Source: an uncultured delta proteobacterium
Lineage (GTDB): Bacteria; Myxococcota_A; Polyangia; Polyangiales; Polyangiaceae
Assembly: GCA_963850305.1 (NCBI GenBank)
Contig: CAWKKR010000008.1
Coordinates: forward strand, 640,001-704,000
Length of the DNA stretch: 64,000 nt
Reading direction: 5' to 3'
In this document: positions 1-64,000 of the stretch, one piece after another
Layout of the letters: each line of letters opens with the position of its first letter
Numbering within the stretch: the stretch's first letter is position 1
Translations under genes and position numbers: made by a program
Notes under the pieces: model-generated
Databases searched by the model: none
The model's input: only the letters and a program-made list of their open reading frames with translations
Told to the model about the DNA's origin: nothing

Positions 1-759
1 CCCTTCGCGCGGGGAGCGGCTCGGTGGGAAGACGCACAGGGCGTCGGCATCGACCCCCGGTCGGTCGCGTGGCTCGGACCGGAGTCGGCAAGCCTCGGAA
101 ATCTCGTGAGAAAGGGACGTGTGCGTCTCGACGCTGCAAAGTTCGAGGGAGCACGCGTGGTCGGGAAGTGGACGGATGATGTTCCCTGGCTCCTGGAACG
201 ACACGTGGGGCGAGGGTTGGCGTTGACGTCGGGATTGCCCGCTTCGCTCGAAGACAGCGAGCTCGCGCTCCGTCCCGGGTTCCTGGCGCTGCTCGATCAC
301 GTGCTCACCCAGGCGGATCAGCGCGGAGGCTCGCGACGCACGACCGCCGGCGCCACGTGGACATTTCCCGAGGCGAAGCACGTGACCGTCCGCGGCCCGG
401 ATGACGCGGTACCCGTCGTCGCCGAACCGAGCGACGAAGCGTGCGCCGAACGCGGTGCCCAGCCAGGCTGCGGTGACACCATCCTGGCCGCGACACCGAC
501 AATCCGCGGCCGGTACGCCGTTCACATCGACGGTGCGACGGAGACGCGCGTCGTGACGCTCGACCCTCGGGAGATCCTCGACGAACCCCACCCGCGCGCG
601 ACAGCGTTTCGAGCCGCGGCGGATTCCGGGGGCGCTCCGGTCAGCGCGTCGCGCGAAACCGCGACCGTTCTCATCGCGCTCCTCGCGCTCGAGCTCGCCG
701 TGCGGCTCTTCCGCAAATGGACCGCGCGACGTCAGGATGATTCCGCGACCGCGACGTGA
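1..759 (+). CDS. 3' part of a membrane-anchored protein, BatA/vWA-associated type (5' truncated by the window)
   Basis: Frame is open from base 1. Contains LERHVGRG...SELALRPGFLALL and a C-terminal TM helix LIALLALELAVRLFRKW. Confidence 0.55.
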   Translation, partial: PFARGAARWEDAQGVGIDPRSVAWLGPESASLGNLVRKGRVRLDAAKFEGARVVGKWTDDVPWLLERHVGRGLALTSGLPASLEDSELALRPGFLALLDHVLTQADQRGGSRRTTAGATWTFPEAKHVTVRGPDDAVPVVAEPSDEACAERGAQPGCGDTILAATPTIRGRYAVHIDGATETRVVTLDPREILDEPHPRATAFRAAADSGGAPVSASRETATVLIALLALELAVRLFRKWTARRQDDSATAT

Positions 760-774
760 TAATCCGTGCGGGCC

Positions 775-1338
775 ATGAGACGCGCCTTCGTAGCGTTTGC
801 CACGGGTCTGCTGTGGACGGGAGCAACCGCGATGCTCACCGCGTGTGGTTCGGCGGGTCCTTACGGGCATAGCCGCGTTTACTCCCCTCTCGACGAGGAG
901 AAAGTCGCAACGACCAACTCTCTCGAATACGACCCCGTCATGGCCAAGCGGTCCCCCGAGAAGTGGAAGGGGAAGCTCATCAGTCTGTTCGGTGTGGTCG
1001 TCGACCGGCAGCCGGGCTCGGGCGGGAACGCGGAAGTGAAGCTGAGCGTCCGCACGCTCGAGCCACGCAATCTGTGCGATTCAGAGGACGAAGACTCGTG
1101 CCGCGTGACCGTGAGCGACCATGAATACGACGTGGTGCACGCGCTCCTGCACCTTTCGACGGCGGACGATCTGGGCGAGCACAGCGTCGGGTTGGGCTCG
1201 CTGGTGCGGGTGGTCGGCACGCTGAGCGACGATGTCGACCCGTCCGACGGTGAGCCCATACTCAAGGCGACGTACTATCGTCACTGGCCGCGCGGGTTCT
1301 ACGTGACGACGGCCGATCGTTCGCTGATGCGCCGCTAG
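775..1338 (+). CDS. Lipoprotein, possibly Slp/OB-fold-like
   Basis: Signal peptide with lipobox LTAC. The pattern G-K-x-I-x-L-F-G-V-V...VRVVGTL...P-I-L...W resembles Slp. Alternative GTG start at 766. Confidence 0.55.
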   Translation: MRRAFVAFATGLLWTGATAMLTACGSAGPYGHSRVYSPLDEEKVATTNSLEYDPVMAKRSPEKWKGKLISLFGVVVDRQPGSGGNAEVKLSVRTLEPRNLCDSEDEDSCRVTVSDHEYDVVHALLHLSTADDLGEHSVGLGSLVRVVGTLSDDVDPSDGEPILKATYYRHWPRGFYVTTADRSLMRR

Positions 1339-1485
1339 GGCCAGAGTGGCCGGCGCGGGCCGTCAGGACCGTGCTCCGAAGCAAAGTGCCGGTCCGGCCC
1401 CGAACCTCTCCACGCTTTCACCTTCCTGTGCGTCCCGGAAGGCACTGCCTCGTCAAACGCCGCTGCGGATGTTAAAAGCGCTCGC

Positions 1486-2472
1486 ATGAACCTGCCCGCG
1501 CGACGAACTCGACGGTCCGCGGCTCTCGGAGCCGGCCTCGTGTGCGTGGCGACGATGGCGCACGCGACGATCGTGGAGCGGGTCGTTGCGATCGTCGGAG
1601 AGCAGGCGATCTTGCTGAGCGATCTGCGCGATCGGGCCAAGCCGTACCTCGCGCGTATCGAACAACAGTCGCCGGACGACGCACAGCGAGCGGGGGCGAC
1701 GTCGACGCTGTACGGCACGCTCGTCGAACGGCTGGTCGAGGAGCAGCTGGAGCAGAAGGCCGCGGCACACGCGAACATCACGGTGACGGCGCACGAGGTC
1801 GACGAGGCGCTCGACCGGATCGCGTCGCAGAACAACGTGCCGCTCCAGCGAGTGATGGACGAGGCGACGAAGAGCGGGCTCACGGAACAGAGCTACCGCC
1901 AGGAGATCCGCCGGCAGCTTCTCGAAGCGAAGCTGATGAACCTGCGGATCCAGGGGAGGCTCCGTGTGACGGACGAGGACGTCCACGCGGCATACCAGCG
2001 TCTCGTCGCGGACGAGCGCAAGACCCTCGGGTTCAGCGCAGCGTGGATCCGCGTTTCGGCGCCCCACTCGCTCGATGCAAAGACGATGCGGGCTCGACGC
2101 ATGGAGGTCGATCGGATCGTCGCGGCGGCGCGGCACGGAGCAGACTTCGGCGCGCTCGCCCGGGAGTACTCGCAGGACCGGGGCACGCGCGACTCGGGCG
2201 GCGTCATCGGCAAGCTCAAACCCGGGCAGCTGCCGGCGCAGCTCGACGCGGTCGCGATGAGCCTCGAGGTCGGCGACGTGTCCCCGCCGATCCGCTACGG
2301 CGACGACTTCGTCATCTTGAAGCTGGTGTCGCGCGACGAATCTCAGCTCCCGGGTTTCCAGGAGTCTCACGACGAGCTCGCCCAGCGCGTCTACATGGAA
2401 AAGATGAACGAGGCGCGCAAGCGCTGGCTCGACAACCTTCGCCGACAAACTCACGTCGAAGTACGGCTCTGA
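1486..2472 (+). CDS. surA: SurA-like chaperone/parvulin peptidyl-prolyl isomerase
   Basis: Signal peptide; N-terminal ERVVAIVGEQAILLSD; PPIase motifs FGALAREYSQD, GGVIG, GDVSPPIR. Confidence 0.8.
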   Translation: MNLPARRTRRSAALGAGLVCVATMAHATIVERVVAIVGEQAILLSDLRDRAKPYLARIEQQSPDDAQRAGATSTLYGTLVERLVEEQLEQKAAAHANITVTAHEVDEALDRIASQNNVPLQRVMDEATKSGLTEQSYRQEIRRQLLEAKLMNLRIQGRLRVTDEDVHAAYQRLVADERKTLGFSAAWIRVSAPHSLDAKTMRARRMEVDRIVAAARHGADFGALAREYSQDRGTRDSGGVIGKLKPGQLPAQLDAVAMSLEVGDVSPPIRYGDDFVILKLVSRDESQLPGFQESHDELAQRVYMEKMNEARKRWLDNLRRQTHVEVRL

Positions 2473-2652
2473 GCCCAGCGGGACGCGCACCCGTCGGGCG
2501 CCAAGCGGCAAGGGGGCCAAGCGGCAAACTGGACGGGGGAAGCCAAGGAAGAACCCCGGGGAGTTTGATTGTGTGCGCCTCAACAGGACGCGCAGGCCCA
2601 AATATGGCCTCGTGGGGGTGCGTGAGGTACCAAAAGCGGCCATTCCCCGTGC

Positions 2653-2682
2653 TTGACAGTCGCCGGCCGACTTCGAAATAAT
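2653..2682 (+). promoter_or_regulatory. Candidate sigma70 promoter TTGACA-N18-AATAAT for the HK/EAL/kinase operon
   Basis: Perfect -35 at 2653-2658 and a 5/6 -10 match at 2677-2682. The spacer holds a near-palindrome, AGTCGCCGGCCGACT. Confidence 0.5.
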
Positions 2683-2789
2683 GCGACGATGGGAGGTAGC
2701 TTCGTGTTCCGTGCCTGCAGAGACAACGCAGCCACGCGGACACGCCGATCCAACGCGACGCTGCGGAAGCGATTCCGGACGGGCCGTTT

Positions 2790-4022
2790 GTGACCGACGC
2801 GAGCGCAGAGCGGCCGACGGCAGAGCAGCCCCCGCTACCGGGCGTGCTCGTAGTGGACGACGCGGAGGCGAGCCTCGTGGCACTGAGCGCGCTGCTCGGC
2901 GACATGAAGTGCACCGTCTCCTTGGCCCGTTCGGGCAACGACGCGCTCCGGCAACTCCTCGAGCGGGACTTCGCGGTGATGCTGCTCGACGTCCAGATGC
3001 CGGACATGGACGGCTACGAGGTCGCGCGACATGCCCGACAGAATCCGGGGACGCGAAACGTCCCCATCATCTTCGTCACGGCGAGCCCCGACACGGAAGA
3101 CACGCTCCTTCGAGGCTATGGGACGGGCGCGGTGGACTTCCTGTTCAAGCCGATCAACGGAGAAGTGCTGCGGAGCAAGGTCCGCGTCTTCCTGGATCTG
3201 CACGCGGGGAGCCAGCGCCTCAAGCGGGCGAATGCCGAGCTCGAGCAAGCGTATAGGGATCTTCGAACCACGCAATCTCAGCTCATTCAATCCGCGAAGA
3301 TGGCGTCCCTCGGCGAGCTCGTTGCCGGCGTTGCCCACGAGATCAACAACCCTCTCGCCTTCGCCCTCAGCCACCTCGACACGGTCGAGCGCAGTCTTTT
3401 ACGATGCAAGTCGGAGATCGGCACCGCATTGCCGGGAGCCGCCCAGGAGCAGTGGGATCGCGCGACGAATCGACTGGAGGAGATGCGCATCGGACTCGAG
3501 AGAATCCGTCATCTCGTATTGAAACTGAGAACCTTCTCCAGGCTGGACGAGGGAGAGCGGACGCTCATCAGCGTCAAGGACGGCATCGATTCGATCCTGA
3601 CGATCCTGGGTCATCGGTTCGGCGATCGAATCCAGGTGGACGTCACGATCGGCGAACCCGACATGATCGAGTGCAGTCCCGGTCTCTTCAATGAAGCGCT
3701 CGCCAACCTCGTGTCGAACGCCATCGATGCGATCGACGGCAAGGGGACGATCACGATTCAGGCGGGACGCTCCGGCGATTCGTATTCCATCTCGGTTTCC
3801 GACACGGGCCGAGGGATCCCCGAGTCGCTGCGCGAGCGAGTGCTCGATCCATTCTTCACGACCAAGCCGATCGGAGAGGGTACCGGGCTCGGGCTCTCCA
3901 TCTCTTACGGCATCGTGCGCAAGCACGGGGGAGTTCTCGAGATAGGAGCCGCCGAGGGCGGCGGGGCGCGGGTCGCCATTTCCATCCCCCTCGCACCGGC
4001 CGAAAACGAGGGATCATCATGA
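2790..4022 (+). CDS. Hybrid sensor kinase REC-HisKA-HATPase
   Basis: REC LLDVQMP; H-box AHEINNPL; N box NLVSNAIDA; G boxes DTGRG, FFTTK, GTGLGL. Confidence 0.92.
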   Translation: MTDASAERPTAEQPPLPGVLVVDDAEASLVALSALLGDMKCTVSLARSGNDALRQLLERDFAVMLLDVQMPDMDGYEVARHARQNPGTRNVPIIFVTASPDTEDTLLRGYGTGAVDFLFKPINGEVLRSKVRVFLDLHAGSQRLKRANAELEQAYRDLRTTQSQLIQSAKMASLGELVAGVAHEINNPLAFALSHLDTVERSLLRCKSEIGTALPGAAQEQWDRATNRLEEMRIGLERIRHLVLKLRTFSRLDEGERTLISVKDGIDSILTILGHRFGDRIQVDVTIGEPDMIECSPGLFNEALANLVSNAIDAIDGKGTITIQAGRSGDSYSISVSDTGRGIPESLRERVLDPFFTTKPIGEGTGLGLSISYGIVRKHGGVLEIGAAEGGGARVAISIPLAPAENEGSS

Positions 4023-7009
4023 TGACCGCGAAGAAGGAGCGGGTCCTCGTCGTCGACGACGAGCCGCAAGTGCTGGTGGCGCTCGAGGATCTCCTCGACG
4101 ACTCGTATGTCGTTCTCAAGTCGGAATCTCCCGAGCGCGCGCTCCGGCTGGTCGAAGCCGAGCCGGACATCGCGGTCATCCTCTCCGATCAGCGCATGCC
4201 GCACATGACGGGCGATGAGTTCTTCGCGCGTCTGGATGGACGGTCCGAGGCGACGCGCATCATGGTCACCGGATTCGCGGATCTGTCCGCGGTCGTCCGA
4301 GCCGTGAACGACGGAAAGATCTTCGCGTACGTCACGAAGCCGTGGAACCCGGAAGACCTCAAGCTCGTGGTCCACAAGGGCGCCGATTACTTCCGGCTCG
4401 CGAAGGAGCTCGCGTACGAGCGCCAGCTCTTGCACGATCTGATGGACAACGTTCCGGACGGCATCTATTTCAAGGATCTCGACCTTCACTTCGTGCGAGC
4501 GAACCGCCCCGTCCTCGCGCTGCTCGACGGCGGGGATTCGGCAAAGCTGGTCGGAAAGCGTCTCGTGGACGTTGCACCGCATGAGTCCGACGCGCTCGCG
4601 ACGGAAGCCGAAGAGCGCCGGATCCTTCTTCATGGGCGACCCGCCCTCGACGTGGTTCGAGGTTTCCCGCGGCACGGACGTCAACTCTGGATTTCGGAGT
4701 CCAAGGCGCCCATCCGGAGTCCGAAGGGGGAGATCATCGGCCTCGTCGGAATTTCACGAGACGTCACCGAACGCATCGAAATAGAGGAAGCCTTGCGTTC
4801 GAGCGAGGAGCGGCTGCAGCTCACGTTTCGCGGCTCCGCCGCGGGGCTCTTCGACTGGAACATCATCACCGGCGAGATGCTTTTTTCCCCGAGCTTCGGT
4901 GCCCTTCTGGGCCACCCGGAACCCGGATGGACGGAGTCGCCGGCGGTCCTCGCCGCGCGATTACATCCCGATGACCTGCCGAACGTTCGCCAGGCGCTCC
5001 GTCGGCATTTCGATGACCACGAGCCTTTCAACAACCTCGAATTGCGGGGGCTTCGCGACGGGGAGTATCACTGGTTCCTCGCGAGCGGGCAGGCCGTGTG
5101 GAACGACGCAGGCGACGCGACGCGCCTCGCCGGGTCGATCACCGACATCACCCTGCGCAAGGTCCAGGAAGCGCGTATCAATCGGCTGACGCGCATCCAC
5201 GCGGTTCTGGGCGGCATCAACGCAGCGATCGTACGAACCGTGGATCGGGATTCGCTCATCCAGGAATCGTGCCGGATCGCGGTGGACGTCGGAGAGTTCG
5301 CGCTCGCCGTGGTCGCGAGCGTCGACCCCGTGGAGTTGATTGCTTGGGAGAAGGCACGAGCTCCATTCATCGAGGTCGTGAAGAGCGCCATCGCCGGCGG
5401 CGGCGTCCTTCCCGGCGGGCTCCTGGAACGAATCCGCGACACCCGGCGTCCGCTGGTCTTCAACGACGTCGCCGCGGACGCGACCATCCCACTGGGCCCC
5501 GACCTGATCGGGCACGGTTACCGTGCGCTCGCGGTGTTCCCCTTGCTCACGTCCGGACGAGTCGACTGCGCGCTTGCGCTGTTCTCGGAACACAGTGGCG
5601 TCTTCGACAGCACCGAGGTGAAGCTGTTGACCGAGCTGGCCGAGAATATTTCATTCGCTCTCGAACACGCCGCCCAGGCCGAGCGGCTCAATTTCCTCGC
5701 CTACTACGACGCACTGACGAGACTGCCGAACCGCGATCTGCTCCGAGATCGCGTGTCCCAGCAGATCGCAGCCTGCCGTGGCAACGGGTTCAAGCTCGCG
5801 GTGCTACTCATCGACATCGGGCGATTTCGTCACGTCAACGAGACGCTCGGGCGCCGCGGCGGCGACGACCTTCTCGTGCAGGTAGCCGGCCGATTGAAGG
5901 CCGCCTTCGCTCCGCAAGACACTGTCGCGAGGTTCGACAGCAATACGTTCGCCGTGGTCATCGGCTCCGTCGACGAAGAATCGGATGTCGCGCTGTTCAT
6001 CGAGAATCGGCTCCTGCCGGAGCTCCGGGAGTCCTTCATGGTGGAAGGCACGGAGCTCCGGATCTCCGCGCGCTGTGGCATCGCCCTGTCCCCCTCGGAC
6101 GGCCAGGACCCGGACGCATTGCTCGGCAACGCGGAAGCCGCAGTCAAGAACGCAAAGTCAATCGGTCAAGCGTACATGTTCTACGCGCCGAGCATGAACG
6201 CGCGCGTCGCCGAAAAGTTGACGCTCGAAACCAAGTTGCGCCGGGCGGTCGACAAGGACGAGTTCCTGCTGCATTACCAGCCCAAGGTCGACTTCAAGAC
6301 GGGCTCCGTCGTCGGACTCGAGGCGCTCATCCGCTGGCGCGACCCGATGAATGGCTTGATCCCGCCGGGCCAGTTCATTCCCGTGCTCGAGGACACGGGG
6401 TTGATCCTGGAAGTGGGCCGCTGGGTGCTCAGGCGCGCGGCCGCGCAATATACGGAGTGGGTGAACCGAGGGCTTGCACCTCCTCGAATTGCGGTAAACG
6501 TGTCTGCCATACAGCTCGCGCAGAAGGACTTCGTGAACTCGATAGATACGATGCTCAAGAACCATCCCTTGGCCGCCGAGGGTGTGGATCTCGAGATCAC
6601 GGAGAGCGTGTTCGTCGAAGACCTGACGGGCAACGCGGAGAAGTTGCGATTGGCCCGAGCGCGAGGGCTGGAGGTCGCCATCGACGATTTCGGTACCGGT
6701 TATTCGTCCCTCGGGTACCTGAGCCGGCTTCCGATCGACGCGTTGAAGATCGACAGATCCTTCGTCATTCGGATGCTGGAGGATCCGCGCGATACGTCGA
6801 TCGTGACGACAATCATCTCCCTCGCTCATTCCCTCGACTTGAAGGTCGTCGCGGAGGGCGTCGAGACGACCCAGCAAGCGCATCTCCTTCGGCTCCTCAA
6901 GTGCGACCAGATGCAGGGTTATCTCGCGTCGAAACCGCTGCCTCCCGAGGAGCTCGAGAAGGTGCTGGGGACGACTCTCCTCGAGTTGAACACCAAGGAC
7001 TCATCCTGA
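4019..7009 (+). CDS. REC-PAS-PAS-GAF-degenerate GGDEF-EAL c-di-GMP phosphodiesterase
   Basis: REC ILSDQRMP; two PAS/PAC; GAF; GGDEF replaced by DSNTF; intact EAL, EITES, DDFGTGYSSL, KIDRSF, AEGVE, QGY. Confidence 0.92.
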   Translation: MMTAKKERVLVVDDEPQVLVALEDLLDDSYVVLKSESPERALRLVEAEPDIAVILSDQRMPHMTGDEFFARLDGRSEATRIMVTGFADLSAVVRAVNDGKIFAYVTKPWNPEDLKLVVHKGADYFRLAKELAYERQLLHDLMDNVPDGIYFKDLDLHFVRANRPVLALLDGGDSAKLVGKRLVDVAPHESDALATEAEERRILLHGRPALDVVRGFPRHGRQLWISESKAPIRSPKGEIIGLVGISRDVTERIEIEEALRSSEERLQLTFRGSAAGLFDWNIITGEMLFSPSFGALLGHPEPGWTESPAVLAARLHPDDLPNVRQALRRHFDDHEPFNNLELRGLRDGEYHWFLASGQAVWNDAGDATRLAGSITDITLRKVQEARINRLTRIHAVLGGINAAIVRTVDRDSLIQESCRIAVDVGEFALAVVASVDPVELIAWEKARAPFIEVVKSAIAGGGVLPGGLLERIRDTRRPLVFNDVAADATIPLGPDLIGHGYRALAVFPLLTSGRVDCALALFSEHSGVFDSTEVKLLTELAENISFALEHAAQAERLNFLAYYDALTRLPNRDLLRDRVSQQIAACRGNGFKLAVLLIDIGRFRHVNETLGRRGGDDLLVQVAGRLKAAFAPQDTVARFDSNTFAVVIGSVDEESDVALFIENRLLPELRESFMVEGTELRISARCGIALSPSDGQDPDALLGNAEAAVKNAKSIGQAYMFYAPSMNARVAEKLTLETKLRRAVDKDEFLLHYQPKVDFKTGSVVGLEALIRWRDPMNGLIPPGQFIPVLEDTGLILEVGRWVLRRAAAQYTEWVNRGLAPPRIAVNVSAIQLAQKDFVNSIDTMLKNHPLAAEGVDLEITESVFVEDLTGNAEKLRLARARGLEVAIDDFGTGYSSLGYLSRLPIDALKIDRSFVIRMLEDPRDTSIVTTIISLAHSLDLKVVAEGVETTQQAHLLRLLKCDQMQGYLASKPLPPEELEKVLGTTLLELNTKDSS

Positions 7010-7024
7010 AGTAAGAGGGCTCGG

Positions 7025-8284
7025 ATGGATCGGAGAGAGATCGTCGTGAACACCCAAGCGTCGCCGAACGAATCCAGCATCGTGGATCGCCGTTACTTGT
7101 TACGAAGAGAGGTCGGCCGCGGAGACGTCTGCGTCGTGTACGAGGCCGTACACCAGATCACGCGGAGGGTCGTTGCGGTCAAACGCCTCCTGGAGTCGCA
7201 TCAGAACGACGAAGGCCTCCGGGGCAGGCTTCTCCACGAGGCTCAGGTGATCGCAGCGGTGTCACATCCGAACGTGGTGCAGGTCCTGGATGCGGGTCGA
7301 GACGAGACGGGCGTCCCTTACGTCATCCTCGAATACCTCGAGGGACGTTCGCTCGAGGGGTTGATCTCCGCTCGCGGCTTTCTCCGAGTGGTGGACGCCC
7401 TGCACATCGCTAAGGAAGTCTGCAGCGCCCTTTCGTCCATTCACGAAACCGGCGTCGCCCACCGAGACGTGAAGCCGTCCAACATTCTCGTGCTCGCCGG
7501 TTCGTCTTACGAAAACCTTCAAACCGCGCGCATCAAGCTCATCGACTTCGGCAAGGCCACGTCGTCGAGCCTCGGCGCGGCAGGAGGGGCGAAGGGAGGC
7601 GCCGGGGCCGACGAAACCGGACGACCCGAGTGGATGCTCGGAACCGAGGATCCCAACGTGGCCGCGGAGGACATCTTCGGCGTCGGCGCGACCTTGTTCG
7701 AGTGTCTCGTCGGGCGAAGCCCGCTGCGCGGTGGCCAGAGCGGATCGGCCTCCAGGACCACCGCGGCCCCTGTTCCTTCCCTGAAGGCGCTTCGCCCCGA
7801 GGTCCCCGACGTCGTCATGAGGCTCGTGGAGCGGGCACTTCACCGCGGCAACGAGGATGGCTTTTCCGACATGGCCGAGATGCAGAAGGCGCTCGTCGCG
7901 GCGACGGAAGCGATATCCCTCGATTCGCCCGTCGTGGATCGGTCGCGCCGGCGCCACGTACGCGCGCCGTACATCACGCCCGCTCGTTTGACGGTCGGTA
8001 CGCAGACCATCGACGGGCGAACCGAGGATCTCTCGGCCAACGGCCTGATGCTGCTCTTGCCCACCATGCCCGCGCAAGACGCGCGAGTTCAGATCAGATT
8101 CGCGCTGCCGACCACCGGCGCATACGTGGCGACGCAAGCCATCGTTCGGTGGAGGCGCCAGCAAGAAGGGCGCGCGCTGTCCTGCGCCGTCGGTATCGAA
8201 TTCACCGCGCTCCAGGCGGACGCTCGCGCGGCCATCGAGACGTTCGTTCGTATCGTCGGACAAGAGATGGACAGGCGAGGCTGA
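7025..8284 (+). CDS. Hanks-type Ser/Thr kinase with C-terminal PilZ domain
   Basis: Kinase motifs VAVK, alphaC E, HRDVKPSN, DFG. PilZ motifs RRHVR (RxxxR) and DLSANG (DxSxxG), ending VGIEF. Confidence 0.85.
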   Translation: MDRREIVVNTQASPNESSIVDRRYLLRREVGRGDVCVVYEAVHQITRRVVAVKRLLESHQNDEGLRGRLLHEAQVIAAVSHPNVVQVLDAGRDETGVPYVILEYLEGRSLEGLISARGFLRVVDALHIAKEVCSALSSIHETGVAHRDVKPSNILVLAGSSYENLQTARIKLIDFGKATSSSLGAAGGAKGGAGADETGRPEWMLGTEDPNVAAEDIFGVGATLFECLVGRSPLRGGQSGSASRTTAAPVPSLKALRPEVPDVVMRLVERALHRGNEDGFSDMAEMQKALVAATEAISLDSPVVDRSRRRHVRAPYITPARLTVGTQTIDGRTEDLSANGLMLLLPTMPAQDARVQIRFALPTTGAYVATQAIVRWRRQQEGRALSCAVGIEFTALQADARAAIETFVRIVGQEMDRRG

Positions 8285-8320
8285 CTCCGTGAGACCCGAG
8301 CGGAGGTCGAGCTCTCGGGT

Positions 8321-9427
8321 CTACGCAACCGTCCTCTTGCCAAAGACGGGGCCCGAAGACTCTGCTTTCTCCGTACGATTTCGGCCGGCGGCTTTCGCGG
8401 CATACAGCGCCGCGTCTGCAGCCGCGATGATCGTGACGACGTCCTCGTAACCCTGATCCGTTCCGGCCACCCCAAAACTGGCGGTGACGGACAGCATCGT
8501 TCGAGCCGCTTCGACCGACCTGCCCGAAAGAGAGCTACGGAGACGCTCGGCCACCCCCATGGCGTCGTCCGCTGGACACTCGGGCAGCACCGCGAGAAAT
8601 TCTTCCCCGCCCCATCGCCCGATGTCGTCGTGGATGCGTACGATTCCCTTCATCCGCTCCACGAACTCGACGAGCACCGCGTCTCCCGCGGGATGACCGT
8701 GGACGTCGTTGACCTGCTTGAAGTGGTCCACGTCCGAGAGAATCACCGATACCGGCCGGTGCGTGCGCTGACTTCGTGAGAGCTCCCTGCGAAGAACGTC
8801 CGCGATCGCGCCACGATTTTTCGCACCGGTGAGCGAATCGTAAAGCGCGCGCCGCTCGAGCTCCACCTGGGCTTCGAGCAACCGGTCCTGCAGGAGCACG
8901 ACCCGGCGGCCTGCGCGGATCCGGACTTCCAGCTCCTGCAGATCGATCGGTTTGCGGACGTAGTCGTCGGCGCCCGCCGTGAGCCCGTTGATCAGGTGCT
9001 GCTGACCGTCGCGTCCCGTGCAAAGAAGGACATAGACGTAGGGATCGTCGACGCGACTCCGGAGAACCCGGCACACCTCGATACCGCTCAAGCCCGGCAT
9101 CTCCCAGTCCAGCATGGCGAGGCGAGGCGCATCCGGTTTGAGCAGCATCGCGAGGGCTTTGGCGCCGTCGTGGGTCGCCGTGACGTCGTAACCCCACGAC
9201 GTGAGCGTCTCCTCGAGGTGCTCTCGAGAGAGCCGCTCGTCCTCCGCGAGAAGCAGCTTCACGCGACCGTCCGCGTTGCTCGCCGGCCTCCGGGTGGACG
9301 CGGGCGCCGCGATTATCTCTGGCGGCTGCGACAGGCGAACAGCCGGGTCCAGCGCGGCTTCTGGCGCGTCCGGTCCCCACGAGATCTTCACGCACTCATG
9401 AATACCCCAACCGGTCGAAGAGCGCAT
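8321..9427 (-). CDS. REC-GGDEF diguanylate cyclase (WspR/PleD-like)
   Basis: REC MLDWEMP; DVDHFKQVND; I-site RIHD; active site GGEEF. The true start may be GTG 9391 or later. Confidence 0.9.
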   Translation of the reverse strand: MRSSTGWGIHECVKISWGPDAPEAALDPAVRLSQPPEIIAAPASTRRPASNADGRVKLLLAEDERLSREHLEETLTSWGYDVTATHDGAKALAMLLKPDAPRLAMLDWEMPGLSGIEVCRVLRSRVDDPYVYVLLCTGRDGQQHLINGLTAGADDYVRKPIDLQELEVRIRAGRRVVLLQDRLLEAQVELERRALYDSLTGAKNRGAIADVLRRELSRSQRTHRPVSVILSDVDHFKQVNDVHGHPAGDAVLVEFVERMKGIVRIHDDIGRWGGEEFLAVLPECPADDAMGVAERLRSSLSGRSVEAARTMLSVTASFGVAGTDQGYEDVVTIIAAADAALYAAKAAGRNRTEKAESSGPVFGKRTVA

Positions 9428-10096
9428 CTACGTCGCGAATCCTCGTGAACCAGCGGTCGTGTGCGCTCCCAGTCCTTGCTCCTCGGGTACCGTCCGGAGT
9501 CCGGGCCTGCGTGATGTCTTGGCGCGGATTGTGCTCAAGCCGCTGCGGACGGCCATGTCCGAAGCGCGGACGCGTCCGTCCGCGCCGGGACCATGCACGT
9601 CCTCGGCGCGGATGCCTCCGTCCTCGCTCAGGACGCGTGCATCCTCGACGACATCACGCACGTCCTCGCTCAGGACGCGTGCATCCGCGGCGCGGACGCC
9701 TCCGTCCTCGCTCAGGACGCGTGCATCCTCGGCGCGGACGCCTCCGTCCTCGCTCAGGACGCGTGCATCCGCGGCACGGACGCCTCCGTCCTCGCCGGGA
9801 CCATGCACGTCCTCGGCGCGGATGCCTCCGTCCTCGCTCAGGACGCGTGCATCCGCGGCGCGGACGCCTCCGTCCTCGACGACATCATTCACGTCCTCGC
9901 TCAGGACGCGTGCATCCGCGCTGACATCACGTCCGTCCTCGACGACATCCTCGCCGATCACAGCGCGATCGTTCGTGATCTTGCTGCGATCGTTCACGAT
10001 CGCGGGGCGGGCGTGAGTGAATGACCGAAGTCGCGGGGCTTCCGCAAGGAGCTCCCCACGACGACCTTCGCAGTCGTGGCCGAACGAGGGCGGCAT
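9428..10096 (-). CDS. Possible heptad-repeat protein (EDARVLS/EDGGVRA) spanning the array
   Basis: ORF over the repeat. Several frames on both strands are open, so coding status is uncertain. Confidence 0.25.
   Translation of the reverse strand: MPPSFGHDCEGRRGELLAEAPRLRSFTHARPAIVNDRSKITNDRAVIGEDVVEDGRDVSADARVLSEDVNDVVEDGGVRAADARVLSEDGGIRAEDVHGPGEDGGVRAADARVLSEDGGVRAEDARVLSEDGGVRAADARVLSEDVRDVVEDARVLSEDGGIRAEDVHGPGADGRVRASDMAVRSGLSTIRAKTSRRPGLRTVPEEQGLGAHTTAGSRGFAT
9557..9955. repeat. Tandem array of about 19 related 21-nt units
   Basis: Units begin every 21 nt from 9557 to 9935. GTCCTCGCTCAGGACGCGTGC is exact at 9620, 9662, 9704, 9746, 9830 and 9893. A degenerate 21-nt tail runs to about 10000. 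Confidence 0.95.
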
Positions 10097-10374
10097 TCAC
10101 TCCGAGCGAGCACTCGCTCTTCGCTGGTGCCCTTCGTCAGTGCAGGACGACGACTCGTCGTTCGCCGAGCAATGCTCGGTGTCGAGTGTCCCGCGATCCG
10201 AAAGCAGGACCCGCCGATCCGGCGGTGCGGACAGGCTTGGAAATCCCCCTACTTCCGCGATGGCGCCTGCCGTCCTGACGGCGCGCCGTGCGCGCGCTGC
10301 CAAGTTGACACGATCCGACACCCGACGGGTCTGTCGGAAAGCGCGTTTTCCGCGATGACAAGCGATTTGCGGTG

Positions 10375-10390
10375 CGGCACGCTCTGTGCT
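10375..10390 (+). promoter_or_regulatory. Candidate sigma54 promoter CGGCAC-N5-GTGCT
   Basis: GG-N10-GC spacing is exact. Upstream inverted repeat TCCGACA...TGTCGGA (10314-10338). Confidence 0.45.
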
Positions 10391-10410
10391 CAATGTCCGG
10401 CGGAAACGTC

Positions 10411-11651
10411 ATGAGAAAGAACTTGCTTCGGGGCGTCGTCCTTGGCGGCGCGGTGATGGCGGGGCTCTCGGTTGCGGAGACGGCGGGGGCGCAGACCATC
10501 CAGCTGCCTTTGCAATTCGAGCGTTCAGACAACGATTTTCGATCCGCGAGCCAGTTGCCTCTCTGGGTGAATTACGCCGACTGCGAAAACGACGTGAAAC
10601 TGACGTTTCAGAGCGCTCATTCGCGAACTACGCGACAATCTCCGGGCTCATCCTTCAGGTATGGGCGGGTGGCACCGCCTGCTCCGACGTCGGATCCCGA
10701 ACGACCACGAGCACTGGATGCTGGCTCGTGTACTCCCAAACACCGACCAGTTCGTCACCGATGGACGTGACGATCGCAGCGCGAGATATCGTGGGACAGG
10801 ACAGCATTCTCACGTCGGCACCACTGACCGTCGTCCCGCACAAGCCCGGCGACAGTGCGTGCCAGGATCAAAACGGCGCTCACACGTCCCTCGTGCTCGA
10901 TTTCATGTTCGTGGACGCGTTCGGCAACTTGACGGGTACCGACTCGCAATGGACTCAGACGGGCTTCGACATCACTCCACCCGCACCCCCTGCCGACATC
11001 ACAGTGAGCCCAGGAGACACACGTCTCCACATGACCTGGGGCACCGTCACGGACCCCAACATCATTCAGTATCAGGTGTATTGCACGCCGCCGCCGGGCC
11101 CCGTGCTCTTGCCGGATGGCGGCTACAAGACGTCCTCGTTCCCGGCTGCGCCGTCACTCAAGCCCGAATCCCTCCTCGGCGATGCGGCGTCCATATTTCT
11201 CGGAGCCGGCGGGAGCAGCTCCATCACGACCACGACGCTGCTCGACGGTGGCGAGATCGTCAATCCGGCGGAGCTCGCCGCGGAGAGTTGCGATCCCACG
11301 TCGGTGCTCACGCCTGGCGGATTCCCGAACAGCAAGTATCTCTGCGGCACCGCCGGACAGACCGCGGTGAACGCGACGGCCTCGGGTCTCGTCGACGGGG
11401 TCGGATACGAGGCCGCCATCTCGGCGGTCGATCAGGTCGGCAACGTCGGCCGGCTCTCGGCGAACGTGTGTTCGTCGCCCGAGAAGCTGATCGACTTCTT
11501 CGAGCTCTATCGCGACGCGGGCGGCCAGGGCGGCGGTCTCTGCTCCATTTCGAGGCCGGGTGGGCGCTCCGCCCCGCCCTGGCTCCTGCCGCTCGCCGGT
11601 GCTTTCTTCGCGCTGGGTGCCGGGCGGCGCATTCTCCGGCGGCGTTCGTGA
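10411..11651 (+). CDS. Secreted FN3-like surface protein with MYXO-CTERM sorting signal; frameshift near 10605-10625
   Basis: Signal peptide MRKNLL...AGA is in ORF 10372..10770 and the body is in ORF 10386..11651. FN3-like PPAPPADITVSPGD...W...Y...AISAVD; tail GGGLCS...PWLLPLAGAFFALG-RRILRRR. Confidence 0.7.
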
Positions 11652-11690
11652 TAGAGGACGGCGGACTCGACCCGCAGAAGCGATGACGCC

Positions 11691-12491
11691 GTGAAGCCGA
11701 CTGCCTCTCTACGGATATCCATCGGTTGCCTGGCACTCGGCGCGTCCCTCGCCGTCGCGGAGACGGCCAGCGCCCAGCTGACAGGCGCCCCGACGGCGGG
11801 CATCGATGACCTCGGCGTCTACGGTAACACTCACAATCGTGGTGCGACGGAGTCCCCACAGCACGCGGCCCTCGAGCTGCGCATCGGCCGCTACACCCCC
11901 AAGATCGACAACGAGTTCGCGACGGCCACGCCGTACAAGTCGATGTTCGGCACGGACAGCCGGTACGCCGTCGGCGTGGAGATGGACCTACAGGTCCTGC
12001 GGATCCCGTATCTCGGCACGCTCGGCGTCGGCGGCGCGCTCCAGTACACGAAGATGTCGGCACCGGCGTTCGTCGCCAGCAACTACTCGCGCGGCGGCGA
12101 GGACACGACCCTCACGATCTTTCCGCTCTATGCGGTCGCGGTCCTCCGGGCGGACTACATCGCGCGCAGCACGCCGGTCCCGCTCGTGCCCTACGCAAAG
12201 CTCGGTATCGGCGCGGGCCTCTGGCGCGTGACGAACGGCGGCGGCACCTCGGACGTCGGCGGCGTGAAGGGCAACGGGCTCTCGATAGGCCCACAGTTCG
12301 CCCTCGGCGGCATGCTCCTTCTCGACGCGTTCGACCCCGACGCCGCGTCGTCGCTCGACGACCAGCTCGGCATCAACAACTCCTACGTGTTCGTGGAGTG
12401 GTACGATTCCTTCTTGAACGATTTCGGCACGGGCCGGCAGATGCAGGTCGGCACGAACTCCTGGGTGCTCGGGCTCGCGTTCGAAATGTGA
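11691..12491 (+). CDS. Outer-membrane beta-barrel protein (resembles the myxobacterial MXAN_2562-type family)
   Basis: Signal peptide ending ASA, alternating amphipathic strands, C-terminal beta-signal LGLAFEM. Confidence 0.7.
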   Translation: MKPTASLRISIGCLALGASLAVAETASAQLTGAPTAGIDDLGVYGNTHNRGATESPQHAALELRIGRYTPKIDNEFATATPYKSMFGTDSRYAVGVEMDLQVLRIPYLGTLGVGGALQYTKMSAPAFVASNYSRGGEDTTLTIFPLYAVAVLRADYIARSTPVPLVPYAKLGIGAGLWRVTNGGGTSDVGGVKGNGLSIGPQFALGGMLLLDAFDPDAASSLDDQLGINNSYVFVEWYDSFLNDFGTGRQMQVGTNSWVLGLAFEM

Positions 12492-12551
12492 TCCGCTCTA
12501 GGAAAGGGGGTCTTGACCCCCGCGGCTGCGCTGCTCGTCGATGCGGAACTA

Positions 12552-13442
12552 CTAGCCTCGCAAGAGCCGGGCGATGTGCGCCTCTTCCCAGGCAATCGCG
12601 CGCTCGTAGTGACGGAACTGTCGCTCGCGTCGCATGAACTCGGGAGGGTGCAGGATGACCTGCCCCCCGATGCGCACCGGCGGCACCAGATGATGCACCA
12701 GCTCGTGATAGACGATGTACGACACGAAATACCGCGGCACCCAGGGCTTATCGAGCACGGGGTGAACACGCACCAACCGCTCTTCGGCGCTGTAAGAGCC
12801 AAGCTTGATCGTGTGGCGCGGCGCTTCGCCAGGTCTCGTCCGGCGACCCCACGTGATGAGGACGTCCCCGAGACGTGCCCCAAAATACGTTTCGTTCACG
12901 CGGTCGAAAATTTCGCGAAGATCATGCGTCTTGCCGCGCGTCCGCAGGGGTCCACGAACGCGACGCGACGCCCGGATGCGGTGGGTGTTCGCGTCGATAT
13001 ACGTCCCGACCGCCTGTGACGCTTCCCGATCCGCGCCGAGCACGTAGTGAATCAGCGCGTCTTGAACGCGCTCGGGCGCGTCGAGAAACATCATGTGGAT
13101 CCGCACGCGTAGCGTTCCCCGCTCACGCGTGTGCGTGATCATCCGCTGCCGGTTATCGGTGACGGCGAGCTGAACCGGGCCCCCGATCGCCAGTTCGAGC
13201 TTGCGTTCTAGCGCCTGTCGCGCTCCTTCATGGACGAAGATCTGCGGGCCACCCGATGTGAACTGGAGCGGCAAGGACACCGTGCCCGGATCGGGAATGC
13301 GAACGGCGGCGGTCGCCATGCGCGGAATCACGGCCGTTCGCCCGCGTGCCTGCTTCACGCCAGCAAGCACCGAAGGCCACGAAAATACCGCCGGGAGAGA
13401 CATGCTCCCCTGGGGGGTATGGGACGGGGTCCATGGCGTCAA
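12552..13442 (-). CDS. SprT/YgjP-like zinc metalloprotease
   Basis: IKLGSY; HPVLD...VPRYFVSYIVYHELVHH (HExxH); downstream H-P-P-E-F. Start uncertain, probably later than 13442. Confidence 0.75.
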   Translation of the reverse strand: MTPWTPSHTPQGSMSLPAVFSWPSVLAGVKQARGRTAVIPRMATAAVRIPDPGTVSLPLQFTSGGPQIFVHEGARQALERKLELAIGGPVQLAVTDNRQRMITHTRERGTLRVRIHMMFLDAPERVQDALIHYVLGADREASQAVGTYIDANTHRIRASRRVRGPLRTRGKTHDLREIFDRVNETYFGARLGDVLITWGRRTRPGEAPRHTIKLGSYSAEERLVRVHPVLDKPWVPRYFVSYIVYHELVHHLVPPVRIGGQVILHPPEFMRRERQFRHYERAIAWEEAHIARLLRG

Positions 13443-13628
13443 GGAATGCGCCTTTCTTTTTTGGTTTCAGCGACTTAGAGGACGTCCGGCGGACCCACGA
13501 ACGGCGAAGCCTAAACCCGCGAACCGGCGTAGGTTCCAGGCACCGCCCCCCGTTTTGCGCCGCGAACGCGACCTTTCACTCCCCGGGTCGGCCCACAGGC
13601 ATTTCCCAGGTTTTCCACAGGGCTCCGC

Positions 13629-14783
13629 TCAGTTTGCGCGAGCTGGGGTGGCGCGCTTGGTGCCCTTGTCGTCTGCGTCGCCGGGCTTGCTGCTCGCCGT
13701 TTGCGGAGATGACTTCGCGGTACCGCCACCCGTGCCCGATGCATCCCCGTCCACGCCGTTGCGGCGCACTTTGAAGTGCGCCAGCAGCTTCGTTTCGAGC
13801 TTGTTCATCAGGGCCGGGTGTTCTTCCAGATACTGGCGCGCCACGTCCCTGCCCTGTCCGATGCGCTCGCCGTCGACGGAATACCAGGCGCCGCTCTTCT
13901 GTACGATGCCGACATCCGCCCCCATATCGAGCACTTCCGCCGATTTGCAGATGCCCTGACCGTAGAGAATGTCGAACTCCACCTCGCGGAACGGCGGGGC
14001 CATCTTGTTCTTCACTACCTTCACGCGCGTCCGGTTACCGACGACCGCGAGCTCTCCCTTCTTGTCGGGGATCGACTCCTTGATCGCCCCGATACGGCGG
14101 ACATCCAGCCGAATCGAAGCGTAAAACTTGAGCGCCTGCCCGCCGGTCGTGGTCTCCGGACTGCCGAACATCACGCCAATCTTCATTCGAATCTGGTTCG
14201 TGAAGACGAGCAGTGTCTTCGAACGGGAAACCGTGCCGGTCAGCTTGCGGAGCGCCTGGCTCATCAGGCGCGCCTGAAGCCCGACGTGCGAGTCACCCAT
14301 GTCCCCCTCGATTTCCGCCTTGGGCACGAGCGCCGCGACCGAGTCCACCACGACGATGTCCACGGCGTTCGAACGGACGAGCATGTCGGCAATCTCGAGC
14401 GCCTGTTCTCCGAAGTCCGGCTGGCTGATGAGGAGCTCGTCGGTCTTGACGCCGAGCCGCTTGGCGTACGTCACATCCAGTGCGTGCTCCGCGTCGATGA
14501 ACGCCGCGACTCCGCCCATGCGCTGAACTTGTGCGATCGCGTGAAGGGTGAGCGTCGTCTTTCCGCTCGACTCGGGGCCGTAGATTTCGGCGATGCGGCC
14601 ACGCGGATAACCACCGATGCCGAGCCCGATATCGAGCCCGAGCGAGCCTGACGGAACGACCTGGACATCTCCGCCGATCGACTCACCGTCCCCGAGGCGC
14701 ATGAGCGCGCCTTTGCCGAACTCCTTTTCCACGCTTGCGATCGCGATCTCGAGGGCTTTGCTGCGCTGCTGCTTGTCGTCCAT
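13629..14783 (-). CDS. recA: Recombinase A
   Basis: [40 protein letters not shown]. Confidence 0.99.
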
Positions 14784-14870
14784 CGTTCTTCTCCGTCCCT
14801 GAATGCGACCGCTCTTTATCTGCGGTCCGTCCTGAGAATGCGCTTCGGGTCATCCCCGGCGCGTGACCAG

Positions 14871-14899
14871 TGGATACTGTGCGGCTGTTCAGATGTCAA
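14871..14899 (-). promoter_or_regulatory. recA promoter with myxobacterial-type LexA box
   Basis: Minus-strand TTGACA at 14899-14894. CTGTGCGGCTGTTCAG (14877-14892) lies in the spacer. The -10 is weak (TATCCA). Confidence 0.6.
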
Positions 14900-14957
14900 C
14901 TTTGCAAGGGATGGCGAGCGGACATTGATTGGCGTCCCGGCCCGGTTTCCTCGGAGC

Positions 14958-15482
14958 TCAACGCCGAGCCGACCCATCCGAGCCAGAGTCGCGTCCTGAC
15001 GCTGCGCCTGAATCGGCGCAAGACGTCGCGGCTCCGGGCGCGCAAGCCCTCGCCCACGAGAGCATGACGTCCTTTTCCACAGCGGTCAGCCTCTGGACGG
15101 GAGGTTCTATGGCCGTCGTCTGATACGGCATGAAGCCGCTCGAGATCACGTCTTCGAGGCGATCGACCGGGCGTTCTCCGTCCGCAAAATTACGCCGCGT
15201 GTCTGACCAGACCAGCAGCGGAAACGGCGCGCGAACGCACGTGTCGTTCGCAACGCAGACGTCGAGGACCGCGTCCGAATCGTGACAGCGCCGGCACTTC
15301 GCCGAGAGGACGGCCTCGACGTCGCAGGGGAAGAACTCACCAGCCACCGCACCCGAGTCGGCGCAAGGCGCCGGCCCTGGGTCCGTGGTGGCGTCCCCTT
15401 CATCGGGAAGACCGCCTCGTCCCGTCGTGCATCCGATTGCACCGCACACCAACGCCACGCCACCGAGGCGGCTCCAGCCCAT
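14958..15482 (-). CDS. Small lipoprotein with one CxxCH (putative c-type cytochrome)
   Basis: Lipobox AIGC; CRRCH; distal GFMP; LTAVEKDVMLSW helix. Confidence 0.6.
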   Translation of the reverse strand: MGWSRLGGVALVCGAIGCTTGRGGLPDEGDATTDPGPAPCADSGAVAGEFFPCDVEAVLSAKCRRCHDSDAVLDVCVANDTCVRAPFPLLVWSDTRRNFADGERPVDRLEDVISSGFMPYQTTAIEPPVQRLTAVEKDVMLSWARACAPGAATSCADSGAASGRDSGSDGSARR

Positions 15483-15564
15483 GAAGCCATGATACGCAGG
15501 GAGGGCGCCGATTGGTTGCTTCAAAAATGACGAGGACGCTTCGCGGCACGACCCGGGGACGACC

Positions 15565-16810
15565 CTAGGGTCCCGGGCGCGCCGGAGCTGGCGGCAAGCG
15601 GCGGATCTCGACGCGCTCGGCGCGCCGCGGCGAGGCTTGCGTGACCACGAACTCGAGCCCCTTCCACTCCGCTCGATCTCCGACGCGCGGGACGCGCCCG
15701 ACGATCTCGGCGACGAGGCCGCCGACCGTCACGGCCTGGAGCTCTTCATCGTCGACGCCGAAGCCGCCGAGGACCGCGCGCGCCTCGGCCCAGCCGCGAC
15801 AGACGAGGGAGCCGTCGCTCCGCTTGGTGATGAACGGGTCGACGCGGTCGCTCTCGTCTTCGATGTCGCCGACGATCTCCTCGAGCACGTCCTCGAGCGT
15901 GACGATGCCCTGAGCCCCGCCGTACTCGTCCACGACGAGCGCGAGGTGCCGGCGCTCCTGCTGAAACATGCGGAGGAGCCGTTCGAGCGTCGTGGCGGAA
16001 GGGACGACGAGCGGTTTCGTCGCCAGCCCCTCGAGGTCGATCGTCTCGGGAGCCTCGTGGAGCGTGAACATCAGGTCCTTCACCAGGATGACGCCGTCGA
16101 TGCCATCGAGGTCGCCGCTCGGCGTGTAGGGAAAGCGGCTGTGTCCCGTCCGCTTGACGACGTCCAGGTTCTCGGCAAGCGAGCGCTGCCCCGAGAGATA
16201 GACGACGCGAGCGCGCGGCACCATGACGTCGCGGGCACGAAGTTCCTTCAACGTCGCGACGCCTTCGATCATGTCCGCGGCGAGCGTACCCAGGACGCCC
16301 TCGGTGCGACCGAGCGACGCGAGCAACCGAATTTCGTCCATCGAGGTAACCGGACGCGCCGAGGGCGAGCTCAGTCGTCGCGCGATGGATCGCATCACGC
16401 GAAGCAGCGGCCCGAGCACGACGACGAGTGTCGCGACGCCGTACGCGACTGGCGTCGCGAGGGTGCCGGCGGACGCGACGCCGATGGTCTTCGGGATGAT
16501 CTCCGAGAACAGCAGCACGGCAAGGGTGAACAGGATCGAGAAGACCCAGAGTGTCTTCGGGTCGAACACGTCCGCGTAGAATGCGCCCGCGACCGACGCC
16601 CCGACGGTGTTCGCCGTCGTGCTCAAGGTGAGGATGGCGGCGAGCGGCAGATCGATCTCCCGCTTGTAGCGCCTGAGAAGATCGGCGGCGCGGCGACTTT
16701 CCGAGCGCCTCGATCTGGGCGTGACTCACGCTGAGCAGCACCGCCTCGGAGAGCGAACACACGAAGGACGACACCAGCGCCAGGGCGATGGCAAGGCCGA
16801 AGGCGAGCAT
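15565..16810 (-). CDS. CNNM/DUF21-CBS-CorC (hemolysin-family) membrane protein; frameshift near 16693
   Basis: N-terminus SSFVCSLSEAVLLS in one frame; FSEIIPK, VMVPR, HSRFP, VVDEYGG, TLEDVLEEIVG in the other. Removing one base gives LGKS-RAADLL. Confidence 0.85.
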
Positions 16811-16814
16811 CCGC

Positions 16815-18125
16815 TCAGCGCTGTCCCGCGGCTCTCGACGCCGCGCCAAACCCTCGCGCCGCGGCGACGGCGAGATCCCGCGGAGCGTCGGGTCGCGGTA
16901 CGCCGGGCGGCGTCTGAACTGCCACCGACGCACCGGGCGACGACGTCGCAGCGTGAAGGGTCGAGAGCTCGGCACGGTCCGTCACGGCTGACGGGCCACC
17001 GAACGCCCACGCTGCCGTCGCTCCGATGATCACGCCGCCGAGGGCACTCGCCACGCCCACGATCGCGGGCCGTGCCCGGAGCTTCGAGAGCGAGGCGAGC
17101 TCATCCGGAGCGAAAACGCCAGGCCGAACTCGTCCATTGGCGACGCGCGGGAGTCGGTCGGTCGCGCGACGCCGCGGGGAGGTGTCGAGACTCGCCGGCC
17201 CCGCGAGGCGCCGTGCAATCCCTCCGAGTCGATCCGAGACCTCGCGCGCCGTCTGGACGCGCAGCTTTCGATCCTTTGCGAGACACGCTTCGACGAGTCG
17301 CGCGAGCTCCGGGTCCGTGGCGGGCGCGACCTCGAGGAGAGGGCGATGCGCCTTCGTGATGATCGAAACCATGAGCGCGTTGTAGTTCTTGCCGCGAAAC
17401 GGCGCGGCGCCCGTGAGGCACTGATAGAGCACCACGCCGAGCGACCAGACATCGGTACGGCCATCGACCTGCTCCGCACCGCGAGCCTGCTCGGGGCTCA
17501 TGAACTCGGGACACCCGAGCACCGCGCCGTGCCCCGTCTCGGTGCGGTCGCGTGCCGCGGGGCCAAGCGTCTTGCTCACGCCGAAGTCGAGGATCTTGGC
17601 GATCGGACGCCCGCCCTCCGGGTTTCGCGCGAGGAACACGTTCGCGAGCGACAGATCGCGGTGCACGATGCCAGCGCGGTGAGCGAGGTCGAGCCCGTCG
17701 GCAATCTGCGCCAAGAATGCCGCTACTTCGAGCGCGGAGAGCGGGCCGGTGCGCTCGAGCCGAGCCTCCAGGCTCTCTCCCGCGAGCAATTCCATGACGA
17801 TGAAAGGTCGTCCGTCCTCGGCCTGCGCGACGTCGAACACGTCGACGATGGCGGGATGGTCCAGGCTACCGGCCGTCTCCGCCTCGCGGATGAAGCGCTC
17901 GAGCGCGTCGGGCCGCTCGGCCAGCGCAGGCAACAAGAACTTGATGGCAAAGTTCTTCTGCGTGAGCTCGTTCTTGGCAGCCCAGACTTCGCCCATCCCG
18001 CCCACGTCCAGGAGACGAAGCAGTCGGTAGCGCTCGGATATGACGTCGCCTGGCTGCACCACCCGCGATTTGACCGGCCTAGACGAGAACGGCCAACAAT
18101 CCGTGCGACGCCCCGCCGGCGGCAC
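16815..18125 (-). CDS. Ser/Thr protein kinase with C-terminal TM
   Basis: GGMGEVW, AIK, HRDLSLAN, DFG, GCPEFMSPE, DVWSLG. Start approximate. Confidence 0.9.
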   Translation of the reverse strand: MPPAGRRTDCWPFSSRPVKSRVVQPGDVISERYRLLRLLDVGGMGEVWAAKNELTQKNFAIKFLLPALAERPDALERFIREAETAGSLDHPAIVDVFDVAQAEDGRPFIVMELLAGESLEARLERTGPLSALEVAAFLAQIADGLDLAHRAGIVHRDLSLANVFLARNPEGGRPIAKILDFGVSKTLGPAARDRTETGHGAVLGCPEFMSPEQARGAEQVDGRTDVWSLGVVLYQCLTGAAPFRGKNYNALMVSIITKAHRPLLEVAPATDPELARLVEACLAKDRKLRVQTAREVSDRLGGIARRLAGPASLDTSPRRRATDRLPRVANGRVRPGVFAPDELASLSKLRARPAIVGVASALGGVIIGATAAWAFGGPSAVTDRAELSTLHAATSSPGASVAVQTPPGVPRPDAPRDLAVAAARGFGAASRAAGQR

Positions 18126-18202
18126 GAGTCTTTCGTTAGAAGTTACCGACGCTTACCGAGGAAACAGGTCAACGACCTGAATCCTGGCGCCGGGCGTCGA
18201 AA

Positions 18203-19351
18203 TCAGGCGGGGCGCGCGCCCCCCGAGCCCGGCGTCGAAAGCCGCTGCTGCTGCTGCTGGAGATACTGGGCGACGAAGCGGGAGCGCTCGATCGCAAACT
18301 GTTTGACCTCACGATTCGGCGAACCCGCCAGCGCGTTCAGGAGGCGCGTGACCTTGTCCAGATCACGCGCCTGGAACAACGCCTCGAAGTAGTTGTTCGC
18401 GAGCCGAACGTCGCGGGCCATCTTGCCCTCGTGCGGCTGAAGAAGCTCGATGACCGATTTGAGGTCGCCTTTTTGCCCGTAGAGCGCGGAGAGCGAAATG
18501 AGCGCGAGCGCGTCGTCGGAGTTCCGTTCGACGCCCTTCTTCGCCCATTCGACGGCCTTCTCGCGCGTCTCCTCGTTCGCGGAATAGATCCCCTGGATCG
18601 CGACGAACGGGGCGGCGCTTTTCTTGTTCGGAGCGGCCTCCGCCAGCGTCGACACGGTGCGGATCGCTTCTTCCTCGTTCGACGTTTCGCGTACGTGGGA
18701 AAATAAGAGGGCCCAGGCGTCCACGCAGCTCGGGTCGATGGTGATCGCGCGTTCGATCGCCGCGCGCTCCTGGGTGCGCTCCTCCCGAGCTCGATGCACG
18801 CGCGCGAGGTGCAACGACGGATAGGGGCTTGCCGGCAGCAGATTCTGAGCTCCCTTCAGGGTGCTCTCCGCCTTCTCCCACCGCTCGAGCTGCATCTGGG
18901 CGACGCCGAGCCCGAGCCAATCGTCACCGCCCCCGCCGGCGGCGACGACCTTTGCGAGCACCTTCTCGGCCTTCTCGGCGCGGCCGTACTTCATGAGCTC
19001 CTGGGCGAACAGGCGACCGCGATTCAGGTCGTCCTTGCTCTCGTTCCAGTGCTTCTCGAGACCATCGAGGAGATCCTCGAGTCCGATGGTGATGGGGCGT
19101 CCCTCGGCATCCTGTACCTGAACTGCGGGCCCGTTGAACCCGAGGAGCTTCCACATGTCCTCGGGAGCCACCACGACGGGTCCGGACTTCAGCTTCGTCG
19201 TGAGCTCGTCCCCGAGTTTGTTGATCGGCAGGACGACGAGGGCGTTCTGCGGAATGCCTCCCTGGAAGGCGCCCACCGGGGCGATGATCGCCGCGGCGCC
19301 TCCAACTTGAAGGTTCGCGGCAGCGCCCTCGGGAACGTTCGGCTGGCTCAT
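18203..19351 (-). CDS. TPR-repeat protein
   Basis: Repeated TPR-like helices (WLGLGVAQ, YPSLHLARV, ALISLSALY). ATG 19351 has a GAAAGG SD. Confidence 0.75.
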   Translation of the reverse strand: MSQPNVPEGAAANLQVGGAAAIIAPVGAFQGGIPQNALVVLPINKLGDELTTKLKSGPVVVAPEDMWKLLGFNGPAVQVQDAEGRPITIGLEDLLDGLEKHWNESKDDLNRGRLFAQELMKYGRAEKAEKVLAKVVAAGGGGDDWLGLGVAQMQLERWEKAESTLKGAQNLLPASPYPSLHLARVHRAREERTQERAAIERAITIDPSCVDAWALLFSHVRETSNEEEAIRTVSTLAEAAPNKKSAAPFVAIQGIYSANEETREKAVEWAKKGVERNSDDALALISLSALYGQKGDLKSVIELLQPHEGKMARDVRLANNYFEALFQARDLDKVTRLLNALAGSPNREVKQFAIERSRFVAQYLQQQQQRLSTPGSGGARPA

Positions 19352-19600
19352 CTCGTACCTTTCGCGAAGCTCGATGCACTGCGGCGCGACACTCGCGGCG
19401 CGCAGCAGCATGGAGCGCGGATCATGCAGAAAACGCGGGCGGACCGTAGCAGCGGCCAGAGGGTCCGGCAATAGCAGCACGGTCGGGCCCTCGGAGGACT
19501 CGGGGGGAGGGACCGAACACATTCGTCCCGGCCGCACCTCCGATCGGGCAGTCAACCGATTGGCGGCTCGCGAAGGGCGGGATTATATGGATCATCTCGC

Positions 19601-20635
19601 ATGAGCGGACAGGCTATCGTCCTCGCGGTCTTCGGCCTCGCGCTACTGATGGTGATTCACGAGGGCGGGCACCATTTCGTTGCGCGGGCCTTCAAGATGC
19701 GCGTCCTCCGGTTCAGCATCGGCTTCGGGCCCGTGCTGTGGCGGCACCAACCCCGCGGAAGCACGACGGTCTATCAGATCGCGCTGATTCCGTTTCTGGC
19801 CTACGTACAAGTCGCGGGCATGAACCCGTTCGAGGAGATCGACCCCGACGACAGCGGGAGTTACGCCAACGCCTCGCTGGCTGCGCGCATCGCAACGATC
19901 GGAGCCGGCCCGCTCGCAAACTACTTCTTTGCGTCGGTACTCTTCTTCGGCAGCCTCATGCTCGGGGGCGAGGCCGTGCCGTCGAATTCCACCGTGGTCG
20001 AGGTCATGAAAGGCGGCGCGGCGGCGAGCGCGCAGATGAAAACGGGGGATCGCATCCTGTCGATCGACGGTGCGCCGATCGACACGTTCGACGAACTGCG
20101 CCACATCGTGCTCCTCCATCCCGGCACCCGGCTTCGCATGGACGTGGACCGGAAAGGCCAGCAGCTCACCCTCGACGTGACGCCGGAACCGAAGGGAGAG
20201 AATGGAGGTGGTCAGATCATGGTGCAGGCAAGGATCGACCACATCCCGGTGACGGCGAAGCAGGCTGTCGTCAAATCGCTCGTCCTTCCTGCCATCGTCG
20301 TCGACCATCTGGTCGTCGGTCTCGCCCGGATCATCACGCGGAAGGAGAAGGCGGATCTCGCCGGACCGGTCGGCATCGTCAAGATCGCCGGCAATGCAGC
20401 CGAGCGTGGCATGGGCGAATATCTGGAATTCCTCGGAATGCTGAGCGCGTACCTGGGTGGGTTCAACTTGTTGCCTCTCCCGGCGCTCGATGGCGGACGG
20501 CTCGCCTTTCTCGGGTACGAGGCCGTCACCCGGCGCCGCGCGAACGCGCGCGTGGAAGCGGGAATCCATTTCGTGGGCCTCGTGATGTTGCTCACGTTGC
20601 TCGCCGTCGTTACCGTCTTCGACTTCAAGCGGTGA
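19601..20635 (+). CDS. rseP: RIP metalloprotease RseP (M50, PDZ)
   Basis: HEGGH, FSIGFGP, AGPLAN, PDZ GDRILSIDG, NLLPLPALDGG. Confidence 0.92.
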   Translation: MSGQAIVLAVFGLALLMVIHEGGHHFVARAFKMRVLRFSIGFGPVLWRHQPRGSTTVYQIALIPFLAYVQVAGMNPFEEIDPDDSGSYANASLAARIATIGAGPLANYFFASVLFFGSLMLGGEAVPSNSTVVEVMKGGAAASAQMKTGDRILSIDGAPIDTFDELRHIVLLHPGTRLRMDVDRKGQQLTLDVTPEPKGENGGGQIMVQARIDHIPVTAKQAVVKSLVLPAIVVDHLVVGLARIITRKEKADLAGPVGIVKIAGNAAERGMGEYLEFLGMLSAYLGGFNLLPLPALDGGRLAFLGYEAVTRRRANARVEAGIHFVGLVMLLTLLAVVTVFDFKR

Positions 20636-21459
20636 ATCCCCCGGCGCTTCGTGCAATCACGCTGACTGGCATCGGGCTGCACTCCGGACGCGCTGGTTCG
20701 CTCACGTTGTCGGCGATCGAGGGCCCGGTCGTCTTCCGAACTGCGCGCGGCGACGTCCGGATCGCGGACCTGGACGTGCTGCGAACGGATCTCGGCGTAC
20801 GCGTGGCGTGCCCGCGCGTCGGGCTGGACGTCGACAGCGTGGAGCACCTGCTCGCGGCGCTAGGCGGCCTGTCGCTTCACGACGGCGTCGCCCTGGAGGT
20901 CGAGGGCCCGGAATTGCCCCTCTTGGACGGCGCGGCGCGCGTGTTCGCCGATGCGCTGGTCACCCTCGGCGCACGGGCGCGAACGACGGATCTGGTCGTC
21001 GTCCGCGCCGGTATGGTCGAAGTCGGCGAGGCAAGGTACGAGTTCGAGCCCGGTTCGACGGTCGCGCTCGCGGTGAAGATCGCCTTTGCCGAACCGGGGA
21101 TCGGCACGGCCGACGCCACGTGGGACGGCACTTCCACGTCGTTCCTCGCGGACATCGCGTGGGCCCGAACGTTCGGGTTTCGCCGCGACGCCGGGCGGCT
21201 GAGGGCAACGGGGCGCGCGTCCGGCGCGAACCCGGAGGCCGTGATGATCCTGGACGATGCGGGTCACGTCGAGGCGCCCGGCGCCCCGGCGCAACCGGGT
21301 GAATTCGCGCGACACAAGCTCCTCGACCTCATCGGCGATCTTCACCTGTCCGGGGGGCCTCCGGTGGGGACCGTCCGCGCTTTTCGGCCCGGACACGCGG
21401 CGACCAACCGGGCGATGAAGGAAGCGTTACGTCGCGGACTCGTCGCGCCGCGAGCCTGA
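20632..21459 (+). CDS. lpxC: UDP-3-O-acyl-GlcNAc deacetylase
   Basis: GIGLHSG, VEHLLAAL, ELPLLDG, ARTFGF, RHKLLDLIGDL, GH. GTG start overlaps the rseP stop. Confidence 0.9.
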   Translation: MNPPALRAITLTGIGLHSGRAGSLTLSAIEGPVVFRTARGDVRIADLDVLRTDLGVRVACPRVGLDVDSVEHLLAALGGLSLHDGVALEVEGPELPLLDGAARVFADALVTLGARARTTDLVVVRAGMVEVGEARYEFEPGSTVALAVKIAFAEPGIGTADATWDGTSTSFLADIAWARTFGFRRDAGRLRATGRASGANPEAVMILDDAGHVEAPGAPAQPGEFARHKLLDLIGDLHLSGGPPVGTVRAFRPGHAATNRAMKEALRRGLVAPRA

Positions 21460-21474
21460 TACCCTCGACCTGCC

Positions 21475-22134
21475 ATGAAGTCCCTCGGGCTCGCCCTCGC
21501 CGCGACGGTCGCCCTTGTTTCGGCGATCGCGTGCGGAGCGGGCACGGTGAGTCTCGCAGGCGGCCCACGCGAGTACGTCGCGACCGACTACGAACGCGTG
21601 CTCGGCCGATGGACGCGTACGGAGATGCTCTTCGTCCCCGGTGAGCTGGACGACATGCTGACCGTCACCGCCACGTACGAGTCGTGGGACTTTCGCTGGG
21701 CTTACGTGGTGCGGTACGCGGAGGATTACCGCCTCACGGTGGAGCAACGAGGGGCACTCCTCGAGCGATCGCTCGACGAATCGGGTCGCTTTCATTCATT
21801 TTATGTCGCGCTCTACGCGCAGCGGCATCAATGGTCGGACCTCACGGCCGACAACGCGGCGTGGATCGTTCGGCTGATCGACGACCGCGGGGACGAAACG
21901 GCGCCGAGCGAAATCGACCCCATTCGAAAACCCGGAGCGATCGAACGAACCTATTTCCCCTACACATCGCCATGGCGGCGCGCCTACAGGATCCGATTCC
22001 CGGTCGCGCGCTCCGATGGGCGCCGCACGATCTCTTCGAACGCGCAATGGTTCGGGCTCAGATTTGCTGGCGCGCAGGGCAACGAACAACTCGTGTGGCT
22101 CGTCGATCGAAGCCAGCCCATGCAAAGTCCCTGA
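21475..22134 (+). CDS. Hypothetical lipoprotein
   Basis: Signal peptide with lipobox AIAC; genome-like codon usage. Confidence 0.7.
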   Translation: MKSLGLALAATVALVSAIACGAGTVSLAGGPREYVATDYERVLGRWTRTEMLFVPGELDDMLTVTATYESWDFRWAYVVRYAEDYRLTVEQRGALLERSLDESGRFHSFYVALYAQRHQWSDLTADNAAWIVRLIDDRGDETAPSEIDPIRKPGAIERTYFPYTSPWRRAYRIRFPVARSDGRRTISSNAQWFGLRFAGAQGNEQLVWLVDRSQPMQSP

Positions 22135-23808
22135 TCACCCTGCGAGAATCTCGACGAGCGGGGGCACGCTCATCAAAAGTTCGTGAGCGACGCTGCGGGA
22201 GGCGAAGAGCACGAGCGCGCCCGAGGGACCTGCCCGAGCCATCGCTTTCGCCTTGCCCGCGCCGAGCACCTCGGCCGCGAAGAGAAAATCGCCGGGCGAA
22301 GCCTCGTCCGTGACCGCCTCGCCGCTCACGAACTCGACGCGGCCCGCGCCGACGACGTGTAGCCCTGGTACCACCTTCCCGGCGGGAACGATCGTCTCGC
22401 CGGGCGCGAACGACTTAACGTCCAGGCGCGAAAAGACCATCCCACGAAGCGAGTCATCCAGCCTGTCCCCGAGCGGACCAAGCGTTGCGCCGGCCAGAGC
22501 CTGAAACCGATCTCCGACGCCCTTGAGCTCGTCCGCGACCCACGGGCAATCCGACATGCTCGCCGCGAGCTCTTCGGCGCTCCATGATGCGACGACGGTG
22601 CCGTCCTCCAGCGCGACGACACGCACGGAGACCGCTTCTTCGAGCGTCCCGCCGGTGAAAACCACGTCTCCTGCAGCCGCGGTGCTCGCTGCCACATCGG
22701 CGATCGCCGGCATGATGCCGACCTTGCCCCGGGTTACGAGCGCGGCGCCGAACGAGCTGACCTCCTCTTCGGCGGCAAGCGACGTGAGCACGGCCGACGC
22801 CGAGAGACGGTATTGCGACGGCTCCGGTAGATCCTCGAACCCGCGGACCTGATCGAGTGCCACGCCGTCCACGAGGAGAGTCGGCGAGGGAATGACTTCC
22901 GCTTCCGGCTCCGCGTGGACGGAGGGCTCGGAAAAGGCATCCATCGGCGGCGACGGTGCAACCCAATCCATCTCGGGGCTGGCAGACTCCGGTTCGGCAA
23001 GGTGGTCCATGTCCGACGGCGGCCGAGGCTCATCGCGGTGACTGACCGGCGCCGAGACGCGAGCTCCGAACGGCTCGTCCTCGGTATCGAGCGCACTCGA
23101 CCCTTCCGGGTCCGCGAACGGGAAACGGTCGTCCTCGGATTCCGTCGCGACCGTGTTCGCGTCACTGACGTGTCGCAAATCTTCCGGCGGGAGCGGAGAT
23201 GATCCGAAGATCGCGTCTGGCGAGACGGAGCCTGAATGGCGCTCGGGACGCGCGCTGAAAATCTCGTCCGGATTGACGTCGAGCTCTTCTTCGGTTTGTT
23301 CCTCGTCATCGGGCTCGACGCTGACGGCGCTCGCGCGAGGCGGGGGCACGGACGAGTCGCTCGCGCCACCGGTACTCGGCGGCGGAATCGTCGGCGCATC
23401 GTCGTCGAAGTCGTCGTCCTCGCCGTCGTCGAACTCGAACGGGATCTCGCTCGTGAGCGAGTGTGCGCTCTGTCGAAACTGCGGCCGCGGAGGAGCCGGA
23501 ACCGAATCGCGGAGGAGCGCATCGACGTCCTGGTCCTCGCGCGATCCCCCGCTCGGCGGGGCAATCGAGTCGGGTGCCGCAAGCGCCTCCATGACGAGCC
23601 GATCCGCAACGTTGGCCGCCAGCCGCGTCAGATCGCGAGTGCGCTCGGGATTCCCCGCGCTGATCGCGGCCTCGACGGCGCGACGGAGCCAGAGAACCGC
23701 ATCGGCTCGGGCGCCGCGCTGCCATTGGACGGCGGCGGTCTGCAGCGCCCAGGCGACGTCATCGTCGTCGCCATCGAGCGGCGCTGGGATTACGGGCTCG
23801 CCATGCAT
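22135..23808 (-). CDS. Protein with helical N-domain, acidic disordered linker and tandem cNMP-binding-like domains
   Basis: FAPGETIVPAGKVVPGLHVVGAGRVE...PGDFLFAAE resembles the CAP/cNMP fold. Confidence 0.65.
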   Translation of the reverse strand: MHGEPVIPAPLDGDDDDVAWALQTAAVQWQRGARADAVLWLRRAVEAAISAGNPERTRDLTRLAANVADRLVMEALAAPDSIAPPSGGSREDQDVDALLRDSVPAPPRPQFRQSAHSLTSEIPFEFDDGEDDDFDDDAPTIPPPSTGGASDSSVPPPRASAVSVEPDDEEQTEEELDVNPDEIFSARPERHSGSVSPDAIFGSSPLPPEDLRHVSDANTVATESEDDRFPFADPEGSSALDTEDEPFGARVSAPVSHRDEPRPPSDMDHLAEPESASPEMDWVAPSPPMDAFSEPSVHAEPEAEVIPSPTLLVDGVALDQVRGFEDLPEPSQYRLSASAVLTSLAAEEEVSSFGAALVTRGKVGIMPAIADVAASTAAAGDVVFTGGTLEEAVSVRVVALEDGTVVASWSAEELAASMSDCPWVADELKGVGDRFQALAGATLGPLGDRLDDSLRGMVFSRLDVKSFAPGETIVPAGKVVPGLHVVGAGRVEFVSGEAVTDEASPGDFLFAAEVLGAGKAKAMARAGPSGALVLFASRSVAHELLMSVPPLVEILAG

Positions 23809-23881
23809 CCGGAAGGAGTTTCATACCATTCCATCGCCCGAGGTGGCGAGGCGGATGGAGACCCAGCTCCGCTCCGAACCC

Positions 23882-26491
23882 TCAATGCGCCTGAATCAGG
23901 ACTTCGCGATCCTTGGCGCCGTTCGGAGGGCCCACCATTCCGAGCTTTTCCATCATCTCCACCATCTTTGCGGCTCGGTTGTAGCCGATCGTCATCTTGC
24001 GCTGCAGCCAGGAGGTCGAGCAGCGACGCGTCTCGGCTACGATGCGAACGGCCTCGTCGAAGCGCGAATCCTGCGGGTCGTCGTCCTTCTCGCCGTCTTC
24101 TTCGTCGTCGGCACGCTGCAAGATGGCGTCGTGGTACGTGGGCGTCCCCTGAGCCCTCAGGAAATTCGTGAGCAAGTCGACCTCCTCCTCGCTCACGAAA
24201 GGACACTGGACGCGTCGCATCTCGTTCGAGCCGTTCATCTTGACCAGCATGTCGCCCTTGCCGAGCAGGAGCTCGGAGCCCTGCTCGTCGAGGATCGTCC
24301 GGCTGTCGACCTTCTGCGCTACGCGGAACGCAATGCGCGTCGGAAAGTTCGCCTTGATCATGCCCGTGATGACGTCCACGCTCGGCCGCTGCGTCGCGAG
24401 CACGACGTGCATCCCCGCGGCGCGCGCCTTTTGCGCGAGTCGTGCCACCGCAGTCTCCACGTCTTTCCCTTGCTGCATCATCAGATCGGCAAACTCGTCC
24501 ACGACGATGACGATGAACGGAAGCTTGCCCGGGAGGATCGCGCCGTCCGCGCCCTCCTTCGCGGATGGGACGCTCACGAGCTGACCGTCGGCGGCGATCG
24601 CTTGAACCTCGGTCGGGTCGGGTGGCGGGATTTCACCGTCCTCGATGCGCTTCACCCAGCGGTTGTAGGTGCCGATGTTCTTCGTGCCCGCGTTCGCGAA
24701 CAGCTGATACCGACGTTCCATCTCGTCGACGGCCCACTTCAGCGCCTTCGCAGCTTGCTTCATGTCCGTCACTACCGGAAGGAGCATGTGCGGAATTCCA
24801 TCGAAAGGCGCGAGCTCGACGACCTTGGGATCGATCATGAGCAGCCGCAGCTCGTCCGGCGTTCGACGGAACAGCAAGCTCGTGAGCATCACGTTGAGGC
24901 CTACGCTCTTCCCTGCGCCCGTCGCGCCGGCGACGATGACGTGAGGCATCGAAGCGAGATCCGCGTAAAACGGCGCGCCCACGATGTCGCGCCCGAGCAC
25001 GACCGGCAGCGGCGCCTTCTCAGCGAGCTGGTCGAATCGCTTGTCTTCGACGAGCTCCCGTAACCCCACCGGTTGTCGCTCGTCGTTCGGCAGCTCGAAC
25101 CCGATGCGGCTCTTTCCCGGAATCGGCGCCACAATGCGTACTTTGCGCGACAATCCGAGCGCCAGGTCGTCTGACAGGCTCGCGATCTTGCTCACCTTCG
25201 TTCCCGCCTCGGGAGCAACTTCGTACGTGGTCACCGTCGGCCCGGGATGAATCTCGACGACTTTCCCGGTCACGCCGTAATCGAGCAGCGTGCGCTCGAG
25301 CCGCTCCGACAGCTCGAACACGCGACGCTTGTCGACCTCGTTCACCGTGGGCGCCGTCGCGGCGAGAATATCCGTCGATGGCAGCTGAAACCCGCTCTTC
25401 TTCCGCGCGGGCCCACGGAGCGCGCGCTTCACCTCGAGCTCCTTGCTCGTGTCGACAATCGTCGGTTCGGCAGGAGCATCTGCCTTCGTAGCTCTGCGAG
25501 GCGGACGTTCGCCGACCGCTGGGACGACGCGCGGCTCCAGGATTTCTTGGTCGGGGGGCTCTCCCGCGTCGTCTTCCGTCAAAGTACCCTGGACCTCTTC
25601 CGGCCCCGCGTCGACGAATGGGACCCTCGAAAAGGGCGCAGGCATCGTGCCTGCGAGCGCCATGTTCCGTCGCGCCACGCCGTCACGCAGCGCCTCGGAC
25701 AGCGCGATCGGCGGGGGCCCAGTGCGCTCGACGGGCAACCAATCCGTATCGTCCTCTTCCAGGTGTGCGAGGATGGCATCGTCACGAGCGCTGTCGTCGA
25801 TCACCGGCGCGGCGGCGGAGCGCGCCGCATCCTCACGCGCGCGCCGGAGCGTCCGCGCTTCGCCCCATGCAACCCGCGAGCGCGAGAGGAGTCGCACGAG
25901 CGCGCCTTCGATGAATGCGACGAAGCGCGATACCCGGTCGACCCACTCGATGAACGAAAACTGGCTGCGGCCGATCAAAACGAGGCACGCAACGGTCGCC
26001 CCGACGAGGAACGACCCCACGGCCGAAAACAGCGCCTGCATCAGCTCGCCGAAAAACAGCCCAACGTTGCCACCCGCGGGCATGCCGCCGAAGACGTGGG
26101 CCGTCGGAGCCGCGATGTGAACCAAAGCCGACAGCACGACCCCCAGCACGAGATCGCCAGCGATGCGGAACGAGGTCACGGGCATCCGACCCGGACGGAA
26201 GAGCGGCCACGCGATCAGCCCGAACTCGACCGGCAGCAGCCAGGCGACGACTCCGAATCCGCGCGCAAGGGCTTCACCGATCGCCGTCCCGACAGGCCCT
26301 GCTGGCTCGGTGCCGATTACCGACGGATCCGCCGGGTCCACGCGAATTCCGGCGAGGGCCAGGACCAGGTACGCCGCCGCGGCGACGAGGAGGAGCGACG
26401 CCGCTTCGCGCGGTTTCCCCGCCGACGGGACGCTACCCTCGGTCCCCGGCGAGACCCCGAGCCGTCGAGGCGTAAATAAGTGTACGCTCAT
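23882..26491 (-). CDS. ftsK: DNA translocase FtsK
   Basis: N-terminal TM domain, GATGAGKS, IDPK, VVDEFADLM, ATQRPS, gamma domain IGYNRAA. Confidence 0.97.
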   Translation of the reverse strand: MSVHLFTPRRLGVSPGTEGSVPSAGKPREAASLLLVAAAAYLVLALAGIRVDPADPSVIGTEPAGPVGTAIGEALARGFGVVAWLLPVEFGLIAWPLFRPGRMPVTSFRIAGDLVLGVVLSALVHIAAPTAHVFGGMPAGGNVGLFFGELMQALFSAVGSFLVGATVACLVLIGRSQFSFIEWVDRVSRFVAFIEGALVRLLSRSRVAWGEARTLRRAREDAARSAAAPVIDDSARDDAILAHLEEDDTDWLPVERTGPPPIALSEALRDGVARRNMALAGTMPAPFSRVPFVDAGPEEVQGTLTEDDAGEPPDQEILEPRVVPAVGERPPRRATKADAPAEPTIVDTSKELEVKRALRGPARKKSGFQLPSTDILAATAPTVNEVDKRRVFELSERLERTLLDYGVTGKVVEIHPGPTVTTYEVAPEAGTKVSKIASLSDDLALGLSRKVRIVAPIPGKSRIGFELPNDERQPVGLRELVEDKRFDQLAEKAPLPVVLGRDIVGAPFYADLASMPHVIVAGATGAGKSVGLNVMLTSLLFRRTPDELRLLMIDPKVVELAPFDGIPHMLLPVVTDMKQAAKALKWAVDEMERRYQLFANAGTKNIGTYNRWVKRIEDGEIPPPDPTEVQAIAADGQLVSVPSAKEGADGAILPGKLPFIVIVVDEFADLMMQQGKDVETAVARLAQKARAAGMHVVLATQRPSVDVITGMIKANFPTRIAFRVAQKVDSRTILDEQGSELLLGKGDMLVKMNGSNEMRRVQCPFVSEEEVDLLTNFLRAQGTPTYHDAILQRADDEEDGEKDDDPQDSRFDEAVRIVAETRRCSTSWLQRKMTIGYNRAAKMVEMMEKLGMVGPPNGAKDREVLIQAH

Positions 26492-26775
26492 CTACTACCT
26501 GTGCATACATAGACCTACCCAACCGGAGATACAAGAACTCCGTGACGGAGCAATGCCCTTGCGAGGTTCACTTAATGAAGGAATCCGGTGAGATTCCGGA
26601 CGGAGGTGGAGCCACGCCGGAAAAATCCCACCAATCCGAGAATGGACACGGAACCTTTGGAGCAAGCTTGAGTGCACGCGAAAGTAGGTCGTATTATCCC
26701 GACTCCCCTGGCGATGAACGCCGGGAACGCGACGGCTCACGTCGCGAATTTGCACGGGGAACGGTAGGGATTCCA

Positions 26776-28344
26776 ATGAAGTGCCGCTCGCGCGCCGGCC
26801 GACTTTCGTCCCGGAAGGGATTGGTCGTAACGCTCGCACTTTTCGTCGCGGTATCCGGTTGTCGCACCACGGACGAGGACGTCCATCGCTGGGCCAACAC
26901 GGCCCAGGGTCCCCGCAAGCTGGTGGCGGTGCTGGAACACGACAAGTACCCGATGGATCTCCGCATCGAATCGGCGCTGACGCTGGTCGACATGAAGCCG
27001 CGCGCAGGTCGCCGGATTGGCATCGGTGACCTCGTCGACAGCCTGAACGAGCTTCCGGCGTCCGAACGCGCGAAGATCGTGACGGGCATGGTGCCGCGCC
27101 TGGACGCGGAAATCCGGAAGCCGGCCACCGGCACTGGCGAATCCCGCGTCGATACGTCGATCCCATACAAGGACGCGGCGTACGCGCTCCTAACCAATGA
27201 CGGAGGGCCGCTGGTCACCGACAGGGCGCAAGTCGAGACATTGCATGCAGCGCTCACTCAATGGGCGATGACGGATTTTTCCGCGCGAATGGACGACTCG
27301 TCGCAGGCATACGGGATGGAGCAGGTGCTCCGCATGCTCGGTGCAAGCGGAGTGCGCGGGTTGCCGGCGCTCATCCAGCTGGATTTCCCGAAACTGGATC
27401 GCGTTTCCGATCTGATCTCGGACCTCGGAGACCCTGCCACGAAGCTCGAGGCGAGCAAGAAGCTCGTTGCGGTCGCTCAGGCCATCAACGCGGACACGTG
27501 GATCAAAACCTGGACGCCCAAGCTCGAAGCCGCCGACGAGGCCCAAAAGCTGAAGCCAACGAAAGATCAACTCGCGAAGCAGGTGGAGCAGTACCAGGAG
27601 GAAGAGCTCCTCCGCGTTTTTGGATCGATGAAGAAGATCGGGCAAGAACCGATCGTCGAGTACCTCTTGAACTTCGCGCTCGACAAGTCCCAGAGTGAAA
27701 AGCGACGGAGCACGGCGCTCGTGGCGCTCGAAGGGCAAATCGACAAGGACAACAAGAGCCAGGTCGATCGCGTCCTGTCCCTCGCGAGCGGAGAAGACAC
27801 GCCCGATGCGGTGCGCGATGCCGCTTTGCGCATCGCGGGGGATCTCCCGCGGCCGCGCGTCGTCGAACGCCTCTACGCGATGTTCGACAACAAGGAGTGG
27901 AAGATCCGGTGGGTCGCGGCGGAGCTGGTGCTGAAGATGAGCGACAGCTCGCAGATCGACGAGTTCATGGCGCACCTCGCGCACGCCAAGGGCATGAGCA
28001 TCACCGAACCGCTCCGCTACGGAACGCTCATCGGCCAGCTGAAGAAGGTGAAGGTCGATCCGATCGCCGCCATCGACCGCTACACCGATCCGCAGTACCC
28101 AGTCGAAGATCGATTGAGCGCGCTCGGCTATTACTACGAAGGCGGCACGAGCAAGGACCTGCCGAAGGTCGACCGCTATGCATCCGACACGACCAAGGTG
28201 CCCGAGTGCCTGCCTGCAGCGAAGGAGTGCGAGTGGAAGTGCACCGTGGACGCCGGGGAAAAGACCGTGGCGACCGTCGGAGACTTCGTCACGTTTTGCG
28301 TGAAGCCTGCTCTAGAGAAACGTGCGCCCTCGAAAGGCAAGTAA
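26776..28344 (+). CDS. Alpha-helical (HEAT-like) lipoprotein
   Basis: Lipobox VSGC; HEAT-like repeats (DAVRDAAL, EWKIRWVAAE); Cys-rich C-terminus. Start approximate. Confidence 0.7.
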   Translation: MKCRSRAGRLSSRKGLVVTLALFVAVSGCRTTDEDVHRWANTAQGPRKLVAVLEHDKYPMDLRIESALTLVDMKPRAGRRIGIGDLVDSLNELPASERAKIVTGMVPRLDAEIRKPATGTGESRVDTSIPYKDAAYALLTNDGGPLVTDRAQVETLHAALTQWAMTDFSARMDDSSQAYGMEQVLRMLGASGVRGLPALIQLDFPKLDRVSDLISDLGDPATKLEASKKLVAVAQAINADTWIKTWTPKLEAADEAQKLKPTKDQLAKQVEQYQEEELLRVFGSMKKIGQEPIVEYLLNFALDKSQSEKRRSTALVALEGQIDKDNKSQVDRVLSLASGEDTPDAVRDAALRIAGDLPRPRVVERLYAMFDNKEWKIRWVAAELVLKMSDSSQIDEFMAHLAHAKGMSITEPLRYGTLIGQLKKVKVDPIAAIDRYTDPQYPVEDRLSALGYYYEGGTSKDLPKVDRYASDTTKVPECLPAAKECEWKCTVDAGEKTVATVGDFVTFCVKPALEKRAPSKGK

Positions 28345-28400
28345 GCTCCGCGTCGCGAGAATAGCGACGATCCCAAAAGCACCGTAAGGCCCCCGCGGAA

Positions 28401-29186
28401 ATGTCCGACGCGAACAAGAAATCAGCCCGCAATTTCCAGTGTCGTGATGCGCTCTGGGAAAAGTTCGAGCAAATGGCTCGCGAGCTCGAATGCTCGATCG
28501 ATTACCTGGTGAACGACGCCATGAAGCAATACCTGCGACAGCGCGGGTACGGCAGCACGGCCGCATCGATGTCCATCGCACCGGGTACAGGCAACGGACC
28601 TCCATCGCCGGCCGCGGTTGCAGCCCCGCCGCCGCCGCCGCCGCCACCGCCGCCGGCCGCGCCACCACGCGGGTCATTCGCGCCCCCACCTCCCCCGCCG
28701 CCGCCACCCGCCGCAGCCCGAGGCTCGACGGGCCAGTTGCCGCCATTGCCACCAGGAGCGTCAGGGGCCATGAGCGCGCGGCGCGGACCGCCGCCCCCTC
28801 CCGCCGCGCGCGCGATGAGCCGTGCGCCCACACCGCCACCAGTTCCCGCGCCTGCCGCGGCCGCGCCTCGCGGGGGACCGCCCCCGATGGCGCCCATGCA
28901 GCGCGCCGCGCAGCTCTACATTTACTACATGGGGGAGCGCTTCCAGGTGACGAAGGAGCGCTTCATCATCGGGCGCGGCAAACAATCGAGTGATCTGACC
29001 ATCAAGGATCCGAACGTCTCGCGGCAACACGCGATGGTCGAGTATCTGAATGGCCAGTATTACATCGTCGACATGGGCTCGACGAACGGCGTGGAGTACA
29101 ACGGCCAGCGCGTTCAACGTCGCGTCATCAACGATGGCGACACGTTCCGAGTCTGCGACCACGAACTTCGCTTCGCGCTGCAATAG
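28401..29186 (+). CDS. Ribbon-helix-helix-like + proline-rich linker + FHA domain protein
   Basis: N-terminal RNFQC-RDALWEKFEQMARE-SIDYLVNDAMKQY; FHA motifs IGR, DPNVSRQHA, DMGSTNG. Confidence 0.85.
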   Translation: MSDANKKSARNFQCRDALWEKFEQMARELECSIDYLVNDAMKQYLRQRGYGSTAASMSIAPGTGNGPPSPAAVAAPPPPPPPPPPAAPPRGSFAPPPPPPPPPAAARGSTGQLPPLPPGASGAMSARRGPPPPPAARAMSRAPTPPPVPAPAAAAPRGGPPPMAPMQRAAQLYIYYMGERFQVTKERFIIGRGKQSSDLTIKDPNVSRQHAMVEYLNGQYYIVDMGSTNGVEYNGQRVQRRVINDGDTFRVCDHELRFALQ

Positions 29187-29196
29187 TCGTCGGCGC

Positions 29197-30453
29197 GTGC
29201 AGGGACGGAAGCGCGTCGCAGCCTTCTTGAGCCTATCGGCCGCGACCGTGCTGGCCCAGGGCGCGCCTCCCTGGACTTTACGGGATCGGCCTGGGCTGCC
29301 GGACGATGCACGAAGCGTAACGATCGTTCGGAAGAACGAGCCCATCTTCACGAGTCCGGACTCGAGCGCCCCACGCCGCGGCGCAGCCGCGATCGGCGCG
29401 CGGCTGCCGCTCTACGGCGCCAGGCGAGGCCCCGGGTGCAGGAGCGACTGGCTCCTCGTCGGCCCCGTCGCATGGATGTGCGGCGACGCGACGGAGGTCT
29501 CTACGGAACCACCGCTCTCCGCAGACTCGGACACGCCTTCGAGCGCGGACGGGTTACCCGAGAAGTATTCTTTCATCGGCGATGAAGGAGCTCTCGCCTA
29601 CGCCGACCTCGCGTCTGCGGGCGAAGAGGCGCCGACGGAAGAACTGCAGCCCGGCTTCGCCGTCTCCATCACGGAGACCCGTAACGGGCCGCGCGGTGAT
29701 CCGTTCTCGCTCACGACGAAGGGACTCTGGATCGCGGCCGCCAACCTCGTCCCGGTGCGGCCCCTCGACTTTCATGGCTACGCCGTGATCGGCGGGGAGC
29801 TCGATCACGGCTGGGTGGTAGCCGACGTCGCGAGAGTGCACGCGACGCCCGGCGAGCCGAAGCTCACGGGCGCGGTGAGACGCCGCTTCGAGACGTTCCC
29901 CGTGCTCGAGTCGCGCGACGTGAAGGGACGAACGTGGGTCCGCGTCGCAGAAGGTGCGTGGCTCGACGGCGACGACGTCCGTGTACCCGTCGCGAGCGCG
30001 CCCCCCGCCGAGGCACGTGCCGGCGAACGATGGCTCGACGTGGATCTGGAGCACCAGGTCGTGACGGCGTACGAGGGTGAGCGCGCCGTCTACACGACGC
30101 TGACCTCGACCGGGGTGGGGCGTGGCGACGACGTCACCGCGACCCCGCTCGGGGTCCACCGGATCTGGGTCAAACTCCGCACGACCGACATGACCAACCT
30201 CGAGGATGCCGAAGCCCGTCGCTATTACGCGATCGAGGATGTGCCCTGGGTGATGTTCTTCCAGAAGGGTTACGGCTTCCACGGAGCGTTCTGGCACCGA
30301 TCGTTCGGACACGTCAGGAGTCACGGATGCGTGAACCTGACGCCGCTCGACGCGGAGCAATTATTTCGATGGGCAAGCCCACGCTTGCCCGCGGGCTGGA
30401 CGGCCGTGCTTCCCACCGAATACGACCCAGGGACGCTCGTTCGAGTACGATGA
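29197..30453 (+). CDS. L,D-transpeptidase (YkuD family)
   Basis: VDLEHQ, STG, TPLG, catalytic HGAFWH...SHGCVNL. GTG start inferred. Confidence 0.88.
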   Translation: MQGRKRVAAFLSLSAATVLAQGAPPWTLRDRPGLPDDARSVTIVRKNEPIFTSPDSSAPRRGAAAIGARLPLYGARRGPGCRSDWLLVGPVAWMCGDATEVSTEPPLSADSDTPSSADGLPEKYSFIGDEGALAYADLASAGEEAPTEELQPGFAVSITETRNGPRGDPFSLTTKGLWIAAANLVPVRPLDFHGYAVIGGELDHGWVVADVARVHATPGEPKLTGAVRRRFETFPVLESRDVKGRTWVRVAEGAWLDGDDVRVPVASAPPAEARAGERWLDVDLEHQVVTAYEGERAVYTTLTSTGVGRGDDVTATPLGVHRIWVKLRTTDMTNLEDAEARRYYAIEDVPWVMFFQKGYGFHGAFWHRSFGHVRSHGCVNLTPLDAEQLFRWASPRLPAGWTAVLPTEYDPGTLVRVR

Positions 30454-30472
30454 CCCTCGTGGAGACGCTCGC

Positions 30473-32117
30473 GTGGTCTCGATAGTGCACGCCGCGCGCG
30501 ACATCGGTCGCGTCCGAGACATTTCGGCGGTCCTCGCTCGCTACGGATTCGGCGAGGTGCTGGGGAAAATGGGCTTCGGACCGAAGCGCAGCGAGCCCGC
30601 GGACTCGGAGGCGAGAGGCCGGTCGTGGGCGACGCGGCTCCGCATGGCGCTGGAAGAACTGGGGCCATCGTTCGTGAAGCTCGGGCAGATCATGTCCACG
30701 AGGGCGGACCTGCTCCCGCCGGAACTCATCGCCGAACTCACCAAGCTTCAAGACTCGGTACCGCCGGTGGCGTTCGCGGAGATCAAGGAGCAAGTGGAGC
30801 GCTCCCTCGGCGCCGACCTCGGCGAAATCTTCGCGGAGGTGGACGAGACGCCGCTCGCAGCCGCCAGCATCGCTCAAGTGCACCGCGGAAAGCTGCGTAC
30901 GGAAGATGGCTTAATGGATGTCGTCGTCAAGGTGCAGCGCCCCGGCATCGGCGACACCATCTCGAGCGACCTCGACATCTTGCACACATTTGCCGCGCTC
31001 CTCGAGCGCGCGGTCCCGGAGAGCCGGATCTATTCGCCGGTCGGGCTCGTGCACCAGTTCGACCGAGCCATCACGAGCGAGCTCGATTTCGTGACGGAAG
31101 CGGAGAACGCCGTTCGCTTCGCGCAGAACTTCGAAGGGTACAAGAACGTCAAGTTCCCGAAGGTCTATCGCCGGGCGACGAGCAAGCACGTGATCACGCT
31201 CGAATATCTCGACGGGAAAAAGATCTTCGACGCGATCGCGGCGGGACATTCGGGGAAGACGCTCACGCGACTCGCGATGGACGTCCTCGTGAAACAAGTG
31301 TTCGAGGACGGGTTTTTCCACGCCGACCCGCACCCCGGGAACGTTCTCGTCCTCGGCACTCCCGAGGACCCGACCTTGGCGATGCTCGATCTCGGCATGG
31401 TCGGCCGGCTCAGCCCCCGTCTTCGTGATCTCGCCGTCGATCTCGATGATCGCGGCGGTGCGGAAGGACTGCGAGGCGATCGCCGACGTTCTCTATTCGA
31501 TCGGCACACCGACGAAGAAGATCGACATGCACGCGTATCGTGCGGAGGTCGCGATGCTGGCGGAGAAGTACCTCGGCAAGCAGCTCAAGGACATAGAACT
31601 GTCGGCCATCATCCGGGACATTGCACAGGGCGCGATGAAGTTCGGGCTGGAAGTGCCCACTGATTTTTTGTTGGTCGGCAAAGCTTTGATGACGACCGAG
31701 GGCGTGGCCAAGGCCGTCGCGCCCGATCTCGACGTGTTCGAAGAAGCGCGACCGCTCTTTCTCGACCTCGTGAGGAAGCGGTACTCACCGGAGAGGCTCG
31801 GCAACGAGTTGCTCCGGCGCCTCGAGCGGCTGAGCGGCGCAACGTCGGATCTGCCGGAGCAAATTCGCGACGTCCTCGACGATCTGCGCTTCGGCCGGCT
31901 CACGGTGCGCACGACCAATCCCGACTCGACCGGTGCAAGCGATCGTCTCGGACGACGGATCTATTCCGGAATGGTCGCAAGCTCGCTCATCTTGTCGGGA
32001 GCCTGGGCGACGACTGCCGGCCGCGTGTACCCGGCGGTCGCGCTCTTTGCGTGTGCCGCGCTGCTGCTCTTCGGCCACACCCTTCGCGACACGATCAGGG
32101 CGTGGACGAAGCGGTGA
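30473..32117 (+). CDS. ABC1/UbiB-family atypical kinase; frameshift near 31445
   Basis: LGPSFVKLGQ, AASIAQVH, VKVQRP, ELDF, HADPHPGN, LDLGMVG. The C-terminus continues in ORF 31425..32117 (extra G in GATCTC-G-ATGATC). Confidence 0.88.
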
Positions 32118-32259
32118 CCCTCGCGCGAGCGGAGCCCGCGAGACGGATAGCCATTGCCCGCGTCGGCGGGCGAGCACGCGCATGAGGGCACCGCTCGCGC
32201 GCAGCCGGAGGCGGAGCACGAGCGGTCGGTGCGCGACGCTCCCCGCGGGGGAGCAGGAC

Positions 32260-32589
32260 TCACTGAATCTTGCTGTAGAGCAAGAACGACACGGCAAACG
32301 CGAAGAGCACCAGCGACTCGATGAGGGCCAAGCCGAGAATCATCGGGGTCTGGATACGGGGCGCCGCGCCCGGGTTTCGGCTGATGCCCTCGAGCGCGGC
32401 AGCGGCAGCCCGGCCCTGTCCGAGCGCGCCGCCGAGCGCGGCGAGCGCGATCGCGAGACCCGCACCAAGGGCGGCAGCCGCTTGAACGTTGAACGCGTTC
32501 GCGCCCGGGCCCTCCTGAGCAAAGGCGGACGAAGAGAGCAGAGCAGTCACCGAGCCCGCGAGGATGGCGAGCTTCTTCTTGTCGAGCAT
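32260..32589 (-). CDS. atpE: ATP synthase F0 subunit c
   Basis: GAGLAIALAALGGALGQG, ISRNP, LIESL. Confidence 0.95.
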   Translation of the reverse strand: MLDKKKLAILAGSVTALLSSSAFAQEGPGANAFNVQAAAALGAGLAIALAALGGALGQGRAAAAALEGISRNPGAAPRIQTPMILGLALIESLVLFAFAVSFLLYSKIQ

Positions 32590-32642
32590 TCGTTGGTCTC
32601 CTTGATTCGGCCGTACGACGCGCACCGGGTGGTGCGTCGAAA

Positions 32643-33415
32643 TCAGTGATGTTCTTCGTGCTCGGTGGCGAGCCCGATGTAGATGCAGGTGAGCAGAGTG
32701 AAAACGAGCGTTTGCACCAATACGACGATGCAAGCGAGGAAGATGACGGGGATCGGAACCAGCACGGTCAGAAAGCCCATGAAGATCGCGATCAGCAGAT
32801 GATCGACGGACATATTCAGCATGAGCCGGAGAGCGAGCGTGATGGGACGCACGAAGAGCGAGATGAGCTCGATCGGGAATACCAGCCACGCGAGATACCA
32901 GACCGGCCCCGCGAGGTGCTTCACGTAGCCGAAGCCGTTCTCGGTGAAGCCCCAGAAATTGAAGACGATGAAGACGATGAGCGCCGAGCCGAGCGTTACG
33001 TCGAGGCTCGTCGTCGCAACGGGGAAACCGGGAAGCAACTCCATGACGTTCGCACAGAAGACGAAACAGGCCGATGTCGCGATGAGGGGAAATATTTCTT
33101 CGCCCGCTCGGCGTCCATCACGTCTTTCGCGAGATTGTAGAAGTAGTCGAGGAAGACCTCGACGAACGTGCGAAGGGTGAGGCTCTCGTCCGGAATGATT
33201 GCAACGTCCCCCTGCTCGAGCCGCGACCGAACGAGACCCGCGATGACGAGAAGGATGAGACCGACGAGGATCGACGTCGCGACGGGTTCGAAGCTGTGCC
33301 ACGTCATCGGATGGTGGCCGACGAAGGTCTGCCCGAGCGCCTCGGCGTTTCCCGATAGCGTGTCCTTCATGTGGACGAGTACGAGGTGCGTGAGAAAACT
33401 GGTGTGCTCGGGCAT
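32643..33415 (-). CDS. atpB: ATP synthase F0 subunit a; frameshift at 33086-33089
   Basis: FPIELIS, RPITLALRLMLN, VQTLVFTLLT. The N-terminus is in ORF 32996..33415; one C is missing from a C-run. Confidence 0.93.
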
Positions 33416-33418
33416 CTC

Positions 33419-33799
33419 TCAACCCCCCTCGCGCGGAGAAGCGACCGGGAGAAGCCCTGCGATCGTGATACCGATCGGAAGGGCGGCATAGCCGGCCACC
33501 AACGCCAGTACGCTCACGACGCCCCCCTTCACCAGGAGCGCGACGAGCACCAGCAGTGCAGCCGCCTTGAGCAACGCGACTCCTGCCCAGCGCCCGCGTT
33601 CGCCGTCCAGGTATACGCGGACGAGGCGTTCGAGCACCCAGAGATTCGACGCGGCGAGCACCCCGCCGACGAGTACGCCGATCGCAGCGTGCGCGCCGAA
33701 AGCGAAGACCGATCCGGCGAGAAGCAGCGCTCCGCTCGCAGCGACGCTCACGTAGGCGGCCGTCATGCTCGCGTCTCTATCTGTCGTCTTCGTGGTCAT
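33419..33799 (-). CDS. atpI: ATP synthase protein I
   Basis: Four hydrophobic helices with GVLVGGVLAASN; lies upstream of atpB. Confidence 0.7.
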   Translation of the reverse strand: MTTKTTDRDASMTAAYVSVAASGALLLAGSVFAFGAHAAIGVLVGGVLAASNLWVLERLVRVYLDGERGRWAGVALLKAAALLVLVALLVKGGVVSVLALVAGYAALPIGITIAGLLPVASPREGG

Positions 33800-34049
33800 G
33801 AAAGTGCTGTCGCGCTGCCCTGTCTTTTCGTTCTTGTTCTTCCGCGTCCCGATTCGCTCGTTCGAGAGCCCTGAGGAGGGTCCGAATGGCCGCGGCCAGG
33901 CCGAATCCGAAACCGACGATCGTGAAGATGTAATGAGTGCCGAATCTTCGATCGAGCCATCGTCCGCCGAACATGCCGACGAGAATGCTCAGCGCGAAGT
34001 CGAGCCCGACCGTCGAGTAACTACCGATCCCTTTCCAGCTGCTGTTCAC
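33777..34049 (-). CDS. atpZ: AtpZ/AtpI-family small membrane protein
   Basis: VGLDFALSILVGMFGGRWLDRRFGT motif. Confidence 0.8.
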   Translation of the reverse strand: MNSSWKGIGSYSTVGLDFALSILVGMFGGRWLDRRFGTHYIFTIVGFGFGLAAAIRTLLRALERANRDAEEQERKDRAARQHFHDHEDDR

Positions 34050-34213
34050 AAATACTGTAAAAAAGGCGGCCTGCCATTAACACGGCTGGTGTTCTTGGGT
34101 CAATGAGCGCCTGCCCGGTTTGCGACAGCGCGCTCGGAAGCGGCCGTCCCGTGCAGCTTTTGCTCGAGGGATGCTGCGGGGACCATGCGTTGGAGTGCTA
34201 AGTTGTCACGGAC

Positions 34214-35150
34214 ATGCGGAAGTCACGCTTCGGCTTTCCGATGGGGATCTGGCGAGCGGGGGGACTGATCCTTTTCGCCCACGTTTGCCGTGCGCAAGCG
34301 CTGACGCCACCGGACCCGACCCAAATGCCGCGATCCTCGCAACCACCGGCAGCTGCGACGCCGATGGCACCAAAAGCGTCGTCGGCTCCGCCCGAGTCCA
34401 CGCTATCCGCGACCCCGGAACTGCCGCTCTACTACGTCGAACCGGCCCCGCCGCCGCCGGCGGGACCGGGCACGCCGCCTCAGCAGGGGCAATTCTTCGA
34501 AAGTGAACCGCCTCCTCCGACGCCCAGCGATGGCGTGCGCACCACCGCACTTTGGGTTGGCGCGCGCGCGGCGCTCTTCGTTCCATTCGGCAACGTTTGG
34601 TACGATGGGTTTCCGGGGGCCTACGGGACCGCGTACCGAGGCCGCAGCTTCGCAAACTTCGCGGCACCCGGCCCGGCCTTGGAACTAGACGCCGGTATAC
34701 GCCTCGCTCGGCAGTACAACGTGTTCGCTCTTTGGGAACACGCTTCGCTTGGGACGGGCGACCTGCAGAGCGGCAATTTCGCGGGGGGCCAGAATCGTGG
34801 GTCGACGAACCTTTTTGCGCTCGGCGTTCGGTACTCGACGGACCCGACGTCCGTCGGACTCCTGGTGGAGTTTGACATTGGCTATCGTGAGTTCACGACC
34901 AGCTGGGCGGACGACACTCGCTTGAGTCTGAGCCGCGGCTGGCCCGACGCCCGCTTCGGCATCGGAACCGACATTCGCTTGAGCCAGACATTTTCTGTGT
35001 CGCCCATGATTGTCCTCGGCGGCGGATTCGTTCACGAATATCTCCGCGTCCGGGCCGAACGCCGTGAACGTCGCGCGAGGACAGCCCTCCGAGCCCGCCG
35101 ACTACGGAACGCTCAGCCTGCAGATCGGTGCACACGCGGATCTTCTCTAG
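34214..35150 (+). CDS. Pro-rich N-terminus + outer-membrane beta-barrel-like protein; frameshift near 35027
   Basis: Amphipathic strands. Removing one T restores GGGSFTNIS...YGTLSLQIGAHADLL* ending at TAG 35150. Confidence 0.65.
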
Positions 35151-35171
35151 GAACCGCGCGGACCTCGACCA

Positions 35172-35948
35172 TCAATGGGTGCACGAACCGTTCGAGCAGG
35201 TCTCTCCGGGAGGGCAGTCCGAGGTCAGGAGGCACCCGGTGCACTTCCAGGTCTGCGGGTTGCAGTGCGGTGTCGATCCCGAGCAATTCGTGTCCGTCGC
35301 GCACGCCACGCACAGTCCGCCGGGACCGCAGACGGGTAAAGCCCTGGTACACTCGGCCCCGGCGTCGTAGCCGAAGCATTCAACGCAGACGTGCTGGGTC
35401 GTGTCGCATTTCGGCCGAAAGATGTCCGCGGTGCAATCAGCATCCGTATCGCACGTATCGTAGCAGCTACCGTTCACGGGATTGCAGGCGACGGGGCCCG
35501 CGCCGCAATTCGTGTTGCTGAGACATTCGACGCAGGCGCCGTTCGGCGAGCAATACGGAGTGGCGGCACGGCACTGGCTTGACGATGTGCACTGGACGCA
35601 CTTCAGTTTGACGGGATCGCAATAACCAAAGCCGGTCCCTGCACAGTTGACGTACGTCAAACATTGGACGCACGTCGCGCTCGTGGCGTCGCAATACGGA
35701 GTCGGCGGGGCACATTGTGAGTCATGCGCACAAGCGGTGGTCCCCGGCTCGCCGCCGGTGCCGACGGACGCGCCACCCCCTGAGCCTAGTCCCCCCGTTC
35801 CCATAGACGCCCCGCCACCTTTCGCTCCGCCGTCAACACCGAGGGTCGGATCCTTCACCGTCACGCAGCCGCCGAGCATGACCCCCGCGGCGGCGAGGTA
35901 GCAGCCGATCCTGACGCGAAAAAAGCTCTGACTCACTTTTTCAGACAT
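35172..35948 (-). CDS. Cysteine-rich repeat lipoprotein
   Basis: Lipobox LGGC, Gly linker, about 7 repeats of C-x2-[DN]-x2-C-x4-P-x-C...CVxC. Confidence 0.8.
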   Translation of the reverse strand: MSEKVSQSFFRVRIGCYLAAAGVMLGGCVTVKDPTLGVDGGAKGGGASMGTGGLGSGGGASVGTGGEPGTTACAHDSQCAPPTPYCDATSATCVQCLTYVNCAGTGFGYCDPVKLKCVQCTSSSQCRAATPYCSPNGACVECLSNTNCGAGPVACNPVNGSCYDTCDTDADCTADIFRPKCDTTQHVCVECFGYDAGAECTRALPVCGPGGLCVACATDTNCSGSTPHCNPQTWKCTGCLLTSDCPPGETCSNGSCTH

Positions 35949-36215
35949 GCGATCACGGAGCTCGCGTGGAAGAAAGCCGACCGACCGTAACGCGGAAGTA
36001 CCGCACGGTCTCCGGAAAAGGTTCGTCGCGAAGAGCGGAGTGATTCCGCTGGGATCGATTACTCGATCTTTACGTTACGTTGCGTGCGCCTCACGAATGA
36101 TTCACGCGGGTCGAGCCGCAGGACTGGCGGAAAGTTTGCCGAAAAACGGCGTTCGAAAAGCCCGCCGCTCGTCTTACGGTGCTGCCGAACCGCACGTGGC
36201 GGACAACACCTTCGA

Positions 36216-36968
36216 ATGAATTGCATCGGCCTCGTCGCTCTTTTCGTCGCGCTTCTGGTGGGAAAGCCTGCAGAAGCCGACTTGGCTTCGGCACTTGTGG
36301 GAGCTAGCTCGTCGCAGCACCCGCCTCCCGAAGTCAAAAGTGGCGAGCCCGGCGCGTCACCTCCGGCGCCTCCGGAGGGCAACGGTTCGTCCGACACTAC
36401 TTCCTCGCCGGCGTCTTCAGCGGAGGTCAGCGAGCCGCAGCCGGCGCCCCACGACGGCTCTCAACGAGCAGCCGGGGTTGCAACGCCGCAACCGGCATTT
36501 CCCGAAGACGTCCGTCAAGCGAACGACTCCCTTTACGTCGAAGCACTCGGGCCGGCGATCTACTATTCGCTCAATTACGATCGCATCATCGGGCCCGTCG
36601 CAGCGCGCATCGGCGTCGGCATGATGTTCGGCAAAGAAGAATCGCAGAACGGCGTGGGAGGCTCCGTGCCGACAACCCTTTTGCTGGCGATACCGATCAC
36701 CGTGAGCTACGTAGGCGACGGGCCGCTCTGGGACATGTTCGAGGCAGGCGCGGGAGTCGTCATCACGCATGTCGCAGCCCGGGCAAGCGGGCTCTACATC
36801 AAAGAGAATGCAACGGCCGTGACGGCTCCAATTGCGACAGCGTTCCTCGGATACCGATATCAGCCGCCCGATGGTGGTCTGCTGGTTCGCGTCGGCATCT
36901 CGACCCTGGTCAGTCGATATGGTTTCTATCCCGTTTGGCCATACGGCTCGCTCGGCGTCGCGTTCTAG
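36216..36968 (+). CDS. Small outer-membrane beta-barrel-like protein
   Basis: Signal peptide, YVEALG...YSLNYDR, GYRYQP, C-terminal YGSLGVAF. Confidence 0.7.
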   Translation: MNCIGLVALFVALLVGKPAEADLASALVGASSSQHPPPEVKSGEPGASPPAPPEGNGSSDTTSSPASSAEVSEPQPAPHDGSQRAAGVATPQPAFPEDVRQANDSLYVEALGPAIYYSLNYDRIIGPVAARIGVGMMFGKEESQNGVGGSVPTTLLLAIPITVSYVGDGPLWDMFEAGAGVVITHVAARASGLYIKENATAVTAPIATAFLGYRYQPPDGGLLVRVGISTLVSRYGFYPVWPYGSLGVAF

Positions 36969-38542
36969 CTCGTCGGAGTAATGCTCGGCGGAGCAGCCGG
37001 CAGGTACACCGAAAACCGGGTGCCCTTCGGCTCGAGCGGCGTGGCGCGAATCCGCCCTCCGTGCGCCTCGATGATCTCGCGCGTGATGACGAGACCAAGT
37101 CCAGTACCGTGCCCTTTTGTCGTGAAAAATGGCTCGAAGAGCCGTTCGCGAGCCTCCGCGTCGATGCCGCTTCCTGCGTCGTCGACGGTCAGTTCGGCGC
37201 CTTCGCCGGCACGCGAGACCCCGAGAACGATGCGACCACCTGACGGCATTGCCTCCCGCGCGTTCCGGAGCAAGTTGTAGAGCACCTGGCGAATCTGCGC
37301 CTCATCCACCACGATGGACGGCAAGCCCGGTTGCACCTCGAGGGCAACCGTGATCCCGTGAGCCTCGAGGTCCGCACGCATGAACGTGAGGGCGTCCCGG
37401 CAAATCTGGCCCAGGTCCTCGCTCTCGAGCCGGGGAGGTTTGCGGCGCGCTACCGACAAGTATCTCTCGCTGAGAGCAGTCAGCCGGTCCACCTCGCTCT
37501 TGACGGCGCGGAGCAGCGTCCGCGCTTCCGAATCCTCGGCTATCTCCTCTTCGAGCAGGTCGGCGTTCAGTGCGAGGGACGAGAGGGGGTTTCTGATTTC
37601 GTGCGTGACGTGCGCCGCCATCTTGCCGATGGTAGCGAGTCGCTCGGCGGCAAGGAGCTCCGCGTTCGCGCGAGCGATCGCTCTCACCATCGCTTCGAAG
37701 GTCGTGGCGAGTTCCCCGATTTCGTCGTTCGACGGCGTCATCGGCCGCGGCGTCAGATCGCCGCTCGCAACGGCTTTCGCCCTCTCCGTGACCGCGGCAA
37801 GCGGCGCGAGGACCCGCCGCGCGTAGAGCGCCATGAGGACGCCGACGATTAGTGTGAAGCCGGCTAGAGCAACCAAGAGTCGCATCGCCCACTGCTCCCG
37901 CGTGCGAGCCTCGGCGATCAGAGAATCCACGAGCGTGTCCACTCGCTGCTCGAGCTGGCTCAGGCGCCTCTTCGCCTGGTGACCGCGCGACACGAGCTGA
38001 TCGCGGAGCTGTTCGGCCCGATCTCCGTCACGATCATTCAGGGAGTCGAACAAGCGCGGCAGGAGATCACGGTCCCCTTCCAGGAAATGCTCGATGTCGT
38101 TCGCCTCCGCGGTGAACTCCGAGCCTGCGTGGCGCAGCGCGGGGTCGTCGGACGAAAAGGCGCTGGCGATCGCGTCGCGCAACGCCAGAAAGGTCTGTGG
38201 GCGGCCTCCTCGGAGGGCGATATCGAACCACACCCGCTGATCCGCTGGGTTTTTCGCGGACGTCACGTGGTTCAGCTGCGTGTTCCACACATCCTGACTT
38301 CCCACTGCGTCGCGCAGGGCAAGAGCCAGCGGGAGGTAACCGGAGCGCATCGTCACCGCGTCCCGGGCGGCACTGCGCAGGGCCGCGACGGACCATCCGA
38401 CGACAAGCGAAAACGCGAGCGCGACTATCGCATACGAGATCAGCACCCGCGTGGCGACGGTCCGCTTGCGGCCCCCACGCTCGGTTACGTGGCGGACGCC
38501 ATCCGGGGCGGACGGTTTCGATCCGGACGGACCCGCCGTCAT
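36965..38542 (-). CDS. Membrane sensor histidine kinase (TM-periplasmic-TM-HAMP-HisKA-HATPase)
   Basis: HAMP NDEIGEL; THEIRNPL; NLLRNA; FFTTK; GTGLGL. Confidence 0.92.
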   Translation of the reverse strand: MTAGPSGSKPSAPDGVRHVTERGGRKRTVATRVLISYAIVALAFSLVVGWSVAALRSAARDAVTMRSGYLPLALALRDAVGSQDVWNTQLNHVTSAKNPADQRVWFDIALRGGRPQTFLALRDAIASAFSSDDPALRHAGSEFTAEANDIEHFLEGDRDLLPRLFDSLNDRDGDRAEQLRDQLVSRGHQAKRRLSQLEQRVDTLVDSLIAEARTREQWAMRLLVALAGFTLIVGVLMALYARRVLAPLAAVTERAKAVASGDLTPRPMTPSNDEIGELATTFEAMVRAIARANAELLAAERLATIGKMAAHVTHEIRNPLSSLALNADLLEEEIAEDSEARTLLRAVKSEVDRLTALSERYLSVARRKPPRLESEDLGQICRDALTFMRADLEAHGITVALEVQPGLPSIVVDEAQIRQVLYNLLRNAREAMPSGGRIVLGVSRAGEGAELTVDDAGSGIDAEARERLFEPFFTTKGHGTGLGLVITREIIEAHGGRIRATPLEPKGTRFSVYLPAAPPSITPTS

Positions 38543-40491
38543 AGTCGGTTCTTGGGTGCTCCCGCTTTTCGTCCGAGGCGCTTACCGGCGCCCGGCTTGG
38601 TCTGACGCAAGGCGGGCGTGTTTGCGTGCGGCTTCGGAGGCACTGGTGCCCGGACCTGGCCGTTCACGTGGGGAGCGGGAACCTCGTGCACCCCGCCGTC
38701 GGCGGGTTGGGGCAGGTGTATCTCGAAAGTCGCGCCACGGCTCGTCGAGCGGACGTCCACCGAGCCGCCATGCTCGTCGGCGATCTTCTTTACGATGGCG
38801 AGCCCGAGCCCAGTCCCCCCGGATTTGCCGGCGGTAACGAAGGACTGGAACAGTCGGCCTTCGATCTCCTTGGGGACCCCGGCGCCTGTGTCCGAAACGC
38901 CAATCACGAGCTCGCTTGCGTCGAGGCGAGCCTCCAACGTGAGCCGACCGCCGCGATCGGCCATCGCCTCGATCGCATTTCGAACGAGGTTGTGAATCGC
39001 CCGAGCCACATGCGCCTCGTCGAAACGGGCGACTGCTTTGGAGTCGACGACCATCGAGAGCTCGATCGCCTTACCGTCGAGTTCGTGCGCAACCTGCTGG
39101 CGGATGTCATTGAAGAATTTATGGAGGTACACTTTGCGAACGAAGACGCGTCGCTCACCTCGAGCAAACTCCAGCACTTCGCGCTGCATCGCGGTGAGCA
39201 GATCGAACTGACGTAGGATCTGTGCGGCGTACTCCCTTCGTTGATCGGCATCGTCTACGCCCGCGAGTAGCTGCACGTAGCCGCTGATGACCGTCATCGG
39301 TGTCTTGAAGTCGTGAATAACCTGCGAAAGAAGCCTGCCGATGGCGGTCAGCCGTTCACTGCGTTCGCGCGCGGCACTCGCATGAAAGAGCCGTACCGCG
39401 GTCGAAACGTTCGCCGTCACGAGAGCGAGCAAAGAGACGTCTTGATCGGTGAACGATCGGCCGCCGCGCTTGGTGAAGATCCCGAGGGCACCGAGCGCAC
39501 CGCCGTCGCCCTCCAGGGGAAGGGCCGCGATGGACTCGACGGGAAACGTGAATCGTCCTTCGACGCGTTCGTTCCAATCCGACGCCGGGCGAGTGATCTG
39601 GCCCCGCCTGGGCTCGCGTCCGGTCATCACGCGCGAGAGAAACCCCTCGCCATTCTTGATCCCGAACCGTCCGAGGCTATCGGCAATGTCGGCGTCGTGG
39701 ACGTATTGAACCAGGTCGCCGCTCCCCTCTTCTGCGAGGAGAAGTGACGCCCCGCGTGCCTCGCTCGCTTTGGTGGCAGCACGCAGCGCCGCGAGCGCGA
39801 GCTCGTCGACGGTTGCGGCGCGCGCGGTCGAGCGTTCGAGCTCGAAGAGAAGTTCCAGATCCTTCACCCGGTGTTCGAGCTGCACCTTCGTCTCCAGGAG
39901 CTGGCGATTCTTCTGGATGAGCGACAGGAACAGACGTGAGTTGTCTATCGCAACGGCGGCCTGCATGGACAGCGCCGACAGAATTGCCTCGTCCTCGAAC
40001 GTGAACTCTTCGGCGGTCTTCTTGTTCAACACCTGGATGACGCCGATCGTACGTCCCAGGTGATTCTTCAGTGGCGCGGCCAGCATCGTTGTCGTTCGAA
40101 ATCCGGTGAGCATGTCCCATTCCGGCTCGAACCGCGGATCCCCATAGGCGTCGCGGATCCGGATGGGCTTTCCGGTCTTCGCGACCGTCCCCGCTATGCC
40201 GTGCCCGACCTTGAGACGAATCGAGCGGACATGTTGTCCCACCGCGATCCGGCTGACCAAATCGCCGCTGGCTTCATCGAGAAGATAGAGCGTGGAGCGG
40301 TCCGCCTCGAGGAGATCGGTGAGCCGCCCCAGGATGAGCTCGAGCAAATCGTCGAGATCGAGCGTCGTCCCGAGCGCATTGCCGACTTCCCGAAGGGCGC
40401 GGGCGATTCGTTCCTCTCGCGCCAGCGCGCGTCGGAGCTCGACGAGCGCCCCTGTTTCGGCCTTGGCCGGATCCACGGCGCGGCGCACCAT
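38539..40491 (-). CDS. Cytoplasmic GAF-GAF histidine kinase
   Basis: GAF with GIAG...DPRF...LNKK...F..EDE; IHDFKTPM; NLVRNA; GTGLGL. Confidence 0.92.
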   Translation of the reverse strand: MVRRAVDPAKAETGALVELRRALAREERIARALREVGNALGTTLDLDDLLELILGRLTDLLEADRSTLYLLDEASGDLVSRIAVGQHVRSIRLKVGHGIAGTVAKTGKPIRIRDAYGDPRFEPEWDMLTGFRTTTMLAAPLKNHLGRTIGVIQVLNKKTAEEFTFEDEAILSALSMQAAVAIDNSRLFLSLIQKNRQLLETKVQLEHRVKDLELLFELERSTARAATVDELALAALRAATKASEARGASLLLAEEGSGDLVQYVHDADIADSLGRFGIKNGEGFLSRVMTGREPRRGQITRPASDWNERVEGRFTFPVESIAALPLEGDGGALGALGIFTKRGGRSFTDQDVSLLALVTANVSTAVRLFHASAARERSERLTAIGRLLSQVIHDFKTPMTVISGYVQLLAGVDDADQRREYAAQILRQFDLLTAMQREVLEFARGERRVFVRKVYLHKFFNDIRQQVAHELDGKAIELSMVVDSKAVARFDEAHVARAIHNLVRNAIEAMADRGGRLTLEARLDASELVIGVSDTGAGVPKEIEGRLFQSFVTAGKSGGTGLGLAIVKKIADEHGGSVDVRSTSRGATFEIHLPQPADGGVHEVPAPHVNGQVRAPVPPKPHANTPALRQTKPGAGKRLGRKAGAPKNRL

Positions 40492-40631
40492 CTGCGGATC
40501 GAATCATGGACCCGGCGATGAATCCATTGTCCAGCCGATTCCCCGCGGAATTCTTGCCCAGACCCGACCCCCGTTGCCATCCGTGGGCGACCCGTGTTGC
40601 CCGAGCGGCCGCCCTTGAGTACTAAGTCGAC

Positions 40632-40910
40632 ATGGCCTTGAAGCAGCTGCAGCTGATCATCAGGGGCCGCGTCCAAGGCGTCTACTTTCGCGCGTCTGCC
40701 CAGCGGGAGGCCAAGCGCCTCGGGCTCGGCGGGTGGGTCAAGAATCGCACCGACGGTTATGTCGAGATCCTCGCAGAGGGCGAAGAGGAGGCCATTCGCG
40801 AGCTCTACGGGTGGGCCCAGAAGGGCCCGACCGCGGCGCGGGTCGACCGCGTCGACACGCGATGGCGGAGTTTCACGGGTGACTTCGCGGATTTTCGCAT
40901 CGTGGATTGA
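40632..40910 (+). CDS. acyP: Acylphosphatase
   Basis: GRVQGVYFR, GWVKN, GPTAARV. Confidence 0.95.
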   Translation: MALKQLQLIIRGRVQGVYFRASAQREAKRLGLGGWVKNRTDGYVEILAEGEEEAIRELYGWAQKGPTAARVDRVDTRWRSFTGDFADFRIVD

Positions 40911-40948
40911 TGCGAGTTCGTAATCGGCCCGTGCGCGCGCTCCCGAAC

Positions 40949-42475
40949 ATGGTTCGTCGCACGCTCAACGCCGCGCCGCTCGTCGGCGCGATCATCATGA
41001 CGGGGTGGGCGCGCGCCGTTCCGGAGCGCACCTCCAGCATCGCCCCCGGACCACGGATTTTCGATCCGAGCACCGTGCCGAGCAACGATCCGACCGGTCT
41101 CTCCCTGAACCCCTTGCCGAAACCTCCGTCTCTGGAGGTTCGGGCGCCGACCCCGGCTTCCGTGGAAGCATTGGATGCGCACCTGGCGCAGCTCGTGGGC
41201 CGCGACGCGTCGGAACGTGAAACAGCGGTCGAAGAGATCCTCGAGGTGGAGCCGGACGCGTTCCCAGCGATCCACGAACGTCTGGGGACGCTCGCGGAAT
41301 CCAGTGACCACGCCGGGATGAAGGACGTGCTCGCTTCCATTCGAGACAGGACCCGCCAAGAAAGCGGCAAGAACGCTCCCGCGCCGGATCATCTAGAAAT
41401 GCTCGAGTCTCACGCGCGGCCAGACTCCAAGAATTGGCAAGAACTGGTTCGCCTCCTGGCGATGAGTCGCATGCTCCAGCAGATCGGGACCGTCCCGGCG
41501 GCGCGTGAGATCATCGGCATCTACGCGCGTTTCGGGGATTTCATGCGCATCGACGCGCAGATCGAGCTCGAGAAACTTGGCGACCGCGCCGTGGCCGCGC
41601 TGATCGAAGCGGAACGGCATCCCGCGCCGAAGATCGCGCGGTGGGCCACGCGGCAACTCGACACGCTGGGCAAGGCGATCCCGAGCGAAGCAATCCAGAC
41701 GAACGACCCAGAGGTTCTCGCCGACATCCTCCGTGCCTACGGCCGCGCGCGCAACCCCGATGCCGCAAGGCTCGTGATCTCGTTCGCCAACAGCGAAAGG
41801 GCGCAGGTTCGCGATGCCGCGCGCGAAGCGGTGGTGCTCATGGGAGAGGTCGCGAACTGGCAGCTCCGCGACACGTACGAGAACGTCGTCGGGAAGAAGC
41901 CACCGCGGGAGTGGTCGTGGGACCGCTCGGCCCGTGAGCTGTTCGCACAATACGATCGGCTGAGGCTCTCTCAGGTCAACGTGCTGTTCGCACAGGGACT
42001 CGCCGCGGAGCGGGCCGGCAAACTCAACCAGATGGTGGACGCCTACGATGCAGTACTCGCTCAGACTCCGATGTTCGAGCGGTCGACAGAGATGATCCCC
42101 GGCTACATTGCGTATGCGAAGATGCACATCGACGAGGCGCCCGACGAGGCGGCGCAAGCACTCCGTCGCGTTACACGACTGTCCGCCGATGGCCCCGAGG
42201 GAAAGCCGGCGCAGAGTCTACTCTTGACACTCGATGCTGAGCGACTGCTGGCGCGTCACGTCGCGGATGAGGTGCTGGTCCGGCGCGCGCTCGAACTCGA
42301 TCCGACCAACGCGCGAGCGCGACGCTTGCTCGAGCAGATGAGTCACGGGGACACCGAGGTGCAGGGACGCGCACGCCGTTACGTTGCGGCGAGCGTCATC
42401 CTCGTCCTCGCCCTCACGGCGCTCGCGTTCATCTTGTTCCGGCGACGACCCGTGTCCGCCGAGTCGTCACCTTGA
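40949..42475 (+). CDS. HEAT/TPR-like helical protein with C-terminal TM anchor
   Basis: HEAT-like repeats, RALELDPTN, terminal TM followed by RRR. Start uncertain (40907 or 40949). Confidence 0.65.
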   Translation: MVRRTLNAAPLVGAIIMTGWARAVPERTSSIAPGPRIFDPSTVPSNDPTGLSLNPLPKPPSLEVRAPTPASVEALDAHLAQLVGRDASERETAVEEILEVEPDAFPAIHERLGTLAESSDHAGMKDVLASIRDRTRQESGKNAPAPDHLEMLESHARPDSKNWQELVRLLAMSRMLQQIGTVPAAREIIGIYARFGDFMRIDAQIELEKLGDRAVAALIEAERHPAPKIARWATRQLDTLGKAIPSEAIQTNDPEVLADILRAYGRARNPDAARLVISFANSERAQVRDAAREAVVLMGEVANWQLRDTYENVVGKKPPREWSWDRSARELFAQYDRLRLSQVNVLFAQGLAAERAGKLNQMVDAYDAVLAQTPMFERSTEMIPGYIAYAKMHIDEAPDEAAQALRRVTRLSADGPEGKPAQSLLLTLDAERLLARHVADEVLVRRALELDPTNARARRLLEQMSHGDTEVQGRARRYVAASVILVLALTALAFILFRRRPVSAESSP

Positions 42476-42681
42476 GGGCCGGGCCCTGAGGGCAACGCGG
42501 CGCCGCGCGGGGCCCCGTGCTCGCGAACGCACGGACGGCGATCACGCTGCGGTCGCCGGCGGCGAGGCGAACGCCGACGACGGTGCGAACGACGTGCCTG
42601 ACGTCGCACCCACAAAAGAAGAACGATTCCTTCCGGATTCGGTGCCGATTGACGGCGCTACGAGCGCGGCGACCCGCTCGT

Positions 42682-43152
42682 TCAGCTCTCGGCTGACTCT
42701 TCGGCAGCGGCGGGCAAGAACTCGATCACGCACATCGGCGCATTGTCGCCGCGGCGCGGCCCGAGCTTCACGATGCGGGTGTAGCCTCCGGCGCGGCCCT
42801 GAAACCGTTTGGCGAGATCCACGAACACCTTTTCGACGAGATCGACCTTGCGGCTCTGCTCGCCGTCGTCAGCAACGCCGAAGCGTTGCAGAAAGCGGCC
42901 GACCTGGCGCGACGCGGCGAGCCGGCGTGCCCTGTCCGCGGGGCTCAGCTTCTCGCCAGGTGTGAAGGCCACGTCGCCGAGCCGGATTGCCTGGCTGAGG
43001 AGCCTTTCCGCGACGCGCCGCAGTTCCTTCGCCTTCGCGTCAGTGGTCTCGATGCGCTCGTGCAGGACGAGGTTCGCCGTCAGCGCACGGAACATCGCGC
43101 GTCTGTGGCTCGTGTTGCGGCCGAACTGACGGCCTTGTTTCTTGTGTCGCAT
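42682..43152 (-). CDS. rplQ: 50S ribosomal protein L17
   Basis: MRHKK...ETTDAKAKE...GGYTRI...RRGDNA. Confidence 0.97.
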
Positions 43153-43185
43153 ATGACCTCTCCTTTGCGAGCGCTCGAACCGGTC

Positions 43186-44212
43186 TCAGCCCGCGGCCTG
43201 TTGAGCCTTCCAGCGATCGACCATCTGCGGCCAGCTGTCGAGCTTCATGCCAAGGCTCAGGCCCATCGTGGACAGGATCTCTTTTGATTTCCTTCAGCGA
43301 CTTCCTACCGAAGTTTTTCGTCTTCAGCATGTCCTGCTCCGTCCGCTGAACGAGCTCGCCGATGAGCGTGATATTCGCGTTCTGAAGGCAATTTGCGGAA
43401 CGAACGGAGAGCTCGAGTTCGTCCACTGACCGGAAAAGGTTCTCGTTGAGCGGCTCGTCATCGGAACCGGGAAGGGAGTACGTCGCTTCCTCGGTCTCTT
43501 CGAAATTGATCCAGATGGAGAGCTGCTCCTTCAGGATCTTCGCGGCGAACGCCACGGCGTCCGCGGGCGTCACAGCACCATTCGTCCAGACCTCGAGCAC
43601 GAGCTTGTCGTAGTCGGTGATCTGCCCGACGCGCGCGTTCTGCACGGTGTAGTTCACCTTTCGAATCGGCGAAAAAAGCGCGTCGATGGGGATAGTACCG
43701 AGCGGCATCGTGGGGCTCTTGTTCCGCTCCGCGGAAACGTAGCCGCGGCCGACACCGACGCTGAGCTCCATCGAGAGCGGGCCTTTCTTGTCGAGAGTCG
43801 CCACCTGGTGCGTCGGGTTCAGGATCGTGAGCCCGTCCACGAGCTGGATGTCGCTTGCGAGCACGGGGCCCGGTCCTTCCTTCTGAAGACGTAGTGTGTA
43901 CTGGCGCGGGTGCTGAGCACGGAATACGACCTCCTTCAGGTTGAGGATGATGTCCGTGACGTCCTCGACGACGTCGTCGATGCTCGTGAACTCGTGCAAG
44001 GCTCCGTCGAGCCGAACCGCCATGATGGCGGCGCCCTGAAGCGACGAAAGCAGCACGCGGCGGAGCGAGTTGCCGATCGTGATGCCATAACCCCGCTCGA
44101 GGGGCTCGCACGTGAACTTGCCGTAGAATTCGTTCCCGCTGTCCTGCTCGATCTGAATCGCTTTTGGACGGATCAGATCGCGCCAGTTGCGGCTCACCAT
44201 TGCATTGACCAT
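43186..44212 (-). CDS. rpoA: RNA polymerase alpha subunit; frameshift at 43282-43285
   Basis: [39 protein letters not shown]. Removing one A gives [15 protein letters not shown]...AAG* with stop at 43186. Confidence 0.97.
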
Positions 44213-44304
44213 GTGCTCGTCTCCTTCATTGCCTCAGGGTTTGCGCGACCGTCCCGAGCCGCCGAGGAAACCTGCTTCCTCGACAACTCCGCGGTCTGCC
44301 CGCT

Positions 44305-44370
44305 CGCATGAGTCGCTTGCTTCGAGCACACGCCAATCTAGGCATGCAGTCTTCGCCATCGCCTCATGCG
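44305..44370. repeat. Hairpin element related to 47058-47186
   Basis: Stem CGCATGAG/CTCATGCG. Shares a 17-nt exact segment and a 12/13-nt segment with the secY-adk element, in inverted orientation. Confidence 0.65.
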
Positions 44371-44416
44371 CATCACTTCGCTCGACTACAAATCCAAAAT
44401 TACCTTCGAGAAAAAA

Positions 44417-45046
44417 TCAGCGAGAATAGTACTCGACCACCAGTTGCTCCCGCATCGACGGCTCGTTGAGTTCATCGCGGGGCGGCATGCTCTTGAGGGT
44501 TCCCGCGAAATTCGCCCGATCGACCTCGACCCACGAGGGAACCTGGCGGCCTTGCGCCGCGGTGAGCGCCGCCGCGACGTACGCGATCTTCCGGCTCTTC
44601 TCGCGGATCTCGATCTTGTCGGAGTCGCCCACGCGGTAGCTCGGGATGTTCACTCGCTTGCCATTCACGAGAATGTGGTTGTGGCGCACCAGCTGCCGCC
44701 CCTGCGCGCGCGTGCCGGCAAGCCCCATTCGGTAGACGACGTTGTCGAGGCGCCGTTCGAGGAGACCGATCATCTCATCGCCGGTTCGGCCCTTCATGCC
44801 AGATGCCTGGTGGTAGTAGAGCCGGAACTGACGCTCCAGCAGGCCGTAAATCCGGCGCATCTTCTGCTTCTCCCGAAGTCGAAGGCCATACTCGGACAAT
44901 TTGAAGCGACCCTGCCCGTGTTGACCAGGCGGGTACGGTCGGCGTGTGACGGCGCACTTCTCCGAGAAGCAACGTTCGCCCTTCAGATAGAGCTTACCGC
45001 CTTCTCGACGGCAGAGTTTGCAAACTGGACCAAGGTACCGTGCCAT
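44417..45046 (-). CDS. rpsD: 30S ribosomal protein S4 (Zn-binding form)
   Basis: CKLCRREG...[22 protein letters not shown]. Confidence 0.99.
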
Positions 45047-45058
45047 GTGGTTTCTTTC

Positions 45059-45484
<426 letters not shown>

Positions 45485-45490
45485 GGGACG

Positions 45491-45859
45491 TTATTTCTTC
45501 CGTGAAACGAGGCCGCGACGGGGCCCCTTGCGCGTGCGCGCGTTGGTGTGAGTGCGCTGCCCGTGCACCGGGAGCCCCTTGCGGTGACGAAGCCCGCGGT
45601 AGCAGCCGAGGTCCATCAACCGCTTGATGTTCTGCTGAATCTCGCGTCGCAGATCGCCCTCGACCTTGTAGCCACCTTCGATGATGTCACGGATCGCTTT
45701 GACGTCGGACTCCGTGAGCTCGTCCACCTTGCGGTTCTCGGGGATCCTCGCCTTCTGGCAGATGAGCCGCGCCGTCGCTGGACCAATTCCGTAGATGTAC
45801 GGAAGCGCGTAGGCGACGGCTTTGCGTCGCGGCAGGTCTACTCCGGAAATGCGTGCCAT
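45491..45859 (-). CDS. rpsM: 30S ribosomal protein S13
   Basis: [27 protein letters not shown]. Confidence 0.99.
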
Positions 45860-45869
45860 TCTTGGACTC

Positions 45870-45983
45870 CTAACCCTGCCGCTGCTTGTGACGGGGGTTT
45901 TCGCAAATCACCCGAACCACGCCGCGGCGGCGAATGACTTTGCACTTCTCGCAGATCTTCTTGACGCTCGGTCGAACTTTCAT
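45870..45983 (-). CDS. rpmJ: 50S ribosomal protein L36 (Zn form)
   Basis: Hand translation: [37 protein letters not shown]. Confidence 0.97.
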
Positions 45984-45996
45984 GACGAATTTTCCG

Positions 45997-46206
45997 CTAC
46001 AACTTCTTGGTGATCTGTCCTCGGGTCGGGTCGTTTCGGAGGGTTCGGACGAGAACCTTGTCTCCCTCGAGCAGTCTCACGATGCCGTGACGCGACTTGG
46101 TGTCGACTCCGGCTCTGAGAACGCGACCATCGGCGAGACGGACGCGATACATCGACTTCGGCAGGACCGCATCGATGACTCCGGGTGATTCTGGTGTGTT
46201 GCTCGT
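45997..46206 (-). CDS. infA: Divergent translation initiation factor IF-1 homolog, apparent ACG start
   Basis: Hand translation: [69 protein letters not shown]. It sits in the canonical adk-infA-rpmJ position, and the SD GAGGAG lies 5 nt before ACG. Confidence 0.75.
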
Positions 46207-46224
46207 CGCTTCTCCTCGTTGGTT

Positions 46225-46848
46225 CTACTTGGCCAGCGCCGCCATCACGCGGCTTGTGACTTCTCGTGGAGTGCCGGTTCCATCGATCCGACGAAGGAGC
46301 CCTGCCGCCTGGTAATGCGGGAGAAGCGCCGCCGTCATCGCCTCGTATTGATCGAGGCGAATGTTCACCTTGTCCTCGCAGTCGTCATTTCGGTGTTCCA
46401 AGACGGCGTCCGCGGGCGGCGGATTGTACTTTAGGTGGTAGATCTGTCCAGTCCGAACGTCGGTCCGACGAAGGGTTGCGCGCTCCACGAGGAGCGAACG
46501 AGGCACGTCGATCTGCACGACGTGGTCGAGCCGTGCGCCCAGCTCCGTGAGCGCGTGATCGAGCGCGTCCGCTTGGGGCACGGTCCGTGGAAATCCATCG
46601 AGAATGAACCCCTGCTGCGCATCCGGTTCCCGGAGCCTCTCCCCGACGAGACCAATGACGACGTTGTCCGGCACCAGTTTTCCCGCTGACATGAACTGAT
46701 CCGCGGCTTTGCCGAGATCGGTTCCTGCTATTCGCGCCGAGCGAAGCATGTCCCCGGTCGAGATGTGAGGGACTCCCAGCCGGTCGACCAGCACCTTCGC
46801 CTGCGTCCCCTTCCCGCTCGCCGGCGGCCCCACCAAAACGATCCTCAT
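46225..46848 (-). CDS. adk: Adenylate kinase
   Basis: GPPASGKGTQ, STGDMLR, LDGFPRT; Cys-free LID. Confidence 0.97.
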   Translation of the reverse strand: MRIVLVGPPASGKGTQAKVLVDRLGVPHISTGDMLRSARIAGTDLGKAADQFMSAGKLVPDNVVIGLVGERLREPDAQQGFILDGFPRTVPQADALDHALTELGARLDHVVQIDVPRSLLVERATLRRTDVRTGQIYHLKYNPPPADAVLEHRNDDCEDKVNIRLDQYEAMTAALLPHYQAAGLLRRIDGTGTPREVTSRVMAALAK

Positions 46849-47057
46849 GGCGCCCAGCCCGGCACTGAACGGATGCAGGGACCAAAGGGGGGCCTTGCCT
46901 CCCGCGGCTCGCTTCGCGACCGCTCCCCCCGCCGCCTTCGGCGGGCTCGCTCCGCTCGCGTAGTTCCGCACCTCTTTGATCCCTCGGTGACGACGTGCAT
47001 CGTCGATGCGGGACTACTCACGTCCCGGTGCGATGCGAAGCGAGCCCCCGCACGACG

Positions 47058-47186
47058 ATGAGCGTGGCTCGATTGCGAAGACCGCGGGTGTGGCTGGGCG
47101 GGTAAGGCCCGGAGCCGTGCGCAGGCACGGCGAGGACCGAGAGCGCCCAGACGCGCCCGTGCTCGAAGCAAGCGAGCCATGCTCAT
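47058..47186. repeat. About 130-nt imperfect hairpin (REP/MITE-like) overlapping the secY stop
   Basis: Ends ATGAGCGTGGCTCG / CGAGCCATGCTCAT; inner stems CTGGGCG/CGCCCAG and GCCGTGC-GCAG-GCACGGC. Confidence 0.7.
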
Positions 47187-48511
47187 GGCCGACGCCCGCT
47201 GAGGCGTGTGGTCTGCGGCCCAGTCAGTCCCTCGTAGCTGCGCGTGATGAGGTGGGCCTCGATCTGATTCGTCGTCTCAAGCGCCACGCCGACGATGATG
47301 ATGAGGCTCGTTCCGCCAAATTGAAACGGCACATGAAAACCTTGGCTAACGAGGCTCGGGATGATGCAAATTGCCGCGAGGTATGTCGATCCTCCGACCG
47401 TGATACGCGTCACGACCCGTTCGATGTATTCGGCAGTCTGCCGACCCGGTCGAATACCGGGGATGTTCGCTTGTTGCTTCTTCAGGTTGTCCGCGACGTC
47501 GACGGGATTGAACGTGACGGCCGTGTAGAAGAACGAGAAGAAGATGATGAGTGCCGCGAAAAGGACGTTGAAAGCCCAGTCTCCACGGCTCACGAGCGAA
47601 CTGAATGCCGACATCCCTGGCAGATTGAAGTTCGCGAGCGTCGCAGGGAACGCAAGCAAGCTCGACGCGAAGATAGGCGGGATCATGCTCGCCATGTTCA
47701 CCTTGAGCGGGAGATGCGCCGTCTGCCCGCCATACACGCGGCGGCCGAGCTGACGCCTGGCATACTGAATCGGAATCTGTCGCTGGGCGCGCTCGAAGAA
47801 GACCACGATGGCCACGCAAGCGAGCAAGATCGAGAGAAGCAGGAAGATGGTGAGAGGCTGTATATCGCCGGCATTCGCCGAAAAATAATTCGCGACACCA
47901 CCCGGAATGCCGCTGACGATGCTCGCTAGGATGATCATCGACGTCCCGTTGCCGATGCCGCGGTCCGTCGCTTGCTCACCGAGCCACATGAGGAGCGCGT
48001 GGCCCGTCGTGAGCGTGAGAATGGTGAGGAGCCGAAAAGACCAGCCCGGATTACCGACGACATCGGCAAAGCGTCCTCCACCGACGTCCTGATCGTTCAA
48101 TCCCTCGAGCCACATCGCGACGCCGAACGACTGGAAGATGCTGAGCGCAACGGCAGCGTACCGCGTCCATTGCTCGAGCTTCCGGCGACCCGTCTCACCC
48201 TCCTTGCGGAGTTCCTCGACCTGCTTCGACACGAGGCCGAGGAGTTGGAAAATGATGCTCGCCGAAACGTACGGCATGATGCCCAGAGCGAAGATCGAGA
48301 GATTCGCGACGGCCCCACCGGAGAACAAGTTGAAGAGGCCAAGCAGACCACTCTGCCCGCGAACGACCGCTCTCATCACGGTTCGATCGACGCCCGGGGT
48401 CGTGATGAAGACGCCGACCCGGTAAATGGCCAGCATCATCAAGGTGAACCCGATGCGCCGACGCAGTTCGGGTACCTTGGTGATGTTGGAAAAACCGCCG
48501 ACTACGGCCAT
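47183..48511 (-). CDS. secY: Preprotein translocase SecY
   Basis: SIFALGIMPY, GIGNGTS, IPPIFA, IPGIRPG, GGTSLII. Confidence 0.99.
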   Translation of the reverse strand: MAVVGGFSNITKVPELRRRIGFTLMMLAIYRVGVFITTPGVDRTVMRAVVRGQSGLLGLFNLFSGGAVANLSIFALGIMPYVSASIIFQLLGLVSKQVEELRKEGETGRRKLEQWTRYAAVALSIFQSFGVAMWLEGLNDQDVGGGRFADVVGNPGWSFRLLTILTLTTGHALLMWLGEQATDRGIGNGTSMIILASIVSGIPGGVANYFSANAGDIQPLTIFLLLSILLACVAIVVFFERAQRQIPIQYARRQLGRRVYGGQTAHLPLKVNMASMIPPIFASSLLAFPATLANFNLPGMSAFSSLVSRGDWAFNVLFAALIIFFSFFYTAVTFNPVDVADNLKKQQANIPGIRPGRQTAEYIERVVTRITVGGSTYLAAICIIPSLVSQGFHVPFQFGGTSLIIIVGVALETTNQIEAHLITRSYEGLTGPQTTRLSGRRP

Positions 48512-48527
48512 GTGCGGCCTTCGGCGC

Positions 48528-49010
48528 TCAGACCGCTTCGCCCGCGGAGGCGTTCGCCTCGGCGATCACGACGGCCTTGCCCTTCGCGCGTTCGATCTTC
48601 TGCGCCGCCTTCGCGCTGAATCCATGTGCGTGAACGACGAGTTGCTTCGTGAGCTCGCCGGTCGCGAGAACCTTGATCCGGACGTCCTTGCCCTGGACGA
48701 GGCGGGCCGCGCGGAGCGCCGTTTCATCGACGGTCGCGCCGTCCGGAAATCGCTCCAGCTGACCCACGTTCAGAATCGCGGTTTCCACGGGGAACGGCTG
48801 ACGGAACCCGCGCTTGGCGACGCGGCGCTGCATCGGCGTCTGGCCACCCTGGAAGTGCGTCTTGTGAAAATTACCCGGCTTACGAGCCTTCTGCCCCTTC
48901 ATGCCCTTGCCGCTCGTTTTGCCGACGCCCGTCCCCGGACCGCGGCCGAGCCTTCGCACGTTGTGACGCGCGCCCGGCGGCGGCGCGAGGCGAGAAAGAA
49001 TGTCGCTCAT
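48528..49010 (-). CDS. rplO: 50S ribosomal protein L15
   Basis: GRGPGTG.GKTSGKG.KGQKAR, FQGGQTP. Confidence 0.97.
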   Translation of the reverse strand: MSDILSRLAPPPGARHNVRRLGRGPGTGVGKTSGKGMKGQKARKPGNFHKTHFQGGQTPMQRRVAKRGFRQPFPVETAILNVGQLERFPDGATVDETALRAARLVQGKDVRIKVLATGELTKQLVVHAHGFSAKAAQKIERAKGKAVVIAEANASAGEAV

Positions 49011-49192
49011 GTTCGATCCTCGCGGATGTCCACCAAGTGGAGAACCTTCTTGATCATGCCGCGAAACGACGGCGTGTTGTCCACCACGACGCTCGAGCCC
49101 AAACCGCGTAGCCCGAGCCCGCGGAGGATCTTGCGTTGCATCTCCGGGCGACCGATGACGCTGACACGCTGCGAGACCTTGATCTTCGTCAC
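49007..49192 (-). CDS. rpmD: 50S ribosomal protein L30
   Basis: LRGLGL...[17 protein letters not shown]. Confidence 0.95.
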
Positions 49193-49752
49193 GCCGCGCC
49201 TCCCTCACGAGCCGGAGGAGTTGCACCGACAGCGAACTTCGACACCGGATAATCCACGGCGACCTCGTCGAGTGTCTTGCCGCGAGCGCTTGCGACGTTC
49301 TCCGGCGAGCGCAGGCCGCGCAGTGCTTCGATCGTCGCGTAGACCGCGTTGTACTTGTTCGAAGAGCCGAGACACTTCGACAGGATGTCTTGAATACCCG
49401 CAGACTCGACCACCGCGCGAACCGCACCACCAGCAATGACGCCAGTCCCCGGCGCTGCCGGGCGCAACAGGACTTTCCCAGCCCCGAAGTGACCCGTCAC
49501 ATCGTGCGGGATAGTCGAGCCGATCATCGGTACCTTGAACATGCTCTTCCGAGCCTGATCGTTCCCCTTCCGAATGGCCTCCGGCACCTCGTTCGCTTTG
49601 CCGAGGCCGACGCCGACATGGCCGGATTCGTCTCCGACGACGACCAGCGCCGAGAAGCTGAAGCGGCGTCCGCCTTGAACGACCTTCGCGACGCGGTTGA
49701 TGTGAATCACCCGCTCCTTGAGCCTGTCTTCCTCGAAGTCCTCGAATGCCAT
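49189..49752 (-). CDS. rpsE: 30S ribosomal protein S5
   Basis: [24 protein letters not shown]. Confidence 0.98.
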
Positions 49753-49774
49753 CGTTGTGTCCTGGAGCTTGCGC

Positions 49775-50134
49775 TCAGAAGCTGAGACCTGCTTCGCGGG
49801 CCGCGTCCGCGAGCGCCTTGACGCGACCGTGATAGAGGTAACCGTTGCGATCGAACACGACCTTGTCGAGGTTCTTCCCCAAACAAATCTTGGCGATGAG
49901 CGCTCCCACCTTTTTGGCGGAGTCCGTCTTGTTATCCTCGGAAGTGGTGCCCTTGAGATCGCGAGAGAGGCTCGATGCCGCGGCGAGCGTCTTGCCCGTC
50001 GCGTCATCCACGACCTGCGCGTAGATGTGTTTCGAGCTCCGAAACACGCTGAGCCGCGGACGTTCAATGGTTCCAGAAATCTTTCTCCGGATGCGCAGCT
50101 TCCGTCGTTCTCGCCCGATGAGCTTCTTTGCCAT
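49775..50134 (-). CDS. rplR: 50S ribosomal protein L18
   Basis: [25 protein letters not shown]. Confidence 0.98.
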
Positions 50135-50143
50135 CCTTGCCTG

Positions 50144-50740
50144 CTACTTCTTGCCGGCTTTGCCGGCTTTGCCGGCTTTGCGCCGGACGTTCTCGCCGCG
50201 ATAGCGGACTCCCTTGCCGGCGTAGGGCTCGGGCGGACGAAACGATCGCACGGTTGCCGCCACCTGACCGAGCACCGCCTTGTCAGCGGAGTTCAGCACG
50301 ATGATGGTTCCCTTCGATTCGGCCGGAATAGACGCCGTCACGCCCTGCGGGAGGGGAAAAACCACGGCGTGCGACAACCCGAGCGCTAGATGGAGGGCAC
50401 CTGCCTTGATCTCGCACCGGTAGCCGGTGCCCACCAGCTCCAATATCCGCTCGTAGCCCTCGGAAGCGCCCTTGACGTGGCTCGCAATGAGCGCCCGTGC
50501 AAGGCCCTGCCAACGAGCGGCGTCTCGACCACCTGCCGAGCTCGTGACCGTGATCTTGTCGCCCGTCTGCGCGACGGTGACCGTTGGCGGAAGCGGCGTG
50601 CTGAGCTTTCCCTTCGGCCCCTGGACGTTCACCTGGCCGCCGGAAAGCGCGACCGTGACGCCCTTCGGAAGCACGATTGCGCGCTTGCCGACGCGCGACA
50701 GAATCTGCTTCTCGGTCGTTGCTTGTACCGCCGCGCCCAT
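50144..50740 (-). CDS. rplF: 50S ribosomal protein L6
   Basis: [20 protein letters not shown]. Confidence 0.97.
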
Positions 50741-51150
50741 CACCACACCTCGCACAGGAGCTCGCCACCAACCTTGCGGCGCCGCGCTTCCTTGTCCGTC
50801 ATGAGCCCGGCAGACGTGCTCAGAATCGAAACTCCGAGACCCGACAGCACGCGCGGAATGTTCTCGTAGCCGACGTAGACACGTCGTCCAGGCCGCGAAA
50901 CGCGGCGAATTCCTGCAAACGCGGAGTCCTTCTCGCGGTTGTACTTCAGCACCACCCGAATCTGGGGGTGCTTGTGCGCGTTTCCCTCTCCGGGACTCTC
51001 TTCCCGCACGTCCGCGATGAAGCCTTCGCTCTTCAGAATCTCTGCGATTGCCTTCTTGATCTTGCTCGCGGGCATCAACGTGGACGCGTGACGAGCCATC
51101 GAGGCGTTACGGATTCTCGCAAGCATGTCGGCGATGGGATCAGTCGTCAT
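50740..51150 (-). CDS. rpsH: 30S ribosomal protein S8
   Basis: DPIADML, SRPGRRVY, GGELLCEVW. Confidence 0.98.
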   Translation of the reverse strand: MTTDPIADMLARIRNASMARHASTLMPASKIKKAIAEILKSEGFIADVREESPGEGNAHKHPQIRVVLKYNREKDSAFAGIRRVSRPGRRVYVGYENIPRVLSGLGVSILSTSAGLMTDKEARRRKVGGELLCEVW

Positions 51151-51156
51151 CGTTCC

Positions 51157-51342
51157 TCACCAGCTCGCCTTCGTGACGCCCGGAAGCTCGCCCTTCAATG
51201 CGAGACTCCGGAAACACAACCGGCACAAGTTGAAGTCGCGGTATACGGCGCGACCGCGGCCGCACGTATGACAGCGATTGTGATGCCGCGTCGAAAATTT
51301 CGGGGGACGGTTCAGTTTCGCCCACTGGGATGCACGCGCCAT
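51157..51342 (-). CDS. rpsN: 30S ribosomal protein S14 (short Zn form)
   Basis: RCHTCGR...LCRLCFR...PGVTKASW. Confidence 0.97.
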
Positions 51343-51347
51343 CTTCG

Positions 51348-51902
51348 CTAGCTCCTGAATGGCATTCCGAGCCGTGCGAGGAGCTCCTTGGCTTCCTCGT
51401 TGGTCGGTGCCGTGGTCACGAACGTGATGTTCATGCCTTTGACGCTGTCGACACTGTCGAAGTTGATCTCGGGGAACACGATCTGTTCCTTGAGACCGAG
51501 GGTGTAGTTGCCCGCGCCATCAAAGGCCTTCGGGCTCGTGCCGCGGAAATCGCGGACGCGCGGCAGCGCGAGGGTGACGAGGCGGTCCATGAACTCCCAC
51601 ATACGCTCGCGCCGCAACGTGACCTTGACGCCAATCGGCAGGCCCTCGCGAAGCTTGAAGTTTGCGATTGCCTTCTTCGAGCGCGTCACGATGGGCTTCT
51701 GTCCGGTGATCGCCTTCAACTCCTCGACCGCGCTATCGATCACCTTCGGATTACCGACGGCCGCACCGAGACCCATGTTGATCACGATGCGCTGGAGGCG
51801 CGGCACCTGCATCGAGCTCGTGTACTCGAAGCGCTTCATCAGCGCCCCCACGATTTCCTTCTTGTAGCGCTCGCGCAGGCGAGGCTCGGGCATATCCGTC
51901 AT
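51348..51902 (-). CDS. rplE: 50S ribosomal protein L5
   Basis: [26 protein letters not shown]. Confidence 0.98.
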
Positions 51903-52219
51903 GATCCACTCTCTCCGACAATCTCCGCGCCGCTCCTCGCGATGCGAACCTTCTTGCCGTCCTTCATCTGGTGGCGAACGCGGGTGCGCTTGCCCGTGGT
52001 CGGATCGATCAACATCACCTTGCTCGCCGGGAACGGAGCCTCCACCTCGAGGATTCCGCCCGGGCGCTGCGGGGTTGCGGCGAGGTGCTTCTTCACGAGG
52101 TTCACTCCCTCCACCACGACGAGGTCCCGCTCGGGGACGACCCGAACGACCTTGCCCTGCTTGCCCTTGTCGTCGCCGTTGATGACCACGACTCGGTCGC
52201 CTTTGCGCACGCGGGCCAT
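51899..52219 (-). CDS. rplX: 50S ribosomal protein L24
   Basis: KOW motif [21 protein letters not shown]. Confidence 0.97.
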
Positions 52220-52587
52220 CAGAGAACCTCCGGCGCAAGCGAAACGATCTTCATGAATTTCTTGCCGCGCAACTCGCGCGCAACGGGGCCGAAGATTCGA
52301 GTTCCGATCGGCTCCTTCTGTGCGTTCAGCATGACGGCGCTGTTGGTATCGAAGCGGATGTAGCTACCGTCCGGGCGACGACATTCGCGCTTCACGCGCA
52401 CGACCACCGCCTTCGCGGTATCACCCTTCTTCACCTTACTGTCCGGAAGTGCCTCTTTGATCGCGACGACGATGACATCCCCGAGTCCCGCGTAACGCCG
52501 ACGCGAACCGCCTAGCACTTTCACACACTGGACGAGCTTCGCGCCGGAGTTGTCGGCGACATCCAGGAACGTCTGCGCTTGAATCAT
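52219..52587 (-). CDS. rplN: 50S ribosomal protein L14
   Basis: [27 protein letters not shown]. Confidence 0.99.
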
Positions 52588-52593
52588 GACCCG

Positions 52594-52896
52594 CTACTCC
52601 TCCACCGCTCGAGCAACGAGCCGCACGACGGTGAAGCGCTTGTGACGCGACAACGGTCGGTGCTCCATGATCTCCACGCGGTCACCCACGCGGTACTCGT
52701 TCTTCTCGTCGTGGGCCTGGTAGCGCTTCCGCACCCGGACGTATTTCTTGTACATCCCGTGCACCTTGAATCGGACGACCTCGACAACGACGGTCTTGTC
52801 CATCTTGTTGCTCATCACACGGCCGATGAGCTTGCGCGGACCGGAATGACCGGGTTCGTGCTTCACGTGGCTTTCTGCATGGGTCGATTCGGTCAC
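52594..52896 (-). CDS. rpsQ: 30S ribosomal protein S17
   Basis: SNKMDKT, AHDE, RPLS. Confidence 0.97.
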   Translation of the reverse strand: MTESTHAESHVKHEPGHSGPRKLIGRVMSNKMDKTVVVEVVRFKVHGMYKKYVRVRKRYQAHDEKNEYRVGDRVEIMEHRPLSRHKRFTVVRLVARAVEE

Positions 52897-53111
52897 GACG
52901 CGCTACCTCCGGTGGAAGCGGGTGCGTTCTTGCGCTCACTGAGGATGCCCGCGATCCGGGCGATGTCGCGACGCGCCTTTTGGATCTGGCTCGTGTCGTC
53001 GAGCTGACTGGTGAAGTTCTTCATCCGGTTCCCGAAGAGCTCTTTCTTGAGACTCGCCTCCAGCTCCAGAAGGTCCTCGGTCGAACGAGCGCGCAGGTCC
53101 TTTGCGTTCAT
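52893..53111 (-). CDS. rpmC: 50S ribosomal protein L29
   Basis: MNAKDLR...KKELF...ARRDIARI. Confidence 0.95.
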   Translation of the reverse strand: MNAKDLRARSTEDLLELEASLKKELFGNRMKNFTSQLDDTSQIQKARRDIARIAGILSERKNAPASTGGSAS

Positions 53112-53524
53112 CAGAGCTCTCCTCGGGCCATGAACTTGACTGCGATCGGGAGCTTCGACGCGGCGATCCGGAATGCGTCCTTCGCCTCGTCTGCGGTCAC
53201 ACCGCCCAATTCGAAAAGAACTCGACCTGGCTTCACGACGGCAACCCACTGCTCGACGGAGCCTTTGCCCGAGCCCATGCGCACTTCGAGGGGCTTCTTC
53301 GTGATCGGCTTGTCGGGGAACACGCGGATCCAGAGGCTGCCCTGACGTTTGACTTTGCGAGTAATAGCCATGCGACCCGCCTCGATCTGCCGAGACGTTA
53401 GATGACCGCTTTCGAGGGCCATCATCCCGAAATCGCCGAACGAGACATCGCTGCCGCGCCACGCGACGCCGCGGTTCTTGCCCTTCTGTTGTTTCCTGAA
53501 CTTGGTGCGCTTCGGGGATAGCAT
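53111..53524 (-). CDS. rplP: 50S ribosomal protein L16
   Basis: [20 protein letters not shown]. Confidence 0.99.
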
Positions 53525-53539
53525 CGGGTCCTCGAACGA

Positions 53540-54232
53540 TCACTGGAGGATGCGGCGCGCCTTGCGCTGCAAAACCTCGCCCTTGAAGATCCAAACTTTC
53601 ACGCCAATGACGCCATACGTGGTCCGAGCCTCCGCGAGCCCGAAGTCCACATCGGCGCGCAAGGTGTGGAGAGGCACCCGACCTTCGCGATACGTCTCCA
53701 CGCGCCCCATCTCGGCACCGCCGAGGCGGCCGGCACAACGGATACGAACGCCCTTGGCCCCGAACTTCATCGCCGTGGTGAGGGACTTCTTCATGGCGCG
53801 ACGAAACGCAATGCGGCGCTCGAGCTGCGTCGCGATGTTCTCGGCGACGAGCTGGGCGTTCGTCTCCGCCTTACGAACCTCCTGCACATCGATGAAAACC
53901 TCGTTCTTGGTGAACGATTGCACGCCCGGGAATTTCGTTTCGCCCTTGGCGGCCGTGTCGAGGTTCCCAATCTTCAGGATCTCGATGCCCTTGCCGCCCT
54001 TGCCGATCACCATGCCGGGGCGGGCGGTGTAGACGATGACCTTCACCTTGTTCGCCGCGCGCTCAATCTCCACGCTCGCCACGTTCGCGTTGTAGAGGTA
54101 GTCCTTCACGGCGCGCTTGATGCGAAGGTCTTCGTGCAGCCAGGTGCTGTATTGCTTGTCCTCGTACCATTTGCTGGTCCACGTCTTGATGACGCCGAGG
54201 CGGAAGCCATATGGATGTGTTTTCTGTCCCAT
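53540..54232 (-). CDS. rpsC: 30S ribosomal protein S3
   Basis: [27 protein letters not shown]. Confidence 0.99.
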
Positions 54233-54266
54233 TTCGTTTGCCTGAGTTTGTTCGGCTCGTCGGGTT

Positions 54267-54608
54267 CTAGCGCTGCTCGAGCGCGATATAGATGTGGCTC
54301 ACGCCCTTCTGGATGCGTGTCGCGCGCCCCATCGCGCGTGGGCGCCAGCGACGCATGTGCGAGTCGGGACCCTTGTCTACGGTCGCGACGCTTATAAAGA
54401 GAGCGTCGGTGTCGATCTGAGGATTCTTCTGGCGAGCGTTCGCCACCGCGCTCGCGATCAGCTTCTTCACGATCGGAGCGCCGCTCTTCGGCGTGAAGTC
54501 CAGAAGCTGAAGCGCTTCGGCAGCGTCGCGACCCCGAACGAGGTCCACGATCACTCGAGCTTTGCGCGGACTGATCCGCTGAAATCTGGCTGATGCCTTG
54601 CTTATCAT
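54267..54608 (-). CDS. rplV: 50S ribosomal protein L22
   Basis: SPRKAR, SAVANA, PRAMGRA. Confidence 0.97.
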
Positions 54609-54625
54609 AGGGCAGTTTCTCCGTG

Positions 54626-54776
54626 TGAGACCCGCCGTCCCGTGAGGCGCGAATCGCCTCTCAATCCGACGCGGCGAGGTGCCTGAAGCCACCGACGATT
54701 CGCCGCCGCGTTCGGCTGTCGCGAGCCCAGATCGGGCCCGCGAAGAAGGGACCGGCTAACTAGCAGAGTGGTCTCA
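54626..54776 (-). ncRNA. Putative multibranch structured cis-RNA between rpsS and rplV
   Basis: Nested stems UGAGACC/GGUCUCA and CCGGUCCC/GGGACGG enclose three hairpins. G-U pairs work on the transcribed strand. Confidence 0.45.
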
Positions 54777-54838
54777 GCTAAGCAAGCAGAGGTCGAGAAG
54801 GCGCGGGGTCCGTCCGTAAAGCTGTACGGCCTTTCAGG

Positions 54839-55144
54839 CTACTTCTTTCCGGTAGTGGCGTTCTTGGTTGGACCGGCCTTCTTTTTATCCGCAGAGTGCC
54901 CGTGGAAGGTGCGCGTTGGCGCAAATTCCCCGAGCTTGTGGCCAACCATGTTCTCCGTGACGAAAACGGGTACGAATTTGCGTCCATTGTGGACCGCGAA
55001 CGTCAGCCCGACCGCTTCCGGAATGACCGTGGACCGGCGCGACCAGGTCTTGATCACCTTCTTCGCGTTCGCCGCGACCGCGTCGCCGATCTTCTTGGCG
55101 AGATGGCCGTCCACGAACGGCCCCTTCTTGATGCTTCTCGCCAT
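54839..55144 (-). CDS. rpsS: 30S ribosomal protein S19
   Basis: [21 protein letters not shown]. Confidence 0.98.
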
Positions 55145-55146
55145 GC

Positions 55147-55977
55147 TCAGCCCTTTGCCTTCCGGTGCTTCACGATCATCGAATCCGTTCGCTTGTTGTT
55201 GCGCGTCTTCAACCCCTTGGCGAGCTGCCCCCAAGGCGAGCACGGGTGCCGGCCGCCGCTGGTTCGTCCTTCACCGCCACCCATGGGGTGATCGACGGGG
55301 TTCATCGTGACGCCGCGGTTATGAGGACGTCGCCCTAGCCACCGCGTTCGCCCTGCTTTGCCAACTTTGATGTTCTGGTGCTCTTGATTCGACACCTGAC
55401 CGACGGTGGCGCGGCACTCGATGTGCACCTTACGAACCTCTCCGCTTGGGAGCTTCACGGTTGCGTACGCGCCTTCTTTCGCCATGAGCTGCGCGGCGAC
55501 GCCCGCGGACCGCACGAGCTGTCCGCCACGACCCTTCTTCATCTCGATCCCGTGGATCATCGTTCCCACCGGGATGTGCGCGAGTTGAAGGCAGTTCCCC
55601 GGTCGGATATCCGCGGTCTTGCTCGAGATGATCGAGTCCCCGACCTTCAGACCGTCGGGGGCGAGAATGTAACGTTTCTCGCCATCCGCGTAGTTGAGGA
55701 GAGCAATCCGTGCGGTGCGGTTGGGGTCGTATTCGATCGTTGCGACAATCGCGGGCACACCGATCTTGTCGCGTCGAAAGTCGATGACGCGAAACCGCCG
55801 CTTGTGTCCGCCGCCACGGAACCGCGACGTGATGCGACCGAGTGCGTTACGTCCACCAGTGCTGGTCTTCGCTGCGAGCAGCGCCTTGTGAGGCTGATCG
55901 GTGGTTATTTCGGTGAACTCGCTCACCGTGTACTGGCGACGACCATTCGAGGTCGGCTTGTAGGCTCGAATACCCAT
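55147..55977 (-). CDS. rplB: 50S ribosomal protein L2
   Basis: [19 protein letters not shown]. Confidence 0.99.
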
Positions 55978-55983
55978 TTTCGA

Positions 55984-56286
55984 TTACTCCGCGGACTCCG
56001 TGAAGAACTGGATGTCGCTTCCCTCGCGGAGAGTCACGATTGCTTTCTTCCAGTTTCGTCGCTTCGCAAGACCTTTGCCCATTCGCTTCTGTTTGCCGCG
56101 CTGGACGAGCGTGTTCACGCTCGCGACTTTTACATCGAAGAGACGTTCCACAGCCGCCTTGATCTCCAACTTGTTCGCCGAGGTTGCGACCTCGAACACG
56201 ACCTGATTGCTCTCCGCCTTCAGCCGAGCGGCTTTTTCGGTGAGCGCAATGGGACGACGAATGATTTTCTCGGGTGCCGAAATCAT
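55984..56286 (-). CDS. rplW: 50S ribosomal protein L23
   Basis: TEK, ANKLEIK, WKKAIVTL. Confidence 0.97.
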   Translation of the reverse strand: MISAPEKIIRRPIALTEKAARLKAESNQVVFEVATSANKLEIKAAVERLFDVKVASVNTLVQRGKQKRMGKGLAKRRNWKKAIVTLREGSDIQFFTESAE

Positions 56287-56918
56287 GGCTTCGCCCCTTT
56301 GCAGCGAGCTTCAAGGGCCTTCGCAGCGCCCCGCGATACGACAAGGTGATCGTGCCGGAGGAGATCGTAGACGTTGACTCCCTCCGGCGGAAGAAACTGC
56401 GAATCCTCGATATTGCGAATCGAGAGTCGTAAGGTCTCGTTACCCTTGTCGTCGACGACCAGTGTCTTTCTCGGGGCCTTGAGGGCAGAGAGCACGAGCG
56501 CCAGCTTCTTCGTTTTGATCTCGCCGAGGTCGATGTTGTCGACGACGGTGAATCGCCCCTCTTTCACCAGCAGACTCAGCGCGCTACGAAGTGCGCCCAC
56601 CCGGACGCGCCGCGGAGGCCGATAGCCGTATTCACGCGGGCGTGGAGGATGCGCGCGACCACCACCGACGAAGATGGGGGCCCGGATGTCTCCATGACGC
56701 GCCCCACCAGTGCCCTTTTGCTTGTAGATCTTCGCGGTCGAGCCGCGGACCGCCGCGCGCTCCTTGGCCGCCGCCGTCCCGGCTCGCTGAGACGCGAGCT
56801 GAGCGGTGACGACCTCGTGAAAGAGATGCTCCTTCACTTCCGTCGCGAAGACGTCGTCGGCGAGCTCGATCTCTCCGACTTTTTCGCGCTTGAGATTGAA
56901 GACGTCTAGTTTCGGCAT
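56283..56918 (-). CDS. rplD: 50S ribosomal protein L4
   Basis: QKGTGGARHG, GGG, SIRNI, NVYDLL. Confidence 0.98.
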   Translation of the reverse strand: MPKLDVFNLKREKVGEIELADDVFATEVKEHLFHEVVTAQLASQRAGTAAAKERAAVRGSTAKIYKQKGTGGARHGDIRAPIFVGGGRAHPPRPREYGYRPPRRVRVGALRSALSLLVKEGRFTVVDNIDLGEIKTKKLALVLSALKAPRKTLVVDDKGNETLRLSIRNIEDSQFLPPEGVNVYDLLRHDHLVVSRGAAKALEARCKGAKP

Positions 56919-56928
56919 GAGTGCCTCT

Positions 56929-57240
56929 TCAGCTCTTGATTTCGACGTCGACGCCGGCTGAGAGATCCAGCTTCATCAGAGCGTCGAGGGTTTGCGGCGT
57001 GGGCTCGAGAATATCGATGAGCCGGCGATGCGTGCGCACTTCGAACTGCTCGCGCGACTTCTTGTCCACGTGCGGACCGCGCAGAACCGTGTAGCGACGG
57101 ATACCCGTCGGCAGCGGAATGGGGCCCGCGACGCGAGCCCCGGTGCGTCGCGCCGTCTCCACGATATCGCCGGTCGATTTGTCAAGGAGTTGATGATCGA
57201 ACGCCTTGAGGCGGATTCGAATCTTCGTTGTGTCGACCAT
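56929..57240 (-). CDS. rpsJ: 30S ribosomal protein S10
   Basis: [24 protein letters not shown]. Confidence 0.99.
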
Positions 57241-57248
57241 GGTTTTTC

Positions 57249-58439
<1,191 letters not shown>

Positions 58440-58478
58440 GTTCCTCTCGATTCTGTGACGGCGCTTGGCGACCGGAGC

Positions 58479-60602
<2,124 letters not shown>

Positions 60603-60641
60603 TCGGTTCTCGGGTTCTCGCTCTGTTGAGCCTTAGTTAGA

Positions 60642-60707
60642 CGAAACCCCCTCTGACCTCCGACTTCCCTCCATTCGGGAAGTTCCTTGTCGGTCAGAAG
60701 GGGTTCG
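60642..60707 (-). other. Long stem-loop in the rpsG-fusA spacer
   Basis: Stems CGAACCCCUUCUGACC/GGUCAGAGGGGGUUUCG and ACUUCCC/GGGAAGU. Confidence 0.6.
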
Positions 60708-60816
60708 GGGTGCATCGGTGGCGTCGCGCGAATGCGGCGCCGAGTGAGCGCAACCCGATCCTATGTCGTCTTGTTCATGAGGTTCTGAGGAGCTCCTTCG
60801 CTGAATTTGCCGTCGT

Positions 60817-61287
60817 TCACCAGCGATAGTGGGCGAACGCGCGGTTCGCTTCCGCCATGCGATGTGTGTCGTCCTTTTTCTTCACCGCGCCGCCGCGGAG
60901 CGCCGCTGCGTCGACGAACTCCGCCGCAAGGCGTTCGCGCATCGTCTTCTCACCGCGGGTCCGCGCGTGGATCACGAGCCAGCGCATGGCGAGCGCCACA
61001 CGCCGCTCCGGCCGCACTTCGACCGGAACCTGATACGTCGCGCCGCCAACCCGCCGGCTCTTCACTTCGAGCTTCGGCTTCACGTTGTCGAGGGCCTTCC
61101 GGAAGACCTCCAGCGGGTCCTCCTTGAAGCGCGCCTTGATGATGTCGAACGATCCGTAAAGGATCCCTTCAGCCGTCGACTTCTTCCCGCCGATCATCAG
61201 CGTGTTCGTGAATTTCGCGACGAGCTTGTCGCGATGGATCGGGTCAGGAAGAATTCTGCGCTTCGGTACTTCGCGTCGGCGAGACAT
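60817..61287 (-). CDS. rpsG: 30S ribosomal protein S7
   Basis: [26 protein letters not shown]. Confidence 0.99.
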
Positions 61288-61292
61288 CTACA

Positions 61293-61691
61293 TCATCCCT
61301 TCGGGCGCTTGACGCCGTACTTCGATCGCTTGCGGTTGCGATTTGCCTTGTTGGTGCTCGATGGCCCCATGGCGCCCGACGCGTCGAGCGTGCCGCGAAC
61401 GACGTGGTAGCGAACACCCGGGAGATCCTTCACACGACCGCCGCGAATGAGCACGACGCTATGCTCCTGCAAGTTGTGTCCCTCGCCCGGGATGTAACTG
61501 ATGACTTCCATTCCGTTCGTCAGACGAACGCGACAGACTTTCCGGAGCGCCGAGTTCGGCTTCTTCGGCGTCGTCGTATAGACGCGGACACACACGCCGC
61601 GCTTCTGTGGGCAGGAGCGAAGCGCCGGAGACGCGGTGCGCGTGCGAATGGCCTCGCGGCCGGTGCGGATGAGCTGCTGTATCGTCGGCAT
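61293..61691 (-). CDS. rpsL: 30S ribosomal protein S12
   Basis: [29 protein letters not shown]. Confidence 0.99.
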
Positions 61692-61720
61692 GAAAAGCTT
61701 TGCAGTATTCGGGGCTGGCG

Positions 61721-61748
61721 AGGTTAGCCGCGTGTCGCGCCTTGTCAA
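61721..61748 (-). promoter_or_regulatory. Candidate sigma70 promoter of the str operon, TTGACA-N16-TAACCT
   Basis: Minus-strand -35 at 61748-61743 and -10 at 61726-61721, about 30 nt before the rpsL ATG. Confidence 0.6.
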
Positions 61749-61836
61749 GCTCATCCCGACGCGGCAGTTGAAGGATGTTACGGAACGGACGAGCAGGATT
61801 GGGGATCGGGACGGGGAACGAAGCTTACGAACGGCG

Positions 61837-63678
61837 TCAGAGCCGTGCAGATCCGTCGAGAACCTGACGCCACAAGGCGGGCGTCAGCTTCGTGTACCCG
61901 TCGTCCTGTCTCAGAAAGACTCGACCATCCTGGGCGACGGGGTCGATCCCCTCTCGGCGCAAGCTCAGCTTCTGAATCTTGAAAGTGGCGGTCGTGCTGA
62001 GCTCGTCGATGACGCGAACGAACCTCGGCTGCGCATACGCAGGAAGCTCCTGGGCGATCCGCCAGAACTCTTCCGGATCGAACGGCTCGGTGCAAACCAC
62101 CGCGGCAAGACCGGCTTGCCCTTCCATTCCGGGCACGTGAAAGCCGCAGACGGTCGTCTCCCGAACGCCAGGAGCCCGAGACAGCACGTCAGCGACCTCT
62201 GCGGTGGAGACGTTCTCGCCCTTCCACCTGTAGGTATCGCCGATACGGTCGACGAAGAAGAAATAATCTTCGGCATCGTAACGCATGAGATCGCCCGAGC
62301 GGTAATAGCGATCTCCCGTCTCGAACACGTCGCGCACGACCTTCTTGTCCGTGGCAGCGTCGTCCGTATACCCGCGGAACTCCGAGGCCGCACTGCGCGG
62401 TTCATCGTCGAGCTTGATCAACAGCTCCCCGGGTTCATCCACCGCGCATTCGATGCAGAAACCGTCACCGTCCCGAACGTAGTCATCCACGTCGACGTCG
62501 TACCGAACGATGCGCAGATGCGAGAGCCTTCGCATGGGGACACGTCCCACCGAACCCTGCTTACCCGTCAAGTTGACGATGATGCCGGGAGCCTCCGTTG
62601 CGCCGTAGAACTCGCGGATGTCGGGGATGTCGAAACGCTTCTGAAAGGGCCCCCACACGTCCGGCCGAAGTCCGTTTCCGAGCGCCACGCGAAGCGGGTT
62701 GTTACGTTCCGCCTCGCAAGGCGGTGTGTTCACGAGATATCGACAGAGCTCACCAATATAGATCATCGCCGTCGCGTTATAGCGCTGCACGTCGTCCCAG
62801 AACGCCTTTGCACTGAATGACGACCGCATGGCCATCGGCGTTCGGGTCATGATGCACGCTCCGACGCCGAGCAGCAGCGCGTTGGAGTGATAGAGCGGGA
62901 GCACATTGTAGAGCTTGTCGCCCGGCTTGAAGCCCCAGAAAAGCGGACCGAAGCTCGCCCCGCCGACGACGGCGCGCCCATGCGAAACCTTGCAGGGCTT
63001 CGGGAGACCCGTCGTCCCGGACGTGTAGATGTACACGTAGTCGTCGTTGGCGTTCATGGGCACACGCGGGAAGGCGCGCGCCGGAGCTTCCGCGAGCCGA
63101 TCTTCGAAATCCCCATTGTTGAATACGAAGATGCGTTCTAGCTGCGGCTTCAGATCAACGCGCGAGCGAAGGGTTTCCGCACTCTTTGCTTCGACGACGG
63201 CCACCCGGGCGCCGGATGCTTTGACCGCGTGTGAGAGCGGATGCCCCTCGAGATTCGAATTGATCAGCGCGGCGGTCGCACCGACCCGGTTGATGCCGAA
63301 CAGCGTCGCGATGTAGAGCGGCGAGTTCGTGCCGAGCAACGCGACGATGTCGCCTTTCTTGACGCCATGGTTCGAGAGCACGTGCGCGATCTGCGACGTC
63401 TTGTCGTCGAGCGCACCCCACGTATACCGCTCGTCGCCCATCTCGAACGCGAGTCCGAATGGATCGACCTTCGCGTTCTCCAGGACGACCTTCAACAAAT
63501 TCGCGTCGCTCTCCCCCTTGGCGCGAAACATCCACGGCAACGTGTATCGGAGCGCATTCGGCAGAAGCCCGAATTCCGTCCTGAGCGCATCGCGGAACTC
63601 CGCGCGACCGAGGTTACGTCCTAGATCGCCGAGAGCCCCGCGAAGGTTGCCCAGATATCCGCCACCAAGTGCGCCCAC
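61837..63678 (-). CDS. FATP/very-long-chain acyl-CoA synthetase family protein
   Basis: [60 protein letters not shown]. Confidence 0.93.
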
Positions 63679-63681
63679 AGT

Positions 63682-64000
<319 letters not shown>

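Follow-up and report, generated by a model that had tools for sequence, protein, structure and literature searches.

IF3 and IF1 both act against initiation at non-canonical start codons, and in Escherichia coli the AUU start of pcnB limits dosage. The closest described system is infC of E. coli, which is autoregulated through its AUU or AUC start as described in PMC4705826; that paper also describes eIF1, which begins at an AUG of its own in poor context and whose synthesis tracks stringency. The Hecht preprint (bioRxiv 10.1101/063800) names only infC and pcnB as natural non-canonical starts in E. coli, and reports that non-canonical starts yield 0.01–3% of AUG in that species and that an ACG start gives an N-terminal Met. 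In PMC5499595 a synthetic infA is used as a reporter only. Our search of the open-access literature found no autoregulatory start loop for eIF1A; nor, with subscription journals outside its coverage, did it find a report of infA with an ACG or other non-canonical start, of myxobacterial IF-1 paralogs or of Polyangiaceae infA.

Here we analysed a 64,000-nucleotide stretch of a Polyangiaceae genome (hereafter, the window), in which a divergent IF-1 paralog lies between adk and rpmJ (Table 1). We take the family to be Polyangiaceae because the canonical IF-1 cluster of same-family relatives carries the name Polyangiaceae/Pendulispora in public sources. The apparent ACG start is a real feature and a new form of control through the start codon of an initiation-factor gene. 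Very few of the non-canonical starts that occur naturally in bacteria have been confirmed, and here a putative ACG start occurs lineage-wide on the paralog of a core translation factor. The locus resembles infC autoregulation in combining an initiation-factor gene, a near-cognate start and a strong Shine-Dalgarno (SD) sequence, but it differs in that the gene encodes an IF-1 paralog and is dispensable, the codon is ACG (a second-position mismatch), infC itself starts with ATG, and feedback is only proposed. With the eIF1 loop it shares a fidelity factor that has a suboptimal start of its own; eIF1, however, is a functional analogue of IF3 and uses an AUG in poor context, whereas IF-1 is the orthologue of eIF1A. 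As with E. coli pcnB, a natural non-canonical start is found on a single gene, although the codon is another one and pcnB lies outside the initiation machinery.

Table 1. Features of the adk–rpmJ interval in the window.
Feature	Position	Strand	Remark
Divergent IF-1 paralog gene	45997..46206	minus	69 codons, ACG to TAG; ancestral infA position
Proposed near-cognate start codon ACG	46206-46204	minus	SD-led ACG recurrent in orthologs
Shine-Dalgarno GAGGAG	46217-46212	minus	5-nt spacer to ACG; open A-rich region
IF-1 paralog stop TAG	45999-45997	minus	
Internal ATG (Met19)	46152-46150	minus	gene callers' choice; strand β1 would be cut off
adk, upstream neighbour	46225..46848	minus	stop TAG 46227-46225
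rpmJ (L36), downstream neighbour	45870..45983	minus	ATG at 45983, 13 nt past the IF-1 paralog stop

The initial annotation had picked out this frame as a hidden IF-1 homolog, and its coordinates were borne out on the minus strand. No ATG, GTG or TTG stands in frame ahead of strand β1, and the sole canonical ORF is a truncated one of 51 aa from the ATG at 46152. The ACG-frame product scored 43.3 bits (E 2.8e-11) against PF01176, whose gathering cut-off is 30.2, and all 12 of its PDB sequence matches were IF-1. Its AlphaFold2 model (pLDDT 92.3) is a five-stranded OB fold, for which the best 12 Foldseek matches were all bacterial IF-1 (TM 0.76–0.91), headed by IF-1 of M. tuberculosis (3i4o, TM 0.87) and E. 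coli IF1 in 9fco (TM 0.91). The proposed homology therefore stands, with profile and fold matches far above chance. Against TIGR00008, the infA equivalog, the paralog reached 38.3 bits, below the curated cut-off of 61.15. The conserved motifs SGKMR, YD and GRI are altered as had been described, and AGA and CGA codons are indeed frequent, making up 5 of the 9 Arg codons.

Contact residues were taken from the list in bioRxiv 10.1101/2023.10.27.564398 (T. thermophilus numbering). The window protein has all five helix-44 contacts (P18, R23, R41, R46 and R64), and at the 530-loop/uS12 columns, canonically G38, K39, Y60 and R66, it has T38, K39, N60 and Q66. Across the 69 family orthologs introduced below, P18, R46, R64 and D61 are each retained in 69, R41 in 61 (with K in a further 7) and R23 in 52, and the columns of G38, K39, Y60 and R66 are variable. 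Canonical IF-1 copies keep both the helix-44 and the 530-loop/S12 contact sets. Judged from these columns, the paralog keeps the helix-44 contacts and loses those to the 530 loop and S12; G38, K39, Y60 and R66 are no longer conserved in it, and its binding may be weak. Compared with canonical IF-1 (infA; TIGR00008, PF01176), the paralog shares the OB fold, the adk/rpmJ position and residues P18, R23, R41, R46, D61 and R64, but has lost SGKMR, Y60, R66 and the C-terminal YR, evolves faster, has an apparent non-AUG start and is accompanied by a second IF-1 copy in the genome.

That second copy came to light when a canonical infA was sought elsewhere: the host genome has two PF01176 matches, and the other one, at G000:C11, starts with ATG and passes TIGR00008 with 79.4 bits, which confirms that the adk–rpmJ gene is an IF-1 paralog. 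The ATG-started copy is best read as the housekeeping IF-1. In 17 family members the second copy keeps G38, R39, R41, R46, Y60 and D61 and has G18, T/N/S23, H64 and L66, so that P18, R23 and R64 are missing. It was not found in two paralog-bearing genomes (95% and 77% complete). The second IF-1 of the window genome (L001:1492-1713) is itself unusual in that GGGQY replaces PNAMF, in addition to H64 and L66; its core is 100% identical across seven congeners, it has no evident SD, and IF-1 of this second type appears to be the sole copy in several genomes.

PF01176 was matched in 38 of 41 relatives, and a profile of the divergent copy in 232 of the 251 genomes of the family. Of these 232 matches 150 were listed; the loci used were the divergent copies that scored best, a number of genomes with two copies and, as controls, 20 canonical loci. 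Because best-scoring loci were chosen, the set is skewed to profile-like loci and is not a random sample. IF-1 adjoined adk/rpmJ in 111 genomes: 69 had a divergent copy within the family (21 genera, window genome included), 11 belonged to other families and had a divergent copy, and 31 had canonical IF-1. The 69 divergent family loci group as one clade (support 0.905) in a tree built from the genes next to IF-1; a FastTree analysis of IF-1 itself, with 63 columns only, was weak at deep nodes. Two divergent family loci found later, outside the 69, start with GTG or ATG. A metagenome scan returned eight loci, seven of them canonical IF-1 with ATG and one a clade member with an SD-led ACG, and the contigs of named relatives held only two IF-1 loci, unrelated and canonical. 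One canonical infA (L143, G083) contains an in-frame TAA in an N-terminal extension together with several nearby substitutions, likely an assembly error.

An SD-led ACG was scored where an in-frame ACG lay 3–10 codons ahead of the anchor and its SD duplex reached −5.5 kcal/mol or lower; the GAGGAG of the window gives −8.4 kcal/mol. This arrangement was found in 45 of the 69 family orthologs (16 of 21 genera), including 6/6 same-genus loci, and these counts are given without P values because family loci share kinship and are not independent. ATG, GTG or TTG was available in 10 of the 45 loci, and in the other 35 none was. With all codons counted alike, the runner-up SD-led codon reached 16 loci in 6 genera. 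ACG stood exactly seven codons upstream of the anchor in 30/69 loci, a codon position that in other families is ATG or GTG in 33/55 loci and ACG in 0/55 (21/55 from one family); an NTG codon lay within 20 codons in 54 of these 55. Thr codons at SD-led positions were ACG 50, ACA 7 and ACC 5, and in gene bodies ACC 117, ACG 65, ACT 27 and ACA 23. Four-fold sites are saturated among the 16 ACG genera (33% identical), yet the ACG is retained, so it is not a conserved Thr. A TAA lies immediately 5′ of the ACG in one locus and a TAG one codon 5′ in another. The start region is open and A-rich, with a mean MFE of −5.7 at the ACG, −7.4 at the rpmJ start and −13.7 mid-gene. A crude genome-wide scan with its own coding model (3051 ORFs, the paralog gene itself unlisted) found no SD-led enrichment of ACG (0.98 vs 3.34 for ATG). 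Overall, the ACG is very probably a real and conserved start signal, from which translation would begin. Annotation pipelines miscall the gene: public database proteins read the SD and the ACG as GG[DE]T, and eight of nine database relatives have unrelated upstream starts while the ninth begins at the internal Met.

Ortholog start codons are thus not uniformly ATG or GTG. Among the 24 of 69 orthologs without an SD-led ACG, 20 have NTG, mostly with a weak SD, and 4 have neither, which indicates that the near-cognate start is replaceable. Parsimony counted 13 losses with ACG as the ancestral state and 16 gains otherwise, with an ambiguous root state. Orthologs without ACG often keep a strong SD, and where the start would be expected they have AAG, CCG, GCG or CTG, so that other near-cognate starts may be used there; examples are L074, L076, L083, L087, L088, L115 (genus g44), L072, L090 and L096. 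In one other family, L251 (G270) carries an ACG at position 6 and no ATG, GTG or TTG over 20 codons, and in L237 and L242 an SD-led ACG precedes a GTG; ACG may have come into use independently in these loci.

The initial annotation had also entertained a T-to-C error, which is refuted by the recurrence of the SD-led ACG in these 45 orthologs, the same-genus loci included, across independent assemblies. Among the pieces listed from three DNA contig sets, none from this strain spanned 46205. Together with read-through of the adk stop and a start at the internal ATG, such an error forms an explanation that is largely refuted and highly improbable. The assembly does have at least one private indel (in rpoA), and the paralog is in frame with adk here and in a read-through-compatible arrangement in 19/45 ACG loci; but 24/45 are out of frame with adk, and the segment ahead of the internal Met is under purifying selection (see below). 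The continuity with adk across its TAG, pointed out at the start, holds in register in the window and is not kept in relatives, where the frames divide 21/16/8 among the 45; judged from these frames, it is incidental and due to chance.

C-to-U editing of ACG to AUG is known from plant organelles; we know of no such mRNA editing system in bacteria. Editing would have in ACG the exact substrate it needs, and a small number of orthologs carry GCG or CCG close to where the SD-led codon stands. However, only the SD and A-richness are conserved around the ACG, and unedited ACG initiates in E. coli according to bioRxiv 10.1101/063800, which leaves editing very unlikely. A search for DYW deaminases gave 0 matches, with positive controls likewise unmatched. 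Two further candidates were rejected. Among the tRNAs listed by ARAGORN, tRNA-Thr(CGT) is an ordinary elongator, which speaks against a special initiator tRNA with a CGT anticodon, and at least one initiator tRNA-Met, an ordinary one, is present. The anti-SD of the host genome has the standard sequence, so an altered anti-SD was discarded as the cause of ACG use.

Selection was estimated by the Nei–Gojobori method from 23 disjoint within-genus pairs (adk pS 0.05–0.6, ACG and non-ACG loci pooled). The resulting dN/dS was 0.21 for the paralog core and 0.22 for the 11 codons ahead of the internal Met, against 0.18 in adk, 0.08 in rpmJ and, from 2 pairs only, 0.04 in canonical IF-1. The paralog frame is under purifying selection and does not evolve neutrally, and the same constraint on the codons upstream of Met19 places the start upstream of Met19. 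A decaying copy, among the options listed at the outset, is accordingly unsupported as the main reading, several residues being invariant as well, yet some lineages no longer have the gene. We checked for loss in 20 genomes in which the single IF-1 match resembled the second copy. Nothing like an IF-1 frame separates adk from rpmJ in 9 of them, where the two genes are 24–103 nt apart; five of these belong to the family and four to other families, and one is a single-contig genome. The other 11 comprise 8 without rpsM by the query used, 2 at contig ends and 1 with a cut IF-1 fragment. In 4/9 deletion genomes the remaining copy was seen directly to be of the second type, and in the rest this was judged from scores. 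Clean deletion in 9/20 genomes marks the paralog as accessory and dispensable.

Relaxed selection with drift toward loss, the ACG being a tolerated mutation fixed early, would account for the repeated deletions, for the excess of paralog dN/dS over that of canonical IF-1 (the latter from two pairs) and for a within-genus identity of 71% vs 100% for the housekeeping copy. We consider it unlikely nonetheless: ACG and SD are kept across genera with ~70% adk identity and saturated four-fold sites, P18, R46, D61 and R64 are invariant, and dN/dS is near that of adk.

Median SD energies were −9.5 at ACG loci, −2.95 at NTG loci, −4.1 at canonical infA and −5.6 at rpmJ, and a strong SD paired with ATG or GTG occurred in 0/69 loci. 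This division would be expected if dosage only were selected, with ACG as a weak start that holds a partly competitive accessory paralog at a low level without selected feedback, ATG giving too much and the other one-step neighbours too little. The dispensability of the gene and its low codon bias (GC3 0.70 vs 0.79; CGA+AGA 29% vs 14%) also fit. A weak SD with ATG is, however, normal here in highly expressed genes such as canonical infA and rpmJ, so the NTG paralog loci need not be weakly expressed, and selection on dosage alone would leave the match with an AUG-started infC as a coincidence; we regard this explanation, the main rival, as possible but less likely than not. A role in cis, as a stringency-sensing leader coupled to translation of rpmJ-rpsM-rpsK-rpsD-rpoA-rplQ, would agree with the gap from the stop to rpmJ, which is shorter in paralog loci (median 14 nt) than in canonical ones (34 nt). 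It appears improbable, as rpmJ initiates in an open region that in about half of the loci includes a separate SD, conserved protein-surface residues would be needless for a pure leader, and adk still adjoins rpmJ after deletion.

TIGR00168 was matched in 88 of 91 genomes, and 86 infC loci were parsed from the alignments. Within the family infC starts with ATG in 48/49 loci and with GTG in 1/49, ACG-clade and canonical members alike, and one other family has ATG in 4/4 loci. Nine further families of the order have ATC (29), ATT (2) or ATA (2) at the same position in 33/33 loci, with SD energies of −6.6 or lower. This pattern suggests that classical IF3 autoregulation has been lost in Polyangiaceae and one other family. 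Family infC lacks the pairing of a strong SD with a putative near-cognate start, which the IF-1 paralog of one clade has. In the 19 family members with canonical IF-1 at the locus, and in 4/4 genomes of one other family, infC is AUG-started and no ACG paralog was seen; canonical members thus have neither design, and an infC/IF-1 swap is not obligatory. The infC of the window genome is L157 (G000:C8:778502-778999), the other infC loci being L158-L215 and L281-L310, and second or partial IF3-like genes occur in several genomes (L187, L216, L217 and others).

These observations, together with the kept helix-44 contacts, lend circumstantial support to the infC-like fidelity loop put forward in the initial annotation. 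In such a loop, the ACG would be read as fMet by the initiator tRNA, aided by the strong SD, giving a low level of paralog. Since IF3 and IF1 discriminate against non-canonical starts, output from the SD-led ACG should rise when stringency falls. Because the paralog keeps its helix-44 contacts, we propose that it may bind the 30S A site through A1492/A1493 and helix 44 (R41, R46, R23, R64 and P18) and, once bound, may tighten the subunit-joining checkpoint, which would exert negative feedback on the paralog, infC-like, in a family with AUG infC. The review PMC4611024 states that IF1 controls fidelity at 50S docking with IF3 and that Arg64 of IF1 disrupts the A1413–G1487 pair. A 2026 preprint (10.64898/2026.06.26.734871) reports that IF1 induced no h44 distortion in its 70S complex, which weakens the specific helix-44 mechanism.

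We infer that the paralog binds the 30S and that feedback is what selection has maintained, and give a low-level, stringency-sensitive accessory IF-1 paralog with infC-like feedback on initiation a little under an even chance. More tentatively, in one Polyangiaceae clade a specialised IF-1 paralog may have taken over from infC as the sensor of start-codon fidelity: IF-1 would have divided into a constitutive copy without the R23/R64 contacts and an ACG copy that keeps them, and the latter would be induced when start selection slackens and would restore the subunit-joining checkpoint. The locus is thus a candidate for the shift of a regulatory start codon from one initiation factor to another; if this is true, IF-1 would here have its first fidelity loop, and bacteria their first translation factor with a natural ACG start, as far as the open-access literature shows. 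Between them, the two natural variants of IF-1 set the contacts to helix 44 apart from those to the 530 loop and S12, and this split makes the debated dependence of the IF1 fidelity role on R64 and helix 44 directly testable.

Two further features of the window were recorded. At ~43282 on the minus strand, a short A run has one A too many, which puts the C-terminus of rpoA out of frame and into overlap with rplQ; the rpoA frame is intact in 5/5 congeners, so the shift in the window probably stems from an indel in the assembly. Between secY and adk (~46860-46980), a GC-rich intergenic stretch resembles further sites in the genome and is possibly a dispersed repeat.
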